Origin: Candidatus Latescibacterota bacterium
GTDB taxonomy: Bacteria > Latescibacterota > UBA2968 > GCA-2709665
NCBI GenBank assembly: GCA_965205485.1
Contig: OZ242180.1
Coordinates: 4,448,001 to 4,512,000, forward strand
Direction of reading: 5' to 3'
Length of the DNA: 64,000 bases
The notes under the pieces are model-generated. The model worked only from the letters and a program-made list of their open reading frames with translations. It was not told where the DNA came from and ran no database searches. Shown here piece by piece: positions 1 through 64,000 of the stretch. Within the stretch, counting starts at the first letter, position 1, and every line of letters begins with the position of its first letter. The translations under genes were made by a program, and so were the position numbers.

Positions 1-460
1 TCACACTGCGAGTCAGGTCGATGACGACGCGCCCGTCCTGATTCACGCCGCGTGTGCGCACCGTCACGATGCCCGCTTCCGGGTGCGACTTCGACTCGCG
101 CCTGGCGAGGACCTCCGTTTCACAGTAGAGCGTATCGCCCACATATACCGGATTGGGGAGCCGGACTTCGCTCCAGCCAAGATTCGCCATCGCCTTCTCG
201 CTCACGTCAGGCACACTCATGCCAACGACGAGTGCGAGCGTAAACGTACTGTTCACCAGGATCTTTCCCCAACGCGTGCCCCGGGCATACACCTCGTCAA
301 AGTGAAGCGGATTGGTATTCAGGGTCAGGTGCGTGAACAACTGGTTGTCGGCCTCCGTCACCGTTCTCCCGAACCGGCTCCGATAGACGTCGCCCACGGC
401 GAAATCCTCATAGCACCGCCCGACCCAGCCCGGTATCACCTTTTTTTCCCCGTTCCCCAT
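1..460 (-). CDS. MaoC-family dehydratase (partial, runs off window start)
   Basis: Manual translation from ATG at 460: MGNGEKKVIPGWVGRCYEDFAVGDVYRSRFGRTVTEADNQLFTHLTLNTNPLHFD...NLGWSEVRLPNPVYVGDTLY; typical MaoC/hotdog motifs; absent from the ORF track because no stop lies in the window. Confidence 0.85.
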   Translation of the reverse strand, partial: MGNGEKKVIPGWVGRCYEDFAVGDVYRSRFGRTVTEADNQLFTHLTLNTNPLHFDEVYARGTRWGKILVNSTFTLALVVGMSVPDVSEKAMANLGWSEVRLPNPVYVGDTLYCETEVLARRESKSHPEAGIVTVRTRGVNQDGRVVIDLTRSV

Positions 461-542
461 ACCGTACCCCGGTCCACCTTCACCCGACTGTTAAAAGTTC
501 GCGTTTCCGCGCCAACGCGGCGTATCCGAATCCCCTTTTTGG

Positions 543-571
543 TTGACATCCCGGCTATGATCGTCCATAAT
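543..571 (+). promoter_or_regulatory. sigma70-like promoter for MFS operon
   Basis: TTGACA-17 nt-CATAAT upstream of ATG 636. Confidence 0.6.
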
Positions 572-635
572 ATGATTTCGCCGCATTTTGTTGTCCAGCG
601 CTTTCGAACGCGAATCGCCATAACCCGGTTCAACA

Positions 636-1862
636 ATGTCCGAACCATCCTCCGCAGGCTTCCAGGAGTTGCTGAACCGCCGGTTCGTCGCCCTTCTCGC
701 CGTTTCCTTTCTTGCCAGTTTCGTCTCCTCGCCCCTCTACTCCTCGCTCCTTCCCGTGTACGTGGAAGCCGGCCTTGCCCGGTCGCCTCTCTTTTCGGCC
801 GGTCTGCGCGGACTTTTCTTCACGCTGGGTGGGCTCTGTTCCATTCCCGCCGGCATGCTGTGCGATGCCTTTGGCATCAAACGGGTGTTCATCCTTGGCC
901 AGTTCGGTCCGCTGCTGGCGGGCGCGATCTTTCTCACGGGCGACCCGTATCTCCTGTCGGCACTCTGTATCGGCCTGGGCATGACGTTCGGTTTCAGCAG
1001 TACGGGCGGACAGAGCTATCTTCTGGGTTCGGTCGCCCCCCGCGTGCTGGGCATGGCCTCGGGCGGATATTTCCTGAGCAGCACACTCGGGAGCGCCGCG
1101 GGCAATCTGCTGGCCGGTCCCATTGCCGACAACCTGGGATACGAGCGGCTGGGGCATCTTGCCTGCGCAACCGCCGCGGGGATCGTGTTTTTGTCGCTTG
1201 TCCTGTTGCCCAGCCTTCCACGTCCCGCTAACAACGAAAGATCGGCCGCACGCTCTCTGGCGGGCTTTATCGACCTCTGCCGGCGGCGGGAAGTACGCCT
1301 GCTGCTCGCCATCCGGTACCTGCCCACGAGCTACTGGGGCGCCGTGACCCTGCTCATACCTCTGCTCATCTTCCGCGTCTCCGGAACCAACACGTCCGTC
1401 ACCACGTACAGCGCCATCAGCCTTGTCGCCGCATGCGGCTCGCAATTGCTCACCGGCCGGCTCGTCGATCGCATCGGCCGCTGGAAGCCCGTCGTCATCT
1501 CATCCTCGCTTGTGGCCGTCAGCGCGGTGGGTCTGACGTTTACGGCGCATACGCTGGCGGGACTGTACATCTTCGGGATCGTGGCGTCGGTTTTCGCCTG
1601 GTCCCTCTCCACCACCATGCCCGGTATACTCCAACTGACCGCCCGTGAAGGCGAAGAGGGCCGCGTGGTCGGCAGCGCGCACGTCGCCTGGAGCGCCGGC
1701 ATGCTCTCGGGAAGCCTGGGCGGCGGCAAACTCATCGACTGGGGCACGTCCCTGCCCTTCGCTATCGGCACGGTCTTCGCCCTGGGGGCGGTTGCCTGCG
1801 GCATAGGCCTCTACTACGCTCACAGGGCGTCGGATCCCGGTCCCGGACGCCTTCCGGCATAA
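636..1862 (+). CDS. MFS transporter
   Basis: 408 aa, about 12 hydrophobic segments, motif-A-like GMLCDAFGIKR and GRLVDRIGRW. Confidence 0.9.
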   Translation: MSEPSSAGFQELLNRRFVALLAVSFLASFVSSPLYSSLLPVYVEAGLARSPLFSAGLRGLFFTLGGLCSIPAGMLCDAFGIKRVFILGQFGPLLAGAIFLTGDPYLLSALCIGLGMTFGFSSTGGQSYLLGSVAPRVLGMASGGYFLSSTLGSAAGNLLAGPIADNLGYERLGHLACATAAGIVFLSLVLLPSLPRPANNERSAARSLAGFIDLCRRREVRLLLAIRYLPTSYWGAVTLLIPLLIFRVSGTNTSVTTYSAISLVAACGSQLLTGRLVDRIGRWKPVVISSSLVAVSAVGLTFTAHTLAGLYIFGIVASVFAWSLSTTMPGILQLTAREGEEGRVVGSAHVAWSAGMLSGSLGGGKLIDWGTSLPFAIGTVFALGAVACGIGLYYAHRASDPGPGRLPA

Positions 1863-2008
1863 ATCCGCCCTGAACGTCGACGTCCGGTTCGGCGCGCAGG
1901 ATGCGCTTGCGCACCGGTCCCAGATCCGTATATTCGTCCGCATCCCGCCTCCGCCGTCAGAAGGGGCCTCGATTCCGCAATACTGATATCAGTTAACAGG
2001 GGTATTCA

Positions 2009-3181
2009 ATGGATGACATTCGCATCGGCCTCGTCGGCCTCGGACACAGGGGCCTGCACTGGCTCCGTATGCTGCAACGCCTCCGCGGCTACCGGATCAC
2101 GGCCGTTTGCGACCCCATCGCCGCACTGCACGAACGCGCGCTCGCCGCGCTCGATCATCCGGCCACAGCGTATGCGGAGTACGAGGACCTCCTGGCCGAC
2201 CGCAGCGTGGACGCCGTCGCCCTCTGCGTCCGCTGCAGGGAACAGGGCGCGCTGGCGGCGATGGCCCTGGAAGCCGGCAAACACGTGAACTCCGAAGTGC
2301 CCGCGGCCCACACCCTGGAAGACTGCTGGCGGATCGTCACCCAGGTTGAACGCACGGGCCTGGTCTACCATCTGGCCGAGCAGACGAGGTACTGGGGTTT
2401 CGTGGACACCTGGCGGGACCTCGTGGCGCAGGGACGGCTGGGCAGGGTCACCTTCTGCGAAGGCCAGTATATCGGTTACTACGGCACGCGCCAGTTCTTT
2501 CAGGATCCGCACACGGGAGCGTTCCATACGATCGAGCAACTGGGGGAACATTCCGGGGCCAGACCGACGTGGCTGCACGAAATGCCGCCCATCCACTACC
2601 TGCCTCACGAACTCAGTCCCATGCTTCGGGTGCTGAACGACCGGGTGGTGGAAGTGACGGCCATGAGCACATCCGGGCCCAGTTATTCCCATCCCGAAAT
2701 CGACCAGCCCGACATCCAGGTGGCGCTCATGAAAACCGAAAAGGATGCGATTCTGCGGATGGCCGCCGGATTCACACAGAAAATCCCGAGCAGCCGGGGT
2801 CACCATTGGTACCAGGTGCTCGGCACGAGGGGCAGCGTTGAATGGAAGCGTTCTCAGAGAGGGCGACCGCTCATGTGGCTGGCCGACGATCAGATGCACG
2901 ACATGGCCGAGGTCGACTGGCGTTTCGAGCGAACCGACGCGCCGCCCGAAGCGCGAGCGAGCGGCCACGGCGACGCCGACTATTACGTGCACGCCGCGTT
3001 TCGCGACGCCGTCCGCGATGGGAAGGCCCTGGAGTTCGACGTCTACCGGGCAATCGAGACAGCCGCGCCGGCCATTCTCGCGGCAGACTCCATCGATCGC
3101 GGCTCCAGGCCGTTGAACGTGCCCGAATTTCGTCCCACAGACGCCAGGCCCGATGGCGATTTGCCCCGGGAGGCCGGCTGA
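2009..3181 (+). CDS. Gfo/Idh/MocA family oxidoreductase
   Basis: IRIGLVGLGHRG Rossmann motif, AGKHVNSEVP, GHGDADY. Confidence 0.9.
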   Translation: MDDIRIGLVGLGHRGLHWLRMLQRLRGYRITAVCDPIAALHERALAALDHPATAYAEYEDLLADRSVDAVALCVRCREQGALAAMALEAGKHVNSEVPAAHTLEDCWRIVTQVERTGLVYHLAEQTRYWGFVDTWRDLVAQGRLGRVTFCEGQYIGYYGTRQFFQDPHTGAFHTIEQLGEHSGARPTWLHEMPPIHYLPHELSPMLRVLNDRVVEVTAMSTSGPSYSHPEIDQPDIQVALMKTEKDAILRMAAGFTQKIPSSRGHHWYQVLGTRGSVEWKRSQRGRPLMWLADDQMHDMAEVDWRFERTDAPPEARASGHGDADYYVHAAFRDAVRDGKALEFDVYRAIETAAPAILAADSIDRGSRPLNVPEFRPTDARPDGDLPREAG

Positions 3182-4893
3182 TGCAGATCGGCATTGTGAC
3201 AGACCGTTCCAAGCTATCGGCGTACATCGCCGAGATCCTCAAGACATGGGGTCTGCCGCTCTACGCGCCGGTCTCAGGTGACATGGTGCCCGGTCTGGAT
3301 CCCGCCGATTTCCCGGTGCTTGTTTGTCCGGCCTATCACGATGAAGCCACGCTGCCCGACTACGCCCGCCGGGGAGGCACGGTTCTCTGCTTCCTACCGG
3401 GAAGGGCGCTTGCGCGGGCGGCCGGGCTGAAGGTGCGGGGCACGAAAGAGCCACCGCTGCGCCTGCGCAACGTCGCGTATCCCACCGGCGGCCTGGCAGG
3501 CGAATTCGTTCCGGTTGTGGGGTCCGTTCACACGTGGGAACTCTCGGAAGCCGCGAAACCGCTGGCCTATCTGTCTCACCCGGGGCGCTATCGCGGCGAA
3601 ACCGCGGGCATTGCGGAGACCCGTGTCGGCGGGGGGCGAATCGTCGCCTTCGCCTTTGACCTGCCCCGCTGCGTTCTCTTGCTGCGGCAGGGCGATCCAG
3701 ACCTTGCCGAAAGCATTCCCGACGGAGACGGCTGCGCACGGCCTACCCACATGGCGGCCCGCGTGGGTCCCTACGATGCCGGATGGATCCCCCATGCAGA
3801 CCTGCTTTCGCGGCTGTTCACAGACCTCGCCCGCAGGTACCTGCCTGCGCCGGTTCCCGTCCTGTCCCATCTTCCCCGGACCGCGCCGGGCATCCTGCTC
3901 TACTCCGGCGACGAGGACTACGCCGACGTGGCGTCGAACGAGGACGAGTTCGACGGTGTCGCCGACGCGGACGGGCGCATGAGCCTGTATATCATCCCCA
4001 ACCACACGAAGTCCACGCCCGACGACGTGGCAAGATACGCGAGACGCCACGACGTCGGACCGCATCCGAACCTTCGTCCGCTGGACGGACGTCCCGTACC
4101 GGAACGCGTTGCCGAGTTCGAGCGCCAGGTCCGCCTGTTCGAGGAGACGTTCCGGATTCCCGCACGCACCTTACGCAATCACTGCACGGCATGGGCGGGC
4201 TATCTGGACCTCGTGGACGTCATGGAAAAACTGGGCGTGCAGATGGACGGCAACTATTTTTCCGGGACCTATATGAGAGACAGAGAGAACGCGCCCTACG
4301 CCTCCTTCGGTGCGGCGCTTCCCATGCGCTTCTGCCACCCGGACGGGCGCCTCGTCAACGTCTATCAGCAGCACACCCACCTCATCGACGACGGCATGTT
4401 CGGCCCGCAGGATTATTCTTACAAGCTGTCGCCGGCCGTATTCTCGGTGATGCTCGAGCGCATTTTCACCGATATCACGACCCGTTTCCACACACCCTAC
4501 GGCGTGTGCATCCATCCGGGAAACTGGGTGCGGTTTTCGGAGGAACAGGGCCGGGAACTGTTACGCCTGGCAAACGAAAAAGGCCTGCCAATCTGGTCCT
4601 TCGACCAGTGGGCGGCCTTCTGGAGCGCACGCGATACGTGGCGCCTCGCCGACCTGCAATGGAACGGTTCGAAACTCGGTTTCAACCTGCAGGGGGGTTC
4701 GCCTCACCCCGATCTTCGCATCCAGATCCCGCTTCAGTTCGCCGGCGCGTCGGTCGGCGAAATCCGTGTGGACGGGAACGCGGTGCGTCCTGACTCGAAC
4801 GTCCGGTACCGCGAACCCGTCGGCTTCGTGTCCATTCCCGAAGGTCGATCCAACGTTTCGATCGAGGCCGTCTACCACCCGAATCCCAATTGA
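3181..4893 (+). CDS. hypothetical protein with C-terminal polysaccharide-deacetylase-like domain
   Basis: TGATG translational coupling to upstream gene; SGDED, GPHP, RNH, IHP motifs resemble a NodB-like barrel. Confidence 0.6.
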   Translation: MQIGIVTDRSKLSAYIAEILKTWGLPLYAPVSGDMVPGLDPADFPVLVCPAYHDEATLPDYARRGGTVLCFLPGRALARAAGLKVRGTKEPPLRLRNVAYPTGGLAGEFVPVVGSVHTWELSEAAKPLAYLSHPGRYRGETAGIAETRVGGGRIVAFAFDLPRCVLLLRQGDPDLAESIPDGDGCARPTHMAARVGPYDAGWIPHADLLSRLFTDLARRYLPAPVPVLSHLPRTAPGILLYSGDEDYADVASNEDEFDGVADADGRMSLYIIPNHTKSTPDDVARYARRHDVGPHPNLRPLDGRPVPERVAEFERQVRLFEETFRIPARTLRNHCTAWAGYLDLVDVMEKLGVQMDGNYFSGTYMRDRENAPYASFGAALPMRFCHPDGRLVNVYQQHTHLIDDGMFGPQDYSYKLSPAVFSVMLERIFTDITTRFHTPYGVCIHPGNWVRFSEEQGRELLRLANEKGLPIWSFDQWAAFWSARDTWRLADLQWNGSKLGFNLQGGSPHPDLRIQIPLQFAGASVGEIRVDGNAVRPDSNVRYREPVGFVSIPEGRSNVSIEAVYHPNPN

Positions 4894-4900
4894 GCCCACC

Positions 4901-5716
4901 GTGACGAACCGACCTCTCAGAATCATCGTTTTCGGGGCCCATCCGGACGACTGCGACATTAAAGCCGGCGGCCTTGCAATCAACTACGCGGCTCTGGGTG
5001 ACGAGGTCCGATTCGTCTCCATGACGAACGGAGACGCGGGCCACCACGAAACGGGGGGCATTGCGCTCGCTCGCAGGCGCCGGGCGGAGGCCGAAGCCGC
5101 CGGAGCCGTGGCGGGCATCGAATACCTCGTAACGGACATCCACGACGGAGAGCTGGAGCCCACGCTGGAGAACCGCAAGCACGTCATCCGCATGATCCGT
5201 TCCTACACGCCGGACCTCATTCTCACCCATCGGCCCAATGACTATCATCCGGACCATCGGTACACGGGCATCCTCGTCCAGGACGCCGCGTATATGGTCA
5301 CCGTCCCGAACGTCTGTACGGACGTTCCCGCGCTGGCGTACAATCCGGTTATCGCCTACATGAGCGACAGCTTCAGGGTTCCCGCGCCGTTTACGCCCGA
5401 GGTCGCAATCGACATCGACGCGGTCGTCGAAAAAAAGCTCGATATGCTGCACTGTCACACCTCGCAGATGTACGAATGGTTGCCCTTCAACGCCGGAAGG
5501 CTCGACGAAGTGCCGAAGTCCCCCCGTCAGCGCAGGAAATGGCTGGAACACCGCCTGGGACAATTCAGGGCGGTTGCCGATCGCCATCGGGACATTCTCG
5601 TGGAGCGTTACGGCGAAAGCCGCGGACGCGCCATACAATATGCCGAGGCCTTCCAGGTCTGCGAATACGGCGGCGCCCTCCCGCCCGAAGACATTCCCGT
5701 CCTGTTCCCCTTTTGA
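4901..5716 (+). CDS. PIG-L/LmbE family N-deacetylase
   Basis: GAHPDD and DYHPDH zinc motifs; GTG start assumed at 4901. Confidence 0.9.
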   Translation: MTNRPLRIIVFGAHPDDCDIKAGGLAINYAALGDEVRFVSMTNGDAGHHETGGIALARRRRAEAEAAGAVAGIEYLVTDIHDGELEPTLENRKHVIRMIRSYTPDLILTHRPNDYHPDHRYTGILVQDAAYMVTVPNVCTDVPALAYNPVIAYMSDSFRVPAPFTPEVAIDIDAVVEKKLDMLHCHTSQMYEWLPFNAGRLDEVPKSPRQRRKWLEHRLGQFRAVADRHRDILVERYGESRGRAIQYAEAFQVCEYGGALPPEDIPVLFPF

Positions 5717-5743
5717 CCAGGTGGGGCGGACATCGCCGGGTCG

Positions 5744-7459
5744 CTAAAAGTCGTTCACCATTCGTACATGCACCTTTCCGCGACCCGGACTGTCGGTTCT
5801 CGCGAGGCCGTAATCGAGACCGATGGTCCCGACCCGGGATACGGTTCGAATCCCAAATCCGAATCCAATAGGGAAGAGCAACCCCTGCTCTTCGCCGCCC
5901 GAGGCGTCCCCCAGAACACCGGAATCGACAAAGAGAAACGCCCTTGACCGGCGCGCCAGAATAACCCGCCACTCCAGATTCATCCAGAACGCCCGATTCA
6001 CCAGAAACGCCTCCTCGCGATAGCCCCGTATAGTCGTGGCTCCTCCCAATCGCAACGGCCCGTCCGGAAGCCCGACCCCGGTTTCGGCCACACCCGCGGC
6101 GTGCAGTGAGGCAGCCAATGCGGTCCGCCGTCCCAGCGGAAGAATTCGATGCAGGTCCGCGGTTGCGCGCAACCTCCGGCCGGCCCCGCCGGTCTGCGTC
6201 ACGCGGCTCCACACCAGACCCGCGCGATAAAGCGAACCCGACGTGGGATTCCATCGATCGTTCCGCCGGTCCAGCTCAAACGCACCGTCCAGAGACGTTA
6301 TACGACCCTTCGCAAACCCGTTCGCCCCGCTCGAATCCGGCCGGACACCGCCCCTGGAAGCACCCAGCCGGACCTCGGCGCCACGGGCAGTGGACAGAAT
6401 GACGCCGAGGCTCATGCGGTTTTCGGCGAATCCGGGCCGCTGCCGCATCAGGAGCCCCATGTCCAGGCCCAAAGGCCGCCTCAGGATCCAGGGTTCATGG
6501 TATCGCAGGTCCAGATCGGACGCCCCGTTCCCGCTGCGCGACCAGGAGGCGTCCGCCCGCCTCCCGGTTCCGAGCAGATTCACGAACGCGGTCGCGAACG
6601 ATCCGGTAAGACCCTGGACGCCATCGCGCGATGCGGGCACAACGCCCACGACGCCTTCGGCCCTGCCTGCCGGGGCCTCGTGGACGGAAACGACCAGCGC
6701 CGTACGTCCGTCGGGTTCGGTCACCAACAACGGGTCATCCACGTCCAGCAGAAACGGAAGACGTCTGAGCGCACGAAGCGCCCGGTCGACCCGTCGCTGG
6801 TCGTAGGGGCCGCCCCGCGCCATCCGCATTTCCCGGAGAAGCGTTTCGACACGGGTGATCCGGTTGCCCGTGAAGCGGATCGTATCCACCCGCACAAAGG
6901 GACCTTCGTCCACCGCTATCCAGACCTGTGCAGATCGGCTGCCGGTCAATAAGCGCACCTCGGGCGCCAGCGAACAATAGGGGAACCCGCGGTTCTCGTA
7001 GAACCTGAGGAGCGCTTCGATATCGATCTCCAGGGATTCCCTGATTAACGGCGACCCGCCGCGCGAAAACATCTCGTTCTTCAGCGAGTCCGTGGAAGCA
7101 TATCCATTTCCTGTAATCCGGATCGTGTCGATGAGGGTCCGTCGGCCTTCTTCGATCCGAAATCGCACCCGCCCCCGGTTCGGCTCCACCTCCGGAAACG
7201 CAACGGAGACCTGCCAGTAGCCCTCACTCACATAGCCTTCCAGTATTCGCGCCATATCCTGCTCAAGCAGCAGGCTGTCCAGAGGCATGCCGGCCCGCGT
7301 CATCAGCCAGCCCCGAACGCGGTCCTCGGAAATCCGGTGCGCCCCGTCGACCCGCACCTGCCGTACGAGCACGCGATCTGCCGCAAACACGTCTCCCGAT
7401 ACGCCCACTACGAACGATATGACGAGGCCGCAGGGCCATATACGTAACTGTCTTAACAC
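5744..7459 (-). CDS. BamA/TamA (Omp85) family outer-membrane protein with POTRA domains
   Basis: Signal peptide, POTRA repeats (ITGN, FTGN), LGGATTIRGY motif, C-terminal Phe. Confidence 0.85.
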   Translation of the reverse strand: MLRQLRIWPCGLVISFVVGVSGDVFAADRVLVRQVRVDGAHRISEDRVRGWLMTRAGMPLDSLLLEQDMARILEGYVSEGYWQVSVAFPEVEPNRGRVRFRIEEGRRTLIDTIRITGNGYASTDSLKNEMFSRGGSPLIRESLEIDIEALLRFYENRGFPYCSLAPEVRLLTGSRSAQVWIAVDEGPFVRVDTIRFTGNRITRVETLLREMRMARGGPYDQRRVDRALRALRRLPFLLDVDDPLLVTEPDGRTALVVSVHEAPAGRAEGVVGVVPASRDGVQGLTGSFATAFVNLLGTGRRADASWSRSGNGASDLDLRYHEPWILRRPLGLDMGLLMRQRPGFAENRMSLGVILSTARGAEVRLGASRGGVRPDSSGANGFAKGRITSLDGAFELDRRNDRWNPTSGSLYRAGLVWSRVTQTGGAGRRLRATADLHRILPLGRRTALAASLHAAGVAETGVGLPDGPLRLGGATTIRGYREEAFLVNRAFWMNLEWRVILARRSRAFLFVDSGVLGDASGGEEQGLLFPIGFGFGIRTVSRVGTIGLDYGLARTDSPGRGKVHVRMVNDF

Positions 7460-7469
7460 GGCGTACCTT

Positions 7470-10400
7470 TCAGAAAAGAGCCCGCATTTCCATGCGCCCG
7501 AGATGCAGGAGGGATCTTCCGGGACGCTTGCGACCGTCGTAAAGGGCCATGGCCGTCAGATACCGGCCCAGCCGGTAGTCAACGCCCAGACGCCAGCCCA
7601 CATTGTTTCCCACCCGGTTTCCGTCGGCCATTCTCAGAAACAACGGCATGGGTCCCGAACCGAGAACACGGGTCCAATCACAGGATACCCTCAACCGCCC
7701 ACGGCCGGGAAGGGCGCGCCGGATTTCCGGACGGACGGACACAAAGCGGGCAACCAGCGCCCGGTTCTCCTCCCGGTCCCTGCCGACAGACAGTTCCACG
7801 CGGGTCTGCAACGACCTGGGCGGGTTCCGGTACCCGTTCATTGAAATCCGGCGCGATCGGATCCGGTAGAAAAAGGGTCCGTCACCGGGCCGGTCGCGCG
7901 TCTCACCGTGCAGCTCCAGCTCCAGGGATGACGTCCTCCCAAGCGCGAACCGTCCCAGCGCCGACGCCTGCGAACTCGTCTCCAGCGCACCGCCCGTGAA
8001 GTCCCGGTCCACGCGGGAACCCCGGCGGGCGGATAGACGCAGCGTGGCGGGACGGCCGTATCGAAACAGGTAGAGCCGCGTCCTCAGTTCGCGCCGGCCG
8101 TTCAGCATCCCCTCCCCGTAACCGAAACCGTACAGGTTCCAGGGCGCCACGCCGGCATTGCCCGGCGGCGCCTGACGGTCGGCTTCCAGCGACATGTCGA
8201 GCGACAGGCCTGAGAGAAGTCGCAGCCACCTCCCATTCGGAGATCGCAGCAAACGCTTGAATACAAGTTCAGTCCGCGCCGCAAGAGCCGCGTCACGCAC
8301 GGGGCGGAACCCAACGGACGGACTGAAGAACCGCACGTACTCGCCATCCGTGTCGGCCACGAATTCCTCAGGATCCCGGCGCCCGTCGCCGTCCACGTCT
8401 TCCCACACATGCGTGCCTCTGCCGCGTCCGACGTCGATAAACACCGGCTCACCGTCCGGCGCCCCGGTACTGGAGATTCGATAAAAGAATCTGTGCGAAA
8501 CCGCGCCGTTCAGGACGTCGTACCCCCATCGTACGCGGGCAAGGTCCGTAATCCGCCCGTTCTGAGGATACAGGGGCGAACTCGTCCTGCTCCTGCTGTA
8601 TTCCCCGGAAAACGACAGCCCGCGCCAGCCGGACATCGAGGCGCGGTGGGTCGTCGTCCATGCCCGCAGGCTGTCCTGCCACGCCCGCTCCAGGAGGTGT
8701 ATCCTCCGGATTGAAATCTCCGAGGTCCATGCCAGCGCGTCCATCACGCGTGTGGAGAGGTCCATCGCCCCCGCCCGGATGCGTATTCCGCGATGTGCGG
8801 AATCGGGCGCGGTGGCGTAGAACAGCGTGGAATGAGGTACCGACGACCCAGTTACCGTTTCCGACTCGATACGAAACCCCGGCGAAATCCCTCGCACACG
8901 CGTCCGGATGCGTCCCCGATGCCGGGCCAACATTCCAGACCCGTGGGACACCTCGTCGAATCGATAGAATACCTGGGGCCCGCGCGCATCGGAAATCTGC
9001 AGCCCGACGTCGCGCCGGACCGCGTTCACCTTTCCGTGGCGCCTGCCGTAGCCGGCGTCGACCCGGATGCCGGGCCTCAGGGCGTACTGCAATGCGACTT
9101 CGCCCATCCGGTCTCCGGCCTGCGGACCGTCGGCCTGCCAGCCCCACCGCCCCTCGCGCGTTATCCTCACGGGCCTCTCGATGCCGCGGAACTGCGCGCC
9201 GATCTGCCTGAATGCCCCGGTCAGTCGAAACCGCCCGATGCCATATCCGCCCAGACGCAGCGCGTCCGGCCACAGATCCAGTCCCAGCCTGAACGCGCGG
9301 CCACGCCGCTGCTGATGCGCGTCCACCTGCGCGGGCGCGTGGCTCAGCGCCAGTTCGCCGTCGAACCGTACGCCACCAACCGGTTCATACGCCGCGTCCA
9401 TCACAGCCAGTTGATGTCGAACCGGATGAAAAGGAGGTGCGGAAACGCCGACACCCGGGACCGGTCCGTCGCGGTCAGCCTCCCGTATGAACGTGCCACC
9501 CAGCTTCAGCCGGTCGCCGGAAAGCGCGAGCGTGCCGCGCGCGCCCACCAGACGCCGGCGCGAACCGGGCGCCTCGTACTGGTACTCCACGGTAATGCGG
9601 CTCTGTCCGGTTACCGGCCTGACGGGGGTAAACGTGATTGTGGACATTTCGTAGTCCACGACGTAGTCCTGGCTTTCGCCACGCCGCAACCGACGTCCGT
9701 CCTGCCAGACCCGTTCCGAACCCGCTACAATCCGTCCGCCCGCCGACCCGGCGTCGCCGGGCAACCGGTACGGGCCCTGATATCCTTCGACGGGAATGAG
9801 TCGGTGGCTGATCCAGCGTCCATCCGCGGCGGCCCCGAAGACTTTCAGGTCGGTCCCGGAAGACGAAAACGCGACGTGTGCGCCCTGAAGTCTGCGGCGG
9901 TACCTCCCGAACGCGGTGCCGTCAAACGCAACGTCCAGATCGCCGAGCGATGCGGATAACTTCCGTGAACGGACCTGAAACATCACGCGGTCCAACTCCT
10001 GCAGGCTGCGTGTGCTTCCGTCGAACCCCAATGGAAGGTTCCGGTCGGACAGCAGAGCGGTTACTTTGACGCCGTCCGCCATCTCTCCCGTAATGTGGAC
10101 CCGCAGCGCCTGGCTGAGCTCCAGATCGCGATTCCCGCCAACGGAGACCTGAATTCGCTTGGAGCCACCCACGTCGAGACGTGACTGCGCCTCGCCGTAC
10201 GCCTCGGGCGCCTTCGCTTTCGCGCGTCGCCACCGGCGGCTGGCCAGGGCCGGCCGTACCGGCGCCGGTTGGATGTCTCGTTCTCGACGCCTGTAAACCC
10301 GGGACAGCACCCGTGGCATCTGCCGGAACCGGACCAGTATCTCGACGCCGCGCGGCCGCGCCCGAGCCAGCACCAGCAACCCGTCGGCGTCGTCCATGGT

Positions 10401-10625
10401 GTAGTCCGCGTCCCTGACGAGCAGGCTGTCCCCCACCCAGACCCGTTCGCTGTCCTTCAGAATGGGCCGGTCCGAAATACGAAAGGGCCCACGGCCGCCG
10501 TCCGCCCGAATGGTCCGTTCCATGTCGAAGACGGTCAGCCGTTCAGGCGGCGGCGCCGCACCTGCCGTGGTGAACAGGCCGGCGCAGATTATGAAGGCCT
10601 GCCGGATGGAAACGCTTTTGAGCAT
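7470..10625 (-). CDS. large putative outer-membrane beta-barrel protein
   Basis: About 1050 aa; signal-like N-terminus from ATG 10625 (ORF open to 10727); amphipathic beta strands; ends in Phe; two copies of an SERV..G..L....DY..D module. Confidence 0.65.
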   Translation of the reverse strand: MLKSVSIRQAFIICAGLFTTAGAAPPPERLTVFDMERTIRADGGRGPFRISDRPILKDSERVWVGDSLLVRDADYTMDDADGLLVLARARPRGVEILVRFRQMPRVLSRVYRRRERDIQPAPVRPALASRRWRRAKAKAPEAYGEAQSRLDVGGSKRIQVSVGGNRDLELSQALRVHITGEMADGVKVTALLSDRNLPLGFDGSTRSLQELDRVMFQVRSRKLSASLGDLDVAFDGTAFGRYRRRLQGAHVAFSSSGTDLKVFGAAADGRWISHRLIPVEGYQGPYRLPGDAGSAGGRIVAGSERVWQDGRRLRRGESQDYVVDYEMSTITFTPVRPVTGQSRITVEYQYEAPGSRRRLVGARGTLALSGDRLKLGGTFIREADRDGPVPGVGVSAPPFHPVRHQLAVMDAAYEPVGGVRFDGELALSHAPAQVDAHQQRRGRAFRLGLDLWPDALRLGGYGIGRFRLTGAFRQIGAQFRGIERPVRITREGRWGWQADGPQAGDRMGEVALQYALRPGIRVDAGYGRRHGKVNAVRRDVGLQISDARGPQVFYRFDEVSHGSGMLARHRGRIRTRVRGISPGFRIESETVTGSSVPHSTLFYATAPDSAHRGIRIRAGAMDLSTRVMDALAWTSEISIRRIHLLERAWQDSLRAWTTTHRASMSGWRGLSFSGEYSRSRTSSPLYPQNGRITDLARVRWGYDVLNGAVSHRFFYRISSTGAPDGEPVFIDVGRGRGTHVWEDVDGDGRRDPEEFVADTDGEYVRFFSPSVGFRPVRDAALAARTELVFKRLLRSPNGRWLRLLSGLSLDMSLEADRQAPPGNAGVAPWNLYGFGYGEGMLNGRRELRTRLYLFRYGRPATLRLSARRGSRVDRDFTGGALETSSQASALGRFALGRTSSLELELHGETRDRPGDGPFFYRIRSRRISMNGYRNPPRSLQTRVELSVGRDREENRALVARFVSVRPEIRRALPGRGRLRVSCDWTRVLGSGPMPLFLRMADGNRVGNNVGWRLGVDYRLGRYLTAMALYDGRKRPGRSLLHLGRMEMRALF

Positions 10626-10728
10626 AAAAAAAGGGTCCGACGTCAGGAAAGCCGGGTTCTGACCCTGGCCCTCAAGACCCCGCGGCCCCTCCTTCCGAAT
10701 CCTGATTGGGACGTTCGGACTGAACACC

Positions 10729-11691
10729 CTACCTTCTGCTGATCAGCATTTCGAACTTCTGAATGCGATGGTTGCCGCCGTCCAGAACAAAGAGGAACTT
10801 CCCGCCGCCGAATGCCACGTCCGACGGCGCTCTGAATGCGCCCGGCCCCCCTCCGGCATCGGGCCCGCCGATCAGCAAGGCCACCTCCCCCGTCCGAAGG
10901 TCCAATACCACGATGCGGTGATGTCCGGTGTCGGCCACAAACAATACGTCCTCGGGCCCCGTGCACACACCGGCGGGTTCGGAGAGCGACCCTTCCGCCA
11001 GACTCATCCTGAAACTTCCGTACCGGTCGAATATCGCGACCCGATCGTTTTCGCTGTCACAGACGTAGACTTCGTTCTTCTGTCCGACGGCGAGACCAAG
11101 AGGACGCCGAAGCCGGTCGGCGCCATAACCGTACCCCCCGAACTGGGTGTCCAAAGGGCTGTAATCGCTGATCTGTACAACCTGGTCCGCATCGGTATCC
11201 GACACGTAAAGCTCACCGTCTTCGGATACCGCGATCCCGCCGAGTGTCCCCAACCTGATCGGACCGTCGACGTCCCGCCCTCCGACCACACCCAACAGGC
11301 GGAAGTGCGGGCTGAAGATCTGGATGCGGTTGTTCCTACCGTCCGCGACACACACCTCCAGCCCGCCCCTTCCCACCGCAACCCCCGCCGGCTGGCTGAA
11401 TTGACCGGGGTCCCAGCCAAAGGTGCCCACTTCCGACATATACGTCCCGTCCGTGTCGAACTTCTGAATGCGGTCGTTTCCGGTATCGGCCACGTAAAGA
11501 TTGCCGAAAGCGTCCAGGGCGATGGCGGACGGTTCGTGAAAGTGCCCGATCCCGCCCCCCTTCTGGCCGAAAGCCGAGGTAAAGCGGAAGGCAACCGTCA
11601 GTCTGGACGGTGCTTTCTTCTCCTCCGGGACGCCCGGAACGGCCATACCCATCGACATACAGAAAACAAGGACCCGCAGTCGCATTTTCAT
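10729..11691 (-). CDS. secreted NHL-repeat (6-bladed beta-propeller) protein
   Basis: Repeated P.GIA.D..GNLYVADTGN.RIQ.F units; signal peptide from ATG 11691. Confidence 0.9.
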   Translation of the reverse strand: MKMRLRVLVFCMSMGMAVPGVPEEKKAPSRLTVAFRFTSAFGQKGGGIGHFHEPSAIALDAFGNLYVADTGNDRIQKFDTDGTYMSEVGTFGWDPGQFSQPAGVAVGRGGLEVCVADGRNNRIQIFSPHFRLLGVVGGRDVDGPIRLGTLGGIAVSEDGELYVSDTDADQVVQISDYSPLDTQFGGYGYGADRLRRPLGLAVGQKNEVYVCDSENDRVAIFDRYGSFRMSLAEGSLSEPAGVCTGPEDVLFVADTGHHRIVVLDLRTGEVALLIGGPDAGGGPGAFRAPSDVAFGGGKFLFVLDGGNHRIQKFEMLISRR

Positions 11692-11806
11692 CCTTCCGAC
11701 GCGTAACCGATTCCACTGACGGTCAGCGCCCCACACGAAAGGCGTTTGCCGATCAGAAATGTGCGCCAAGAATGGTGATCGTTTATGTTTCTTAAACTGA
11801 AACAGG

Positions 11807-13033
11807 CTACAGCCTCAGTTTTCTCTCGATGCTCTCCACGGCCGACTCGATGTCCTCACGGTGTCCGAATGCGCTCAATCTGAAGAAACCCTCGCCGCTG
11901 GGGCCAAATCCCGCCCCCGGCGTCCCGACGACGCGCGCCTCGGAAAGCAACTTGTCGAAGAATTCCCACGAACCCATGCCCCCGGGCGTCTTCATCCAGA
12001 GATACGGCGCGTGGACCCCGCCGTAGACCGTCAGTCCCATCCCTTCCAGTCCCGAACGGATGCGCGCGGCGTTGGCCATATAATACGCGACCATCGCGGC
12101 GCACTCCGCCTTTCCCGCCTCCGTAAACACCGCCAGTCCGCCGCCCTGCACGATATTGGAGGCGCCGTTGAACATCGTATTCTGACGTCTGCGCCAGAGC
12201 CCGTTCACAACGCCGGGCCCGGCGTCTTCCACGGCGAGTTCCCGGGGGACGACCGTCCAGCCCAGCCGTACACCCGTAAAACCGGTATCCTTGGAAAAGC
12301 TGTTGATCTCGATCGCGCAGGAACTTGCGCCGTCGACCTCGAAGATGCTGTGCGGCACCTCGGGATCCGAAATATAGGCGCAGTACGCCGCGTCAAAGAT
12401 GATCACCGCCCGGTGTTCGCGGGCATAGTCTACAAACGTCTGAAGCTGACTCGCGGTTGCAACGGACCCGATCGGGTTGTTCGGGCTGCAGATGTAGATC
12501 AGATCCACCTTGTCCGCCGGCAGTTCGGGAAAGAAGCCGTTCGCCTCGGTGCAGGGCATGTATACGATTCCCTCGTACTGACCCGCCTCCGCCTTCCCCG
12601 TGCGACCGGCGATTACGTTGCTGTCCACGTAGACCGGATAGGCCGGGTCCTGCACCGCCACCACGTTGTCCACGCCGAAAATGGACTGAATATTCGCGGA
12701 ATCGGGCTTTCCGCCGTCGCTCACGAATATCTCGTCCGGATCCAGAGTAATGCCGCGCTCCGCGTATCGGCCGGCGATCGCCTCTCTGAGAGGCAACTCG
12801 CCTTCGCTCCCGTCCGCATAACCGGTATAGGTCTCGACGGCCGCGAGCTTTTCCACGGCCTGATGCAATCCGGCAATCACACTCGGCGGCAGCGGCTCGG
12901 TGGTGTTTCCGATGCCGAGGCGCATCACTTCGGCGTCGGGATGATCGTCCAGATAGGCACCGGTCCGCCTCGCGATTTCCGGGAAGAGATAGCCGGCCGA
13001 GAGTTTGTTGTAGTTGGAATTGATGGTCGCCAT
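11807..13033 (-). CDS. dapL: LL-diaminopimelate aminotransferase
   Basis: MATINSNYNKLSAGYLFPEI, CSPNNP, SFSKDTGFTGVR, GFGPSGEGFFRLSAFG; GGAGG RBS. Confidence 0.93.
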   Translation of the reverse strand: MATINSNYNKLSAGYLFPEIARRTGAYLDDHPDAEVMRLGIGNTTEPLPPSVIAGLHQAVEKLAAVETYTGYADGSEGELPLREAIAGRYAERGITLDPDEIFVSDGGKPDSANIQSIFGVDNVVAVQDPAYPVYVDSNVIAGRTGKAEAGQYEGIVYMPCTEANGFFPELPADKVDLIYICSPNNPIGSVATASQLQTFVDYAREHRAVIIFDAAYCAYISDPEVPHSIFEVDGASSCAIEINSFSKDTGFTGVRLGWTVVPRELAVEDAGPGVVNGLWRRRQNTMFNGASNIVQGGGLAVFTEAGKAECAAMVAYYMANAARIRSGLEGMGLTVYGGVHAPYLWMKTPGGMGSWEFFDKLLSEARVVGTPGAGFGPSGEGFFRLSAFGHREDIESAVESIERKLRL

Positions 13034-13163
13034 CTTATCAGATTTCCTCCCCTTTGTGTTTTGGATCGTGATCGTCACCAGCCGTACCAGACGGATGTAA
13101 CTCCGCCTTGCACGGATACCGGCGATCGGAGATTCCGAACAATATACACGTGAGCCTCGGAAA

Positions 13164-13484
13164 TTACAGCCCTAACTGGGCCGTTATCACGCGTTCCACA
13201 CTTTCCATATCCGAAAAGGAGATTCGCCCTTGAAGCGCAGTTAACCGGTGTTTGCTTACCGTTGTCAACTGATCGGCCATCGCCTTGCTTCTTTCTTCAC
13301 TCACAGTCACATAGGCTTCACTGGGATAGAGGCGATCGAGATTGCTCGTTAACGGCACGACCTGAACACGATTCAGATGCCTGTTGGATGCGTCGTTACT
13401 CACGATAATCGCGGGACGTCTCTTGCGGACTTCGCCGCCAAAGGACGGGTTGAAATTCACCCACCATACTTCACCTCTGAGCAT
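13164..13484 (-). CDS. mazF: type II toxin, PemK/MazF endoribonuclease
   Basis: [29 protein letters not shown] and ADQLTTVSK signatures. Confidence 0.92.
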
Positions 13485-13701
13485 CGAATGCGTCCCCCAC
13501 GGTTGCTTCCGCCCATTCCGCGGCTTCGGCTTCCCGTTCCTCGTCGATCGCCATCTCCGCGTATGCCTTCTCGAGGTCGGGGCGAAGCACGTGCGGGCGC
13601 ACCAGCGTTTCTACGAAGCGGCTGATGCGGCGTCGGCCGATGATCTGATGCAGGCCTTCATACACTTCTTCATCAATGGTGATGGTCAACTTTTTCCGCA
13701 T
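13471..13701 (-). CDS. antitoxin (RHH-like) cognate to MazF toxin
   Basis: 76 aa, [13 protein letters not shown]-terminus, acidic C-terminus, overlaps toxin start. Confidence 0.85.
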
Positions 13702-13736
13702 TTGTATTTCCCCGTTTCAGACGGCACGGAAACCAT

Positions 13737-13759
13737 TTATACGTGTATTATACGTATAA
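13737..13759. promoter_or_regulatory. palindromic operator candidate for TA autoregulation
   Basis: TTATACGT-N7-ACGTATAA perfect inverted repeat upstream of antitoxin; minus-strand TTGACA at 13776-13781. Confidence 0.6.
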
Positions 13760-13843
13760 GAATTTCCGGTGACGATGTCAAGTCCGACGACAACCATCGG
13801 AAGGCCGGATTCGTCGTTGCAAACGCCATCTATACGGCCTGCG

Positions 13844-14227
13844 CTATTTGGTCTCGACAAAGGCCAGAATAAACCCGTCGGGATCCGAGACGTAGAATTC
13901 ATGGCCGTAGGGCATCTCCCTGAGCGGCTGTGTGAACGGCACGGACTTGCTTTGCGCTTCCTTGTACGCGGTCCGGATATCGTCTACCGTAAACGTGACG
14001 TCCAGGTGCTCGTTCTCCAGACGGAATTCCCTCTCGCCGCGCGGCGCGTCGGCGAGTTTCAGATGGATCGAGTGACCGTCCCGCACGATTCCCGCGTAGA
14101 AATCTTCATACCGGAAGTCCAGGTCGAATCCGAGTTGTTGAGTATAGAATCCGATCGAACAGTCCAGATCGGCGACAAGGAATTGAGGGCTCATGCCTGT
14201 CAGTTTCGCGGAGGGTGTCATATTCAT
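13844..14227 (-). CDS. VOC/glyoxalase (bleomycin-resistance-like) protein
   Basis: VADLDCSIGFYTQQLGF ... MPYGHEFYVSDPDG. Confidence 0.88.
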   Translation of the reverse strand: MNMTPSAKLTGMSPQFLVADLDCSIGFYTQQLGFDLDFRYEDFYAGIVRDGHSIHLKLADAPRGEREFRLENEHLDVTFTVDDIRTAYKEAQSKSVPFTQPLREMPYGHEFYVSDPDGFILAFVETK

Positions 14228-14323
14228 GAGTCTCCCTTCGGAGGTATCGGATTAGCCGCGTCTTTCGGGGCTCGACTGGCTTAGAATGACGTACCGGCCC
14301 ATAGTCAAGCACGTAATTCCCGC

Positions 14324-14454
14324 TGTCACCCTGAGGAGGCCGTCAGGCAGTCGAAGGATCTACTGCAGCAATGGATCATCCCCTCGCGACTTGCACATGG
14401 CGACGCCTGAGAGACAGCACGTCCGCCTCCCACTTCGCTCCGCTCAGAATGACA
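14324..14454. repeat. degenerate inverted REP pair (GTCATTCTGAGCG-type)
   Basis: TGTCACCCTGAGG...CGAAGGATCT facing CTTCGCTCCGCTCAGAATGACA. Confidence 0.55.
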
Positions 14455-14690
14455 TGCCTTGCAACAGCCAGTGGCGAAATGTGTCGGTCAGGCGTCGGCA
14501 TGAACTGGCATCCTGTCGAACCCGCCGGGCTGTCGAGATTACCCAATTGCATGGGTGTCAGGTATTGGGTACAATAAAGCGCCCGGATTCAACCGCGTCA
14601 AGCGGCAGATCGCAACAGAACGTGCGCATACGTCGCGCACTCGTCGCGAGTGTGATCGGAAAAACGGAGGCCCGCCGCAATGGAGGACCG

Positions 14691-15695
14691 ATGACCTGGG
14701 GAAGAATCTACCTGTGGATTGCAATTCTGATCTTCGCCGCCGCCGCATCGGTCGTGGCCCGCCTGGTTGAAATCGGTCAGGCGAACCTGATCGACGGCCG
14801 CAATCCCATTTCCTTCTGTAACCTGCTCTTCGCCGGAAACCTCGTGGCGGCGTTGACCCTGTTCGCCCTCAATCAACGGGAATGGCGCCCCTCCCGTCTG
14901 CGAAGGCTGTCGCGCCGACAGTGGCTGGTTCAGACGATCCTGGCGCTAACGTCGGGCGCGGTCGCGCCAGCCATGATGTTTACGGCCATCGCGCGCACCT
15001 CGGTCACCAATATCGTCCTGATCGAGACGATAGAAATCCCGCTTGTCCTTTTGCTGGCCTGGGTTTTTTATCGGGAGAAATCGAGCGGAACCGCCGTATT
15101 CGGAGCGTTGTGTGCGGTCGGGGGCGTTGCGGCAACGCTATTGCTGCAGACGGACGCGTCGCCGGAAAGCATGGCGGCGGCGCGAATGCGGGGCGGCGTG
15201 GGCAGCGGTGAGGTCTTCGCTGCGGCCGCGACCGTCCTGCTGGTGTGCGGCGCGGAGATCGGCCGAAAGCAGCTTCAGACGATCCCCCTGGGTATCTTCA
15301 GCGTCTACCGGAACCTGCTGGGCGCAGTCTTCTTTCTCGCAATCGGGCTCTACCTGTTCGGCATCGAGCACTTCGCGGACGTCTTCTCGCCGGTGCTTTG
15401 GGGCTGGATGGTCCTCTATGGCGGCATCGTGGTGGCCTGCGGGCAGCTGGCGTGGTTTTCCGGCATCAAACGCGTGCGCCCCGCCGACATCGCCACCGCG
15501 TCGTCCTTCTCTCCGGTGGCCGGCGTACTCTTCGCAGGGCTTATCCTGGGCGAGGTGCCCATGCCGGCGCAACTCATCGGCGGCGGCATCATCCTCACGG
15601 GAATCGCGATCGCGCTGTGGGGCGAGTTGCGCGGCGAGCGCTCCTCACGGCCGGCCGTAAATGAGGACAAGGTCAAAGCGTTCACCGGCGTCTGA
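14691..15695 (+). CDS. DMT/EamA family transporter
   Basis: About 10 TM segments, two EamA repeats, GRNPISFCNLLF; GGAGG RBS before ATG 14691. Confidence 0.88.
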   Translation: MTWGRIYLWIAILIFAAAASVVARLVEIGQANLIDGRNPISFCNLLFAGNLVAALTLFALNQREWRPSRLRRLSRRQWLVQTILALTSGAVAPAMMFTAIARTSVTNIVLIETIEIPLVLLLAWVFYREKSSGTAVFGALCAVGGVAATLLLQTDASPESMAAARMRGGVGSGEVFAAAATVLLVCGAEIGRKQLQTIPLGIFSVYRNLLGAVFFLAIGLYLFGIEHFADVFSPVLWGWMVLYGGIVVACGQLAWFSGIKRVRPADIATASSFSPVAGVLFAGLILGEVPMPAQLIGGGIILTGIAIALWGELRGERSSRPAVNEDKVKAFTGV

Positions 15696-15742
15696 ACCGA
15701 AACCTGAAGATGGCGCCCATTTCGGCAGGATGACAATAGAAA

Positions 15743-15770
15743 GGGGGCAGACAGGAATGTCCGCCCCACC
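15743..15770. repeat. REP-like palindrome
   Basis: GGGGCAGACA-GGAA-TGTCCGCCCC; a half copy GTGGGGCGGACAT lies at 5721-5733. Confidence 0.55.
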
Positions 15771-15839
15771 CTCACGTGCGTGTTCTCAATGGCCCGACTG
15801 CGCCGCCAGGCGTGGGGGCGACCGGCCGGTCGCCCCGGT

Positions 15840-16256
15840 TTATCGGGTTGTCGCCAAAGGTCCACTCAGGCTGTCCACGACGGCCTTGAGTTTCCGGTAG
15901 GCGGTCTCCGGATCGAAACCGGCCATTCGGTAACGGACAATCCCCTCCTTGTCCGCGACCAGCGTTACCGGCAGAGATTTCGTCCCGGTCTTCACATATA
16001 GACTCTGTTCTTTGCTGTCCCAGGCGGTTTCAAACGTATCCTCGTACTTGCTCGCGGTTTTTCGAACGAGGTTTGGTACCTGGTCTTTCGTGATACCCGG
16101 AACGGATTCAAGAGGGGTGTGAACGGCGATCACCTTAACTCCGCTTCCGGAAGTCTCTCTCGCGAGTCGGGCAATAACCGGCAACTCCGCCAGGCAGGGT
16201 CCGCACCAGATAGCCCAGGCGCGCTCGTCGACAGGCGAAATTGCGCTCGCAGCCGT
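15840..16256 (-). pseudogene. TlpA-family thioredoxin-like protein, N-terminally truncated
   Basis: In-frame WAIWCGPCLAELP (WCGPC at 16194-16208) upstream of the tracked ORF; in-frame stop at 16257-16259 with no standard start codon before the motif. Confidence 0.7.
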
Positions 16257-16267
16257 TCAGGCTGCTT

Positions 16268-17002
16268 TCAGGCCTTGGCGACGGTCTTCCTGGCCGTTTC
16301 GGCGGTCGTGTGGTAGTTCCAACCTCGCAACACCAGGTTCTCGCTGAACTGGTGGATGTCCTCCTTCCGATCTTTACCGGATAACATCCGCGCAATCACA
16401 ACCTTCCTCGGGTTTTCAGATCGGTTGGACGGCGAACCATGTACGATGAAGTAGTCAAAAAAAGTGACGTCGCCCGGCTCGGCCTCGATCGCGGTGGAAC
16501 CTTCAAACGGGAACCTTTCGTGGAACTCGGCATTCGTGGCGGTAGAGCCATCCACCCTGCCGTGTCTGTGCGAACCCGGATAGACTCTGAGGCAGCCCAT
16601 TTCTTCGGTGGCTTCGCTGATATGGATCATTCCCGCAATCATGGTGTTCTTCTCGGTTGGCAGATAGCTCCAGTCCTGGTGCATATGGAACGGCGTCGTA
16701 CCGGTTGTCATCCGCTTCTCGAAGAGCGTGGAATGGTTGAGTACGATGTCCGGACCGATGAGCTGTTCGACGATGTCGAGGAACTTCCTGTGAAGCAGGG
16801 CCGCCATCCACAAACCCGAATACTGCTGCACGTTGCGTGTGCCGAAGACACCGTTGTCGTTCGAAGCGCCCTCGGCGTCTTTGCCGAGCTGGCTGACAAT
16901 GCGATCGAATTCATTCTCAAGACGGCCGACTTCACCGGGCGAAAAGACGCCTTTGGCCAGGTAGTAGCCGTTTTCCTCAAAGAACGCGCGCGTTTCTCTC
17001 AT
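16268..17002 (-). CDS. phytanoyl-CoA dioxygenase (PhyH) family
   Basis: FFEENGYY, HQD, GCLRVYPGSH, HGS..N.S...R. Confidence 0.9.
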   Translation of the reverse strand: MRETRAFFEENGYYLAKGVFSPGEVGRLENEFDRIVSQLGKDAEGASNDNGVFGTRNVQQYSGLWMAALLHRKFLDIVEQLIGPDIVLNHSTLFEKRMTTGTTPFHMHQDWSYLPTEKNTMIAGMIHISEATEEMGCLRVYPGSHRHGRVDGSTATNAEFHERFPFEGSTAIEAEPGDVTFFDYFIVHGSPSNRSENPRKVVIARMLSGKDRKEDIHQFSENLVLRGWNYHTTAETARKTVAKA

Positions 17003-17017
17003 CCTGCCCTCCGGTTT

Positions 17018-18044
17018 TCATTTGAGGCTAAGTTCAACTTCGCGGCCGGTGCGTGCGGATTTCTCGGACGCTTCGAGTACCTTGAGTACGTTCAGGCCGT
17101 GAACCTGCGGTATCGGCGTATCGTCGTCCCCGTTCGAGAGACTCGATAAAATCGGTGAATTCGTCCACCAGGCTGTCTCGAACGGGCACGGATTCGCGCC
17201 GCCATGTCCCGTCGGCCGTATCAGCGATGAACAGAGCCGGCGGGTCGCTGCCGCCGTAGGGCAGACGGAAGCGCGCCATGCCACGAGTGAAGAACCAGTC
17301 GCCGCCGTACTCCGTTGCCCCGCGCGCCCACGCAATGCGGCTGACTGCGGCGACGATCCCGCTCTTCCATCGGATAAAATACATGCCGGTATCGTCGCAG
17401 TCAATGGCCGGATGTTCGGACTTCGGAAACGTGAACTGCCCCTGCTGTGCCGAAACGGTCGCGACGTCGTTCCCGATAATCCAGAGCAGCCGGTCGATCT
17501 GGTGGGCGCCGTCCATCTGGCCCATGCCGCCGCCCCGCTCGCGGTCCAGCATCCACTCGGGCCGATTGTAGGGACCGTACGGCTTGTGCCACATGTCGTA
17601 GGCCATGATCACGGACCCCAGGTCGCCGCGGTCCACGATTTCCTTCATCGCCGCGACGGCAGGAAAGTAGCGTTGCGTGTGCGCCGTCATGAGCTTGACG
17701 CCGTTCTCCCTGGCCGCGGCCAGCATCTCCTCCGCCTGCCACGCCCACGCCGCGAGCGGCTTCTCCATGAAGATGTGCTTTCCCGCGGCCGCGGCATCCA
17801 GCGCCGCCTGGTAGTGGAGCCAGTGCGGCAGGGTCCCGATCACAACGTCAACGTCGTCGCGCTTCAGGGCTTCCCGGTAGTCTGCCACAAAGTCGACGCC
17901 CGGGTGCCGGCTCCGCCAGCGCGCGGCGGCATCCTCCCTGGGCTCGGCGACAACCTTTATGTCTGCGCCGGGGGTTTTCTTCACGACATCGATGTAACTG
18001 CCGCCGATGCGGCCGGTCCCCAGCACCGCGACGCCGAAAGACAT
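17018..18044 (-). CDS. Gfo/Idh/MocA oxidoreductase with apparent frameshift near the C-terminus
   Basis: GTGRIG, GKHIFMEKP; the typical tail HGLNVLKVLEASEKSARTGREVEL is in a different frame, ending at 17018. Confidence 0.8.
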
Positions 18045-18146
18045 GGGGCACGTTCCTTGAAAGGACGTTGCTTCCGGGAAAATGAGCGGCGGTACGAAAA
18101 TCCGCCCATATCCAATGTTCGTGGCTGCGCGCCCCTCGCCACTCTT

Positions 18147-18219
18147 GGGTGGATTTGACCAACGCCGACCGGCGCTTTTGCAGCCGTGCGAAGACCGCTG
18201 GGAATTTTAAGACAGCTTC
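18147..18219. mobile_element. MITE family A, one-ended copy
   Basis: 65/73 nt identical to the reverse complement of 36776-36848. Confidence 0.75.
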
Positions 18220-19365
18220 TCAGGACAGCCACGACTTGGCAAACACGAGCGCCGCCGGAATGCCGAAGAACGCAAACACGATATACATGATGGCCAGCCA
18301 CTTCCGTTCGCTGCCCAGGCGCGCAAGCCACTCGGCGCCCACGATCGGAATATCCCGGAGCCAGGGGATGCCATAGATCACGATGACACCCACCAGGTTG
18401 TACAGAAAATGCGCGATCGCGATCTGGTGCGCAACGGCGTGGGTGGGTCCCGTGATCGCGGTTGCGGCGAGAAGCGCGGTAATGGTCGTCCCGATATTTG
18501 CGCCGAGCGTGAACGGGTAGACCTGACGAAGCCGGATCACACCCGACCCCGCCAGAGGCACGATGAGGCTTGTGGTTGTCGAGGACGACTGCACCAGCAC
18601 GGTAACCAGCGTTCCGGAGCATATGCCGGTAACCGGACCCCTTCCGACTGCCGCGTGCAGGAATCTCTGCGCCTTGCCCACGAACACGCTCTTCAGCGCC
18701 TTGCCCAGGTACATGATCGACACCAGAATAAGCGTGATCCCCAGAATGATCAGAACCAGTCCCGCCCAGACGTCGGGGAGCCAGGAGACCATTGACTCGA
18801 CAAGCCCGGTACCGAAGCCGATGACAATCTTGAAGATGCCCTTCCCGCCCGCATCGACCGTCCCGATGTTCTCGACGATATGGGTCAACTCGCCGCTCAG
18901 CTTGTCGATAAAGCCGAATGCGAGTTCCAATGGCAGGAAGATCACGATGCTCAGAACGTTGAAGAAATCGTGCACCGTGGCGGCGGCGAATGCTTTCCTG
19001 AATTCGTCACCGCGGCCCACGTGCCCGAAGCTGACGATCGTATTGGTGATCGTCGTCCCCACATTGGCGCCCATGACCATCGGTATCGCAACGGCGATGG
19101 GCATTCCTCCGGCGACAAGACCGACGATGATGGAGGTCACCGTGCTGGAAGACTGAAGCAACGCCGTTGCCAGTATACCCAGCACCAGTCCGACGAACGG
19201 GTTCGTCCCAAGTGCGAACAGGGATGCGACGCCCTCCTTGCCGAACTCCAGGCGAAAGCCCTTGCCGATCACGCCGACGGCGACCAGCAGCACGTAGATG
19301 CACAGGATGACGACGAACCAGCGCACGTACTCTGACTGGAAGGCCATCCTTTTTCCCTGCGCCAT
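18220..19365 (-). CDS. Na+/Pi cotransporter (NptA/SLC34 family)
   Basis: Two QSSS motifs; GANVGTT and GANIGTT. Confidence 0.92.
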   Translation of the reverse strand: MAQGKRMAFQSEYVRWFVVILCIYVLLVAVGVIGKGFRLEFGKEGVASLFALGTNPFVGLVLGILATALLQSSSTVTSIIVGLVAGGMPIAVAIPMVMGANVGTTITNTIVSFGHVGRGDEFRKAFAAATVHDFFNVLSIVIFLPLELAFGFIDKLSGELTHIVENIGTVDAGGKGIFKIVIGFGTGLVESMVSWLPDVWAGLVLIILGITLILVSIMYLGKALKSVFVGKAQRFLHAAVGRGPVTGICSGTLVTVLVQSSSTTTSLIVPLAGSGVIRLRQVYPFTLGANIGTTITALLAATAITGPTHAVAHQIAIAHFLYNLVGVIVIYGIPWLRDIPIVGAEWLARLGSERKWLAIMYIVFAFFGIPAALVFAKSWLS

Positions 19366-19426
19366 ATCCGACTCCTCCCGTGCGCCGGTTGCCGCACCGC
19401 GTGTATGCAGGATTTCCCGCCGTTCC

Positions 19427-20302
19427 TTAGAATTGCCCGCGGCGGAATGCGTATCTGAGTTCGCCGGTCAACAGGCTGCGTTGTTCGGGCGTCACCCGTT
19501 CCAGCAGATCGGCCGGCGGGTCGTAGCGATTCCAGGTCTGCATGAACGGCGCCGTGTATCCGTAGACCAGCGAATAGCGAGGCCTTGCGCCGGCTTTCAA
19601 TCTGGGACCGGCGTGGATCAGCGTTTCTGTCAGGATGAGTACGTCTCCGGCCCGGGATTCGAGCTGCCGCGCCACGGTACCGTCCATGAATTCGCGTAGC
19701 GTTCCCGTGGGCATGTCCATCCGATGGCTTCCCGGAACCACCCACGTGCCCTCCCCGGGACCGTTGTCGGTCAGGTAGATGAAGGCTTTGGTGAACATAC
19801 AGTGATAATGCCCGTTCGCTTCGAAGCTCCCGAAGTTCGGCGCGATGCCCCTGTGCCATCCCTCATCTGCCACACGGCATTCGTGAAATTCTTTATCCTT
19901 TTCCGGCCCAATGGGATAGTTGATAAGATACTGATGCTCCTCCAGGCGCACGTCACCCCCCACCACGTCCTGCATGATTGGAAACAGGACCGGATGCATC
20001 GCCGTTTCCAGCAGATGCGGATGATACCATGCGCATCGTGACAGTATCGTCAGCGCCGGCGTCTTCGGATACCCGTCGTGCTTGTACGCGCAGCCGTCGT
20101 CAGCGTCCATCCGGTCCGCGAGATCGATCAGGCGCCTGCATTCCGCCGGACTGAAAATCCCCTCGACCAGGACGTAGCCGTTGACGTCGAAGAAATAACG
20201 TTCCGCCCGCGTCAGTCCTGTGCTTTCCCTCGTTGCGGTTTCCAATTCGATATGTCTCCCAAAGGGTCCTGAACGATCGATGCGGCGTCGAAGACCGGAC
20301 AT
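19427..20302 (-). CDS. PhyH family dioxygenase
   Basis: FFDVNGYV, WHRG, GTWVVPGSH, AGDVLILTETLIH; start uncertain (20302 or 20314). Confidence 0.82.
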   Translation of the reverse strand: MSGLRRRIDRSGPFGRHIELETATRESTGLTRAERYFFDVNGYVLVEGIFSPAECRRLIDLADRMDADDGCAYKHDGYPKTPALTILSRCAWYHPHLLETAMHPVLFPIMQDVVGGDVRLEEHQYLINYPIGPEKDKEFHECRVADEGWHRGIAPNFGSFEANGHYHCMFTKAFIYLTDNGPGEGTWVVPGSHRMDMPTGTLREFMDGTVARQLESRAGDVLILTETLIHAGPRLKAGARPRYSLVYGYTAPFMQTWNRYDPPADLLERVTPEQRSLLTGELRYAFRRGQF

Positions 20303-20493
20303 GGACGGACACAAATCAGCTGAGTTGACCCGCTAACAACTATTGTAACAAGAAATGTGAGTTTTCGACAGATGCGGCACGGTCGATAATTTGATATGAA
20401 GAGCGAAAATCAGGATTATCTTTCCGTACACGGGACATCGGCTTCAGAATTTACGAGTCCGCTCACTACATTGCAACGTCGGGGAATTTACAT

Positions 20494-21750
20494 ATGGCCG
20501 GAAGAAAGAGCAAACAGCGTATTCGGGTCGGAGTTGTCGGCGTCGGCCGGGGCCGCTCCTTTACCCGTGCGGCCGGAGCGACGGGCATGGATCTTGTCGC
20601 AATTTGCGACACCTGGGAGGAACGACTCCTTGCAGAGGGCGAAGCGTTGAATGTACAGACCTTCGTCGACTACGACGAATTCCTGGGCTGCGACATGGAC
20701 GCGGTGGTGCTGGCGAACTATTTCCACGAGCACGCGCCGTTTGCCATAAAGGCGCTCAACGCGGGCAAGCACGTGATGAGCGAAACCGCCGCATGCCATA
20801 CGCTGGGCGAAGGCGTGGCCCTGGCGCGGGCGGTTGAAAAAAGCGGCAGGACCTACATGTTCGCCGAGAATTACCCCTACATGGTCTACAACCAGGAGAT
20901 GAGGCGGCTCTATCAAAATGGACGCGTGGGCGAGTTCAAATACGGAGAGGGGGAATACGTCCACCCGGACCCGCCGGAGGTGAAGCTGGCCCGAAGCTGC
21001 GGGCGAAATCATTGGCGCAACTGGATTCCCGCCACGTACTACTGCACCCACTCCATCGCACCGGTGATGTATATCACCGACACCAGGCCCACGAAGGTGA
21101 ACGGCTTCGTCATCCCATTCGATTCTGCCGATCCGGCCCAGACGCTGCACGTGAGGCGTTCGGACACGGCCGCGGTGATCATCTGCAGGATGGACAACGA
21201 CGCGATCATGAAATCCCTGCACGGGGGGCTGCGTGGTCACGGCAACTACGTACGCATCCACGGCAACAGGGGCGTGATGGAAAACTGCCGCCACGGCGAC
21301 AAACAGCGGCTGCGCGTCTGGTACGAACCCTGGGAAAAACGCAAGAGTGATCCGGTCGAAACGGTCTACAAGCCCGACTTCCCTGTCCATCACAACCGGG
21401 CGACCCGCACCGGCCACGGCGGCGGGGACTTCTTCACGACCCATCACTTTGCCGAGGCGATCCGCAAGGGAGAGCAGCCGTATCTCGACGTCTACCGCGG
21501 CCTGGACATGAGCATCGCGGGCATCCAGGCGTGGCGGTCTGCGCTAAACGAATCGGCTTCGATGGAAGTGCCCGATTTCCGCGACGAATCCGTACGCAGG
21601 CAATACGAAAACGACGACTGGTCGCCCGACCCCGCGCGCAAGAAAGACGGACAGCCGCCCTCCAGCATCCTCGGCGACATCGAACCGTCCGACGAGGCGA
21701 AAGAGCTGGCCGGAAAGGTCTGGGCGTCAACGGGATACACGGGGGAGTGA
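20494..21750 (+). CDS. Gfo/Idh/MocA oxidoreductase
   Basis: GVVGVGRG, AGKHVMSE, GHGGGDF. Confidence 0.9.
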   Translation: MAGRKSKQRIRVGVVGVGRGRSFTRAAGATGMDLVAICDTWEERLLAEGEALNVQTFVDYDEFLGCDMDAVVLANYFHEHAPFAIKALNAGKHVMSETAACHTLGEGVALARAVEKSGRTYMFAENYPYMVYNQEMRRLYQNGRVGEFKYGEGEYVHPDPPEVKLARSCGRNHWRNWIPATYYCTHSIAPVMYITDTRPTKVNGFVIPFDSADPAQTLHVRRSDTAAVIICRMDNDAIMKSLHGGLRGHGNYVRIHGNRGVMENCRHGDKQRLRVWYEPWEKRKSDPVETVYKPDFPVHHNRATRTGHGGGDFFTTHHFAEAIRKGEQPYLDVYRGLDMSIAGIQAWRSALNESASMEVPDFRDESVRRQYENDDWSPDPARKKDGQPPSSILGDIEPSDEAKELAGKVWASTGYTGE

Positions 21751-21831
21751 AGTCGAACAGCGGCTATCGGAACCGGACGCGAGCGACCTGCGACCGACGT
21801 CAACCTGTCCGCTATCACGACCTTATCCACC

Positions 21832-21991
21832 AGTATCCGGAGCGAGGGCATCCTGCCCTCGAACTTCGTGTGACCCATCGATACCCGAATGAAGGGCCTA
21901 TTGTTTCCTTTGCATCCGAATTCATATTGAAAATGACGGTGCCAAGGCCTCGCGAATGAGCCGTCGAGGGCAGGATGCCCTCGCTCCCGGG
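21832..21991. repeat. REP-doublet element family B, copy 1 (~160 bp)
   Basis: Inverted GGAGCGAGGGCATCCTGCCCTCG ends; aligns end to end with the reverse complement of 26262-26421. Confidence 0.85.
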
Positions 21992-22089
21992 AACGCCAAT
22001 TGTAACAACTGCCCCGATGCCAATTTTCCGGCTCGGTACAGAACCCCGCCTCTATCGGGTTCCAACGGAAGCGTCGGTTACCGTCGCCA

Positions 22090-22590
22090 TCAGCGTCGGC
22101 CCTCCTCTTTCCACCGGCGAATTTCCTCTTGCGTCACCGGCTGCATTTCCCGCCGACGTTCACTCGATGTTTTGAGGGCTTGCCTCCAGAGCAACGCGCC
22201 GAACGTCGTGTATTCGTCGGAAAACTCCGACTGAATGATTCGCGTGTACTTCCAGGGCTTTCCGGTGGCTTCGCTTAACCGCTTGCACCACTCCCGCGCA
22301 ACCATATCCTTATCGTCAGTCCTCACCCAGACTCGGACTCCGGTTTCCACGACCCTGTTTACCTCGCCGCCATCTGTAACCTGAACGACGACCCAGTCCG
22401 GGCAATAGAATCCGATCTCGCCGCTTCGTTTCAGATAATCGATGCGTAACGTCGTCGCAGAGTCGCCCTGCTCTGTCGTGCGGAGGGCCGCAAAAAGGGC
22501 GATGTCTTCGGCGCGTTCTAGAAACGCCGCAAAACTGCGCTCAAAATCGTTATAGGTGGCCACGAAGTTGAAGATCGTCTTCACCGCTTT
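22090..22590 (-). pseudogene. remnant of type III restriction Res subunit C-terminal endonuclease domain
   Basis: KTIFNFVATYNDFERSFAAFLE...RIDYLKRSGEIGFYCPDWVV...VETGVR: PD-(D/E)xK motif with the Lys absent; no helicase domain. Confidence 0.7.
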
Positions 22591-22607
22591 CAATGAGAGT
22601 TTCTGAT

Positions 22608-22699
22608 GCCCCCACCATCCTTGACGACATCGAACCGTTGGATGAAGCGAAGAAACTGACCAAAACGGTCTGGGCGTCACAGGGGTACACAGGGTATGA
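22608..22699 (+). repeat. diverged duplicate of the 3' end of the 20494-21750 gene
   Basis: Encodes PTILDDIEPLDEAKKLTKTVWASQGYTG versus SSILGDIEPSDEAKELAGKVWASTGYTG. Confidence 0.85.
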
Positions 22700-22837
22700 C
22701 GTCGACCTTGGGGCACACCACACAACCGCGACACTGAATAAGATAAGTTATCGATCCGTTTCACCGCGCGCCGTCCGGATGCAGTTCACGTGCCTTAAGG
22801 CGTTACTGATGAACTGTCAGTTGCGTGAACAGGTGCG

Positions 22838-23593
22838 CTACTCGGGCCGCTTGAAAAGGGAAATTCGGTTGCCTGCGATATCGTTAAAGATCGCGAGCGA
22901 ACCGAAGCCGCCGGGAATCTCGTTTGGTTGCATCACGGCCGTTGCGCCAAGGCTCACCGCCTTGTCTAGATACGCTTGCAAATCGTCAACCATTACAGCA
23001 ACCGAAGGGGCGTTGGGGGGCATTCCATCCATGTGCTGGAATATCCCGCCGCCAATACCTTCCGGCTCTTGTTCTACGAGGCGGTAGTTCATCTCTTCCA
23101 TAAGCACGGTCTTCCAGCCGAACATCTCAATGTAGAAGACGTCAAGCGCTTCCGAGTCGCTTCCACCGACCTCGAAATGCACGACTGGTGGGGCATTGCC
23201 CTTCGGCGGCATCTCGCCGTCCCATTCGGCGGGCAGCGAGTACAGTCCAATGGTGTTGTGGGCGGGGTCTGTGAACATGGCAAAGGAACCCATGCCCGGC
23301 GCAATCTCAATCGGCGGCATCACCGTGGCTCCACCCATCCCGGAAAGCTTGTCGAGGGCTGCCTGGAGGTCGCCGACCTGAATGTAGAAGGTCACATAGT
23401 TGCTGGCAGGCATATCCTCGGTGGTTTCCATGATACCGCCGCCGATGCCCCCTTCGTTGGTCTGCACCAGACCGTAGTTGCCCATCTCCTCGCCCTGCGT
23501 CTGCACGTTCCATCCGAAGAGGTCTCGGTAGAACTGCTGCAAGGCGGGGCCATCGGGGCCCGCGATCTCAAAGTGGACTACCGGATTTCCCAT
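22838..23593 (-). CDS. two-domain VOC/glyoxalase protein
   Basis: Two repeats PVVHFEI/V...FY..FGW...GIGGGI; RBS before ATG 23593. Confidence 0.9.
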   Translation of the reverse strand: MGNPVVHFEIAGPDGPALQQFYRDLFGWNVQTQGEEMGNYGLVQTNEGGIGGGIMETTEDMPASNYVTFYIQVGDLQAALDKLSGMGGATVMPPIEIAPGMGSFAMFTDPAHNTIGLYSLPAEWDGEMPPKGNAPPVVHFEVGGSDSEALDVFYIEMFGWKTVLMEEMNYRLVEQEPEGIGGGIFQHMDGMPPNAPSVAVMVDDLQAYLDKAVSLGATAVMQPNEIPGGFGSLAIFNDIAGNRISLFKRPE

Positions 23594-23655
23594 TGTTCCT
23601 CCTGACATTTGTTGAAATCCCCCCGCCGCATCAGCCGTCGCCGGCCCTACGACAA

Positions 23656-23729
23656 CCCTTCGACAGGCTCAGGACAGCGGCTCAGGGAGCGCCTCGGCTT
23701 CTGCGACTCCCCCTCAAGGGGGGAGTGAT
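23656..23729. repeat. REP-like cluster (CCCTTCGACAGGCTCAGG and ACTCCCCCTCAAGGGGGGAGT)
   Basis: Palindromic units; first unit also present at 29047-29077. Confidence 0.6.
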
Positions 23730-23799
23730 TGGTCCATCGAACGGGCGCGCGCGTTCTCTGCTACCTATTTGTTTGCGGCCGCCAAATGTCTCCCCTCCC

Positions 23800-25257
23800 T
23801 CACATCGGCCCGATGCGATCTGGACCGCGGTCCATGGCGAGCATGGACGCGTCGAAGCTGCGCTGCATGAGGTCGAGTCTGACGCCAGCGTGACCGGGGC
23901 TGTCCCAGAGATTGTCAAACTCCCCCGGGTCCTCCTCGAGGTCATACAGTTCGCCCAGGCCGTGCCCGTGGTAGACGACGAGCTTGTAACGGCGGTCGCG
24001 GTACATGGTGGCGAACGTCCCGTCGGCCTGGTCCAAGGCGTCGTAGAACTCGCAGCGTACGAATTCGCGATGTTCGTCGGCCGGTTTCTCCCCGCTGAGC
24101 ATCGACGCCAGCGAACGCGCCTGCATCCGCTCGGGAACCGGCAGCCCCGCCAGTTCCAGCAGCAGCGGGGCGATGTCGCGCAGTTCCACCAGCGCGTCGC
24201 TTCTCTGTCCGGACTTCACGTGTCTGGGCCACGAGAAGATCAGCGGCACCCTCACCAGCCCTTCGTAGAATCGGCATCCCTTCTGAATCAGCCCGTGGTC
24301 TCCCAGCATCTCGCCGTGATCGCTGGTGAAGATTACGAGCGTATTCTCGCGCTGTCCCGTCGCTTGCAGGGCGGCCATGATCCGGCCGACCTGATCGTCG
24401 ATCAGCTTGATCATGGCATAATACGCGGCGATCAGCGTCTTCGCATCCCGTTTGCCGCCGGTTTCCGGCTCCGCCAGCCCGCGGGTCTGCGTCCAGGGGA
24501 TCACCGGGCTCTTGATATCCAGGTCACGCGGATGCCGCCCTTTGGACTGGAAGTCGATGGATTCGAGCGCCTTCTGCTGCGCCAGATCGCTTTCCCGAAA
24601 CAACGGTCCGCCTACCTGTTCGGGATCGAACAGGTCGCGGTACGTGCGTGGCGGATTGAACGGCGGATGCGGGTCGTAGATATTCACTGAGGCCAGCCAT
24701 GGGCCGTCATGCGCTTCGCTCAGGAAGTCTATTGTCTTTTCCGCACACCAGGTGGTCTGGTGCAGATCCGCCGGCACGCCGTCAAGACGCTTCGTCAACT
24801 CACCAAGCATTTCCCCCTTCGACCGCACCCAATCGGCGTAGTCGTGTCCGGTCTCCCAGTCATCCCGCGGCGCGTGGCTGTATTGCCAGTACCTGTACCC
24901 GTCGTCGACCCGCTCTTCCACGCGACCGAACGCGCTGGACAGATGCAACTTGCCGATCAGGCCGCAATCGTATCCGCTGTCGGCGAGCAGCTTCGTGACG
25001 AGCGGGGGCGTATCCGGAAAGTGTGAATTGCCGTTGCCGTTCACGTGGACGGCGCTCGCATATTGTCCTGTCAGGAAACTCGCGCGGCTCGGCGTGCAGA
25101 TCGGACTCTGGCAATAAGCGTGCGTAAACGCGAATCCTTCGGCGACCAGCCGGTCGATATTGGGCGTGTCCACGTGGGGATTCCCCAACGCACCGATGGT
25201 ATCGTACCGCTGTTGGTCGGTACAGATCCAGAGAATATTCGGTCTTGAACCTCTCAT
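23800..25257 (-). CDS. sulfatase (formylglycine-dependent)
   Basis: PNILWICTDQ, CTPSRASFLTG, GKLHL, TSDHG. Confidence 0.93.
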   Translation of the reverse strand: MRGSRPNILWICTDQQRYDTIGALGNPHVDTPNIDRLVAEGFAFTHAYCQSPICTPSRASFLTGQYASAVHVNGNGNSHFPDTPPLVTKLLADSGYDCGLIGKLHLSSAFGRVEERVDDGYRYWQYSHAPRDDWETGHDYADWVRSKGEMLGELTKRLDGVPADLHQTTWCAEKTIDFLSEAHDGPWLASVNIYDPHPPFNPPRTYRDLFDPEQVGGPLFRESDLAQQKALESIDFQSKGRHPRDLDIKSPVIPWTQTRGLAEPETGGKRDAKTLIAAYYAMIKLIDDQVGRIMAALQATGQRENTLVIFTSDHGEMLGDHGLIQKGCRFYEGLVRVPLIFSWPRHVKSGQRSDALVELRDIAPLLLELAGLPVPERMQARSLASMLSGEKPADEHREFVRCEFYDALDQADGTFATMYRDRRYKLVVYHGHGLGELYDLEEDPGEFDNLWDSPGHAGVRLDLMQRSFDASMLAMDRGPDRIGPM

Positions 25258-25288
25258 TCATGCTCCCCAGGTTCGATGAAGCGATCGG

Positions 25289-26155
25289 TCAGGCGACGCC
25301 CCCGTCCACGAGCCTCACACCCTCCCTCATCCATCCGCTGAGGCAGGTGACGTCGTTTACGGCGCGTATGGCGATGTTTCGTGACGCCTCGTGGAGATCG
25401 AGCCTGCGGACGATGATCTCGTCCGAGAACATGCCGGCTTCCGCCATCACGTTCCCGTCCGGATGGATGATCTTCGATTCGCCGTGCGACGACCCCGCGC
25501 GGTCGATATCCGTCGGGTCGGCGGGCGCGTTGGCCATGACCACGTAAATGCCGTTTTCGGTCGCGCGGCTGATAGGCATCGCCCGGTAGGCCGACAGTTT
25601 ATGCTCAAGAGTGACGGAGCTCTCGCAACTGCAGAAAAAGCAGACCTGCGCGCCGGCCGCCGCGGGCAGCCGCACGAGTTCGGGATAGCGGATATCGTGA
25701 CAGATGAGGAAACAACACGGTACGCCGCACAGGCTGTAGACTGGCAGGTGCTGGGACGGCTCGAACCAGTGCTCGCCGGCGAGATGGATCTTGCCGTAAC
25801 GGCCGCGAACCGTGCCGTCTCGGTCCACAACGAGCAAGCTGTTGAATTGGCGTCCGTCTTCCTGATGGGTTGAACCGACGACGGCCGCGATGCCTGTTTC
25901 CCTGCATGCCCGGACAATCTGCCGTTCTGCATCTTCGATGCGGGATCGATCCAGGTTTGCCCAGAAATCCGGATGGTCGCAATAGCCGAACAGAACGCCC
26001 TCGTGGAACGCGGCCACGTCGACCTTCTCACGGGCGCACGCGTTCAACCGCTCGACGATCCCGCGCGTATTTTTCTCGATGTCGTCGTCCGCGTGCATCT
26101 GAACCGCGGCCACGCGCAACCACCTCCGGGGCATGACGACCTCCTCGATAGTCAC
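25289..26155 (-). CDS. carbon-nitrogen hydrolase (nitrilase superfamily)
   Basis: Catalytic triad motifs FHEG, YGKIHL, LICHDIRYPE. Confidence 0.9.
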   Translation of the reverse strand: MTIEEVVMPRRWLRVAAVQMHADDDIEKNTRGIVERLNACAREKVDVAAFHEGVLFGYCDHPDFWANLDRSRIEDAERQIVRACRETGIAAVVGSTHQEDGRQFNSLLVVDRDGTVRGRYGKIHLAGEHWFEPSQHLPVYSLCGVPCCFLICHDIRYPELVRLPAAAGAQVCFFCSCESSVTLEHKLSAYRAMPISRATENGIYVVMANAPADPTDIDRAGSSHGESKIIHPDGNVMAEAGMFSDEIIVRRLDLHEASRNIAIRAVNDVTCLSGWMREGVRLVDGGVA

Positions 26156-26261
26156 CGTTTCAAGGATAACAGTGAATCACTGCTGTCCAGGATAATTGTG
26201 AAGGCGGGGTTGTGCACCGAACCTGAAGAAGTGCAATGGAGCAGTTGTGCCAATCGGCGCG

Positions 26262-26421
26262 CCTGGGAGCGAGGGCATCCTGCCCTCGACGGCCAATTCG
26301 CGAAGCTCTGGCACCGTCATTTTGAGTATGGTTTCGGATGCAAAGGAGTCAATAAGCCATTGACTTGGGTATTGATGGGTTACACGAAGTTCAAGGACAG
26401 GATGCCCTCGCTCCGGATACT
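26262..26421. repeat. REP-doublet element family B, copy 2 (opposite orientation)
   Basis: Reverse complement matches 21832-21991 along its length. Confidence 0.85.
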
Positions 26422-26540
26422 AAAGGAATATAACATGCGACAGGAATGTACGCGAGACGCAAGAAAGCAGGCAACGTGACATAAACGGCGGCGCAGCCTC
26501 AGATTGAAAGACGTGCGACGCAACCTGGAAGCGCGCCGGG

Positions 26541-27941
26541 TCACCCGCGGCGCGCGGACCCGGGGGGCGCCTGATAGAAGGCCATGCTGGCGTAGCTGAC
26601 CAGCGAACCGGTATCGTCCTGGCGGTTCTGCCCGTAGCTGAGCAGGTCGCCGCGGCATTCGGCGCCGGCCAGAAGCGTATGAAGCGAGAACAGACCGGAG
26701 ACGCCGTCCACGTTGCGCGCGTTGCCGTCTGCCTTCAACGTGCGGAAGAACCCCGCCGCATCGAATCGTTGGACGTACCCCAGCAAGTCACGGTCGGTCG
26801 ACTCGCAGGCGGCCGCCGCCGCATCGTCGACCCGGTCGGCATGGCCGAATTTGGGGCCGATATGCGACAGGTCCACACTGAGCAGGTACAGGGAACGCTT
26901 TCCACTCGCAGATACCGCATTACGCAGCGCTTCGAGTTCGTTGGCCACCTCTGGAGAATCCAGGGGATTCAGTCCCTCCTGCAGGCAGTGATCGACGCTT
27001 CCGAGCAGGACGGGAACCACCTGGAAAGGCGGCAGATCTGCCCGCGCCCGGATATACTGCAGAAACAGCAGCGCGAACTCGACCGAGTGCTCGGTCCGGT
27101 GAAGCCACTGCTGATTGGTGACGTCACGACCGGCGCGGTCGGACCAGTCCTCGACTACGTCCGAATCCGTTGGCACGCGACCGAACGGCGTTTCGTAGTG
27201 TTTGCGGGTCGCAATGGCAAAGCTCTCTCCCGGCTCCGTGCCGCCGTTGTGCGCCACGCCGAGTATGACGAAGAGTTCGCAGGAGTGCTCGCTGCCGGAG
27301 GCCGCGGCCAACGCATTGAAGGCGGGCGGATACGTCTCGCCGCCCGCGCGCAGATCGATGTGAGGGCACATGATGGCGGCAATCCGCGCATTCTGATCCC
27401 CGTTGCTGTCTCCACGTCGCGCCTTCACGGACGAAGCGGCGGTTTCAAAGAACCCGTCGAGCATCCCGGCGAGTTCTCCCGGGTCGTCCGGATAGGCAGA
27501 TCCCGCGTGCCAGGCCGGTCGAACTTCGGCGCGATCGAATTCGTCACGCACGCGGGCGATCCGGGCCGCGGCCACGGGGTCGTCCAGATAACAACCCTCG
27601 CTCAACTTGTTCAGCACGTGACGGACCTCGCCAACCCCCACCTCGCCACCCGGAAGCGCTTTTTGCAGGGATTCGAGAATCTGATCGATGGAGTGTCGGC
27701 CATCCAGATGCGACAGAACGAGCATTCCCGCCGGTCCGAGCAGCAACGGCTGCGGCGCGATCTCCAACGGATCCCGCACGTAGAACATGCGGCTGCCGCC
27801 CTGGTCGATCGGGATCACTTCGATGTTCCGCACACGGGGCAGCGGGGTATCGGTTGCGAATGACATCACGTGGTCCTCGAATTGCCTTGCCAATTGCGCC
27901 TCATTAATCGCTTCCATGGCAGAAAGACGCGGGCTCGCCAC
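26541..27941 (-). CDS. MEMO1 / AmmeMemoRadiSam protein B with N-terminal extension
   Basis: VRPAWHAGSAYPDDP, CPHID, LGVAH, HRTEHSVE, SVDLSHIG. Confidence 0.88.
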   Translation of the reverse strand: MASPRLSAMEAINEAQLARQFEDHVMSFATDTPLPRVRNIEVIPIDQGGSRMFYVRDPLEIAPQPLLLGPAGMLVLSHLDGRHSIDQILESLQKALPGGEVGVGEVRHVLNKLSEGCYLDDPVAAARIARVRDEFDRAEVRPAWHAGSAYPDDPGELAGMLDGFFETAASSVKARRGDSNGDQNARIAAIMCPHIDLRAGGETYPPAFNALAAASGSEHSCELFVILGVAHNGGTEPGESFAIATRKHYETPFGRVPTDSDVVEDWSDRAGRDVTNQQWLHRTEHSVEFALLFLQYIRARADLPPFQVVPVLLGSVDHCLQEGLNPLDSPEVANELEALRNAVSASGKRSLYLLSVDLSHIGPKFGHADRVDDAAAAACESTDRDLLGYVQRFDAAGFFRTLKADGNARNVDGVSGLFSLHTLLAGAECRGDLLSYGQNRQDDTGSLVSYASMAFYQAPPGSARRG

Positions 27942-27962
27942 ACCGCTTACTTCCCAAGGTGT

Positions 27963-28918
27963 TTATCCTACAAACTCGCCCAGATGAGGCGCGAAAACTC
28001 GCTTGAATTCCAAGAGATTCGAAATCAGCCAGTCTGTGATTTCGCCCCGGGTCTTTTCGTCGTCGTCAATGCTCCCTCGCCGAGAAAGACTGACGCGACT
28101 GGCTTGTCTATGGTCCAAACGTTCCCAGAAGAGATCGTCTCCTAGTTCGGTTTCGATTCGCTCCTTTCTATCGAAAAGCTGATCAAACAAGGTTTTGTTC
28201 CAATCCTTGTCGTTCGAGTTAATGTAAACTTCAACCCTTACTGTTTCACCTTGACCGAAGCAGGCACCGAACTGTACACGTTGTCCATATCCCCCTGAGA
28301 ACAGATACCAGCTCTGTGGCTGGGCTTTGATAACGTTTGTGAACTCTAGCTCTCTAAGTCTATCAATCAGGATTTGGAAAAACGCCTTATACCGCAGGTT
28401 TCTGTCCGAAGTATTGCCCAATCGTTTCGCTTCAGTGGCTTCACGCTGCCACTCGTTTGGTGTCGAAACCAGATTGAAGTACGGTGCGGGCCGAGAGCCG
28501 TCAATGGTCCATACTTCGACAACAACGCCATAAAATTCCGTTTCCTGGCCGGTACGTTGGTTCAACCAGTCAATGGCTTGCCTGTGTTCGTCCCTGAATT
28601 CCTTAGCTACCCAAATTATCACCTGTGCATCATACCCGCACGCGTAAGTGAGGAGTTTTCCCAAATGATCATGGTCTGTTGGCTGCAATTGATTCTCAAT
28701 TATGACTGTGCGGTTTGTTCCTGAATCGAGAGCCAGCAGATCTAGTGAAAAAGCACCGACCCGCGCTTCTCGAGATTGCAATTCCAGATCCAGCCCCAAG
28801 ACCTCGCCAAGTTCAGATATGTTGTCCGCAAGCCAAGGTGTGAAGTCTTTGCTTTCATTCGGCCAAGCCGCGCGCAGCTCAGCCTTTTGAAGTGTCCAAG
28901 TCCTGACGAATCCGGCAT
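27963..28918 (-). pseudogene. DUF4268/NucS-like nuclease-domain protein with apparent frameshift near the start
   Basis: WPNESKDFTPWL, IIENQL..TDHDHLGKLLTY; the AAGGAGG+ATG at 28918 is out of frame with the body; visibly lower GC than neighbours. Confidence 0.7.
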
Positions 28919-28980
28919 GGTTGTCCTCCTTCAAATCGATATCGTGTAAATCTCTAGTGATTGCGGAGCATCGAAACGCG

Positions 28981-29077
28981 GTCATTGAGCTTGTCGAAAT
29001 GCCCGCGTTTCACTACTTGATGGTACTCTTCAACGACCGTCGCCGACCCTTCGACAAGCTCAGGGAGCGGCTCAGGT
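28981..29077. repeat. inverted REP pair (CTTCGACAAGCTCA type)
   Basis: GTCATTGAGCTTGTCGAAATG facing CCCTTCGACAAGCTCAGGGAGC. Confidence 0.65.
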
Positions 29078-29516
29078 CGTAGGTGCCATCACCACCGGAC
29101 GACCGAAACCTGACAGTCAGATTTAATGACAATATAGCTCTACACTCTTTATTATTTCTGACCGAACGGCGCGTTTCTCGGTGTACTACCAGACGGGAAG
29201 AACTTACGCCTTCACTGTACCATCGTCAAGCCGATTTACCGCAACAATCGTAGACCCGCGGATTTGCTGATCTTCGTGGTACACAACGAAAATAGCATTG
29301 CTATGAAGGATAATTTATCATTCACTAAAGGAGAACCTTGGAACTATCCGTTTTCGTCACGAACTCGCTCCCGCCATCTCGGGCAGGATAGAATAGAACG
29401 ACTATCTCCTGAATACGGGATCGAGAAGCTGAACGACGTGGATCTTCATGACGATACCAAACACAAGGTGGCCGTTCGGATTGAGAACATCTGACGCCGG
29501 TGAGGAGCGGATTAAG

Positions 29517-29984
29517 ATGCAACGGGAATTCATGGAAAGAGCGATAGAACTCTCACGAATTCAGATGCGGACACGACGAGGCGGCCCTTTCGGCGCCGTC
29601 GTCGTGAAGGGCGGCCGGATTATCGCCGAAGGATCCAACGAGGTGATCGCCCGCAACGATCCGACCGCCCACGCGGAGATCGTGGCGATCAGGAAAGCGG
29701 GGTCGCGACTGCACGCATTTCACCTGGACGGATGTGAAATCTATGCCAGTTGCGAGCCATGCCCGATGTGCCTGGCCGCCATCTACTGGGCAAGGATCGA
29801 GAAGATTTACTTCGCCAATTCCGCCGAGGACGCAATGGAAATCGGTTTCGACGACGAATACTTCTACCGGGAGATACAACTACCGAAGACACAACGGCGA
29901 ATCCCATCCCGTCAATTCATGCGGGACGAAGCGCTGCCGGTCTTTCGTGAATGGCACAATATGGACGACCGAATCGAATATTAG
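29517..29984 (+). CDS. guaD: guanine deaminase (cytidine-deaminase fold)
   Basis: GGPFGAVVVK, NDPTAHAE, SCEPCPMCLAAIYWARI, C-terminal Tyr. Confidence 0.8.
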   Translation: MQREFMERAIELSRIQMRTRRGGPFGAVVVKGGRIIAEGSNEVIARNDPTAHAEIVAIRKAGSRLHAFHLDGCEIYASCEPCPMCLAAIYWARIEKIYFANSAEDAMEIGFDDEYFYREIQLPKTQRRIPSRQFMRDEALPVFREWHNMDDRIEY

Positions 29985-30019
29985 GTTTTCCGAAGGAAGT
30001 TCCAATCCTTGACAACCGC

Positions 30020-30160
30020 AGGCTGTACGAAGTTTAAAAAGAGCGGCGAGTCTGTTTATCCCGAAGACGCGCCGCTCCTGATTTTCCCTTGAGGTCAATT
30101 ATAGTTCGATCCGGAGGTTGTACGAGAACAAGAGCGGCGATCTGCCCGAGACGCCCGCTT
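30020..30160 (-). terminator. tandem related hairpins between convergent genes
   Basis: Two AGG(C/T)TGTACGA...AAGAGCGGCGA...AGACGC..CGCT units, each folding and followed by T-rich sequence on the minus strand. Confidence 0.45.
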
Positions 30161-30216
30161 GTTTGCTTTCTATCCAAGGCTGCGCCGCCGGGTCGATCGG
30201 ATACCCCCTGATCGAG

Positions 30217-30675
30217 CTAATCCATTTCAGGTTGTCCAGCGCCGAGACCCGGATGCCGGTACGTGTACAGAAAGCCGATTAAACCAAGCTGGATGAGGGC
30301 GCCGGGCGCCAGTACCGGGAGGGCGCCGTGCGCCGACCTGGATATCAGGTCCCAGCCGCTTAGCTTCGAATACATCTCCAATTCGAAATCCAGGTTCGCA
30401 TCGAAGTGAATCCAGACACCCACGATCCCGACCAGCACGAACGCCAGCATCGCCAGCCGGAACAACCGCAGGACAACTGGCCCCTTAAAGACCAGATGCA
30501 CCGCCTGCAAAATGAGACCCAGTCCCAGAAGCGCCAGAGGCACCTGTTGCCGCCACTCCTTGAAATGCTCCAGCAGAAGCAATTCAGCGACCAGCCCGGC
30601 GCTTCCAAGGATGAAGATCAACAGGAGGCCCTGCCGCAAGGTGCCTCTGCCGCGTCGTCTGATTGCGTCTGTCAT
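30217..30675 (-). CDS. hypothetical membrane protein (about 4 TM)
   Basis: Hydrophobic segments; ELLLLEH and PVLAPG motifs. Confidence 0.7.
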   Translation of the reverse strand: MTDAIRRRGRGTLRQGLLLIFILGSAGLVAELLLLEHFKEWRQQVPLALLGLGLILQAVHLVFKGPVVLRLFRLAMLAFVLVGIVGVWIHFDANLDFELEMYSKLSGWDLISRSAHGALPVLAPGALIQLGLIGFLYTYRHPGLGAGQPEMD

Positions 30676-30751
30676 TATCCGGACTCTTCGCTTCGGGTCC
30701 GCAATTCGTCACGAGGAGGACACGTCATATAGGGCTCGCCCGACCTTCAGG

Positions 30752-31630
30752 TCAAGGTACGCCATATAACGCGAACGAAAAATTCGGCGCCGGATCCACC
30801 AGGCCGGATCTCTCGTTCAGGTACCGGCGTTTCTGCTCGCGGGCCGGGAGGTCTTCCAGTTCCGCAAAGCCGAACCCGGACATCACGTCCTTCAACTCCT
30901 CCGGCATGAACGTGGACAGCATCGGCTCTCCTCGACGCGCCACGAAGCGGTCCAGTCTATCGGCGAACGGGAGGCTTTCCGCAGGAACGAGGTTCCTATC
31001 CAGCTTATAGTCCAGAACCAGGCGGCTGCCGGGGGCAACAACGCCGACGACACGACCCAGCGTCTCACGTATCGCGTCTTTTGAGAGATAGTAGGTCGTA
31101 CCCAGCCAGGAAAAGAACGACGGCGTCAGAGGATCGAACCCAGCTTTAGCAAGCGCTTCGTCAAGGCGATCGGTTTCAAAGTCGATGGGAACGAACACCA
31201 GATTCGCTGGAATCTCACCAAAGACCTTCAGCACCCTTTCGCGCTTCATTTCCTGAGTCGCAGGATGATCCAGTTCATATATCCGCAAACTGTCCGAACC
31301 CGCGTCCTGGCGCATGGAAAACGTATCCAGTCCGGCCCCGAGAATGACGTACTGCGTGACGCCCGCGCCCACGGCGTCCATAAGGCGGTCTTCGGCATAT
31401 CGGGACCGCAGCACGATTTCGGTGTGTATCGGACGAAACGCGCGGAACACCGTGTGAACGGTTATCCAGCTTGACAGGCGGTGCCTGGCAATCCCCCGCC
31501 AGAATCCCGAAATCATGTCAAATGCGTAGGTATCCGCGAAGATCGGCGACGCGTGCCAGCGGCAATGATACGCGCGCACGCATGCCGCCAGGTTCGCCGT
31601 CCTGCTGGCCCTGTTCGCCTGCGATGTCAT
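30752..31630 (-). CDS. SAM-dependent methyltransferase (LCM/YktD-like)
   Basis: SRTA, QYVILGAGLDT, YELDHPATQ, SWLGTTYYL. Confidence 0.9.
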   Translation of the reverse strand: MTSQANRASRTANLAACVRAYHCRWHASPIFADTYAFDMISGFWRGIARHRLSSWITVHTVFRAFRPIHTEIVLRSRYAEDRLMDAVGAGVTQYVILGAGLDTFSMRQDAGSDSLRIYELDHPATQEMKRERVLKVFGEIPANLVFVPIDFETDRLDEALAKAGFDPLTPSFFSWLGTTYYLSKDAIRETLGRVVGVVAPGSRLVLDYKLDRNLVPAESLPFADRLDRFVARRGEPMLSTFMPEELKDVMSGFGFAELEDLPAREQKRRYLNERSGLVDPAPNFSFALYGVP

Positions 31631-31676
31631 TCCCGACTGATCTGAAGCCACTCGACACCTCGTTCGCGATAACAAT

Positions 31677-32204
31677 CTACGCGGATTTCCCGTCCACGAA
31701 TCTGGCCAGGACCAGGCCGGCAAGAGTCCATGCGATCAGCGTATCCAGAATGATCACGAGCGTGTACGACGTGGAGAAGCCGAACCAGTTCCAATACGGA
31801 AAGTGGCTTACGAATCCGATGGCCACGCCCGCGAGCGCCACGAAGCGGACACGTCCCCAGTAGTCCAGGTTCGACGTCTTGCACAGAAGAAGAAGGACGA
31901 GCAGCGCGGAGATCGCCTGACCAAGTACGGCGACGACCATCATCCCACCCATGCCCGATTCAACGCCGTCGGGCAAGACGTTCGCGAGTGCGAACAACAC
32001 CCCGGGCTTGAGGTCTTCCTGCGCAAAGGGAAGATAATACATCCCGGCCGAAGGCGCGTTTTCCTTGAGGACCGATGAAACGGCCGATTCGTCCGCGAAT
32101 TTGTTCGCAACCGCATTGTGCCAGGGCAATATCGTCCACGAGACGAACCCCCAGACGAACAGGACTACGGCGGACAGAACGACAGCGAGTATACAGTTCT
32201 TCAC
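31677..32204 (-). CDS. hypothetical membrane protein
   Basis: GGAGG RBS, GTG start, 4 hydrophobic segments, PYWNWFGF. Confidence 0.75.
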   Translation of the reverse strand: MKNCILAVVLSAVVLFVWGFVSWTILPWHNAVANKFADESAVSSVLKENAPSAGMYYLPFAQEDLKPGVLFALANVLPDGVESGMGGMMVVAVLGQAISALLVLLLLCKTSNLDYWGRVRFVALAGVAIGFVSHFPYWNWFGFSTSYTLVIILDTLIAWTLAGLVLARFVDGKSA

Positions 32205-32274
32205 GAAGAGACCTCCTTCAAGCGGTTAACCTCGATTCGAGAATAGAAAACTGCTCAATTGGCCATGAAGAGCC

Positions 32275-32546
32275 TGAATGCGGGTAGAGGGTAGACCAAA
32301 AGCGGTGAGACGGTAGCCGGTAGAGGGTAGAGAACCACACGACACCCCACCACTTGGTGAGACGTAAGCCGGGAGAGGGTAGAGATTACCTGCCTTGCGA
32401 GGTTTCATTTCGTGCCGGAGGCAACTATGAATAACATACCCGGCAATGATATCATCTACCGTCTTACCTCTTCCGTCTCCCCTTATTTATTCTCCCGTCT
32501 TGCGTCTCCCCGCTTTTTAAGGGGCCGGCGGAAGAGGTCCCGGACT
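32275..32546. repeat. heptamer-repeat fold-back element family C, copy 1
   Basis: GGTAGAG/GGTGAGAC units on the left, complementary GTCTTAC/GTCTCCC units on the right; homologous to the reverse complement of 44821-45010. Confidence 0.8.
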
Positions 32547-32908
32547 CAGTCGCCGACGTACTGGCGCAGTTCGAAGACGTTGCCTACCGGATCGGCGATG
32601 ACGGCGATGCGCACGGGTATGCCGCCCCCGGCCTCCCGGACATTCCTGACCTCACCGCCGCCGGCCGCGACTTCCTTCACGGCGGCATCGAGATCGTCCA
32701 CGTGGAGATTCAGACCGGCGTGCGCGACCGTGCCCTCCGTCATACCCTGGGACAGGATATGGAGCGCCACGATGCATCCTCCGCAGCGTAGCGTACTCCA
32801 TCCCGTCGATTCGAATTCCACGTTCAGTCCGAGGACGTCGCGGTAAAACGGCAACGCTCTGTCCATATCATTGACGTAATGGACGACCATGGGTTGTGTA
32901 GCGTTCAC
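32546..32908 (-). CDS. VOC/glyoxalase protein
   Basis: VNDMDRALPFYRDVLGL ... ADPVGNVFEL. Confidence 0.88.
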   Translation of the reverse strand: MNATQPMVVHYVNDMDRALPFYRDVLGLNVEFESTGWSTLRCGGCIVALHILSQGMTEGTVAHAGLNLHVDDLDAAVKEVAAGGGEVRNVREAGGGIPVRIAVIADPVGNVFELRQYVGD

Positions 32909-32920
32909 GGAATTCTCCCT

Positions 32921-33027
32921 TTCGAAAAAACGATACTACGAGAATACGAAAAACCAAAAAGCGCGAAACTACGAAAAGGCGCGAGACTACGAAAAACCGA
33001 AAGAGTGCGAAACTGCGAATCTCGCGA
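32921..33027 (+). repeat. degenerate 8-9 nt tandem repeat (CGAAA core)
   Basis: ACGATACT ACGAGAAT ACGAAAAA ... GCGAAACT ACGAAAAG GCGCGAGACT ACGAAAAA ... GCGAAACT GCGAATCT. Confidence 0.7.
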
Positions 33028-33031
33028 TGGG

Positions 33032-33766
33032 TCAATCCACGGCCGCAAATAGAGGCGGCACCAGGAGCATCACCCCGAATGCCATCAGGGCCATGTACAG
33101 AACACGCTGAAATCGTTCGGGTGCAATGCGCGCGCCGATGAAGCGGCCCAGCACCACGGCAAGAATGACGGCGGGTACGGCCGGCAGATAGAATCCGAAG
33201 ACGTCCCCCGTCCACAGTCCCGCCAACCCGTGGCTGGCTACGATGAGCAGCGTCGACGGCAAGAAGTACCCCTGAAGCGTCGCTCTGAAGCTTTCCGGGG
33301 GCCATCGCCGCAGGATCCCGTAGACGGCCACCGGCGCGGCGTTGACATTGTATGCGGCGCCGAATACGCCGGACACGAAGCCGAACGCGTACGCCCAACC
33401 GATAGGTTCCAGCTTCGGCAGGACGGGCGTCGAAAGGTTGTACAGACTGACGGCGATGAGCAAAATCCCCAGTACAACCTTGAAGACATCCTGTGGTACG
33501 TGACTCAGGATCAGCAGACCGACAGGAATACCGGGTATCGATGCGGCGAGCAAATGTAACGCGGACCTGACCTCCAGGTCCCGCCAGGTCCGGACCAGAA
33601 GCAGGGCGATTGTCGTCAGCATCGTCAGCCCGACCAGAGGCGTCGCTACTTCAACGTTCACTACTGTCACGAGCAACGGCATTGCTACCAGGGCCGTCCC
33701 GAACCCGAGCGTCGAATGGACCAACGCTGCCACAAACACGATGGCGACTACCGTAAACAATAGCAT
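33032..33766 (-). CDS. TauE/SafE family sulfite exporter
   Basis: STLGFGTALVAMP; about 8 TM; second repeat GFVSGVFGAAYNVNAAP. Confidence 0.88.
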   Translation of the reverse strand: MLLFTVVAIVFVAALVHSTLGFGTALVAMPLLVTVVNVEVATPLVGLTMLTTIALLLVRTWRDLEVRSALHLLAASIPGIPVGLLILSHVPQDVFKVVLGILLIAVSLYNLSTPVLPKLEPIGWAYAFGFVSGVFGAAYNVNAAPVAVYGILRRWPPESFRATLQGYFLPSTLLIVASHGLAGLWTGDVFGFYLPAVPAVILAVVLGRFIGARIAPERFQRVLYMALMAFGVMLLVPPLFAAVD

Positions 33767-33775
33767 ATTGAACCG

Positions 33776-34720
33776 TCAGGAAGTGGCCCGAAGTCCGTCG
33801 AACCAGCGATCGAAATCGAACGGCGTTTCGAAGTCGGCCAGCCAATCGTCGGTAACCGGCTCCAGCTTGCCGTGGTCGGTATCGAGTACAGCAAGACAGC
33901 CAGGCTGAAATCCTTGCGCTTCAGGGTGATACAGCGGCGAAGCAACCACGCAATCGAGTCCGAGATACGTCGTCTGCCCATAGTGGGTGGGCCCGGAAAG
34001 GACATGGGCGTGACCGGCCACGTGAAACGTCGGGCGAGTACTCTCGATCAGGTCAGTGATCATGCGAGATCCATGAATGTTGCCTCTGAATCCGGTGCTG
34101 CTGCCGTACGGACCCTGATGAGTCACAAGCACGTCGATGCTTCCAGGCCCCAGAGCCAGAAGCGCTTCATACGCACCGCGATTTATGCCTGCTGCATCGC
34201 TGCGTTCCTCGACACCGCCGAGAAACGCGAATCGTAGTTTGCCGAACCTCATCACCGTACCGTCCGGGACGTAACGCAACAGTCCGAAACGATCGACGGC
34301 CGCTGTACCGGAACCCGAATCCCGCGGCAGTTGTTCCAGCCAGTTGAATTCTTCGTGATTGCCGCGAATGAAATGGACGGGCGTTCCAATGGATCCACCC
34401 AGCGTCGACAACGCCTCTGCGAGATCGGCGTCAGCTTGCATCTGACGAACAAAGTCGCGTTGTGACGGGTCCAGGGCAAAATGACGATTGGCGGTCTGCT
34501 CCAGGCTGGACATGTCCCGAAACGCTCCCATGTCCCCTACCTGAATCAGCATGTCGAAACGCCGGCCGTTTTGTTTCTGCCACGTTACAATCAGGGCGAG
34601 TGCGTGAAGCACACGCCCGTGCAAGTCACCTACAAAGCCAATGAGCACCTTTGTTACCGAGTTCTCCTTTCCGGGGTTCTCCCGGATCCCCTCCCAATGC
34701 GTATCTCCATCTCCGCGCAA
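33776..34720 (-). CDS. metallophosphoesterase
   Basis: GDLHG, GDMG, GNHE, THQG, GHAH; true start probably downstream of 34720. Confidence 0.82.
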   Translation of the reverse strand: MRGDGDTHWEGIRENPGKENSVTKVLIGFVGDLHGRVLHALALIVTWQKQNGRRFDMLIQVGDMGAFRDMSSLEQTANRHFALDPSQRDFVRQMQADADLAEALSTLGGSIGTPVHFIRGNHEEFNWLEQLPRDSGSGTAAVDRFGLLRYVPDGTVMRFGKLRFAFLGGVEERSDAAGINRGAYEALLALGPGSIDVLVTHQGPYGSSTGFRGNIHGSRMITDLIESTRPTFHVAGHAHVLSGPTHYGQTTYLGLDCVVASPLYHPEAQGFQPGCLAVLDTDHGKLEPVTDDWLADFETPFDFDRWFDGLRATS

Positions 34721-34782
34721 ACAAAAACCGCCACCCTCGAAAGACCGGAAAGCAGCGATTGGTAGCGGACGACATCAAGGGC

Positions 34783-35349
34783 TCAGACCTCCATGATCTC
34801 CTCTTCCTTCCGCGCCAGCAACTTGTCGATTTCCTCCACGAAATCGTCGGTCAGCTTCTGCACCTGGTCCTGACCCTTTCTGGAGTCGTCTTCAGGTATC
34901 TCGCCCTCTTTCTGACCGTCTTTCAACATCTCGTTGGCGTCCCGCCGGGCATTTCTTACTGAGACCTTGCTGTCTTCCGCCATCTGGCGCACCACGCGCA
35001 CGAGTTCCGTGCGGCGTTCCTCCGTCAGGTGGGGTATCGGCAAGCGGATAACGGTCCCGTCACTGGACGGCGTGAGGCCCAGGTTCGACGTCTGGATGGC
35101 CTTTTCAATGGCCGGAATCGCGCTCTTGTCCCACGGCTGAAGTACGATCAGCCTCGGCTCCGGTATGCCGATGGTCGCAACCTGGTTCAGCGGCACCTGG
35201 GCGCCGTAATATTCGGCGCGAATATTGTCCAGCAGCGCCGTGTTTGCCCGTCCCGTTCGAACCGTTGACATTTCGTGCTGAAACGCTTCCACGGCTCTCG
35301 TCATCGATTGCCTGGTCTCTGAAAGAATCTCGTCAACCATCTCCTGCAT
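34783..35349 (-). CDS. frr: ribosome recycling factor
   Basis: VRTGRA, YYGAQVPLNQVA, LTEERR, VRNARRDAN. Confidence 0.97.
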   Translation of the reverse strand: MQEMVDEILSETRQSMTRAVEAFQHEMSTVRTGRANTALLDNIRAEYYGAQVPLNQVATIGIPEPRLIVLQPWDKSAIPAIEKAIQTSNLGLTPSSDGTVIRLPIPHLTEERRTELVRVVRQMAEDSKVSVRNARRDANEMLKDGQKEGEIPEDDSRKGQDQVQKLTDDFVEEIDKLLARKEEEIMEV

Positions 35350-35364
35350 CCCTTCGTGAAAAAC

Positions 35365-35964
35365 TCAGCTCTCCTCTCCAAGAACGAACCGCTCGAATCG
35401 CCTGACGGTCACGTTTTCGCCGCACTGGGCGATCAGATCCATCAACAGGTCTCTTACGGTCTTGTCCGGATCCTTCACGAAAGGCTGTTCCATAAGGCAC
35501 ACATCCTGATAATACTTCTCCAGACGCCCTTCCACGATCCGGTCGAGAACCCGTTCGGGCTTGCCCTCATCCAGCGCCTGCTGCCTGAAGATCCTTCGTT
35601 CCCGCTCGATGTTCGCCTCATCCAGCTGGTCCCGGCTCACGGCAACCGGCGCGCTGGCCGCGATGTGCATTGCAAGGTCCCTGGCGAAAGTCTGGAACTG
35701 ATCCGTTCGGGCAACGAAATCGGTCTCGCTGTTGACCTCCAGCATCACGCCGAGCTTGCTGCCGGTGTGAATGTAAGACGTAATCAAACCTTCCTTCGCC
35801 GTCCTGTTCGCACGGTCTTCCGCCTTGGCGACGCCACGCGTCCGCAGCAGCTCGATGGCCTTCTCCATATCCCCGTCGCTCTCGACGAGGGCCTTCTTGC
35901 AATCCATCATCCCCACGTTGGTCTTGGCCCGCAGTTCCTGAACCATCTTCGCAGAAATAGCCAT
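35365..35964 (-). CDS. tsf: elongation factor Ts (short form)
   Basis: ELRAKTNVGMMDCKKAL, EVNSETDFVA; 199 aa. Confidence 0.97.
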   Translation of the reverse strand: MAISAKMVQELRAKTNVGMMDCKKALVESDGDMEKAIELLRTRGVAKAEDRANRTAKEGLITSYIHTGSKLGVMLEVNSETDFVARTDQFQTFARDLAMHIAASAPVAVSRDQLDEANIERERRIFRQQALDEGKPERVLDRIVEGRLEKYYQDVCLMEQPFVKDPDKTVRDLLMDLIAQCGENVTVRRFERFVLGEES

Positions 35965-35997
35965 TTGTTCTCCCCGCAGGCGTGCGCCTTCCGGACG

Positions 35998-36762
35998 TTA
36001 TTCGTTGACTTCGGTGATTTCGGTAATCTCGGGACCAAGCATCTGGGGTTCGTCGTCTGTACGATCGGGACCTTCTATTCGGATCTTATGTCCCTCCAGC
36101 ACCGCGTCGGCGACCAGGCGTGTGATGAGTCCGATGGACCGGATGGCGTCGTCGTTTCCTGGAATCGGATAGTCGACGTCGTCCGGATTGCAGTTGGTGT
36201 CGACGATGGCCACGACCGGAATATTGAGACGTCTCGCTTCATGTACGGCGATCTTTTCCTTCTTTATGTCGACCACGAATACCAGTCCGGGCAGGCGGCC
36301 CATATCACGGATACCGCTCAAGGACCGCTCCAGCTTCTCACGCTCGCGCTCCAGCCGCAGTACCTCTTTCTTCGTCAACTTCTCGTAGGTCCCGTCCGCG
36401 CCCATCTTGTCGAGCGATTCGAGGCGCCGTATGCTCTGGCGAATGGTCTGGTAGTTCGTCAGCATGCCCCCAAGCCAGCGCTCGGTTACGTGGAACATCT
36501 CGCAGCGCTTCGCTTCGCGAAGAATCACGTCCTTCGCCTGCTTCTTGGTCCCCACGAAAAGTATCGATTCACCGCGTTCCACGGCCTCGCTGATCACACG
36601 GTAGGCTTCTTCGATCTGCCTCAGCGTTTTCTGCAGATCGATGATGTAGATGCCGTTGCGTTCAATGAAGATGAATTTTCTCATCTTCGGGTTCCAGCGG
36701 CGGGTCTGGTGCCCGAAGTGGACACCGGCCTCCAGCAGGGCCTTCATTTCTACAACAGCCAT
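35998..36762 (-). CDS. rpsB: 30S ribosomal protein S2
   Basis: [46 protein letters not shown] before ATG 36762. Confidence 0.98.
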
Positions 36763-36775
36763 ACACCCCTCCATT

Positions 36776-36961
36776 GAAGCTGCTTTAAAAACCCCGGCGG
36801 TCTTCGCGCGGCTGCAAAAGCGCCGGTCGGCGTTGGCCAAACCCACCCGTCTTACGAGATCGAGGCTGCGCTTGCTCGCCTCTCATAGCCGGGTTTTCCC
36901 ACCTTGACCGTCACTTTTTCGCTCGCGCTCGGGAACTCACCAGTGATTTTAAAACAGCTTC
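36776..36961. mobile_element. MITE family A, full copy (186 bp)
   Basis: Terminal inverted repeats GAAGCTGCTTTAAAA / TTTTAAAACAGCTTC (14/15 match); related copies at 18147 and 42032. Confidence 0.8.
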
Positions 36962-36971
36962 TGATACTTCA

Positions 36972-37046
36972 GGTTAATCCTCTGTGACCGTCATTCCGCA
37001 GACCCATCGGAAACCGACACCCGGCCTGAGGTCGGGACACATGTGA
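36972..37046 (-). promoter_or_regulatory. putative S2 (rpsB) autoregulatory leader RNA (t44-like)
   Basis: Minus strand TCACATGTG...stem...CACAGAGGATTAACC resembles the CACAC..../GAGG..TAACC boundaries of the rpsB leader; position upstream of rpsB. Confidence 0.6.
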
Positions 37047-37097
37047 AATAGGCGCGTCGCCACGTGCGCGACACGCCGATGGCTGAACATCCATCGA

Positions 37098-37490
37098 TCA
37101 GCGCTTCGAAAACTGGAACCGTTTGCGCGCGCCCGGGCGGCCCGGCTTCTTACGCTCCACCTCTCGCGCGTCTCGGGTCAACAGCCCGGCCTCGCGCAGC
37201 GGCGTCTTGAGCTCTTCGTTCAGGGCAAGCAGACCCCTGGCGATACCCAGCCGAACGGCCCCGGCCTGGCCGCTGAGACCACCGCCCTTGGCGCTGGCAA
37301 CGATGTTGTATTGTCCGACCGTCTCCGTAACCGTCAGCGGCTGCTCGACGATCATCACCAGCGTCTCTCGCTTCAGATAATCCAGTATCGGCCTGCCGTT
37401 GATGGTGATTTCCCCGGATCCGGGAAACAGCTTCACGTTTGCCGTGGCCGACTTGCGCCGGCCTCTGGCAGAAGCAAGGATCTCTGCCAA
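37098..37490 (-). CDS. rpsI: 30S ribosomal protein S9
   Basis: GRRKSA, GGGLSGQAGA, LTRDAREVERKKPG, QFSKR; TTG start with AGGAGG. Confidence 0.98.
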   Translation of the reverse strand: MAEILASARGRRKSATANVKLFPGSGEITINGRPILDYLKRETLVMIVEQPLTVTETVGQYNIVASAKGGGLSGQAGAVRLGIARGLLALNEELKTPLREAGLLTRDAREVERKKPGRPGARKRFQFSKR

Positions 37491-37534
37491 GACCCTACCT
37501 CCTCTCGTTCATCGATTCCTTCAAACTGCGGGAT

Positions 37535-37969
37535 TCAAGCAAGGTCGATCGCTTCGGGCGCCTGACTGTCGTGCGGATGATCGGGACCCGCGTAAATCCG
37601 GACCTTCTTCATCATCCTGCGACCCAGTTTCGTGCGTGGCAACATTCCCCGTATCGCATGCTCCAGCACGAACTCCGGCTGCGTTTCGAGCGCCCGCTTG
37701 AGGGTTTTGGTTTTCAGGCCGCCTGGATATCCGCTGAATCGTGTATACACCTTCTGGTCCGGTTTATTTGCGCCCTTGACCGTAATCTTGTCGGAGTTGA
37801 CCACGATAACGTGATCGCCGGTATCCACGTGGGATGTAAAATACGGCCTGTGTTTGCCCATCAGGATCCGGGCAACCTCGCTGGCAAAACGACCCAGCAC
37901 CTTACCCTCGGCATCAGCCAGAAACCACCTGCGTTCGACGTCAGACTTTTTAGCGCTTGGCGTATTCAT
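37535..37969 (-). CDS. rplM: 50S ribosomal protein L13
   Basis: WFLADAEGKVLGR, GKHRP, DTGDHVIVVN, SGYPGG, GMLP. Confidence 0.98.
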   Translation of the reverse strand: MNTPSAKKSDVERRWFLADAEGKVLGRFASEVARILMGKHRPYFTSHVDTGDHVIVVNSDKITVKGANKPDQKVYTRFSGYPGGLKTKTLKRALETQPEFVLEHAIRGMLPRTKLGRRMMKKVRIYAGPDHPHDSQAPEAIDLA

Positions 37970-38050
37970 AAATCCGAACGGCGTCCGCATCGACGCCGAA
38001 TTCAAACTCACCCCCTCTCCGTGACAAATCCACGCATTGTCAAGCCTCAG

Positions 38051-38079
38051 AAGATATAGAGCTCGTGTGACTTTGTCAA
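38051..38079 (-). promoter_or_regulatory. sigma70-like promoter of rplM operon
   Basis: TTGACA-17 nt-TATCTT. Confidence 0.6.
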
Positions 38080-38093
38080 GCACAAACCCGATT

Positions 38094-38160
38094 CAGCCCG
38101 TTGCAAAGGCCCCTCCGGGCCACGCCCGGTTCCCGCCCGCGGAGCGACTTTATCAACATA
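38094..38160. mobile_element. MITE family D, internally deleted degenerate copy
   Basis: Begins CAGCCCGTTGCAAAG and carries GAGCGACTTTATCAAC, both matching the ends of 44481-44640 in reverse orientation. Confidence 0.6.
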
Positions 38161-38170
38161 CCCCTGAGAC

Positions 38171-38427
38171 AAAAAATGCGCCGCGATTCGGGAGCCGGTA
38201 CACCGGCCACATCTCCTCACGGCGCAACTCTTGAGACGGCTTCCATCTCACGGCGCCCCGCACGAGTCGCCGGGGCCCGTCAATACGACGGATCGCCTGT
38301 CTTTCGATGGCTGTTTAGATTCGCCAGGCGCGTTACCAGACGAGATGTTCTCCCGCACCCGGCAGCGCACCTAACTACAGCCACCTCCACTGGTCGTTTC
38401 GCTCATTTGACCACCTCCTTTCTGTGT
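38171..38427 (-). ncRNA. candidate structured small RNA / sORF transcript (~255 nt)
   Basis: Own promoter, series of hairpins, GC-rich terminal stem followed by TTTTTT. Confidence 0.55.
38371..38406 (-). CDS. 11-aa small ORF MSETTSGGGCS
   Basis: AAAGGAGGTG at 38412-38421, ATG at 38406, TAG at 38371-38373. Confidence 0.45.
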   Translation of the reverse strand: MSETTSGGGCS

Positions 38428-38433
38428 AAGCGA

Positions 38434-38462
38434 AATATACGCCACCCGAAAAGGGAAGTCAA
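38434..38462 (-). promoter_or_regulatory. sigma70-like promoter of the candidate sRNA/sORF
   Basis: TTGACT-17 nt-TATATT. Confidence 0.7.
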
Positions 38463-38480
38463 AAGCTTTCTCCGGCCTGG

Positions 38481-39383
38481 TCAGGTCCTTGGATCCAGGG
38501 CGTCGCGCAATCCGTCTCCAAGCAGGTTGAATGCCAATACGGTCAGAAAAATCGCCACACCCGGAAACGTCAATACCCACGGCGCCCGAAGGACCAGTTC
38601 CCGTCCGCCGGTCAGCATGGCGCCCCACTCCGGCGCGGGCGGCTGCGCCCCCAATCCCAGGAAGCTCAGACCGGCCGCATCGAGGATTGCGGTAGCCAGA
38701 CCGAGCGTGGACTGCACGATCAGGGGCGTCAGACAGTTCGGGAGAACCGAAAAGAACAGGATATGGAAATCCCCCGCGCCAAGCGCCCGGACAGCCTGAA
38801 CGTAGTCCTGTCCGCGCACGGAGAGTGCGGATGCCCGTACCAGCCGGGCATATTGGGGCACCGCGACGATTCCGACCGCCAGCATCGCATTCTCCAACCC
38901 GGGGCCCAGGATCGCCACAATGGCGATAGCCAGGAGGATGCTGGGAAATGCGAGCATCAGGTCCATCGCACGCATCAACACCTGATCCAGCGCGCCGCCC
39001 CAGTACCCGGACACGAGGCCGATGGGAACGCCCAGTACCAGTGCGATCAGCACCGCGACAACCCCAATCCGCAGCGAAATCCGCGCACCGTGAATGACGC
39101 GGCTCAGAACGTCCCTTCCAAAGTCGTCCGTGCCGAACGGATACGCCAGCGACGGCGGCTGGAGACGTTCATAGAGATTCTGGGCATAGGGATCATGCGG
39201 CGCCGCCAGTGGCGCGGCGATAGCCAGCACCAGGAAGCCCAGCAGCAGCACGCCGCCCGCGGCCGCCAGCCGGTTCTTCAGGAGCCGTTTCCAGAACAGC
39301 CCGCCCCAGCCTGCGCCGGGCAGGACCTGCGGCATGTCGGCTTCAATAAACGTTCCCCCTGCCGGATGGGATGATCTGTTCAT
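38481..39383 (-). CDS. peptide/nickel ABC transporter permease (DppC-like)
   Basis: PFGTDDFGRDVLSR, EAA-like loop, LSFLGLG, LLGDGLRDALDP. Confidence 0.92.
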   Translation of the reverse strand: MNRSSHPAGGTFIEADMPQVLPGAGWGGLFWKRLLKNRLAAAGGVLLLGFLVLAIAAPLAAPHDPYAQNLYERLQPPSLAYPFGTDDFGRDVLSRVIHGARISLRIGVVAVLIALVLGVPIGLVSGYWGGALDQVLMRAMDLMLAFPSILLAIAIVAILGPGLENAMLAVGIVAVPQYARLVRASALSVRGQDYVQAVRALGAGDFHILFFSVLPNCLTPLIVQSTLGLATAILDAAGLSFLGLGAQPPAPEWGAMLTGGRELVLRAPWVLTFPGVAIFLTVLAFNLLGDGLRDALDPRT

Positions 39384-40393
39384 GCGTTCTTCCGGTGTCT
39401 GATGCGCGGGTCCAGCCACGCGTACATCACGTCCGCGATGAGATTGATGAGCGCGAACATCAACGCAACCAGCAGCACCCCGCCCTGAACGGCCCTGAAG
39501 TCTCTCGAATAAACCGCCAGCAGCAGCCACCGTCCCACCCCCGGCCACGCGAAGATCGTCTCCGTAATGACGGCGCCGCCGAGCAGGAATCCGAACTGCA
39601 GGCTGATTACGGTCAACACGGGAATGAACGCATTCTTCAGCGCATGCCGGAAGATGACGATCCGTTCCGACAGTCCCTTCGCCCACGCCGTTCGTACGTA
39701 ATCCTCCTTGAGAACATCCAGGAGGCTGGATCGCGTCATACGCGCGATCACCGCCATCGGCACGGTGCCCAGCGTAAGACCGGGCAGCACGAGATGCCAG
39801 ACGGCGTCGCCGAAAGCCCGCCCGTCACGGGCCAGCAGGCTGTCGACCAGATAGAGTCCGGTCACCTTCGGAATGAAAAGATGGGTGCTGAGCCGTCCCG
39901 ATACGGGGAACAACCCCAGAAAGACCGACATCACCAGAATAACCATCAGGCCCAGCCAGAAAATCGGCATCGACAGCCCCGCCAGGGAAACCGTCATACC
40001 GAGGTAATCCATGACGGTTCCCTTTCGGGATGCCGAAACCACGCCCGCAACGATCCCGACCCCGCAGGCCAGCAACATGCTGACCAACGTCAGTTCGAGC
40101 GTGGCGGGAAATCTGGCCAGCAACTCGGAGGAGACTTTCGCATGGGACTTGAAGGAACGCCCCAGGTCGCCCTGAACCAGCCCCCACAGGTACAGACCGA
40201 GCTGAACGTGCAACTCCTGATCCAGTCCCAGTTGCCTGCGCAGCTCCGCCACCTGTTCCGCGCTGGCCCGCTCACCCAGCATCACCTGCGCCGGGTCGCC
40301 CGGAACGAAGTGTACCATCAGGAAAACCAGGACGACGATTCCCAGCAGCATGGGGACAAGGAGAAACAGCCGTTTCAGGATGTAGACGCCCAT
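39380..40393 (-). CDS. peptide/nickel ABC transporter permease (DppB-like)
   Basis: PGDPA, GDLGRS, EDYVRTAWAKGL, ETIFAWPG. Confidence 0.92.
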   Translation of the reverse strand: MGVYILKRLFLLVPMLLGIVVLVFLMVHFVPGDPAQVMLGERASAEQVAELRRQLGLDQELHVQLGLYLWGLVQGDLGRSFKSHAKVSSELLARFPATLELTLVSMLLACGVGIVAGVVSASRKGTVMDYLGMTVSLAGLSMPIFWLGLMVILVMSVFLGLFPVSGRLSTHLFIPKVTGLYLVDSLLARDGRAFGDAVWHLVLPGLTLGTVPMAVIARMTRSSLLDVLKEDYVRTAWAKGLSERIVIFRHALKNAFIPVLTVISLQFGFLLGGAVITETIFAWPGVGRWLLLAVYSRDFRAVQGGVLLVALMFALINLIADVMYAWLDPRIRHRKNA

Positions 40394-40452
40394 CACTCGC
40401 ATTGCCTCTCAGGTTCCGGATCCGGGGTCGCCATGCGGACGTTCCTGCGCGT

Positions 40453-42015
40453 TCAATCCGTTTCCGCGATCCGCACGTTCTGGAACCACTTGCTGCCGGT
40501 AGGATGAAGCGTGAAGCCGGTTACCGTTTTCTTGAATGCGGCGGTCTGCGCCGCGTGCACCAGGGGCACCCATGGCGCATCCTCGAACACGATTTCCTGC
40601 GCCTTCCGGTAAAGCCCGGTCCTGACGGTGAGGTCAACCTCCCGCTGCGCCTGCACCAGCACCTCGTGCAGTTCGTCGCTGCGGTAGAACGCTATATTGT
40701 TGGCGGGATGTTGTGTCGCACTCTTGTCGAGCAGGACGTACAGGAAATTGTCGGGATCGCCGTTGTCGCCCGTCCAGCCCAGGAGCGCCATATCGTGCTG
40801 CCCTCTGGAAACCTTGTCCAGATAGGTTCCCCATTCGTAGCTCACGATTTCGGCCCGGATACCCACTGCCTGCAGGTCGGCCTGGATGGCCTGGGCGATC
40901 TTTCTCGGCTGCGGCATATACGGGCGCGGCACCGGCATGGCCCATAGCGTGGTCTCGAATCCCTCCGCATAGCCGGCCTCGGACAACAGCTCCCGGGCCC
41001 GTTCCGGATCGTAGCCGTATCCTTCGACCCCTTCATGATAGCTCCACATCGAGGGTGGAATCGGGTTGACCGCCGGCAATGCAAGACCCTGATACAGATT
41101 GTCCACCAGCGCCTGTTTGTTGATGGCGTGGTTCACCGCCCTTCGCACCTTTAGAAGGTGGAACGGCGCCCGGTCCATATTCATGGCCATATACCCGACG
41201 TTCATACCCGGCTGAGTCAGGAGCCGGAGGTGTGGGTGTTCTTCGATATTCGGAATGAAGTCGGGCACCAGATGGTCCATTCCGTCAATCGAACCCTGGA
41301 TGAGCGCGATCAGGCGCACGGAATTCTCCGGAATGCTCCTGAAGATAAGCCTGTCGATCTGAGGCGCATCGCCCCAATAGTCGGGATTTCGCTCCAGCAC
41401 CACGCGGTCGTCCTTGATCCACTGCACAAATCGAAACGGACCCGTGCCCACGGGGTGCCTGGGAAAGTCCGCGCCGTGCTTCCGTACGGCGGAGGGGCTC
41501 ACGATCCCGCAGAAATTCATCGCGAGATTCGACAGAAACGGCGCATTGGGACGCGTCAGCTCTATGGAGACCGTATGATCGTCCACTTTCTTCACGTCGC
41601 TGACGATTTCGCTCATCGACATGCTGTTCCAATACTGAAACGCGCCTTCCACACGATGAAACGGATGGTCGGGCTTGAACTGCCGGGCAAGCGAGAACAC
41701 CACGGCGTCCGCATTGAACGGTGTGCCGTCGTGAAACAAGACGTTTCGCCTGAGCTTGAAGGTCCACGTCTTCAGGTCGTCCGACGCGGTCCAGGACGCC
41801 GCCAGGCCGGGCGCCAATTCGGTGTTTTCCGGCCTGAAGGTGACCAGGTTATCGTAGATATTGTCGCAGACCTTGAATGACTCACCGTCGGTCTCCAGTG
41901 CGGGATCCAGCCCCACGGTATCGCCGCCCCTGCCAAACACCAGTGTCCTGGGGCGATCGGCCTCGCAGGCAACGACGGCAGAAAACAGGAACAGAATCAG
42001 AAAGCGCATCCACAC
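40453..42015 (-). CDS. peptide ABC transporter substrate-binding lipoprotein (DppA-like)
   Basis: Lipobox-like VVAC, PGLAASW, FHDGTPFNADAV, PVGTGPF, GWTGDNGDPDNF. Confidence 0.92.
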   Translation of the reverse strand: MWMRFLILFLFSAVVACEADRPRTLVFGRGGDTVGLDPALETDGESFKVCDNIYDNLVTFRPENTELAPGLAASWTASDDLKTWTFKLRRNVLFHDGTPFNADAVVFSLARQFKPDHPFHRVEGAFQYWNSMSMSEIVSDVKKVDDHTVSIELTRPNAPFLSNLAMNFCGIVSPSAVRKHGADFPRHPVGTGPFRFVQWIKDDRVVLERNPDYWGDAPQIDRLIFRSIPENSVRLIALIQGSIDGMDHLVPDFIPNIEEHPHLRLLTQPGMNVGYMAMNMDRAPFHLLKVRRAVNHAINKQALVDNLYQGLALPAVNPIPPSMWSYHEGVEGYGYDPERARELLSEAGYAEGFETTLWAMPVPRPYMPQPRKIAQAIQADLQAVGIRAEIVSYEWGTYLDKVSRGQHDMALLGWTGDNGDPDNFLYVLLDKSATQHPANNIAFYRSDELHEVLVQAQREVDLTVRTGLYRKAQEIVFEDAPWVPLVHAAQTAAFKKTVTGFTLHPTGSKWFQNVRIAETD

Positions 42016-42031
42016 GACGATCTCTCCTTCC

Positions 42032-42086
42032 GAAGTTGTATTAAAGTCCCCTGCGGTTTTCGCACCGGGAATGCCAACACAGCTTC
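42032..42086. mobile_element. MITE family A, short copy (55 bp)
   Basis: GAAGTTGTATTAAAGTCCCCTGCGGTTTTCGC ... ACAGCTTC, related to the left end of 36776-36961. Confidence 0.6.
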
Positions 42087-42210
42087 TAAGAAAAAGCGGC
42101 CGGCAGGCCTGATGACACGCCCTGCTGACCGCGGGTTCCGCGTCCCTATTGCAAGTTGCGATTCAGCAATCGGCTACCTGGACGGAACGCGTGAATCCAA
42201 CATTCGTCGA

Positions 42211-43209
42211 CTACTCCGCGAACGCCGCGTCGAAGGCCACGGCCGACGGTTCGAAGTCCACGCTGTTCACAAAGGCGCATGCTTCCGCCGCTCCATGTTC
42301 CCGGTCCATCCCCGAGTCTTCCCACTCCACGGACAGGGGCCCGCCATAGCCGATGTCATTCAGGGCGCGCACGATCTCTTCGAAGTCCACGCTGCCGCGA
42401 CCCAGGGACCGGAAATCCCAGGAACGATCGGGGTCGCCAAACTCGGTGTGGCCGCCGAAAATCCCCGCTCGCGTGGGCATCGGCGACAGGTACGCGTCTT
42501 TCATATGCACGTGATAGATGCGGTCCCTGAACTCCCGGATAAACGCCACGTAGTCCACATTCTGATAGACGAGGTGGCTCGGATCGTAATTGAAGCCGAA
42601 CTCGCTCCGGCCACCCACCGCCGCGACCGCCCGTGCGGCAGAGGCGATATCGAACGCGATTTCCGTTGGATGCACCTCGAGAGCAAACCGGACGCCGTGC
42701 TTCGCAAACGCATCGAGAATGGGATTCCATCGATCCGCGAAATCCCGGAAACCGGCGTCGATCGCATCCGGGGACACCGGCGGAAACGAATACAGCAGGT
42801 GCCAGACGGACGATCCCGTAAAACCGTTCACCACGCTGACGCCCAGCGCCTTTGCCGCTTCCGCCGACGTCACCATGTCCTCGGCCGCCCGTCGTTTCAC
42901 GCCTTCCGGTTCGCCGTCGCCCCACACGTGCGGGGGCAGTATCGACTGGTGGCGTTCGTCGATGTTGTCGCAGACCGCCTGCCCCGCGAGATGATTGCTG
43001 ATCGCCCAGAACTTCAGCCCGTGCTTTTCCAGGATTTCGTGCCGGCTCCGGCAATAGCCGTCGCTGGAGGCCGCTTCACGGACGTCCAGATGGTCTCCCC
43101 AGCAGGCCAATTCCAGGCCGTCGTATCCGAACGAGGCCGCTTTCTCCGCCATGACCTCGAGGGGGAGGTCGGCCCACTGACCCGTAAACAAAGTACATGG
43201 TCTCGCCAT
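42211..43209 (-). CDS. sugar phosphate isomerase/epimerase (xylose-isomerase-like TIM barrel)
   Basis: [34 protein letters not shown]. Confidence 0.92.
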
Positions 43210-43278
43210 ATCCATCGCTCCTTCCAGCTGCTCCCGGCGCCGCCTGTACCGCAAAGCACACAGGCGAATGCAGGGCTG

Positions 43279-44448
43279 TTATACGTCCGGGACCTCCCGC
43301 CACCGGTCCGATTTCGCCGAATCGCCGGCCGCCTCGAGTACGGCCTGGACCCGCGCGCCTTCCCTGAAATTCGGTGACGCCTCCCGGTCATTGAAGATCG
43401 CTTCGAAAAAGTCCTTGACCTCGTGCACGAACGTATGCTCCCACCCTACGATATGCCCCGGCGGCCACCAGGCCGACATGTAAGGATGTACGCCTTCGTT
43501 CACGATGATCTCGCGGAATCCCTGAATATGCCCTTCGTCCTCGCGGGAATAATACTGCAGTTCGTTCATCTTTTCCAGATTGAACGCGAGACTGCCCTTG
43601 CTTCCGTTGATCTCGAACCGGTTGTGGTTGCGCCTGCCGGCCGCGAAGCGGGTGGCCTCGAACGATCCCAGCGCGCCGTTCGCGAAACGCGCCAGGAACA
43701 GCGTTGCGTCGTCCACCGTCACCGTCCCCATCCGATCGGAATGACCGCCGGTGGCGCCCAGAGACGCGTCGACCGATTCCGCCAGCGGTCGTTCCCTGAT
43801 AAACGTCGTATCGGCGGCAACAACCGATTGTATGTCGCCCACGAGATGCAGCGCGAGGTCGATAATGTGCGCGTTCAGGTCCCCGTGCGGCCCGGAGCCG
43901 GCCTTGTCCTTTTCGAAACGCCAGACCATCGGAAAATCCGGGTCGATGATCCAGTCCTGAAGATAAACAGCCCGCCAGTGATAGATCTGCCCGATCCGGC
44001 CCTCCTCGATCAGCTGCCTGGCCAGTGCGACAGCAGGAACGCGCCGGTAGTTGTAAGCGACCATGGTTTTCGCCTCGCTGCTCTCCGCGGCCCGCAGCAT
44101 GGCCCTGGCTTCGTCCAGGTTGTTTGCAAGCGGCTTCTCGCAGATGACATGCTTGCCGGCCTCGAGGGCGGCGATCGCCATCGGCATATGCAGATTCCCG
44201 GGCGTGCAGATATCGATGACGTCGATATCGTCACGGGCGACCACGTTCTCCCAGTTGGTATCGTACTCCTCCCATCCGAACGTCCGCGCGGCCTCCGACA
44301 CGTTCTCCCGGTTTGAACCGCAGATCACCTTCATGACCGGTTCGACGCCCGTATCGGGAAAGAACATCGACACCTTGCGGAACGCGTTGCTGTGCGCCTT
44401 GCCCATGAACGAATAACCCAGAAGGCCGATGTTCAGTTGCCTGGCCAT
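43279..44448 (-). CDS. Gfo/Idh/MocA oxidoreductase
   Basis: GYSFMGKAH, GKHVICEKP, WWPPGH. Confidence 0.92.
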   Translation of the reverse strand: MARQLNIGLLGYSFMGKAHSNAFRKVSMFFPDTGVEPVMKVICGSNRENVSEAARTFGWEEYDTNWENVVARDDIDVIDICTPGNLHMPMAIAALEAGKHVICEKPLANNLDEARAMLRAAESSEAKTMVAYNYRRVPAVALARQLIEEGRIGQIYHWRAVYLQDWIIDPDFPMVWRFEKDKAGSGPHGDLNAHIIDLALHLVGDIQSVVAADTTFIRERPLAESVDASLGATGGHSDRMGTVTVDDATLFLARFANGALGSFEATRFAAGRRNHNRFEINGSKGSLAFNLEKMNELQYYSREDEGHIQGFREIIVNEGVHPYMSAWWPPGHIVGWEHTFVHEVKDFFEAIFNDREASPNFREGARVQAVLEAAGDSAKSDRWREVPDV

Positions 44449-44480
44449 AAGTTCCCCCTTCTCCGATTCCGGATCCGTAA

Positions 44481-44640
44481 CAGTCCGTTGATAAAGTCGC
44501 TCTGCAGGCGAGGCCGAGCCATTGTGGCCGAAGACAAGGCGCGCGACCGAGTCCCATCCCTTGATTCGGCGAGGGAGCGCAACGCAGTATTTCGACCGCA
44601 ATGGCCGGCCGTAGCCCGGATGGGCTTTTTCAACGGGCTG
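44481..44640. mobile_element. MITE family D, full copy (160 bp) with target-site duplication
   Basis: TIRs CAGTCCGTTGATAAAG / CTTTTTCAACGGGCTG (14/16 match); GTAA direct repeat at 44477-44480 and 44641-44644. Confidence 0.85.
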
Positions 44641-44657
44641 GTAACAGAAACGGCCCC

Positions 44658-44685
44658 AATATATAATTCTGCATTTGCATGTCAA
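44658..44685 (-). promoter_or_regulatory. sigma70-like promoter
   Basis: TTGACA-16 nt-TATATT. Confidence 0.5.
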
Positions 44686-44820
44686 CGCCTAACCGGATTC
44701 GCACTGATCGCCAATTCTTAACCCTGATTCGTAATTCTTCGTGAACGTAAATTCGAATACGTACTGGTTAATAAAGGCGATTAGACGGCGGATTACCAGG
44801 ATACACCGGGTCACTGGACA

Positions 44821-45010
44821 AGTTCGGAACCTCTCCTCCCGGCCCCTCAGATGCGGGTAGACGGGAGACGTAAGACGGGAGAAGATATCCTTGCCCGTTA
44901 ATTTATCCCTCCTTGCCTCCGGCACGAAAAGAAGCCTCACAAGGCAGGTAATCTCTACCCTCTACCGGCTCCCGTCTCACCGCTTTTTGGCTAACCTCTA
45001 CCCGCATTCA
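44821..45010. repeat. heptamer-repeat fold-back element family C, copy 2
   Basis: Reverse complement aligns with 32275-32546 but has fewer heptamer units. Confidence 0.8.
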
Positions 45011-45055
45011 TGCCTTTTGTGGTAAATTTGACTGTAGTTTTTTTTCGAATTGAGG

Positions 45056-46357
45056 TTAATCACTTTTGTGCCCGATGCAGTACAGGTGCGTTGCCGTCCG
45101 CAAAAAAAGCTGCGATCCGGAGGACACCGGAGACGAGAGTGTGTACGTATCGTCCAGTTCATTGGTCGCGAGGACTTCGAACTTCGGGCCGGCAGCCAGT
45201 ACGGTCGTTACGGCATATTCATTCAGGAGGAACAGCTTGCCGTCAGCGAGATGCGGCGAAGCGCTCACTGTGCCCTGCGCCGTTCTCTCGGGACCCCAGA
45301 CGACGGCGCCGGTCTTCGCGTCCAGACACGTCGCCAGGCCGCGATCGTCAACCATGTAGAAGTACCTCCCGTCACAGACCGGTGTGGGCACATCCGGAGC
45401 GGCGGCGCCCTCCCACTTCCATTTCACGTTTCCAGAGACGTCGCCGGTCCCTCCGGCAGCCAGGGCCAGCAGCGGACGCCGCCGGGTCGGCGCATAGATC
45501 ATGCCGTCGACCACCACGGGAGAGCCCACAATTCGATAGTTCCCCCGCTGTTCCGGGTTCAATCCGTTCGCCCGCCATATTTCGTGTCCCGTTGCGGGAT
45601 CGTGCCCCGTCACGCAATCCCCGCCCGTTATGACAATCTGAGTCTTTCCTCCCTGCTTCAACAGCGCGGGGGTCGTGTACGAATCGGGTGATTCCCTTAT
45701 GGCATCGGTCGCACGCGTTTCGCGCCACACCTCTTTACCGCTCCCCGCGTCCAGCGCGACGATGTACGACGCTTCGTCCGTATACGATCCGTGAAGCACC
45801 TGCAGGATAAGCTTGCCGTCGTACAGGATCGGAGAAGACGCGTACCCGAAATTCAGGCCGAATTCGCCGTAGTCACGTTGCATATCGCGCGACCACATGA
45901 CCTTGCCATCCATATTCAGACACGCCACAACGCCGTTTCCCGTAACGGCCCACACGTGCGCGCCGTCCGTAACCGGCGAAGGCGACGTATTGTTGTGCTT
46001 GCGCCACAGATCGTTGCCTTCGTCCAACTTGCGCCGCCAGCGTTCACTGCCGTCCTTTCTGGATAGGCATACAATGAATATCTCCGGTCCGCCAGGCTCC
46101 CGTTCCTCCGGCTTTTGCGCGGGTGACGGAGACATCAGAAAAATGCGGTCGTTCCAGACGATCGGCGTGCTGCCGCTCCAAGAGGGTAATTCAGCCTTCC
46201 AGACGACGTTCTTTTCAAGACTCCAGGACGCGGGTAGATTCGTGGCCGAACTCACCCCGTTCTGCTGCGGGCCGCGCCATTGCGGCCAGTTGTCGGCGTG
46301 AACGCCGGGCGGGAAGAGAAACAACATGCAAAGCCCGCATGCAAGTCGCCCCACCAT
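45056..46357 (-). CDS. secreted PQQ-like beta-propeller protein
   Basis: Signal peptide, NWPQWRGP, repeated SSP...G..W motifs. Confidence 0.88.
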   Translation of the reverse strand: MVGRLACGLCMLFLFPPGVHADNWPQWRGPQQNGVSSATNLPASWSLEKNVVWKAELPSWSGSTPIVWNDRIFLMSPSPAQKPEEREPGGPEIFIVCLSRKDGSERWRRKLDEGNDLWRKHNNTSPSPVTDGAHVWAVTGNGVVACLNMDGKVMWSRDMQRDYGEFGLNFGYASSPILYDGKLILQVLHGSYTDEASYIVALDAGSGKEVWRETRATDAIRESPDSYTTPALLKQGGKTQIVITGGDCVTGHDPATGHEIWRANGLNPEQRGNYRIVGSPVVVDGMIYAPTRRRPLLALAAGGTGDVSGNVKWKWEGAAAPDVPTPVCDGRYFYMVDDRGLATCLDAKTGAVVWGPERTAQGTVSASPHLADGKLFLLNEYAVTTVLAAGPKFEVLATNELDDTYTLSSPVSSGSQLFLRTATHLYCIGHKSD

Positions 46358-46516
46358 GGCAATTCCTCCTTAAGAGTGTGACTTTCGCTTTGATTTTCAT
46401 CCGGTTTGACGGATATTGCCCGGCGACGGTTCCCGCGCTCCGGCAGTTGACCCCGGCAGACGGGATTGACCCCGTGGCTGCCGGTTTCCACAACACAATC
46501 ATTGAAGGGACGAAAC

Positions 46517-47095
46517 ATGCAACTCTTCGACGGCGAATCTCTTGACGGATGGGCAGCCACCGGCAATCCGGACGGCTGGACGGTGGATCGAGGTTGTATC
46601 TACTGCACCGGGGAAAAAGGGGGATACCTGTATTATGTGAACGACCTGTTCAGGAATTTCAAACTGTCGCTCGAGTTCAAACACCCGCCCGGCGCCAACA
46701 GCGGCGTCTTCTTCCGATGGACCGACCTGGACGACCCCGTGCAGACCGGCATCGAAATCCAGATCCTGGACACGCACGGCCGCAGCCCCGCAACCGCCAA
46801 ATGCTGCGGCGCCGTCTATGATGTCCAGGCCCCCACGCGCAATACCTGCAAACCTGCGGGCGAATGGAATGGGATGGTCGTCAGCGCAGTGGAGAACGAC
46901 ATCCAGGTTGATTTGAACGGCGAGCGAGTCACCGAAATGGATTTGAGCCGCTGGACCACCCCGGGACGGAACCCCGACGGCACCCCCAACAAATTCAACC
47001 GGGCATACTGCGAAATGACCGAAACCGGGTACATCGGCCTGCAGGATCACGACAGCCGGATCTGGTTCCGCAACCTGGAAATCGAAAAACGCTGA
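46517..47095 (+). CDS. DUF1080 (3-keto-disaccharide hydrolase-like) protein
   Basis: LFDGESLDGW, NSGVFFR, EIQILD, GYIGLQDH, FRNL. Confidence 0.9.
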   Translation: MQLFDGESLDGWAATGNPDGWTVDRGCIYCTGEKGGYLYYVNDLFRNFKLSLEFKHPPGANSGVFFRWTDLDDPVQTGIEIQILDTHGRSPATAKCCGAVYDVQAPTRNTCKPAGEWNGMVVSAVENDIQVDLNGERVTEMDLSRWTTPGRNPDGTPNKFNRAYCEMTETGYIGLQDHDSRIWFRNLEIEKR

Positions 47096-47174
47096 TATTC
47101 CCGAACAGAAAACCCACCCGCCCCAGTGCCGGTGGGCCGTCGCAAGGGTCGCATTCCACGCCCGGGCCGAAGCC

Positions 47175-48437
47175 CTACAACCCGTAGTGCGCGTTGATCG
47201 GCCCCTGGTATCTGTCCGCGTCACCGCGAAGCATCTCGTCGAGGGTGATCTCCCTACCGAGCAGTCCCGACTCCAGGATCGCGTAGCTCAGCGCCAGATC
47301 GATCGTCCCCTCCACGCCCGACATCCGCACCGGCGAACCGTCACGGATCGCGCGCAGCCAGTCCAGGTTCTCCAGCGCGAATGAATCGGTGATTCCGCCG
47401 GGCATCGCTGCAGCCCGGTCCCATTCCGCGGCCTCATGTTGAAACCGCTTCAGGACGTCTTCCCCGGTCCCGTCCCCGGCGAAGACCTTCCCGTCTGACA
47501 ACGCGCCCGTGCTGCCGAAAACATTCGTGCCTCCCGGAACCCCGATCTGCGTTCCCCTTGCGCTGCGGGCTACCGCGATGTGACCGATCGCTCCGTTCGC
47601 GAGCCTGAAATTGGAGAAGAATACGTCGTCGACCTGGTTTCGGACCTCGTCCGCGACATCGCTGTCGTCGTCAGACATCAACACCCGGACCGGCTCCAGA
47701 ATCCGCCACAGGGCCTGCACCGAATGCACCGGTCCGCAGATCGTCCGAACGCCGTTGAACAGGTGCACCCCCAGATCGATCGACACCCCGCCCCCGGCGC
47801 CCAGCTTCGACTGCCGCCACGGCGTGCGTGCGGCCACCAGATCAGGACGGTGAGACCGGAACCCGATCGCCCCGCGGTAGACCATCTGCACGTCGCCGAT
47901 CAGTCCCTCCCTGACGGCCCACCGGCTCGCACGCACCGCGGGCGTAAAATTCACGTTTTCCGCGACGCTCAACACCGTGTTCGTCTCGGAAGCTACTTCA
48001 CACATCCGCTGTGCGGCCCTTACCGAGATTGCCATCGGCTTCTCGACAATGGCGTGCATGCCGGCCCTCATAGCGTCTATGGCTATCGCGTGGTGCGTAT
48101 CGTGCCCCGTCAGGATGCACACCGCGTCGACCGGCCCGCGTTCCAGCATCTCGCGGTAGTCCGTGTAAACCGCGGTTTCCCGACCGGGATGCAGATCGCT
48201 GATGTACGCGTGCGGGGCATTCAGAGGGTCACCCGGGGCCTCCACCGGCGCGGGTCTGGGTCCGGGTCCTTCGCCCCTCGTTCGAAACCGGATGGCGTCC
48301 TCACGTCTCCTCGCGCAAAGCGCCGTAATCCGGAAGCAATCCCCGAACCCGTTTTCCTGCAGCGTTCGGAACCCGCGCAGGTGTGCGTTCAGGATCCTCC
48401 CGCAACCAATCACGCCGATACGAACCGCGGAAGACAT
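47175..48437 (-). CDS. Gfo/Idh/MocA oxidoreductase
   Basis: GVIGCGRI, HAIVEKP, DLGVH. Confidence 0.88.
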   Translation of the reverse strand: MSSAVRIGVIGCGRILNAHLRGFRTLQENGFGDCFRITALCARRREDAIRFRTRGEGPGPRPAPVEAPGDPLNAPHAYISDLHPGRETAVYTDYREMLERGPVDAVCILTGHDTHHAIAIDAMRAGMHAIVEKPMAISVRAAQRMCEVASETNTVLSVAENVNFTPAVRASRWAVREGLIGDVQMVYRGAIGFRSHRPDLVAARTPWRQSKLGAGGGVSIDLGVHLFNGVRTICGPVHSVQALWRILEPVRVLMSDDDSDVADEVRNQVDDVFFSNFRLANGAIGHIAVARSARGTQIGVPGGTNVFGSTGALSDGKVFAGDGTGEDVLKRFQHEAAEWDRAAAMPGGITDSFALENLDWLRAIRDGSPVRMSGVEGTIDLALSYAILESGLLGREITLDEMLRGDADRYQGPINAHYGL

Positions 48438-48450
48438 AAGCCACCTCTTG

Positions 48451-49431
48451 CTAAATCCAACCCGGCGTACCGATGGTATCCGCGATCGGGATCGCCCGTT
48501 CGAGCTCCGCATCGGTCAGCCGAGGCATTTCCACGGTACCGGCGTTCTCATCCACCTGCCGGCGGTTCCTGGCGCCGGCGATCACGCACGACACGCCCGG
48601 GTGATCCAGCACGAAACGCAGTGCCGCCTGCGCCATGGTTCGTGTGCGGTTCCGCAGGAAAAGCAACTGCGGCAGGCGCTTCAGGCCATCGACCGTCTCG
48701 GGTTTGTTGAATCGTTCGAATCGCACGTCGTTTTCCGGGATCGTCCGTGCTTCAGCGCCGAAATACGTGCCCGTCAGTTGCCCTTTTGCAAGGGGCACGC
48801 GAATCAACGTGCCGATGTTCTCGGCCTTCGCCCAGTACAAGAACCCTTTCGCCGATCGCTCCAGCAGATTGTAGCCCACCTGCAACATATGTACAGATCC
48901 GAACGTACGGAGCTTCTCCACCGCTTGCCGGTCATTCGTCGAGATGCCGTACCACCGCACCTTTCCGGCCCGCCTGAGTTCTTCAAGCGCGTCCATGACC
49001 GCCGGCATCGCCCACTCGAAAGGAACGGCGTGCAACTGATAGACGTCGACGTGGCCCATCGCCAGACGCTTCAGGCTGAGCTCACACGCCTCTGTGATGC
49101 GACGCCGTACCGTGGACAAATCCCGTGATTCAGGATCGATGCCCGCGTTCGGCTGCACCTTCGTGGCCACGATCCATTTGTCTCTCCGTCCGCGCAGCGC
49201 CTTGCCCGTGAGTACCTCGCTGTGCCCGTCGCCGTAACCTTCGGCGGTATCGATCAGATTGATGCCCAATTCCTCGCAGCGATGGATCAGCGCAATCGAC
49301 TCGGAATCCCCGGTTCCGGTCCATCCGAACTGCGTACCGTCGGCCTGCCGCCGCATCCCCGATATAGGAAACGCGCCGAGACCGATTTCCGAAACCTGCA
49401 GCCCGGTCTGTCCCAGTATACGGTATCTCAT
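48451..49431 (-). CDS. aldo/keto reductase
   Basis: GQTGLQVSEIGLG, DTAEGYGDG, ATK, DVYQLH. Confidence 0.92.
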   Translation of the reverse strand: MRYRILGQTGLQVSEIGLGAFPISGMRRQADGTQFGWTGTGDSESIALIHRCEELGINLIDTAEGYGDGHSEVLTGKALRGRRDKWIVATKVQPNAGIDPESRDLSTVRRRITEACELSLKRLAMGHVDVYQLHAVPFEWAMPAVMDALEELRRAGKVRWYGISTNDRQAVEKLRTFGSVHMLQVGYNLLERSAKGFLYWAKAENIGTLIRVPLAKGQLTGTYFGAEARTIPENDVRFERFNKPETVDGLKRLPQLLFLRNRTRTMAQAALRFVLDHPGVSCVIAGARNRRQVDENAGTVEMPRLTDAELERAIPIADTIGTPGWI

Positions 49432-50990
49432 CGCGCTTCCTCCTTCAGATCCGCCCCGGTTTCGACACCCGGCGAGAGGGAAATCTCCTGCCATGCCGTT
49501 CCAGGCTGCCGCCACCAGACTGACGCTTCAGAGTCGGCGCCGTTGAAGATCCGGACGTTTCCGGCGGACGGACCTGGAGGGACGACCAGCGAGACCACAT
49601 GCTCGTGCAAACCGGGCCCGCCTCCCGGACGGCGGAATTCCACCGCGGGCGCCAGCGCCCCAAGTTGCTCCCTGGCGCCGAGCAACAACGGACCGTAGCA
49701 TCCGGTTACGGCTCCGGCGCCCCAGTTTCTGCCGTGGCCGGCGGCCACGGAGCAGACCGCCCCGCCCATGTCCGCGTGCTCCCTACCGCCCCTCAGAACG
49801 CGCCGCGCCACCTTCAACTTCCGCGCCGCCTGTTTCATTGCCCGCGCTGCGAACGAGTCGTCGCCGGTCATCTGATAGGCCAGCGTCAACGCGGCCGTGC
49901 AGGGCTCGCTCGTTGGCGTGACGCGGTCCATTCCGTCTGACTGCACGCCCCAGTGCAGCATATCGGCCCGCTTCCCGACGCCGGGAAGGATCATCCTCGG
50001 CTTCTCCGGCACCATCAGCACGAGTTCGCCGGCTTCCTCGTCCGGAAGCCGTCCCAGCATTTCCCGGATCCGGCCATCCAGGGTGTCGTCGCCGAAGGCG
50101 CAGCGGTAAAAGGAGACGGCGGCGGCGCCCGGATCGCAATAGGGGTCGTGAAGCATGTCGACGAGCGGCTCGACAATCCGGAATCCCGCGTCGCGAAATA
50201 CCCTCTCGCCGGACAGTCGAAACAGATCCCCGAGCGCGTGGACCGCGCCGGACGCCAGCAGCACCTCCACGCCCCTGGCCGGATCGTCCGGCATATGGTG
50301 GCTTGCGGCGCTCATCCTGCGCTGCGACTCCGTATAATTGCATGCGCTCAGAGGCCGCCCGTCAGGTCCCCACATCACCGGCAACTCCCCGTCCGGCGCC
50401 GCTGCGATCATCTCCGCGCGACGCCGGCCGTACCGCAACGCCCAGTCCAGGTAACGTTCCTGCTTCAGCACACGGTATGCCGCCAGAGCGATGTGGATGA
50501 ACCGGAAGTGCTCCGCCAGTTCCACCGCGTGCTCCGGGTCCCGCCCCACGGTCCGGGTACCGATGTGGTATCCGAAGAATCGGTTCCGGTCCCAGTCGAA
50601 CCACGCCGGGATCCCCTTCTCCCAGTTCCCGATGTGTTCGGCCGCATCCCCGAGCAGTCGCGCCGCCACCCGGTCCTCCGGAAAGAGACCCAGATAGCGC
50701 GGGAGAAAGAGCAGGAACGGCTCGGTGCCGTGATGCGCCTCCGCCTCCGGCTCGTAGCCGTGCAGACATTCACGCCGGACCCACCCCGCAAGCTGATCCC
50801 TGAGAACCTCGAAGTGCGCCGCGACCGCCGGATCGCCCGTCACAAGAAAGTGCGGGAACCAGGCCAGCGCGTAGTTGGCTTCGTCTTCGCCGCCGCCGTG
50901 CCTGCCCGGAGGGTCCATAAGCCGACTCTGCGCCAGCCAGGCGTCCATCTCCTTCCTGAGGGCGGCATAGTGTCTGAAACAGGCCTGCAT
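49428..50990 (-). CDS. hypothetical protein (possible alpha/alpha-barrel)
   Basis: 520-aa ORF coupled by overlap to the AKR gene; EAHHGTE and GREHAD motifs; family not recognised. Confidence 0.6.
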   Translation of the reverse strand: MQACFRHYAALRKEMDAWLAQSRLMDPPGRHGGGEDEANYALAWFPHFLVTGDPAVAAHFEVLRDQLAGWVRRECLHGYEPEAEAHHGTEPFLLFLPRYLGLFPEDRVAARLLGDAAEHIGNWEKGIPAWFDWDRNRFFGYHIGTRTVGRDPEHAVELAEHFRFIHIALAAYRVLKQERYLDWALRYGRRRAEMIAAAPDGELPVMWGPDGRPLSACNYTESQRRMSAASHHMPDDPARGVEVLLASGAVHALGDLFRLSGERVFRDAGFRIVEPLVDMLHDPYCDPGAAAVSFYRCAFGDDTLDGRIREMLGRLPDEEAGELVLMVPEKPRMILPGVGKRADMLHWGVQSDGMDRVTPTSEPCTAALTLAYQMTGDDSFAARAMKQAARKLKVARRVLRGGREHADMGGAVCSVAAGHGRNWGAGAVTGCYGPLLLGAREQLGALAPAVEFRRPGGGPGLHEHVVSLVVPPGPSAGNVRIFNGADSEASVWWRQPGTAWQEISLSPGVETGADLKEEAR

Positions 50991-51058
50991 ATACGGTCTG
51001 CAAGAGTGACTGGAGGAGGAGCGTCGCCGACCAAACGTAGATCAGGATGCCCGCCTCT

Positions 51059-52426
51059 TCAGGAGATACGTTTGAGTCCCGACTCGAACGCCGACACGAT
51101 TCGATCCGCTTCGTCTCGTGTCAATATCAAAGGGGGCGCCAGGAAGAAGATACTCTCGGGGCCGTGCATCACGTGGCTCATTCGTCCCACGATCACGCCC
51201 TGTTCAAGGATGCCGGCCTGCACCGCCCCGACCCGGGCCGAGTCCAGCATATCTCCGTTCTCCGCCGCAAGTTCGACGGCGATCATCAGCCCCTTGCCCC
51301 GCACTTCACCGATGAACGGAGAGTCCAGGCGTCCCAACCCGTCCAGAAGGTACGCGCCGACTTCCGCGGAATTCTCCCAAAGCCGTTCGGCCGTCAGAAT
51401 GTCCAGATTCGCCAGTGCCGCCGTACAGCAGACCGGATGTCCGCCATAGGTGGACACCGAGGAGAATTCCCGATGCTCACCGGGTTCGCCCATGAAGGTC
51501 TCGAACACCTCCGGCGTCACCGCGCACGCTCCGAGGGGCAGATATCCGCTGGACACGCCCTTCGCCATGGTCATCATGTCCGGAACCACGCCCCAGTGTT
51601 CGGCGGCAAACAGCTTGCCTGTCCGGCCGAATCCCGTGATCACTTCGTCGAGGATCAGAAGCACACCGTATTGGTCGCAGATTTCTCGAAGGCGCGGCAG
51701 GTACCCGTCCGGCGGGACGATCACACCGCCGCCGCCGATAATCGGCTCGGCTATGACCGCCGCAACCGTTGTCGGGTCCTCACGGACAATGGCCTCTTCG
51801 ACCTCGTTCGCACACGCCACACCGCCGTCAGGGTAGGTCACTTTCGACCCGAAGCGAAAAGACCAGGGCGGGTTCACATGCAGAAAACCCGGCATCAGGG
51901 GTTCGAACCCGGCCCTCCTGGCAACCTGTCCCGTCGCGGACATCGCACCGAAGGTAAACCCGTGATAGCCCTGGTATCTGGCGATCACCTTGAACCGGTT
52001 CTGGCCCGGGTACTTCTGCCGGCCGTACTGCCTCGCAATCTTCAGCGCGGTTTCGTTCGCCTCGGATCCGCTGTTGGAGAAGAAGAGATGGTTCAGGTCC
52101 CCCGGGAGCATATCGGCGAGCCGGGATGCAAGCTTCGCGGCGGGCAGATTCACCTGGAGATGGGGATAGTACGAAAGCTGCAGCATCTGTTCGTGCACGG
52201 CATCCGCGATCTCCCGGCGGCCGTATCCGACGTTGACGTTCCAGAGCCCCGCGTATGCATCCAGGTACTCCCGCCCCTCCGCGTCCACGACCGTGGTTCC
52301 CTTTCCCTTGTGGATCACCATCAGATCCCGTTGCTCCAGCGTCCGATGCTGTACCATCGGATGCCACACGTGCGCGCGGTCCTGCGCACGAATCTCCCCG
52401 ATGTCCAGTTGATGTGCGTCCGCCAT
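51059..52426 (-). CDS. class-III PLP aminotransferase (omega-amine/taurine-like)
   Basis: GLWNVNVGYG, SGSEANE, YHG, DEVITGFGRTG, AKGVSSGY, TYGGHP. Confidence 0.92.
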   Translation of the reverse strand: MADAHQLDIGEIRAQDRAHVWHPMVQHRTLEQRDLMVIHKGKGTTVVDAEGREYLDAYAGLWNVNVGYGRREIADAVHEQMLQLSYYPHLQVNLPAAKLASRLADMLPGDLNHLFFSNSGSEANETALKIARQYGRQKYPGQNRFKVIARYQGYHGFTFGAMSATGQVARRAGFEPLMPGFLHVNPPWSFRFGSKVTYPDGGVACANEVEEAIVREDPTTVAAVIAEPIIGGGGVIVPPDGYLPRLREICDQYGVLLILDEVITGFGRTGKLFAAEHWGVVPDMMTMAKGVSSGYLPLGACAVTPEVFETFMGEPGEHREFSSVSTYGGHPVCCTAALANLDILTAERLWENSAEVGAYLLDGLGRLDSPFIGEVRGKGLMIAVELAAENGDMLDSARVGAVQAGILEQGVIVGRMSHVMHGPESIFFLAPPLILTRDEADRIVSAFESGLKRIS

Positions 52427-52467
52427 AGGCTTCTCCCGTTCCAGCGATCCATTCGACGATATTCGGC

Positions 52468-52496
52468 TTGACTACCCTGCGCCCCGGATCTACTTT
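52468..52496 (+). promoter_or_regulatory. sigma70-like promoter (rightward)
   Basis: TTGACT-17 nt-TACTTT. Confidence 0.55.
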
Positions 52497-52519
52497 GTAG
52501 CCGGTCGTTAAGGAGCATC

Positions 52520-52548
52520 ATCATACAGCATTCAAGGATTGAAGTCAA
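52520..52548 (-). promoter_or_regulatory. sigma70-like promoter (leftward)
   Basis: TTGACT-17 nt-TATGAT. Confidence 0.6.
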
Positions 52549-52707
52549 GGTCTACGCCGCTCGTACCCGGCTGGATCACACGCTCGTCGGCCCGCCCCCT
52601 TTCGGTTGCATTCCGGGCCCCGGTTGCAGACCGTTTGCCCTTCGCGTACGGGCGGCGGCCGACGTCCCGCGGCCCCGGGCTGATCCGACCGCATCCGCGA
52701 GGTCTCC

Positions 52708-54012
52708 ATGGCCAAACCCGAACACCATACCGTTATCATCGTGGGCGGGGGCCCGGCCGGCCTTCCGCTGGCCGTGGTACTCGGCGGGTGGCACCCGTAT
52801 TACCGCGGCGGCGACCTGTTCCGAAGTCGATACGGACAGGTCGACCGCTACCTTCGCGGCGAAAGCGGCACCCTGATCGGCCTGGATTTCAGAGCCGTGG
52901 CGAACGCCGGCATCCGTCCCGTGGACCTGTTTCGCATTCTGCACCATCCTGGACAGAAGTTCCGGGGCGAGGGCGAAATTGCCCTGGAATTCCGGAAGCG
53001 CGAACCCGTCGACGTCTTGCTGATCACCCGCGAAGAGGTTGGCGGCGTGTGGAACAATGTACCGGAAAACATGCTCACGCTGTCACCGGGCCAATGGATG
53101 GAATTCGCCTTCTATCCGCTCGACCGTCACTTCAGTGAACGACAGATGCATCTGGATGTCAACGCCCTGATTTCGAAACCTCACCTCCTGGACTATTATC
53201 ACGCCGTACCGGGCCGCTTCGAGGTCGAAGATCATATACGCACACACGAACGCGTGACCCGCATCCAGCCCCACGACGCCGGATTTCTGCTCACCACCCG
53301 CGTCGCCGGCTCGGAAACCACCCGCCGCTACACGTGCAGGTACCTCGTCTACGCGGTGGGGCAGCGGTGCATTCCCCGGAAACTCAACGTGCCCGGCGAA
53401 CACCTGCCGTTCGTCACTTCAGGCTACGATCAACCGGGGAGCTATCCCGGCGAACGCATCCTCGTCGTGGGCGGCGGCCGGTCCGCAGACTGGGCGGCAA
53501 CCGAACTGCACGACGCGGGCAGGCACGTCCACTACGTCATGCGCCAGCCCTTCGATCGTCACTGGCGCCTGATATCGGACAGCCGATACGGCCTCCCCTA
53601 CTACGCGCGGATCGCCGAAATCATGGAGAGCCGGTCCCCGCGCCTGAATACACGTTACGAAACCCGGGTCCACGGTTTCGAGCAGCACGTATCCGGAGGC
53701 ATTGTCACCCTTGGCCGCAACGGCGGCCGTGAAACGCTGGAAGTCGATCACGCCCTCCTCGAAATCGGCGGCATCGCGGACTACTCCCTTTTCGAGGGGT
53801 TTCCACCGCTTCGTGTGGTGGAAAAACACGACAATTACCGGTTCCAGGTCCATCAGTTGCCCACGCATCCGCACAACTATGAATGCACCTCGATCCCGAA
53901 CATGTATCCCGGCGGATACCTGGCGGAGGGCCTGGGTCTGGTCGTCATCGGCATGCACGGCACAACCTACGCGATCGCGGGAGACATTCTTCAAAAGGAA
54001 GGACTGTTGTAG
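52708..54012 (+). CDS. FAD/NAD(P)-dependent oxidoreductase, OSGIN-like
   Basis: IVGGGPAG and VVGGGRSA dinucleotide-binding motifs; GGVW...MLTLSPGQWM segment. Confidence 0.8.
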   Translation: MAKPEHHTVIIVGGGPAGLPLAVVLGGWHPYYRGGDLFRSRYGQVDRYLRGESGTLIGLDFRAVANAGIRPVDLFRILHHPGQKFRGEGEIALEFRKREPVDVLLITREEVGGVWNNVPENMLTLSPGQWMEFAFYPLDRHFSERQMHLDVNALISKPHLLDYYHAVPGRFEVEDHIRTHERVTRIQPHDAGFLLTTRVAGSETTRRYTCRYLVYAVGQRCIPRKLNVPGEHLPFVTSGYDQPGSYPGERILVVGGGRSADWAATELHDAGRHVHYVMRQPFDRHWRLISDSRYGLPYYARIAEIMESRSPRLNTRYETRVHGFEQHVSGGIVTLGRNGGRETLEVDHALLEIGGIADYSLFEGFPPLRVVEKHDNYRFQVHQLPTHPHNYECTSIPNMYPGGYLAEGLGLVVIGMHGTTYAIAGDILQKEGLL

Positions 54013-54164
54013 AAGCCGCATTTACTTCGACACGCCCGTGCGGGCATCAGTACGGTTTCATCAGCCGGCCACCCCCGAAAATGTCCTTGGACATTTCACC
54101 GGACGGGCTTTATTAAAGAAGCCCTGGACGTCCATAACCATCTCCAATCACCCGGAGTCGATCC

Positions 54165-55364
54165 TTGCCCGTCACCATTCGCGACGTCAGAACCATCCTC
54201 ACCCAGCCTGCCGGATCACGCCTCATCGTGGTCAAAATCCTCACGTCCCAACCCGGTCTCTACGGTCTCGGCTGCGCCACGTTCACCCAGCGGTTTCACG
54301 CCGTCCATACCGCCCTCGAAAAACACCTGAAACCCTTTCTCATCGGACGCGACGTCGACCGAATCGAAGAAATCTGGCAGACGTCCATGGTCAACGGCTA
54401 CTGGCGCAACGGCCCCGTACTCAACAATGCGATTTCCGGGGTCGATATCGCACTGTGGGATATCAAGGGCAAGCGCGCCGGGATGCCCGTCTACCAGCTT
54501 CTGGGCGGCAAATGCCGCGAAGCCGCAGCCTGCTACGCGCACGCCGACGGTGGAGACAGAAACGAAGTCCTGGACAACGTCCTGAAATTCCATGAGCAGG
54601 GCTATCAGCACATCCGCGTGCAGATGGGCGGGTACGGAGGACGGACGTCACGCCTGCGCTCACCTGAAGGGGCGCAGGAAGGGGCGTATTACGACCCGCG
54701 GGAATATGCACGCGGGGTCCTCGACATGATCGAGCACGTCCGTTCAAACACGGACGCGCACGTGGAACTCCTCCACGACATTCACGAGCGTCTCGTACCG
54801 ATAGACGCGGTACAGTTCGCAAGAGACGCGGAGCCCTTCAAGTTGTTCTTCCTCGAGGACCCGCTCGCCCCGGAAGACCTGGAGTGGTTCCGCAACATCC
54901 GGCTGCAATGCGCCACGCCGATCGCCATGGGGGAACTTTTCAATCATCCGCGGGAGTGGACGCCGCTCATCCAGGACCGGCTGATCGACTTCATCCGAAT
55001 GCACATCAGCCAGATGGGCGGCCTGACGCCGGCCCGCAACGTGGCGGCATTCGCCGGCATGTACGGCATCCGCACCGCCTGGCACGGGCCGGGTGACGTT
55101 TCTCCGGTCGGGCACGCCGCCAATCTGCACCTGGACCTCTGGGCGCCCAACTTCGGAATCCAGGAGTGGTGCCGGTTTGACGAACGCGTGTGCGAAATCT
55201 TCCCCGGCACGCCCGAAGTCAAAGGCGGTTACATGTATCCCAACAGCCGGCCAGGCCTCGGAATCGACGTCGACGAGGACCTCGCCTCGAAGTATCCCTG
55301 TCAGGATGAAATCATCGACTGGACGCAGGCCCGCCTGCCGGACGGCTCTCCCGCCAGGCCTTGA
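54165..55364 (+). CDS. enolase-superfamily dehydratase (D-mannonate dehydratase/RspA-like)
   Basis: YWRNGPV, LWDIKGK, LLHDIHERL, FFLEDP, MGELF, WHGP.D.SPVG; TTG start. Confidence 0.88.
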   Translation: MPVTIRDVRTILTQPAGSRLIVVKILTSQPGLYGLGCATFTQRFHAVHTALEKHLKPFLIGRDVDRIEEIWQTSMVNGYWRNGPVLNNAISGVDIALWDIKGKRAGMPVYQLLGGKCREAAACYAHADGGDRNEVLDNVLKFHEQGYQHIRVQMGGYGGRTSRLRSPEGAQEGAYYDPREYARGVLDMIEHVRSNTDAHVELLHDIHERLVPIDAVQFARDAEPFKLFFLEDPLAPEDLEWFRNIRLQCATPIAMGELFNHPREWTPLIQDRLIDFIRMHISQMGGLTPARNVAAFAGMYGIRTAWHGPGDVSPVGHAANLHLDLWAPNFGIQEWCRFDERVCEIFPGTPEVKGGYMYPNSRPGLGIDVDEDLASKYPCQDEIIDWTQARLPDGSPARP

Positions 55365-55397
55365 CCGCAGGCATGAACCCAACCAAGGAGGCACAAC

Positions 55398-56267
55398 ATG
55401 ATCAACATCGGCATCGTCGGTGCGGAAAACAGCCACACCGTCGCCATTTCGAAGACGCTGAACATCGACAAAAAAGTACCGGGCTGCCGCGTCACCCACG
55501 TGTGGGGCGAAGCCGCCGGGTACGCCAGAGACGCCCAGGACCGGGGACAGATTCCGAATATCGTCGAGCAGCCCGAAGAGATGATCGGCCAGGTCGACGC
55601 CGCGTGCGTGGACCATCGCGACGCGAAATATCACCTGCCCGCGGTCTGGCCGCTGATCGAAGCCGGAATTCCGGTATTCGTGGACAAGCCGTTCTGTTAT
55701 CGGGTCGAGGAGGGCAGGCGTTTTCTGGACCGCGCATCGGAACTCGGGATCCCCGTCTGCTCCTTCTCGGTATTACCCAGACAGGCGTCTTTCAACCGGC
55801 TCAAGAACGATATCGCCGATATGGGGCGGGTTGTCTCGGTGGTCACAACCGGGCCCTGCGACATCGAATCCGAGTGGGGCGGCGTCTTCTTCTATGGCAT
55901 CCACCAGGTGGACATGGCCGTGCGACTGCTCGACAACGACGTGACCCACGCGCAGGTCAATCTGGGCGGGAGAAACCATACCGGTACGCTGTACTCGTCG
56001 AGCGGCGACGTTTCCACGCTCAATCTGTTCACCGAGGGACACAGCGCCTTCCATGTCTCGGTCATCTGCGAAAAGGGGCGGGTCGACCGCACCATCGGCT
56101 ACGACGAGAATCCATATCTGGGCGGCGCAAGGGCCTTCTGCGACATGTTCAAGACAGGCAACACCGATGAAACCCGCGAGTCCATGCTCATGCCGGTTGC
56201 CGTGCTGGAAGCGCTTGAAAAATCCATCAACCAGAAAGAGAAGATCGAGGTCCCGTCCATCGGATAG
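55398..56267 (+). CDS. Gfo/Idh/MocA oxidoreductase
   Basis: IGIVGAENSH, VFVDKP, FYGIH; AAGGAGG RBS. Confidence 0.85.
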   Translation: MINIGIVGAENSHTVAISKTLNIDKKVPGCRVTHVWGEAAGYARDAQDRGQIPNIVEQPEEMIGQVDAACVDHRDAKYHLPAVWPLIEAGIPVFVDKPFCYRVEEGRRFLDRASELGIPVCSFSVLPRQASFNRLKNDIADMGRVVSVVTTGPCDIESEWGGVFFYGIHQVDMAVRLLDNDVTHAQVNLGGRNHTGTLYSSSGDVSTLNLFTEGHSAFHVSVICEKGRVDRTIGYDENPYLGGARAFCDMFKTGNTDETRESMLMPVAVLEALEKSINQKEKIEVPSIG

Positions 56268-56354
56268 CGCCAAATCGATCCGGCCCGGCACGAGTTGCTC
56301 GTCACCGTGCGAGACAGGCGCGCGATCCGGCCGATTGGGACTTCCATGCAGGTT

Positions 56355-57398
56355 TCAGTTGCCGATGGCCTCCCTCAGCACCCTGAGGTGGTTCCCGCCG
56401 AGAACCTTGCGGACATCGTCTTCTGAATAACCCCTGGCCAGCAATCCGTCGGAAATCCTCGGAAACGAGGTCGCGTCGTCCAGCAGCGTTCCCCCGCCGT
56501 CGAAGTCCGATCCGATGCCCGCGTGGTCCGTGCCTGCAAGCTGCACGATGTGATCGACGTGGTCGAGAAGACGGGCGAACGTGGGCGTCGACTTATCGAC
56601 AAAACGGGGCACGAACGTTACGCCGATGGACCCGCCATTCTTCGCCACTGCCCTGATCTGCTCGTTGCTCAGGTTTCTCGGGTGGTCGCAGAGCGCCTTG
56701 CAGTTGCTGTGCGAAGCGATCACCGGTTTTTGCGATACCTCCATCACGTCCCAGAATCCTGTTTCGCTGATGTGAGAGACGTCCACCAGCATCCCCAGGT
56801 CGTTCATCTCCTCCACAAGCCGCACGCCGAAACGCGTGAGTCCGCCCCGGCTGCGCGCCTCGGCATTGCCGTCCGCGGCCAGGCTGCTCACATCGTGCGT
56901 CAGTCCGATTGAACGCACGCCCACCCGGTGCAGCATGCGAAGCACGTTTATGCTGCCCTCCACCCCGTCGCTGTTCTCGATCGCCAGAATCACAGCCAGC
57001 TTGCCGTCCTGTTTTGCGCGTACGATATCGCCCGCGGTCTTCGCCAACACAACGTCGCCCTCGTGCGCCGCCAGTTCGGAGTCGAAGAACCCCAATGCAT
57101 CCAACCCATAGGTCAGATGGTTCTTCACGGCAAGCGTGACGTCGACGGCGAAGAAGGCGGCGTCCAGGCCACCCGTCCGCATCTTCGGAAAATCGATCTG
57201 TACCGGGGACTCGAGCACCGACCGGTCCAGAAGCCCTCTCAATCGGGCCACACTGGCATTTCTGCGATCCCCGTCGGGTGGGGGACCCCCGGAAAATCCC
57301 AGGTTCCCACGACGAATGTGGTTGACGATCGCATCGTTGTGCGAATCGATCACCAGGGCGTCCCGATGAAAGTGTGCAGCGTCGTTCCGTTCGGTCAT
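56355..57398 (-). CDS. membrane dipeptidase (peptidase M19)
   Basis: DSHND, AIEN, VDVSH, ASHSN, HPRN, GIGSDFDG, GGN.LR. Confidence 0.92.
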   Translation of the reverse strand: MTERNDAAHFHRDALVIDSHNDAIVNHIRRGNLGFSGGPPPDGDRRNASVARLRGLLDRSVLESPVQIDFPKMRTGGLDAAFFAVDVTLAVKNHLTYGLDALGFFDSELAAHEGDVVLAKTAGDIVRAKQDGKLAVILAIENSDGVEGSINVLRMLHRVGVRSIGLTHDVSSLAADGNAEARSRGGLTRFGVRLVEEMNDLGMLVDVSHISETGFWDVMEVSQKPVIASHSNCKALCDHPRNLSNEQIRAVAKNGGSIGVTFVPRFVDKSTPTFARLLDHVDHIVQLAGTDHAGIGSDFDGGGTLLDDATSFPRISDGLLARGYSEDDVRKVLGGNHLRVLREAIGN

Positions 57399-58708
57399 AA
57401 CGATCTCCCCGTCAAGGCTTTAGGTGATCATCGAGCGCGAAATGCTATTTCGCGCTACGCCACGGCCATCAGAAATAATAGCTCATGGACACGAAACCCA
57501 GCGTCGGAAACGGTCCGAATTCCGACCGCACATCCAGGGAAGCCGGGAAAGGAGACGCGCCGGAGCTCCTGCCAAGCCCGAAAAGCACGCCACCGGACAC
57601 GGACCCGTTCTGAAAGCACCCGTACTCAAACGAGGGCGAGAGGAACGCTGACCGGTCCGAAAGGTTCCACAGAACCGGCAGATGGACCGACCAGAGCGGT
57701 GTAAGTTGCCACGCCAGACCTGGCGCCACGTAGTGCCTCCCCAGCAGGAAGACGCCCCCGGCGGTATAGGTCCGGTCATCAAGTAGCTTGTAATAGTCGC
57801 CTGTGCGGGAAACTCCGGCGCCGTTCAGGTGATACTCAAGGGTTCCGTAGATTCCGTTCGGGAATCGATGATCGAGACCTGTCGAAATACGCAGAAACGA
57901 CCGGCCGTCCGGTCTTCTGGTCCACGCCGCCTCCAGCCAGGCCCCCGCGTCCCCCAGAGATCCCGCGAGATCCATGCCCAGGAGCAGATGGTCCCGGTAC
58001 CCCATGGCCGTCAGATAGACGTCTACGCCGCGCGAAATGAAACCGCCGCGAACAAAGCCCGCCCCGCTCCGTGTCGAAACATCCCGCCCCGGAACCACGC
58101 CGGCGTCCAGCTCGCCCATCATTCCAACCGGCACCCGCAACCTGATGGCATCCACCCCGACGCGTTCGTCCTTGTCCAGCACTTCCGGAGAATAGGGCGC
58201 GACGACGTCGGTCGGGTTCACCGCTCGCGCCGAACCGAAAGCGACGACCTGCCGGCCAACGTGGAGTTCCGCGCGCGGCAGCGAAACCGTCACCACCGCA
58301 CGGTCCAGATTCTGGGTGACGGTGAATCCGCGGTCCGCGGCGTCATTGCGGGGATACAGTCTGGTCCCGAGATCCCGCACCCGGTAGTCGAACAGCGAAG
58401 GCGCCGCCGCCCACGCCGCTCCGGAGGAAGTCGAACCCGTCGCTCGTGCAGATAATTCGTACGCGAACTCGCCGGAAACGACGTATGACGGACGCCAGAA
58501 CAGCTTTGTGCGAACACGGTTCAACCAGATCCGCCGGGATTCCGGGTTCCGGATTTCGGGGACGGATACCGGCTGTTGTAACAGGGCAAAGGACTTCGCG
58601 TATCCGTTCAGCCTGAACCGGCCTTCCTCCGTCGACCCCCTCGTTGAAATCAAAACCAAAAGAACCGGAAAACACAGAAACAACCCGTGCGCTGGCGGGC
58701 GTGAACAA

Positions 58709-59413
<705 letters not shown>

Positions 59414-59441
59414 GCAACACTCCCGTTCCAGCGGTTCGCGT

Positions 59442-60668
59442 TCATTCGTACGTCTTCATCGCCTGCGCGGGTTTCAGCCGTGCGGCGTAGACGGCAGGAT
59501 AGATCCCGGCGACGAGTGTAAAGAGGAATACACACATCGGAAACAGGACGAACTGCTCCAGCCGAAGCACCGGATAAATCATCTCCTTCAGGGTCACGCC
59601 CGCGAACTCGATGCCCGTGTAGTCGATTCCCTGAACGGAGTACAGGAGAGTCACAACGAATCCGATACAGCATCCGATCAGGATGCTGTACATCGAGAGC
59701 GTGCCCGCTTCGAACAGGATCATCATCGCCATGCGACCCGGTCGCGTGCCCACGGCCCGGAGCACCCCGTACTCGAACATCCGTTCGTGCAGCGACATGA
59801 ACAGGGTGTTGACAATGCCCAGTGAAACCACCGCAAACAGGATGATGCCTACAATCAGCGACGAGAACCCGGACATATCCAGAACCGCGCTGAGCTGGGG
59901 CATCAGTTCCCGCCAGCCTCTGGCTTCGTTTCCGTCCCGCGAGAATCGCGACCGGAAGCCGGCGTCCGCCGATTCGTTTCCCGATAACGACTTGAAGTGG
60001 ATGGCGATCTCGTGCACCTCGCCCGGAAGTCCCAGCAGGCGCTGCACGGCCTCGATATGCGCGAAACCCACCCTGCCGTCCAGTTCGCGGACATCAAAGT
60101 GGAATATCCCCCCCACGCGGAACATCTCCTGGGCCAATTCGCCGGATTGCGCCTCAGCCGCGGTCACCACAACCCGGTCGCCCACGCCAATCTCCAGCGC
60201 TTCCGCCAGTTTCGACCCCAGCAGGATCTTGCGCCGGTCGTTCCGCTCGAGGAACGACCCTTCTAAGATGGCCTCGTCAACCCTGGAGAACGGCCTTTCA
60301 AGGCCAGGGTCGACCCCGTAGAGCAGCACGGTGCCGGACGTGGCGGGCGAAGCCAGCATCCCGGGCGTCTGCACCCGCAGTGAAAAACGTTCCACTTCCG
60401 GATCGGCCCTCAGGCGTTCCAGGACGCCGGGCAGCCCATTCACGACGCGCGCCACGTCGCGGGTGCTTCTGAATCCCTCCGCGTGTACCTGGCCGTGCCC
60501 CATGAAGGTGTCCGTCGCAATTCGTACAATGGAGTCGGACATCCCGATCATCAGGCCGTCGGTGAAGATCAACGCCGCCAACCCGATTCCGATCGCGAGG
60601 CCGGCAAGCATCGTCCGTCGCGCATTTCGAAAGGAATTCATCCAGGCCATTTTAATCAGAAACGGCAT
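59442..60668 (-). CDS. FtsX/LolE-like ABC permease
   Basis: RNARRT, large periplasmic loop, ERMFEYGVLRAVG. Confidence 0.88.
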   Translation of the reverse strand: MPFLIKMAWMNSFRNARRTMLAGLAIGIGLAALIFTDGLMIGMSDSIVRIATDTFMGHGQVHAEGFRSTRDVARVVNGLPGVLERLRADPEVERFSLRVQTPGMLASPATSGTVLLYGVDPGLERPFSRVDEAILEGSFLERNDRRKILLGSKLAEALEIGVGDRVVVTAAEAQSGELAQEMFRVGGIFHFDVRELDGRVGFAHIEAVQRLLGLPGEVHEIAIHFKSLSGNESADAGFRSRFSRDGNEARGWRELMPQLSAVLDMSGFSSLIVGIILFAVVSLGIVNTLFMSLHERMFEYGVLRAVGTRPGRMAMMILFEAGTLSMYSILIGCCIGFVVTLLYSVQGIDYTGIEFAGVTLKEMIYPVLRLEQFVLFPMCVFLFTLVAGIYPAVYAARLKPAQAMKTYE

Positions 60669-60723
60669 GAAGGGTACTTTCACCGGGCCACCCGGATTGC
60701 GTGCGGACGCGTACAGTATCTCC

Positions 60724-61938
60724 TTAATGTGTCCGCATCGCCCGTGCGGGCGCGACTCTGGCCGCGCGCGTCGCAGGGATCAGGCTCACAAGAACGGCGG
60801 TGCCGAAGGTCAGCACCGCCGGTATCCAGACCGAACGGAATGAAACCATACTGATCAGCCGATCGAAGACATAGCCGCCGTATTCCACGGGCGTCGGGTA
60901 GAGGATACCGTGTTCGGCCAGGACGGTGTTGGAGATGACGCCCAGTACACCGCCGACCAGCGCGCCCAAAACCGATAGAAGGGCGGTCTCGACCAGAATC
61001 AGGAGAAACACGGCAGCCGGTCGCGTACCCAGCGCCCGCAGCACGCCGAATTCCCGTGTACGCTCCATAATGGCCATCAATACCGTATTCAACACGCCGA
61101 TGGCCACGATCAAATTGATGATGCCGAGCGATATCCACATTCCCTGGAGGTCGGCCTGCATCGCCCGGTAAAACGCCTTCTCCACCACCTGCCACGGCGA
61201 GACCTCCACCGGACCGCGGGTCAGAAGGCCCTCCAGTTGACCGGCGACACGCTCCGAAGCCGAGGCGTCCGCAAGCACAACCGCCACTTCGTGGACACGA
61301 CGCCCCAACTCCAGGAAACGCTGCGCCTCCTCGAGGTGCATATACAGGGCGACGCGCTGGTACGGGTCCCCGGCGTCACCCACGATTCCCGCAACGCGGT
61401 AGACGTCGTTGGCAATGGATCCGTCCGCAGCCTGCCCGATCAAGATCACCTCACCGCCGGTGGTTGCGCCCAACGCCTCCGCCAATCCATGGCCAAGCAT
61501 CACCTCCAACCCGGGGCGCCCTTTCAGAAACCGACCCGCCGACACCTGCAATCTGAGACGGGTTGTACGTGCTTCGCGGCCGGGCAACACGCCGACAATC
61601 CGCGCCCCCGTGGTCTTGTTTCCCGCCGCGGCCAGTACCGGCGAATACACCCGGGGCGTCCATGCCGCGACAACGTCCAGAGACTCGATGGTCTCCCCCA
61701 CCCGATCCGGATCGTCGATGGTATTGTACAGGGTGGGTCTGTCAAGATAGCCCTCGCCATGAATCTGAATGTGGCCTGTCCGGTCTCTGGTAAACGCCTC
61801 GATCAGCCCAAGATACGTGCCATCCGAAATCCCGATGGACAGCGAGCACAGCGCGAACCCCCCCGCCATTGCCGCCAGGGTCAACACCGACCGCCGCCGC
61901 TGGCGAAAGCAATTCCGAAACGCGATTCTGAGCACCAT
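60724..61938 (-). CDS. FtsX/LolE-like ABC permease
   Basis: AFRNCFRQRRRS, ERTREFGVLRALG. Confidence 0.88.
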   Translation of the reverse strand: MVLRIAFRNCFRQRRRSVLTLAAMAGGFALCSLSIGISDGTYLGLIEAFTRDRTGHIQIHGEGYLDRPTLYNTIDDPDRVGETIESLDVVAAWTPRVYSPVLAAAGNKTTGARIVGVLPGREARTTRLRLQVSAGRFLKGRPGLEVMLGHGLAEALGATTGGEVILIGQAADGSIANDVYRVAGIVGDAGDPYQRVALYMHLEEAQRFLELGRRVHEVAVVLADASASERVAGQLEGLLTRGPVEVSPWQVVEKAFYRAMQADLQGMWISLGIINLIVAIGVLNTVLMAIMERTREFGVLRALGTRPAAVFLLILVETALLSVLGALVGGVLGVISNTVLAEHGILYPTPVEYGGYVFDRLISMVSFRSVWIPAVLTFGTAVLVSLIPATRAARVAPARAMRTH

Positions 61939-62023
61939 CGACGGCCTTCCCGGGAGTCGCGTGTGTCTTTCCGGGGTTCCCGGATTCACTGTTTCAGCGT
62001 TACGACGGTCCGCTGTATGCGGA

Positions 62024-62806
62024 TCATCTGCGGCGCCGCAGATTCCGACGGGTAAACGTGTCCTTTGCCGGGGGTCTGTCGAAATGCGCATCCAGGTATC
62101 GTATCACCGTACGGTGCCCGTCTTTCTTCAAGGGCTTCATTTCCAGTACCGCGGGCAAGGTCCTTCCACCGAAATCCGTGGGACCCGAAAACGTCATTTC
62201 CCGCATCGGATCGCCACTCTCGTCGAAGTACACGTACGACACCGGTATCAGATCGGACTTTCGGATCGTGAGTACGATCCTGCCCCATACCGTGGGCGTC
62301 TCCTCCCTCGGAGTCAGCACGATTTCGTATACGGAGTCGTTCCCCGGCGTCCCGAATGCGGGGTGGTAGTCCACCGCCAGCGAACTCTCCTTCACCAGGT
62401 CGTCATTGGTAAAATCCGAGCCCATCCAGGACCCCATCATCATCGAAGGCGGAACCTTGATGACTTTGTTGATCCTGGGAAAATAATTCCACATCTCCGT
62501 GCCCACACGCAACGTCGAGGTACCGGCTTCCTTCTTCGGCGCCAGTATGGTGACAAAGGTCTTGCGCATTCCTTCGGTCCACATCTTCATCCGAAGCGTC
62601 CGCCGCCAGTGGGGCGTCCGGATTTCCATCTCCAGTTCCGCGTAACTGGTTTCGCTTCGGTACAGGCGGTCCATGCGGTCCACGAGAACCTGTATATCGC
62701 GGATCTCTTCTGCAGGAGCGCCGCCCGCGAATGAGTCAGGCGGCCCGGTCAGTGCCAGAGTACGCGTTCTGAGCATCAGGTACACCCTCTGCTGTCGGAT
62801 CGTCAC
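62024..62806 (-). CDS. outer-membrane lipoprotein-sorting (LolA-like) protein
   Basis: MWNYFP, SWMGSDFTNDDL, FTRRNL. Confidence 0.85.
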   Translation of the reverse strand: MTIRQQRVYLMLRTRTLALTGPPDSFAGGAPAEEIRDIQVLVDRMDRLYRSETSYAELEMEIRTPHWRRTLRMKMWTEGMRKTFVTILAPKKEAGTSTLRVGTEMWNYFPRINKVIKVPPSMMMGSWMGSDFTNDDLVKESSLAVDYHPAFGTPGNDSVYEIVLTPREETPTVWGRIVLTIRKSDLIPVSYVYFDESGDPMREMTFSGPTDFGGRTLPAVLEMKPLKKDGHRTVIRYLDAHFDRPPAKDTFTRRNLRRRR

Positions 62807-63558
62807 CGCTTCCAGAATGGACTCGCCGCGTCCGAAAATACGACTCGCCCGAAGTCATCGGGAGCGTGAAACTGCGGCTCCGGCGTCCGACTGGGGCGCC
62901 ACTGGCTGAACTGGGCGTTGGTCTTGCCGCCGAGCCGGTTCAGGTTCAGGTTCCACACGTCGCCCGGCGCCGGCGGCGTATGCTTCGCAACGCCGGCGAA
63001 ATTCTCGAAGGGTATGGCAGCCTCGAGGACCCAGTACGAGTCGGTATCCGCGTCGTCGTTCAACGTACCCGCGATAAACGTCGAAACCTGAAGACCCTTT
63101 GCCCGCCACCCGGTGTCCACGACTTCGCCCGCCCCCTTCGGATTGAACCGGTCCAGAAAAATGCTCAATACATTCATCTCGATATTGAAATAAACGTGCG
63201 GGCGGTCGGGGTCCGGCGCGGTAAACACCTCCACACAGTCGTCATCGTACACGTCGCTGTTGCGCAGGGTGTGGTCTGCCCAGATATGGGCGTCTTCACA
63301 AATGTACGACACGTACAGATGGGTATCGTCCCATAGCATCTTGGCTACGGTCTGCTCCTGTTTGCCGTCGATGTACCACGGGAAAACGAACGCCCCAACG
63401 TCGGGCGCCGCCACCCACGCGGGTTCGTCCAGGCGTCCATCGACCGTGATCGGCGTTCCGGCGCGATAGATCGTGTAACCCGGCCGACCTTCGGCCTGCG
63501 CCGAATCCACCGCCATCAATACCGCGGCGATAACAAGACACGCCAGCAGAAACTCCAT
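62803..63558 (-). CDS. secreted CBM9-like sugar-binding domain protein
   Basis: Signal peptide, ITVDGRLDEPAW, LWDDTHLYV, DDCVEVF, EAAIPF. Confidence 0.82.
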   Translation of the reverse strand: MEFLLACLVIAAVLMAVDSAQAEGRPGYTIYRAGTPITVDGRLDEPAWVAAPDVGAFVFPWYIDGKQEQTVAKMLWDDTHLYVSYICEDAHIWADHTLRNSDVYDDDCVEVFTAPDPDRPHVYFNIEMNVLSIFLDRFNPKGAGEVVDTGWRAKGLQVSTFIAGTLNDDADTDSYWVLEAAIPFENFAGVAKHTPPAPGDVWNLNLNRLGGKTNAQFSQWRPSRTPEPQFHAPDDFGRVVFSDAASPFWKR

Positions 63559-63588
63559 CTTCCGGCCTCCTTTTCCTGGCAATCGAGG

Positions 63589-64000
63589 TCAATCTGTCGG
63601 CTCGCACAACGTGCGTAGAAACGCGGCATCCGCCATCAGCGCGGCCCCCGGATCGTCCTCCCTGACGAACTCGACTTCCAGATAACCGTCGAAACCCGCC
63701 GCGGAAAGCTCCCGGACGACCGCGCGGTAGTCCACGTACCCGGCCGATATCAGGCTGCGCTCGTTCCGCCCCCGAGCGGCATAGTTCTGGGCGTGCACGG
63801 TTGCCACGTGCGGCGCCACCTGCCGCGCCACCGCAACGACCCGTGAGGCGCCGTCCGTGTACATCGGCTGGAAGTTCAAATGAAAATTGGGCCGGTCCAC
63901 GCCCTCCACCAATCTCAGACTGCCCCCGGCCGTATCGCACAGGTATCCCAGGTGCATCTCCAGCACAAGGCTCACGCCCCGGTCAGCGGCGCGGTCGGCG
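63589..64000 (-). CDS. sugar phosphate isomerase/epimerase (partial, start outside window)
   Basis: LVLEMH, VHAQN, GFDGYLEVEF. Confidence 0.8.
   Translation of the reverse strand, partial: ADRAADRGVSLVLEMHLGYLCDTAGGSLRLVEGVDRPNFHLNFQPMYTDGASRVVAVARQVAPHVATVHAQNYAARGRNERSLISAGYVDYRAVVRELSAAGFDGYLEVEFVREDDPGAALMADAAFLRTLCEPTD

Follow-up and report, generated by a model that had tools for sequence, protein, structure and literature searches.

A predicted structured RNA with an 11-codon frame beside rplM-rpsI in Candidatus Latescibacterota, a diverged relative of Ms_IGR-5

A small transcription unit upstream of rplM

We analysed a 64-kb stretch of DNA (the window), in which the minus strand upstream of the ribosomal protein genes rplM and rpsI (products L13 and S9, identities confirmed with Pfam) holds a predicted RNA of ~257 nt at 38171-38427. 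Both of its ends are inferred, the 5' end being placed at ACAC, 7 nt past the -10 element, and the 3' end at the close of a T-run. The original prediction had read a TTGACT-17-TATATT promoter on this strand. This sigma-70-type promoter (38434-38462, minus strand; -35 TTGACT at 38462-38457, 17-nt spacer, -10 TATATT at 38439-38434) agrees with the consensus at 10 of 12 positions, and TTGACTT and TATAtT are kept in 35/35 aligned related loci from two families. Within 1.5 kb, two promoter-like sites were found where 0.4 were expected.

The terminator (38171-38225, minus strand) consists of a 9-bp stem (38225-38217 / 38186-38178) round a nested hairpin, followed by a T-run at 38176-38171, as had been proposed. 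With a nested hairpin as its loop, it escaped a simple terminator scan. Compensatory changes affect eight pairs of the terminator region (helices 8-10), four of them in the terminator stem itself, and the loop contains a conserved GAGAUG (38215-38210). The promoter of rplM-rpsI is separate from the RNA (TTGACA-17-TATCTT, 38051-38079, minus strand), again in agreement with the first description; its CTTGACAAA is conserved in relatives, and it marks the downstream limit of the RNA. The predicted signals support a small unit that is transcribed independently, from its own promoter to its own terminator, and is close to the ~255 nt first estimated.

Transcription of the RNA in this lineage is only hinted at. 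RNA-library contigs, which show the presence of sequence only and can neither show ends nor exclude DNA, cover the element in 4/4 runs; uncovered stretches, contig ends and depths in these data carry no evidence. Two contigs lie wholly within the element (38256-38416, 100% identical, and 38182-38392), one extends into the promoter, and another, in a relative, spans the RNA and rplM.

The RNA gene is present as a single copy in its genome, and in this lineage it sits beside rplM-rpsI. Among 35 loci of the order, the RNA gene is followed by rplM in 32 and preceded by a permease gene in 23, so that neither is an obligatory neighbour. A BLASTN search with the 5' domain found no match on plasmids, where an Azospirillum rre gene is reported, and the core pattern had 0 matches on viral contigs, so there is no sign of a mobile or phage origin.

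Ribosome-binding sites, reading frame and fold

Near its 5' end the RNA carries an extended Shine-Dalgarno sequence, SD1 (AGAAAGGAGGUGGUC, 38409-38423, minus strand). The genome's own 16S tail ends ...GGATCACCTCCTTTCT, and SD1 can form 15 consecutive pairs with it (12 Watson-Crick pairs, one G-U and 2 more). The complementarity had been seen before, but at ~10 nt its length was underestimated. The duplex has a calculated energy of -26.2 kcal/mol and ranks second among 26,362 SD-core sites in the genome, the first being the antisense of the 16S gene. Its lead over the next sites is narrow (-26.0, -25.9 and -25.8), and perfect complements to the tail of at least 12 nt occur at 5 other non-rRNA loci. 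The duplex would end 2 nt ahead of the AUG. In the partition function nt 1-14 have unpaired probabilities of 0.54-1.0, the first 13 nt being mostly unpaired, and the GUGGUC arm has 0.01-0.12; in the ensemble neither the 5' seed nor the AUG is paired.

As first noted, GGAGGTGG occurs twice, at 38418-38411 and 38388-38381, and the copies are exactly 30 nt apart in 34/34 aligned relatives. The second, SD2 (GGAGGUGG, 38381-38388, minus strand), has a core that ends 7 nt before the last sense codon, a spacer kept in 34/34 relatives of the order. In Actinomycetota this spacer is 8 nt, both in loci found by a sequence pattern (117/117) and in an even sample of genomes (25/25). The SD2-to-stop geometry is not universal: three copies belonging to a different family of the phylum have a degenerate SD2 (CAGGUGA), and where the frame was followed, in two of them, the stop comes several codons later.

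The frame itself, MSETTSGGGCS followed by UAG (38371-38406, minus strand; ATG at 38406-38404, TAG at 38373-38371), is as originally described. Start, length and stop held up when conservation of the frame was checked (AUG, 11 codons and UAG in 34/34 aligned relatives), but its codons vary. The 34 copies encode 14 different peptides, with non-synonymous changes at codons 2, 4, 9 and 11, and residue 3 is always Glu or Asp. In Actinomycetota the frame has 12 codons in 116 of the 117 pattern loci, which start with UUG (70), AUG (31) or GUG (16) and stop with UAG (108), UAA (6) or UGA (3); among 26 matches read from the even sample, the start position also holds CUG (8) and AUA (1). In the window RNA the frame divides the GAGGUGGCUG core into GGA-GGU-GGC, in Actinomycetota into GAG-GUG-GCU, and the two registers give unrelated peptides, TSGGGC(S/R) versus RTREVA(A/V)(R/S). 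All but one of the 26 even-sample matches use the GAG register, the exception (L236) being in the register of the window, and GAGGUG is invariant in 26/26, both wobble positions included. This comparison indicates that conservation between lineages is of the RNA and not of the peptide, with the places of start and stop fixed and the register free. There are some signs of constraint on the peptide, namely the Glu or Asp at residue 3 and a His-Lys-Pro start that one actinobacterial clade keeps through synonymous changes. The earlier idea of a dual-function sRNA and micropeptide may still hold, but the peptide is not the conserved thing between lineages. A 40-codon frame opening at a GUG after the stop was also considered; it is not conserved, because relatives carry indels there.

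The RNA folds with a z-score of -4.5, and none of 200 shuffles was as stable. A full-length alignment of 34 relatives from the window's order gave a consensus fold of 57 pairs, 18 of them with compensatory changes. In this fold 98.6% of cells are paired, compared with 34-49% when partners are slid, and the observed covariation values were reached by 0/500 shuffles. Hairpin P1 (UGGUC/GACCA; 38391-38413, minus strand, arms 38413-38409 / 38395-38391) holds the AUG in its loop, as had been claimed. It is present in both the MFE and the consensus fold, with 100% of cells paired; it is also invariant, and so offers no covariation for or against it. SD1 and SD2 are likewise invariant and beyond the reach of covariation testing. 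Helix P2 (38306-38385, minus strand; GGUGGCUGU at 38385-38377 with ACAGCCAUC at 38314-38306) closes the 5' domain and sequesters most of SD2. Its 9 pairs are kept in 99.7% of cells, and one of them passes through a G-C, G-U, A-U series, the A-U form turning codon 9 from Gly into Asp. Helix P3 (GCCGGG.GCG / CGC.CCUGGC; 38323-38363, minus strand), also proposed before, is paired in 97.9% of cells and has an apical loop with an invariant CAUCUC (38347-38342). Between P3 and the P2 3' strand lies a single-stranded GGCGAAUC (38318-38325, minus strand), which is conserved both in the window's order and in Actinomycetota.

Other parts of the fold first drawn have a narrower range. The long stem stands in its P2 core, whereas its UUAGGU/AUCUAA extension holds in the window's genus and reaches 80-85% of cells across the order. 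The same is true of three local hairpins in the middle domain (38235-38301, minus strand); what the order keeps there is one long irregular hairpin (helices 5-7; 15 pairs, 8 with a compensatory change, 96-100% paired), found in 34/34 aligned order copies. This domain was not seen in five more distant copies, being absent from three of family f8 and one of f4, and the copy of genus g9 has other sequence in its place. The CAUCUC loop could also pair with GAGAUG in the terminator loop (97.5% of cells) or with GAGGUG in SD2 (100% of cells), both without covariation and without excess over shuffles.

Relation to Ms_IGR-5, rreB/rreR and other RNAs

At gathering scores Rfam had 0 matches in the whole 64-kb window, and ARAGORN returned 0 genes and no tmRNA, which agrees with the first view that the RNA is not tmRNA, SRP, 6S or RNase P. 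A match of Scr1601 (Rfam) to the 3' half, at 17.7 bits against a cut-off of 100 (E = 0.29), was taken as chance.

By score and by shared sequence blocks, the window RNA is a diverged, sub-threshold homologue of Rfam RF02471 (Ms_IGR-5, 'Actinobacteria sRNA'). RF02471 gives the window copy 26 bits, below its curated cut-off of 45, with E = 7.5e-4 in 801 nt and 1.1e-3 genome-wide. This is the best match in the genome, and the alignment starts at 38427, the predicted 5' end. A second match in the same genome (E = 0.89) was set aside. Orthologues of the order score 23-46.6 bits, and the highest (G128) passes the cut-off. This match to a described Rfam family, sub-threshold for the window copy and above threshold for one orthologue, partly refutes the original impression of novelty. 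A second RF02471 match in another relative (G013, 30.4 bits) has neither SD nor sORF and was rejected as a paralogue.

The relationship is also seen in the reverse direction. Our model R1, built from the window's order alone, has 126 positions; it recovers 38 of 40 actinobacterial loci along its full length, 30 of them at E < 0.01, and three of these loci score 93-176 bits with RF02471. The R1 matches take in P3, GGCGAAUC and the P2 3' strand, none of which was part of the pattern used to find the loci, and the P3 arms are recovered there as GCCAG/CUGGC. In the even sample of 121 Actinomycetota genomes, RF02471 has 36 matches (4 from unpublished genomes), of which 17 pass the cut-off. The blocks shared with RF02471 are ACAC with the extended SD, GAC..GU.GAGGUGGCUG, GGCGAAUC, and a closing strand CAG.CA(C/U)C. 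By its name RF02471 belongs to Actinobacteria, whereas two loci with the window's form (L059 and L082) are from Candidatus Latescibacterota; the copy L146 has the same form as well.

The RNA was detected in 40 of 41 related genomes by BLASTN. R1 found it in 47 of 48 genomes of the order, and RF02471 found the same locus in 46 of the 48. One relative (G003; 92% complete, 70 contigs) had no match in the BLASTN, R1 or RF02471 search, which may reflect an assembly gap. In another family of the same class (f3) there were 0 matches in 64 genomes with R1 and in 49 with RF02471; the RNA is therefore not indispensable, or is too diverged there.

Ms_IGR-5, where IGR-5 is given in PMC10454040 as ncMSMEG15794c of Mycobacterium smegmatis, and the window RNA share a common plan: a 5' ACAC followed by an extended SD, a hairpin round the start codon, a GAGGUGGCUG core within a frame of 10-14 codons with the stop right after the core, and then a variable hairpin, GGCGAAUC and a strand pairing back to the core. 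Both are single-copy genes with their own promoter and without fixed neighbours, and the models match each other's loci in both directions. The window RNA differs in its host, which belongs to another phylum, Latescibacterota, and in its 11-codon frame, which uses the other register (GGA-GGU-GGC) and encodes an unrelated peptide; the 12-14-codon GAG-GUG-GCU frame, our description of actinobacterial copies and not Rfam's definition, is not found in it. It also differs in having a complete GGAGG as its SD2, at exactly 30 nt from SD1, in the gap between SD duplex and AUG (2 nt, versus 5-8 nt in Actinomycetota), in an extra ~65-nt middle domain and nested terminator, and in length (~257 nt, versus the 184 positions of the Rfam model).

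The window RNA also resembles the alpha-proteobacterial rreB/rreR (Hahn et al. 2016, PMC5711450), a likeness judged by published description. As described there, these ~165-nt RNAs are free-standing transcripts with their own promoter and terminator and an SD extended over the whole free 16S tail, of which only the 5' part is single-stranded as a seed and the remainder lies in a hairpin; each has a tiny frame whose peptide differs between clades. In silico the window RNA is likewise a small independent transcript with its own promoter, terminator and sORF, with which the RNA-library contigs are consistent without being decisive. Its SD has a predicted single-stranded 5' seed and a 3' part in a conserved hairpin, according to both the partition function and the consensus fold. 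The complement is shorter: rreB is reported to have 16-17 perfect pairs running into a GUG start and a frame of 14-18 codons (PMC5711450), whereas the window RNA has 12 perfect pairs (15 with one G-U), ends 2 nt before its AUG and has 11 codons. A perfect 16S complement of at least 16 nt reaching the first base of the start codon, as in the rre RNAs, is thus not found in it. RF02471 gave sub-threshold signals at E ≤ 1 and none at E ≤ 0.01 in a control genome, Caulobacter vibrioides. A literature search, swamped by the human gene RREB1, found no bacterial follow-up on rreB.

Two further kinds of regulatory RNA share single traits with it. In dual-function sRNAs such as SgrS/SgrT, RNAIII/hld and SR1/SR1P, peptide and base-pairing region form distinct modules, and the SD is of an ordinary kind. 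The window RNA is like them a structured, putatively regulatory RNA with a short frame, and unlike them it has its frame woven into conserved helices and a maximal SD. With decoys of the CsrB/RsmZ type it shares several GGA motifs, but a CsrA gene (PF02599) was not found in the 97%-complete genome by a search that was positive in three control genomes, and the earlier suggestion of a GGA-rich CsrA decoy is not supported.

How the RNA may act

The explanation that we favour, with moderate confidence, is that the locus is a gene standing on its own, whose product, a structured RNA of ~257 nt, is also a mini-mRNA, a diverged member of the Ms_IGR-5 lineage, built like rreB/rreR and engaging ribosomes. 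Ribosome engagement is the most likely way for an RNA of this sequence to act. Each step given here we infer from the features and their conservation, which are observed. The single-stranded 5' end (ACAC and AGAAAGGAG) would act as a seed that pairs with the free tail at the 3' end of 16S rRNA; the SD1 duplex would then zip to 15 bp and open P1, whose loop presents the AUG. The ribosome would read the 11 codons and thereby melt the P2 5' strand, and the P2 3' strand, which looks like an anti-SD, would meanwhile be set free together with GGCGAAUC. Once the last sense codon has reached the P site, and UAG the A site, SD2 would lie where SD1 lay at initiation, 7 nt upstream, so that the anti-SD could, we propose, re-pair and hold the terminating ribosome. 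Ribosome loading would set the conformation of the RNA, its association with ribosomes and probably its lifetime, the peptide being a by-product. The cell might use this to gauge its free or competent 30S subunits, or the RNA might be an effector that is bound to ribosomes and works via the 3' domains. Such behaviour would have a parallel in rreB, which is described as binding 30S and being weakly translated, with a stability that depends on the start codon (PMC5711450), and in homologues of Ms_IGR-5 in M. abscessus and M. smegmatis, which are reported to carry ribosome footprints (PMC4974804).

In a more far-reaching version, which we consider unlikely, the RNA would belong to an ancient, multi-phylum class for the 'test-drive' of ribosomes. 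The full-length complement would let in only those 30S subunits whose 3' end is free and correctly matured. Exactly 10 codons would be translated, and at the stop the anti-SD would be handed from SD1 to the identically spaced SD2. The freed anti-SD look-alike strand would re-close SD1, so that one ribosome is held per RNA, and the RNA would serve the cell as a gauge of, or checkpoint for, the competence of ribosomes or the supply of free subunits.

It is quite unlikely that the effector is the 11-residue peptide, with RNA structure only tuning its synthesis and stability. A micro-protein gene would fit the fixed start, length and stop in 34/34 relatives and in Actinomycetota, the use of all three stop codons at one place, which is typical of a true reading frame, the constant acidic residue 3, the His-Lys-Pro clade, and the reported footprints of ribosomes on homologues of Ms_IGR-5 (PMC4974804). 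However, one RNA core is read in two registers to give unrelated peptides across lineages, 14 peptides occur in 34 copies with amino acid changes at four codons, and the GAG-GUG wobble positions never vary. The RreB and RreR peptides are also described as mutually unrelated and unstructured (PMC5711450). That the register differs between lineages while the RNA core stays argues that the act of translation matters and the peptide does not.

The original suggestion of an anti-SD sponge stands, as our best reading, in its ribosome-binding part, while a plain stoichiometric sponge or hibernation-type RNA, which would silence 30S subunits by occupying the 16S tail and be translated incidentally, is very unlikely. 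Over-expression of rreB is reported to have no effect on growth, and its authors thought titration unlikely because ribosomes far outnumber the RNA (PMC5711450). Titration would also leave the conserved start and stop positions unexplained, and SD2 is mostly buried in P2. These points weigh against what would otherwise speak for a sponge: the 15-bp complement over the free tail, which only the 16S antisense exceeds in this genome, the two SD copies per molecule, and the occurrence of rreB mainly in the ribosomal fraction (PMC5711450).

We also regard as highly improbable an ordinary base-pairing or protein-binding RNA acting in trans through its loops (GGCGAAUC, CAUCUC and the 3' domains), to which SD and sORF would be secondary. 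The conservation of single-stranded GGCGAAUC in two phyla, the invariant CAUCUC loop and the covarying, order-specific 3' domain would suit it, yet in both phyla conservation is highest in the SD1-sORF-SD2 block itself, the 3' domains vary from lineage to lineage, and CsrA was not found encoded in the genome. Least probable of all is a cis-acting rplM-rpsI leader or attenuator, in which terminator read-through under the control of ribosomes or of L13/S9 would set ribosomal protein expression: the position directly upstream of rplM (32 of 35 loci) is that of the Rfam L13 leader, one metatranscriptome contig of a relative spans the RNA and rplM, and a ribosome-sensing element beside ribosomal protein genes would make sense, but a strong terminator with a T-run and then a separate, conserved TTGACA promoter intervene, the linkage to rplM is lost in 3 of 35 loci, copies in Actinomycetota have no common neighbour (RNase Z-like or other genes lie downstream), rreB adjoins a tRNA-Gly and a sensor kinase gene (PMC5711450), and the Rfam L13 leader has no match to the RNA even at E ≤ 10.

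As a diverged homologue of the catalogued Ms_IGR-5 family, the window RNA is of a known kind. Three things are new with respect to Rfam and the rreB paper: the family extends past the range of the curated model, the register changes from lineage to lineage over an RNA core that stays, and the stop leaves SD2 at an initiation-like spacing from the P site, from which the three copies of another family differ. An extended SD, a short frame fixed at both ends, SD2 and a strand pairing back to SD2 make up the conserved core. With a core common to Actinomycetota and an uncultured phylum, this RNA counts as one of the more broadly conserved bacterial RNAs that lack a known job, and these points offer testable handles on the function of Ms_IGR-5/rre-type RNAs in tractable hosts.

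An independent RNA gene and its fold

The element occupies the minus strand between an OppC-type ABC permease gene upstream (stop at 38481, minus strand; Pfam BPD_transp_1 and OppC_N) and rplM-rpsI downstream (minus strand; Ribosomal_L13 and Ribosomal_S9). A promoter, TTGACT-17-TATATT (38462-38434), precedes a predicted RNA of ~257 nt that begins with ACAC (38427) and ends in a T-run (38176-38171), and rplM has a separate promoter, TTGACA-17-TATCTT (38079-38051). All features listed in the original prediction were found at this locus. Neither of the two ORFs overlapping the unit had a Pfam match, no tRNA or tmRNA was found in the window, and no Rfam family reached its gathering score anywhere in these 64 kb. 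Across the order's two families the rplM promoter region, CTTGACAAA (38051-38083, minus), hardly varies, an unusual degree of conservation for a promoter.

By BLASTN the 5.1-Mb genome has one copy of the RNA, and 40 of 41 genomes from its order carry it; the single miss, G003, is a 92% complete genome. The 5' 124 nt are ~85% identical between the order's two families, and the promoter hexamers, 5' end, Shine-Dalgarno (SD) sequence, reading frame and terminator are all kept across 35 aligned loci. Since rplM lies downstream in 32 of these loci and the permease gene upstream in 23, the RNA retains one neighbour or the other but requires neither. It is a real, conserved, single-copy gene. Contigs covering parts of it were found in four metatranscriptome runs from at least three studies, sponge-associated by label. 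One of 161 nt (100% identical, 38256-38416) and one of 211 nt (~92% identical, 38182-38392) lie fully within the predicted RNA; two others, in relatives, extend 74 nt beyond 38446 into the promoter and cover rplM plus the RNA (1,459 nt), respectively. These are consistent with transcription of the element but no proof of a discrete RNA, as they show neither ends nor strand and may include DNA carry-over.

The full-length alignment comprised 34 loci, leaving out L033 of genus g9, which is alignable over only its first ~95 nt. Its consensus fold contains 57 pairs, of which 18 show compensatory changes, and standard pairs fill 98.6% of cells, compared with 34-49% when partners are slid by 1-3 columns. 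None of 500 column shuffles attained the observed pairing, covariation score or count of doubly changed cells; many of the compensatory changes divide the two families, so they represent few independent events. The helices originally drawn pair in 89.7% of cells. Their 5' domain and terminator match the consensus, while the three local middle hairpins (80-85% paired) give way to one long irregular hairpin (96-100%). Helix P3 (38363-38323) bears in its apical loop a nearly invariant CAUCUC (38342-38347, minus), kept by 32 of the 34 relatives. This motif complements GAGGUG in either SD copy (with one G-U) as well as the conserved GAGAUG of the terminator loop (38210-38215, minus); both pairings are feasible in at least 97.5% of cells, without covariation.

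Relation to Ms_IGR-5

Under relaxed thresholds, the 5' domain (38427-38288) scored 26 bits against RF02471, the Rfam family Ms_IGR-5 'Actinobacteria sRNA' (cut-off 45, E = 7.5e-4), and the locus is the best RF02471 match of the whole genome (E = 1.1e-3). At E <= 0.01 per genome, RF02471 recovered the orthologue from 46 of the order's 48 genomes, in one case above the curated cut-off, with 46.6 bits. That cut-off is conservative: when 121 Actinomycetota genomes were sampled evenly, only 17 of 36 matches passed it (four of the 36 come from genomes that are not published). A search pattern with 25 fixed positions, taken from the shared core and scanned over species-representative genomes, matched at least 120 places. 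Among the matches listed, the 80 titled records were 78 Actinomycetota and 2 Candidatus Latescibacterota MAGs, and the window's form was carried by those two and one untitled locus. Three of the actinobacterial pattern loci, each the one copy of its genome, scored 93-176 bits with RF02471. A covariance model built solely from 5' domains of the window's order (R1) matched 38 of 40 actinobacterial loci drawn from the 117 among the matches listed, 30 of them at E < 0.01. These matches span all 126 model positions, including P3, GGCGAAUC and the 3' strand of helix P2 (38385-38377/38314-38306), all absent from the search pattern. Together, these five lines of evidence make the resemblance a matter of homology, not of chance.

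The original observation is confirmed and its interpretation holds in part, the unit being independent and ribosome-directed. The element is a diverged variant of the Ms_IGR-5/rre kind rather than something categorically new. It differs from the curated family in lying outside its taxonomic and score range, in using a reading register of its own, in duplicating the SD at exactly 30 nt and in carrying additional 3' domains. Ms_IGR-5 is recorded as an expressed RNA of Streptomyces lividans and S. avermitilis (PMC8079986, PMC8780764) and corresponds to ncMSMEG15794c in M. smegmatis (PMC10454040), and its homologues in M. abscessus and M. smegmatis bear ribosome footprints (PMC4974804); no function is assigned to it in the accessible papers.

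Within the phylum, R1 matched 17 of 18 genomes of family f1, 30 of 30 of f2, 3 of 5 of f8, 1 of 2 of f4 and none of 64 of f3. The f8 and f4 copies are shorter, with 10-15-codon frames and without the middle domain. L190 (G117:C66:40042-40117), from a further family of the window's class, is a minimal form of 76 nt with a 10-codon frame. Its second SD copy, GGAGGUGGG, pairs with CCCACCUC, which reproduces the anti-SD core exactly, and a terminator follows directly.

Two Shine-Dalgarno copies and a short frame

The genome has a single 16S gene, with the 3' end ...GGATCACCTCCTTTCT. The extended SD (SD1, 38423-38409), AGAAAGGAGGUGGUC, forms 15 consecutive pairs with this tail, one of them G-U. At a predicted -26.2 kcal/mol the duplex ranks second of 26,362 SD-core sites on both strands, behind only the 16S antisense, with a narrow lead over the next sites (-26.0, -25.9 and -25.8 kcal/mol). 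Perfect 16S-tail complements of 12-13 nt occur at five other non-rRNA loci of the genome (G000:C1, positions 2416011 (+), 3249657 (-), 494448 (-), 3536983 (+) and 4879442 (-)); at least two lie ahead of ordinary-looking ORFs, so the small RNA is not alone in this genome in having a long SD. Copies from the window's order and most of those from Actinomycetota (loci L036-L155) keep the 5'-terminal ACAC (38424-38427, minus), although it lies just 5' of the 16S complement, where the 16S tail has ended and offers it no partner.

In the ensemble fold, nt 1-13 and the AUG are free of pairing, and GUGGUC of SD1 lies within P1, the hairpin with the AUG in its loop. This unpaired 5' seed with P1 corresponds to the seed-and-zip arrangement proposed for rreB of Bradyrhizobium. 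According to PMC5711450, rreB is a small mRNA of 165 nt whose SD measures 17 nt and whose frame has 14 codons; it is found on 30S subunits and weakly translated, is stabilised by removal of its start codon and has no known function. In the same account, rreR of Rhodobacterales encodes an 18-residue peptide unrelated to that of rreB.

All 34 copies in the window's order have an 11-codon frame from AUG to UAG, encoding 14 different peptides, with changes at codons 2, 4, 9 and 11. Among the matches listed, actinobacterial pattern loci have 12 codons in 116 of 117, starting with UUG (70), AUG (31) or GUG (16) and stopping with UAG (108), UAA (6) or UGA (3). We analysed 26 of 30 loci from the even Actinomycetota sample; of the other four, three belong to unpublished genomes and one had been counted before. 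Of the 26, 25 have a frame of 12-14 codons in the register of the pattern loci, with AUG, GUG or UUG (16), CUG (8) or AUA (1) at the start position and any of the three stop codons at one fixed position. We judge the frame to be read on the basis of these fixed ends and interchangeable start and stop codons. The CUG copies (L220-L222, L224-L227, L229) suggest that very weak initiation is tolerated or wanted. Several retain a His-Lys-Pro beginning via synonymous changes, and the three copies most similar to them (L216, L218, L219) carry UUG instead.

The core GAGGUGGCUG is read as GGA-GGU-GGC (Gly-Gly-Gly) in the window's order and one locus of the Actinomycetota sample, and as GAG-GUG-GCU (Glu-Val-Ala) in the other 25 even-sample loci. 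The one locus, L236 (G172, ~1.7 Mb), has the core form AGUGGAGGUGGCAGUAGCUAG; its frame, ISDHSGGGSS, starts with AUU and has a spacer of 7 nt, so the registers are not cleanly divided by phylum. GAGGUG is invariant in all 26 even-sample sequences, both wobble positions included, with some ascertainment bias because the search model favours the motif. At the sole variable core position a G-to-A change is matched by C-to-U on the P2 partner strand, and in the window's order this replaces Gly by Asp. To judge from these patterns, the conserved entity is the RNA and not the peptide.

The second SD copy (SD2, 38388-38381) lies within the frame and follows SD1 at a distance of exactly 30 nt (10 codons) in all 34 copies; in the predicted fold it is mostly buried in P2. 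The GGAGG core is 7 nt from the AUG and the SD2 core likewise 7 nt from the last sense codon; with UAG in the A site, SD2 would therefore occupy the position of SD1 at initiation. Actinomycetota vary in the distance from SD1 to the start (10-13 nt after the core) and have 8 nt between SD2 and the last codon in 117 of 117 loci among the matches listed and in 25 of 25 even-sample copies. The f4 copy has 6 nt here, and its SD2 (GGAGGUGGG) pairs with CCCACCUC, an exact look-alike of the anti-SD. The exceptions are in f8, where SD2 is degenerate in all three copies and, in the two whose frames were followed to their end, the stop lies further downstream. Directly behind the UAG stands another start codon (38368-38370, minus), which is GUG in 29 of the 34 relatives and AUG in the other 5. 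The window's GUG opens a ~40-codon frame, which indels in relatives leave unconserved; the codon might allow re-initiation, or the switch from G to A might simply strengthen a base pair (from G-U to A-U).

A proposed ribosome-operated RNA and its alternatives

We propose that 30S subunits would dock at the free 5' seed and zip up the 15-bp duplex, opening P1. The ribosome would then translate the 11 codons and melt P2. At the stop codon the anti-SD would re-pair with SD2 and hold the ribosome, leaving GGCGAAUC and the anti-SD-like 3' strand of P2 single-stranded until its release allows P2 to re-form. The complementarity, fold, conservation of frame ends and SD2 spacing, and homology are observed, and the steps are extrapolated from these and the rreB experiments. 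We favour, with some reservation, this reading of the RNA as a device operated by the ribosome in which the peptide is irrelevant. Our estimate combines two parts: the element is very probably a genuine independent RNA gene of this lineage, and its mode of action is, at even or slightly better than even chances, ribosome engagement rather than the peptide.

A micro-protein, with the peptide as effector, is unlikely; the frame is real and some positions are conservative, but the peptide exists in two registers and changes freely. Somewhat less probable is a stoichiometric sponge, against which stand the published rreB over-expression result (PMC5711450) and the conserved frame ends. We hold in equally low regard an ordinary trans-acting or protein-binding sRNA, which offers a possible role for the conserved loops and lineage-specific 3' domains but leaves unexplained why the SD1-frame-SD2 block is the most conserved part. 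An rplM leader is the least probable of these, given the terminator, the separate rplM promoter and the broken linkage in some loci. The CsrA decoy, an option of the original prediction, was rejected because no CsrA gene was found in the genome. The element draws its interest from its family, an RNA that crosses phyla and has a clear, testable design.
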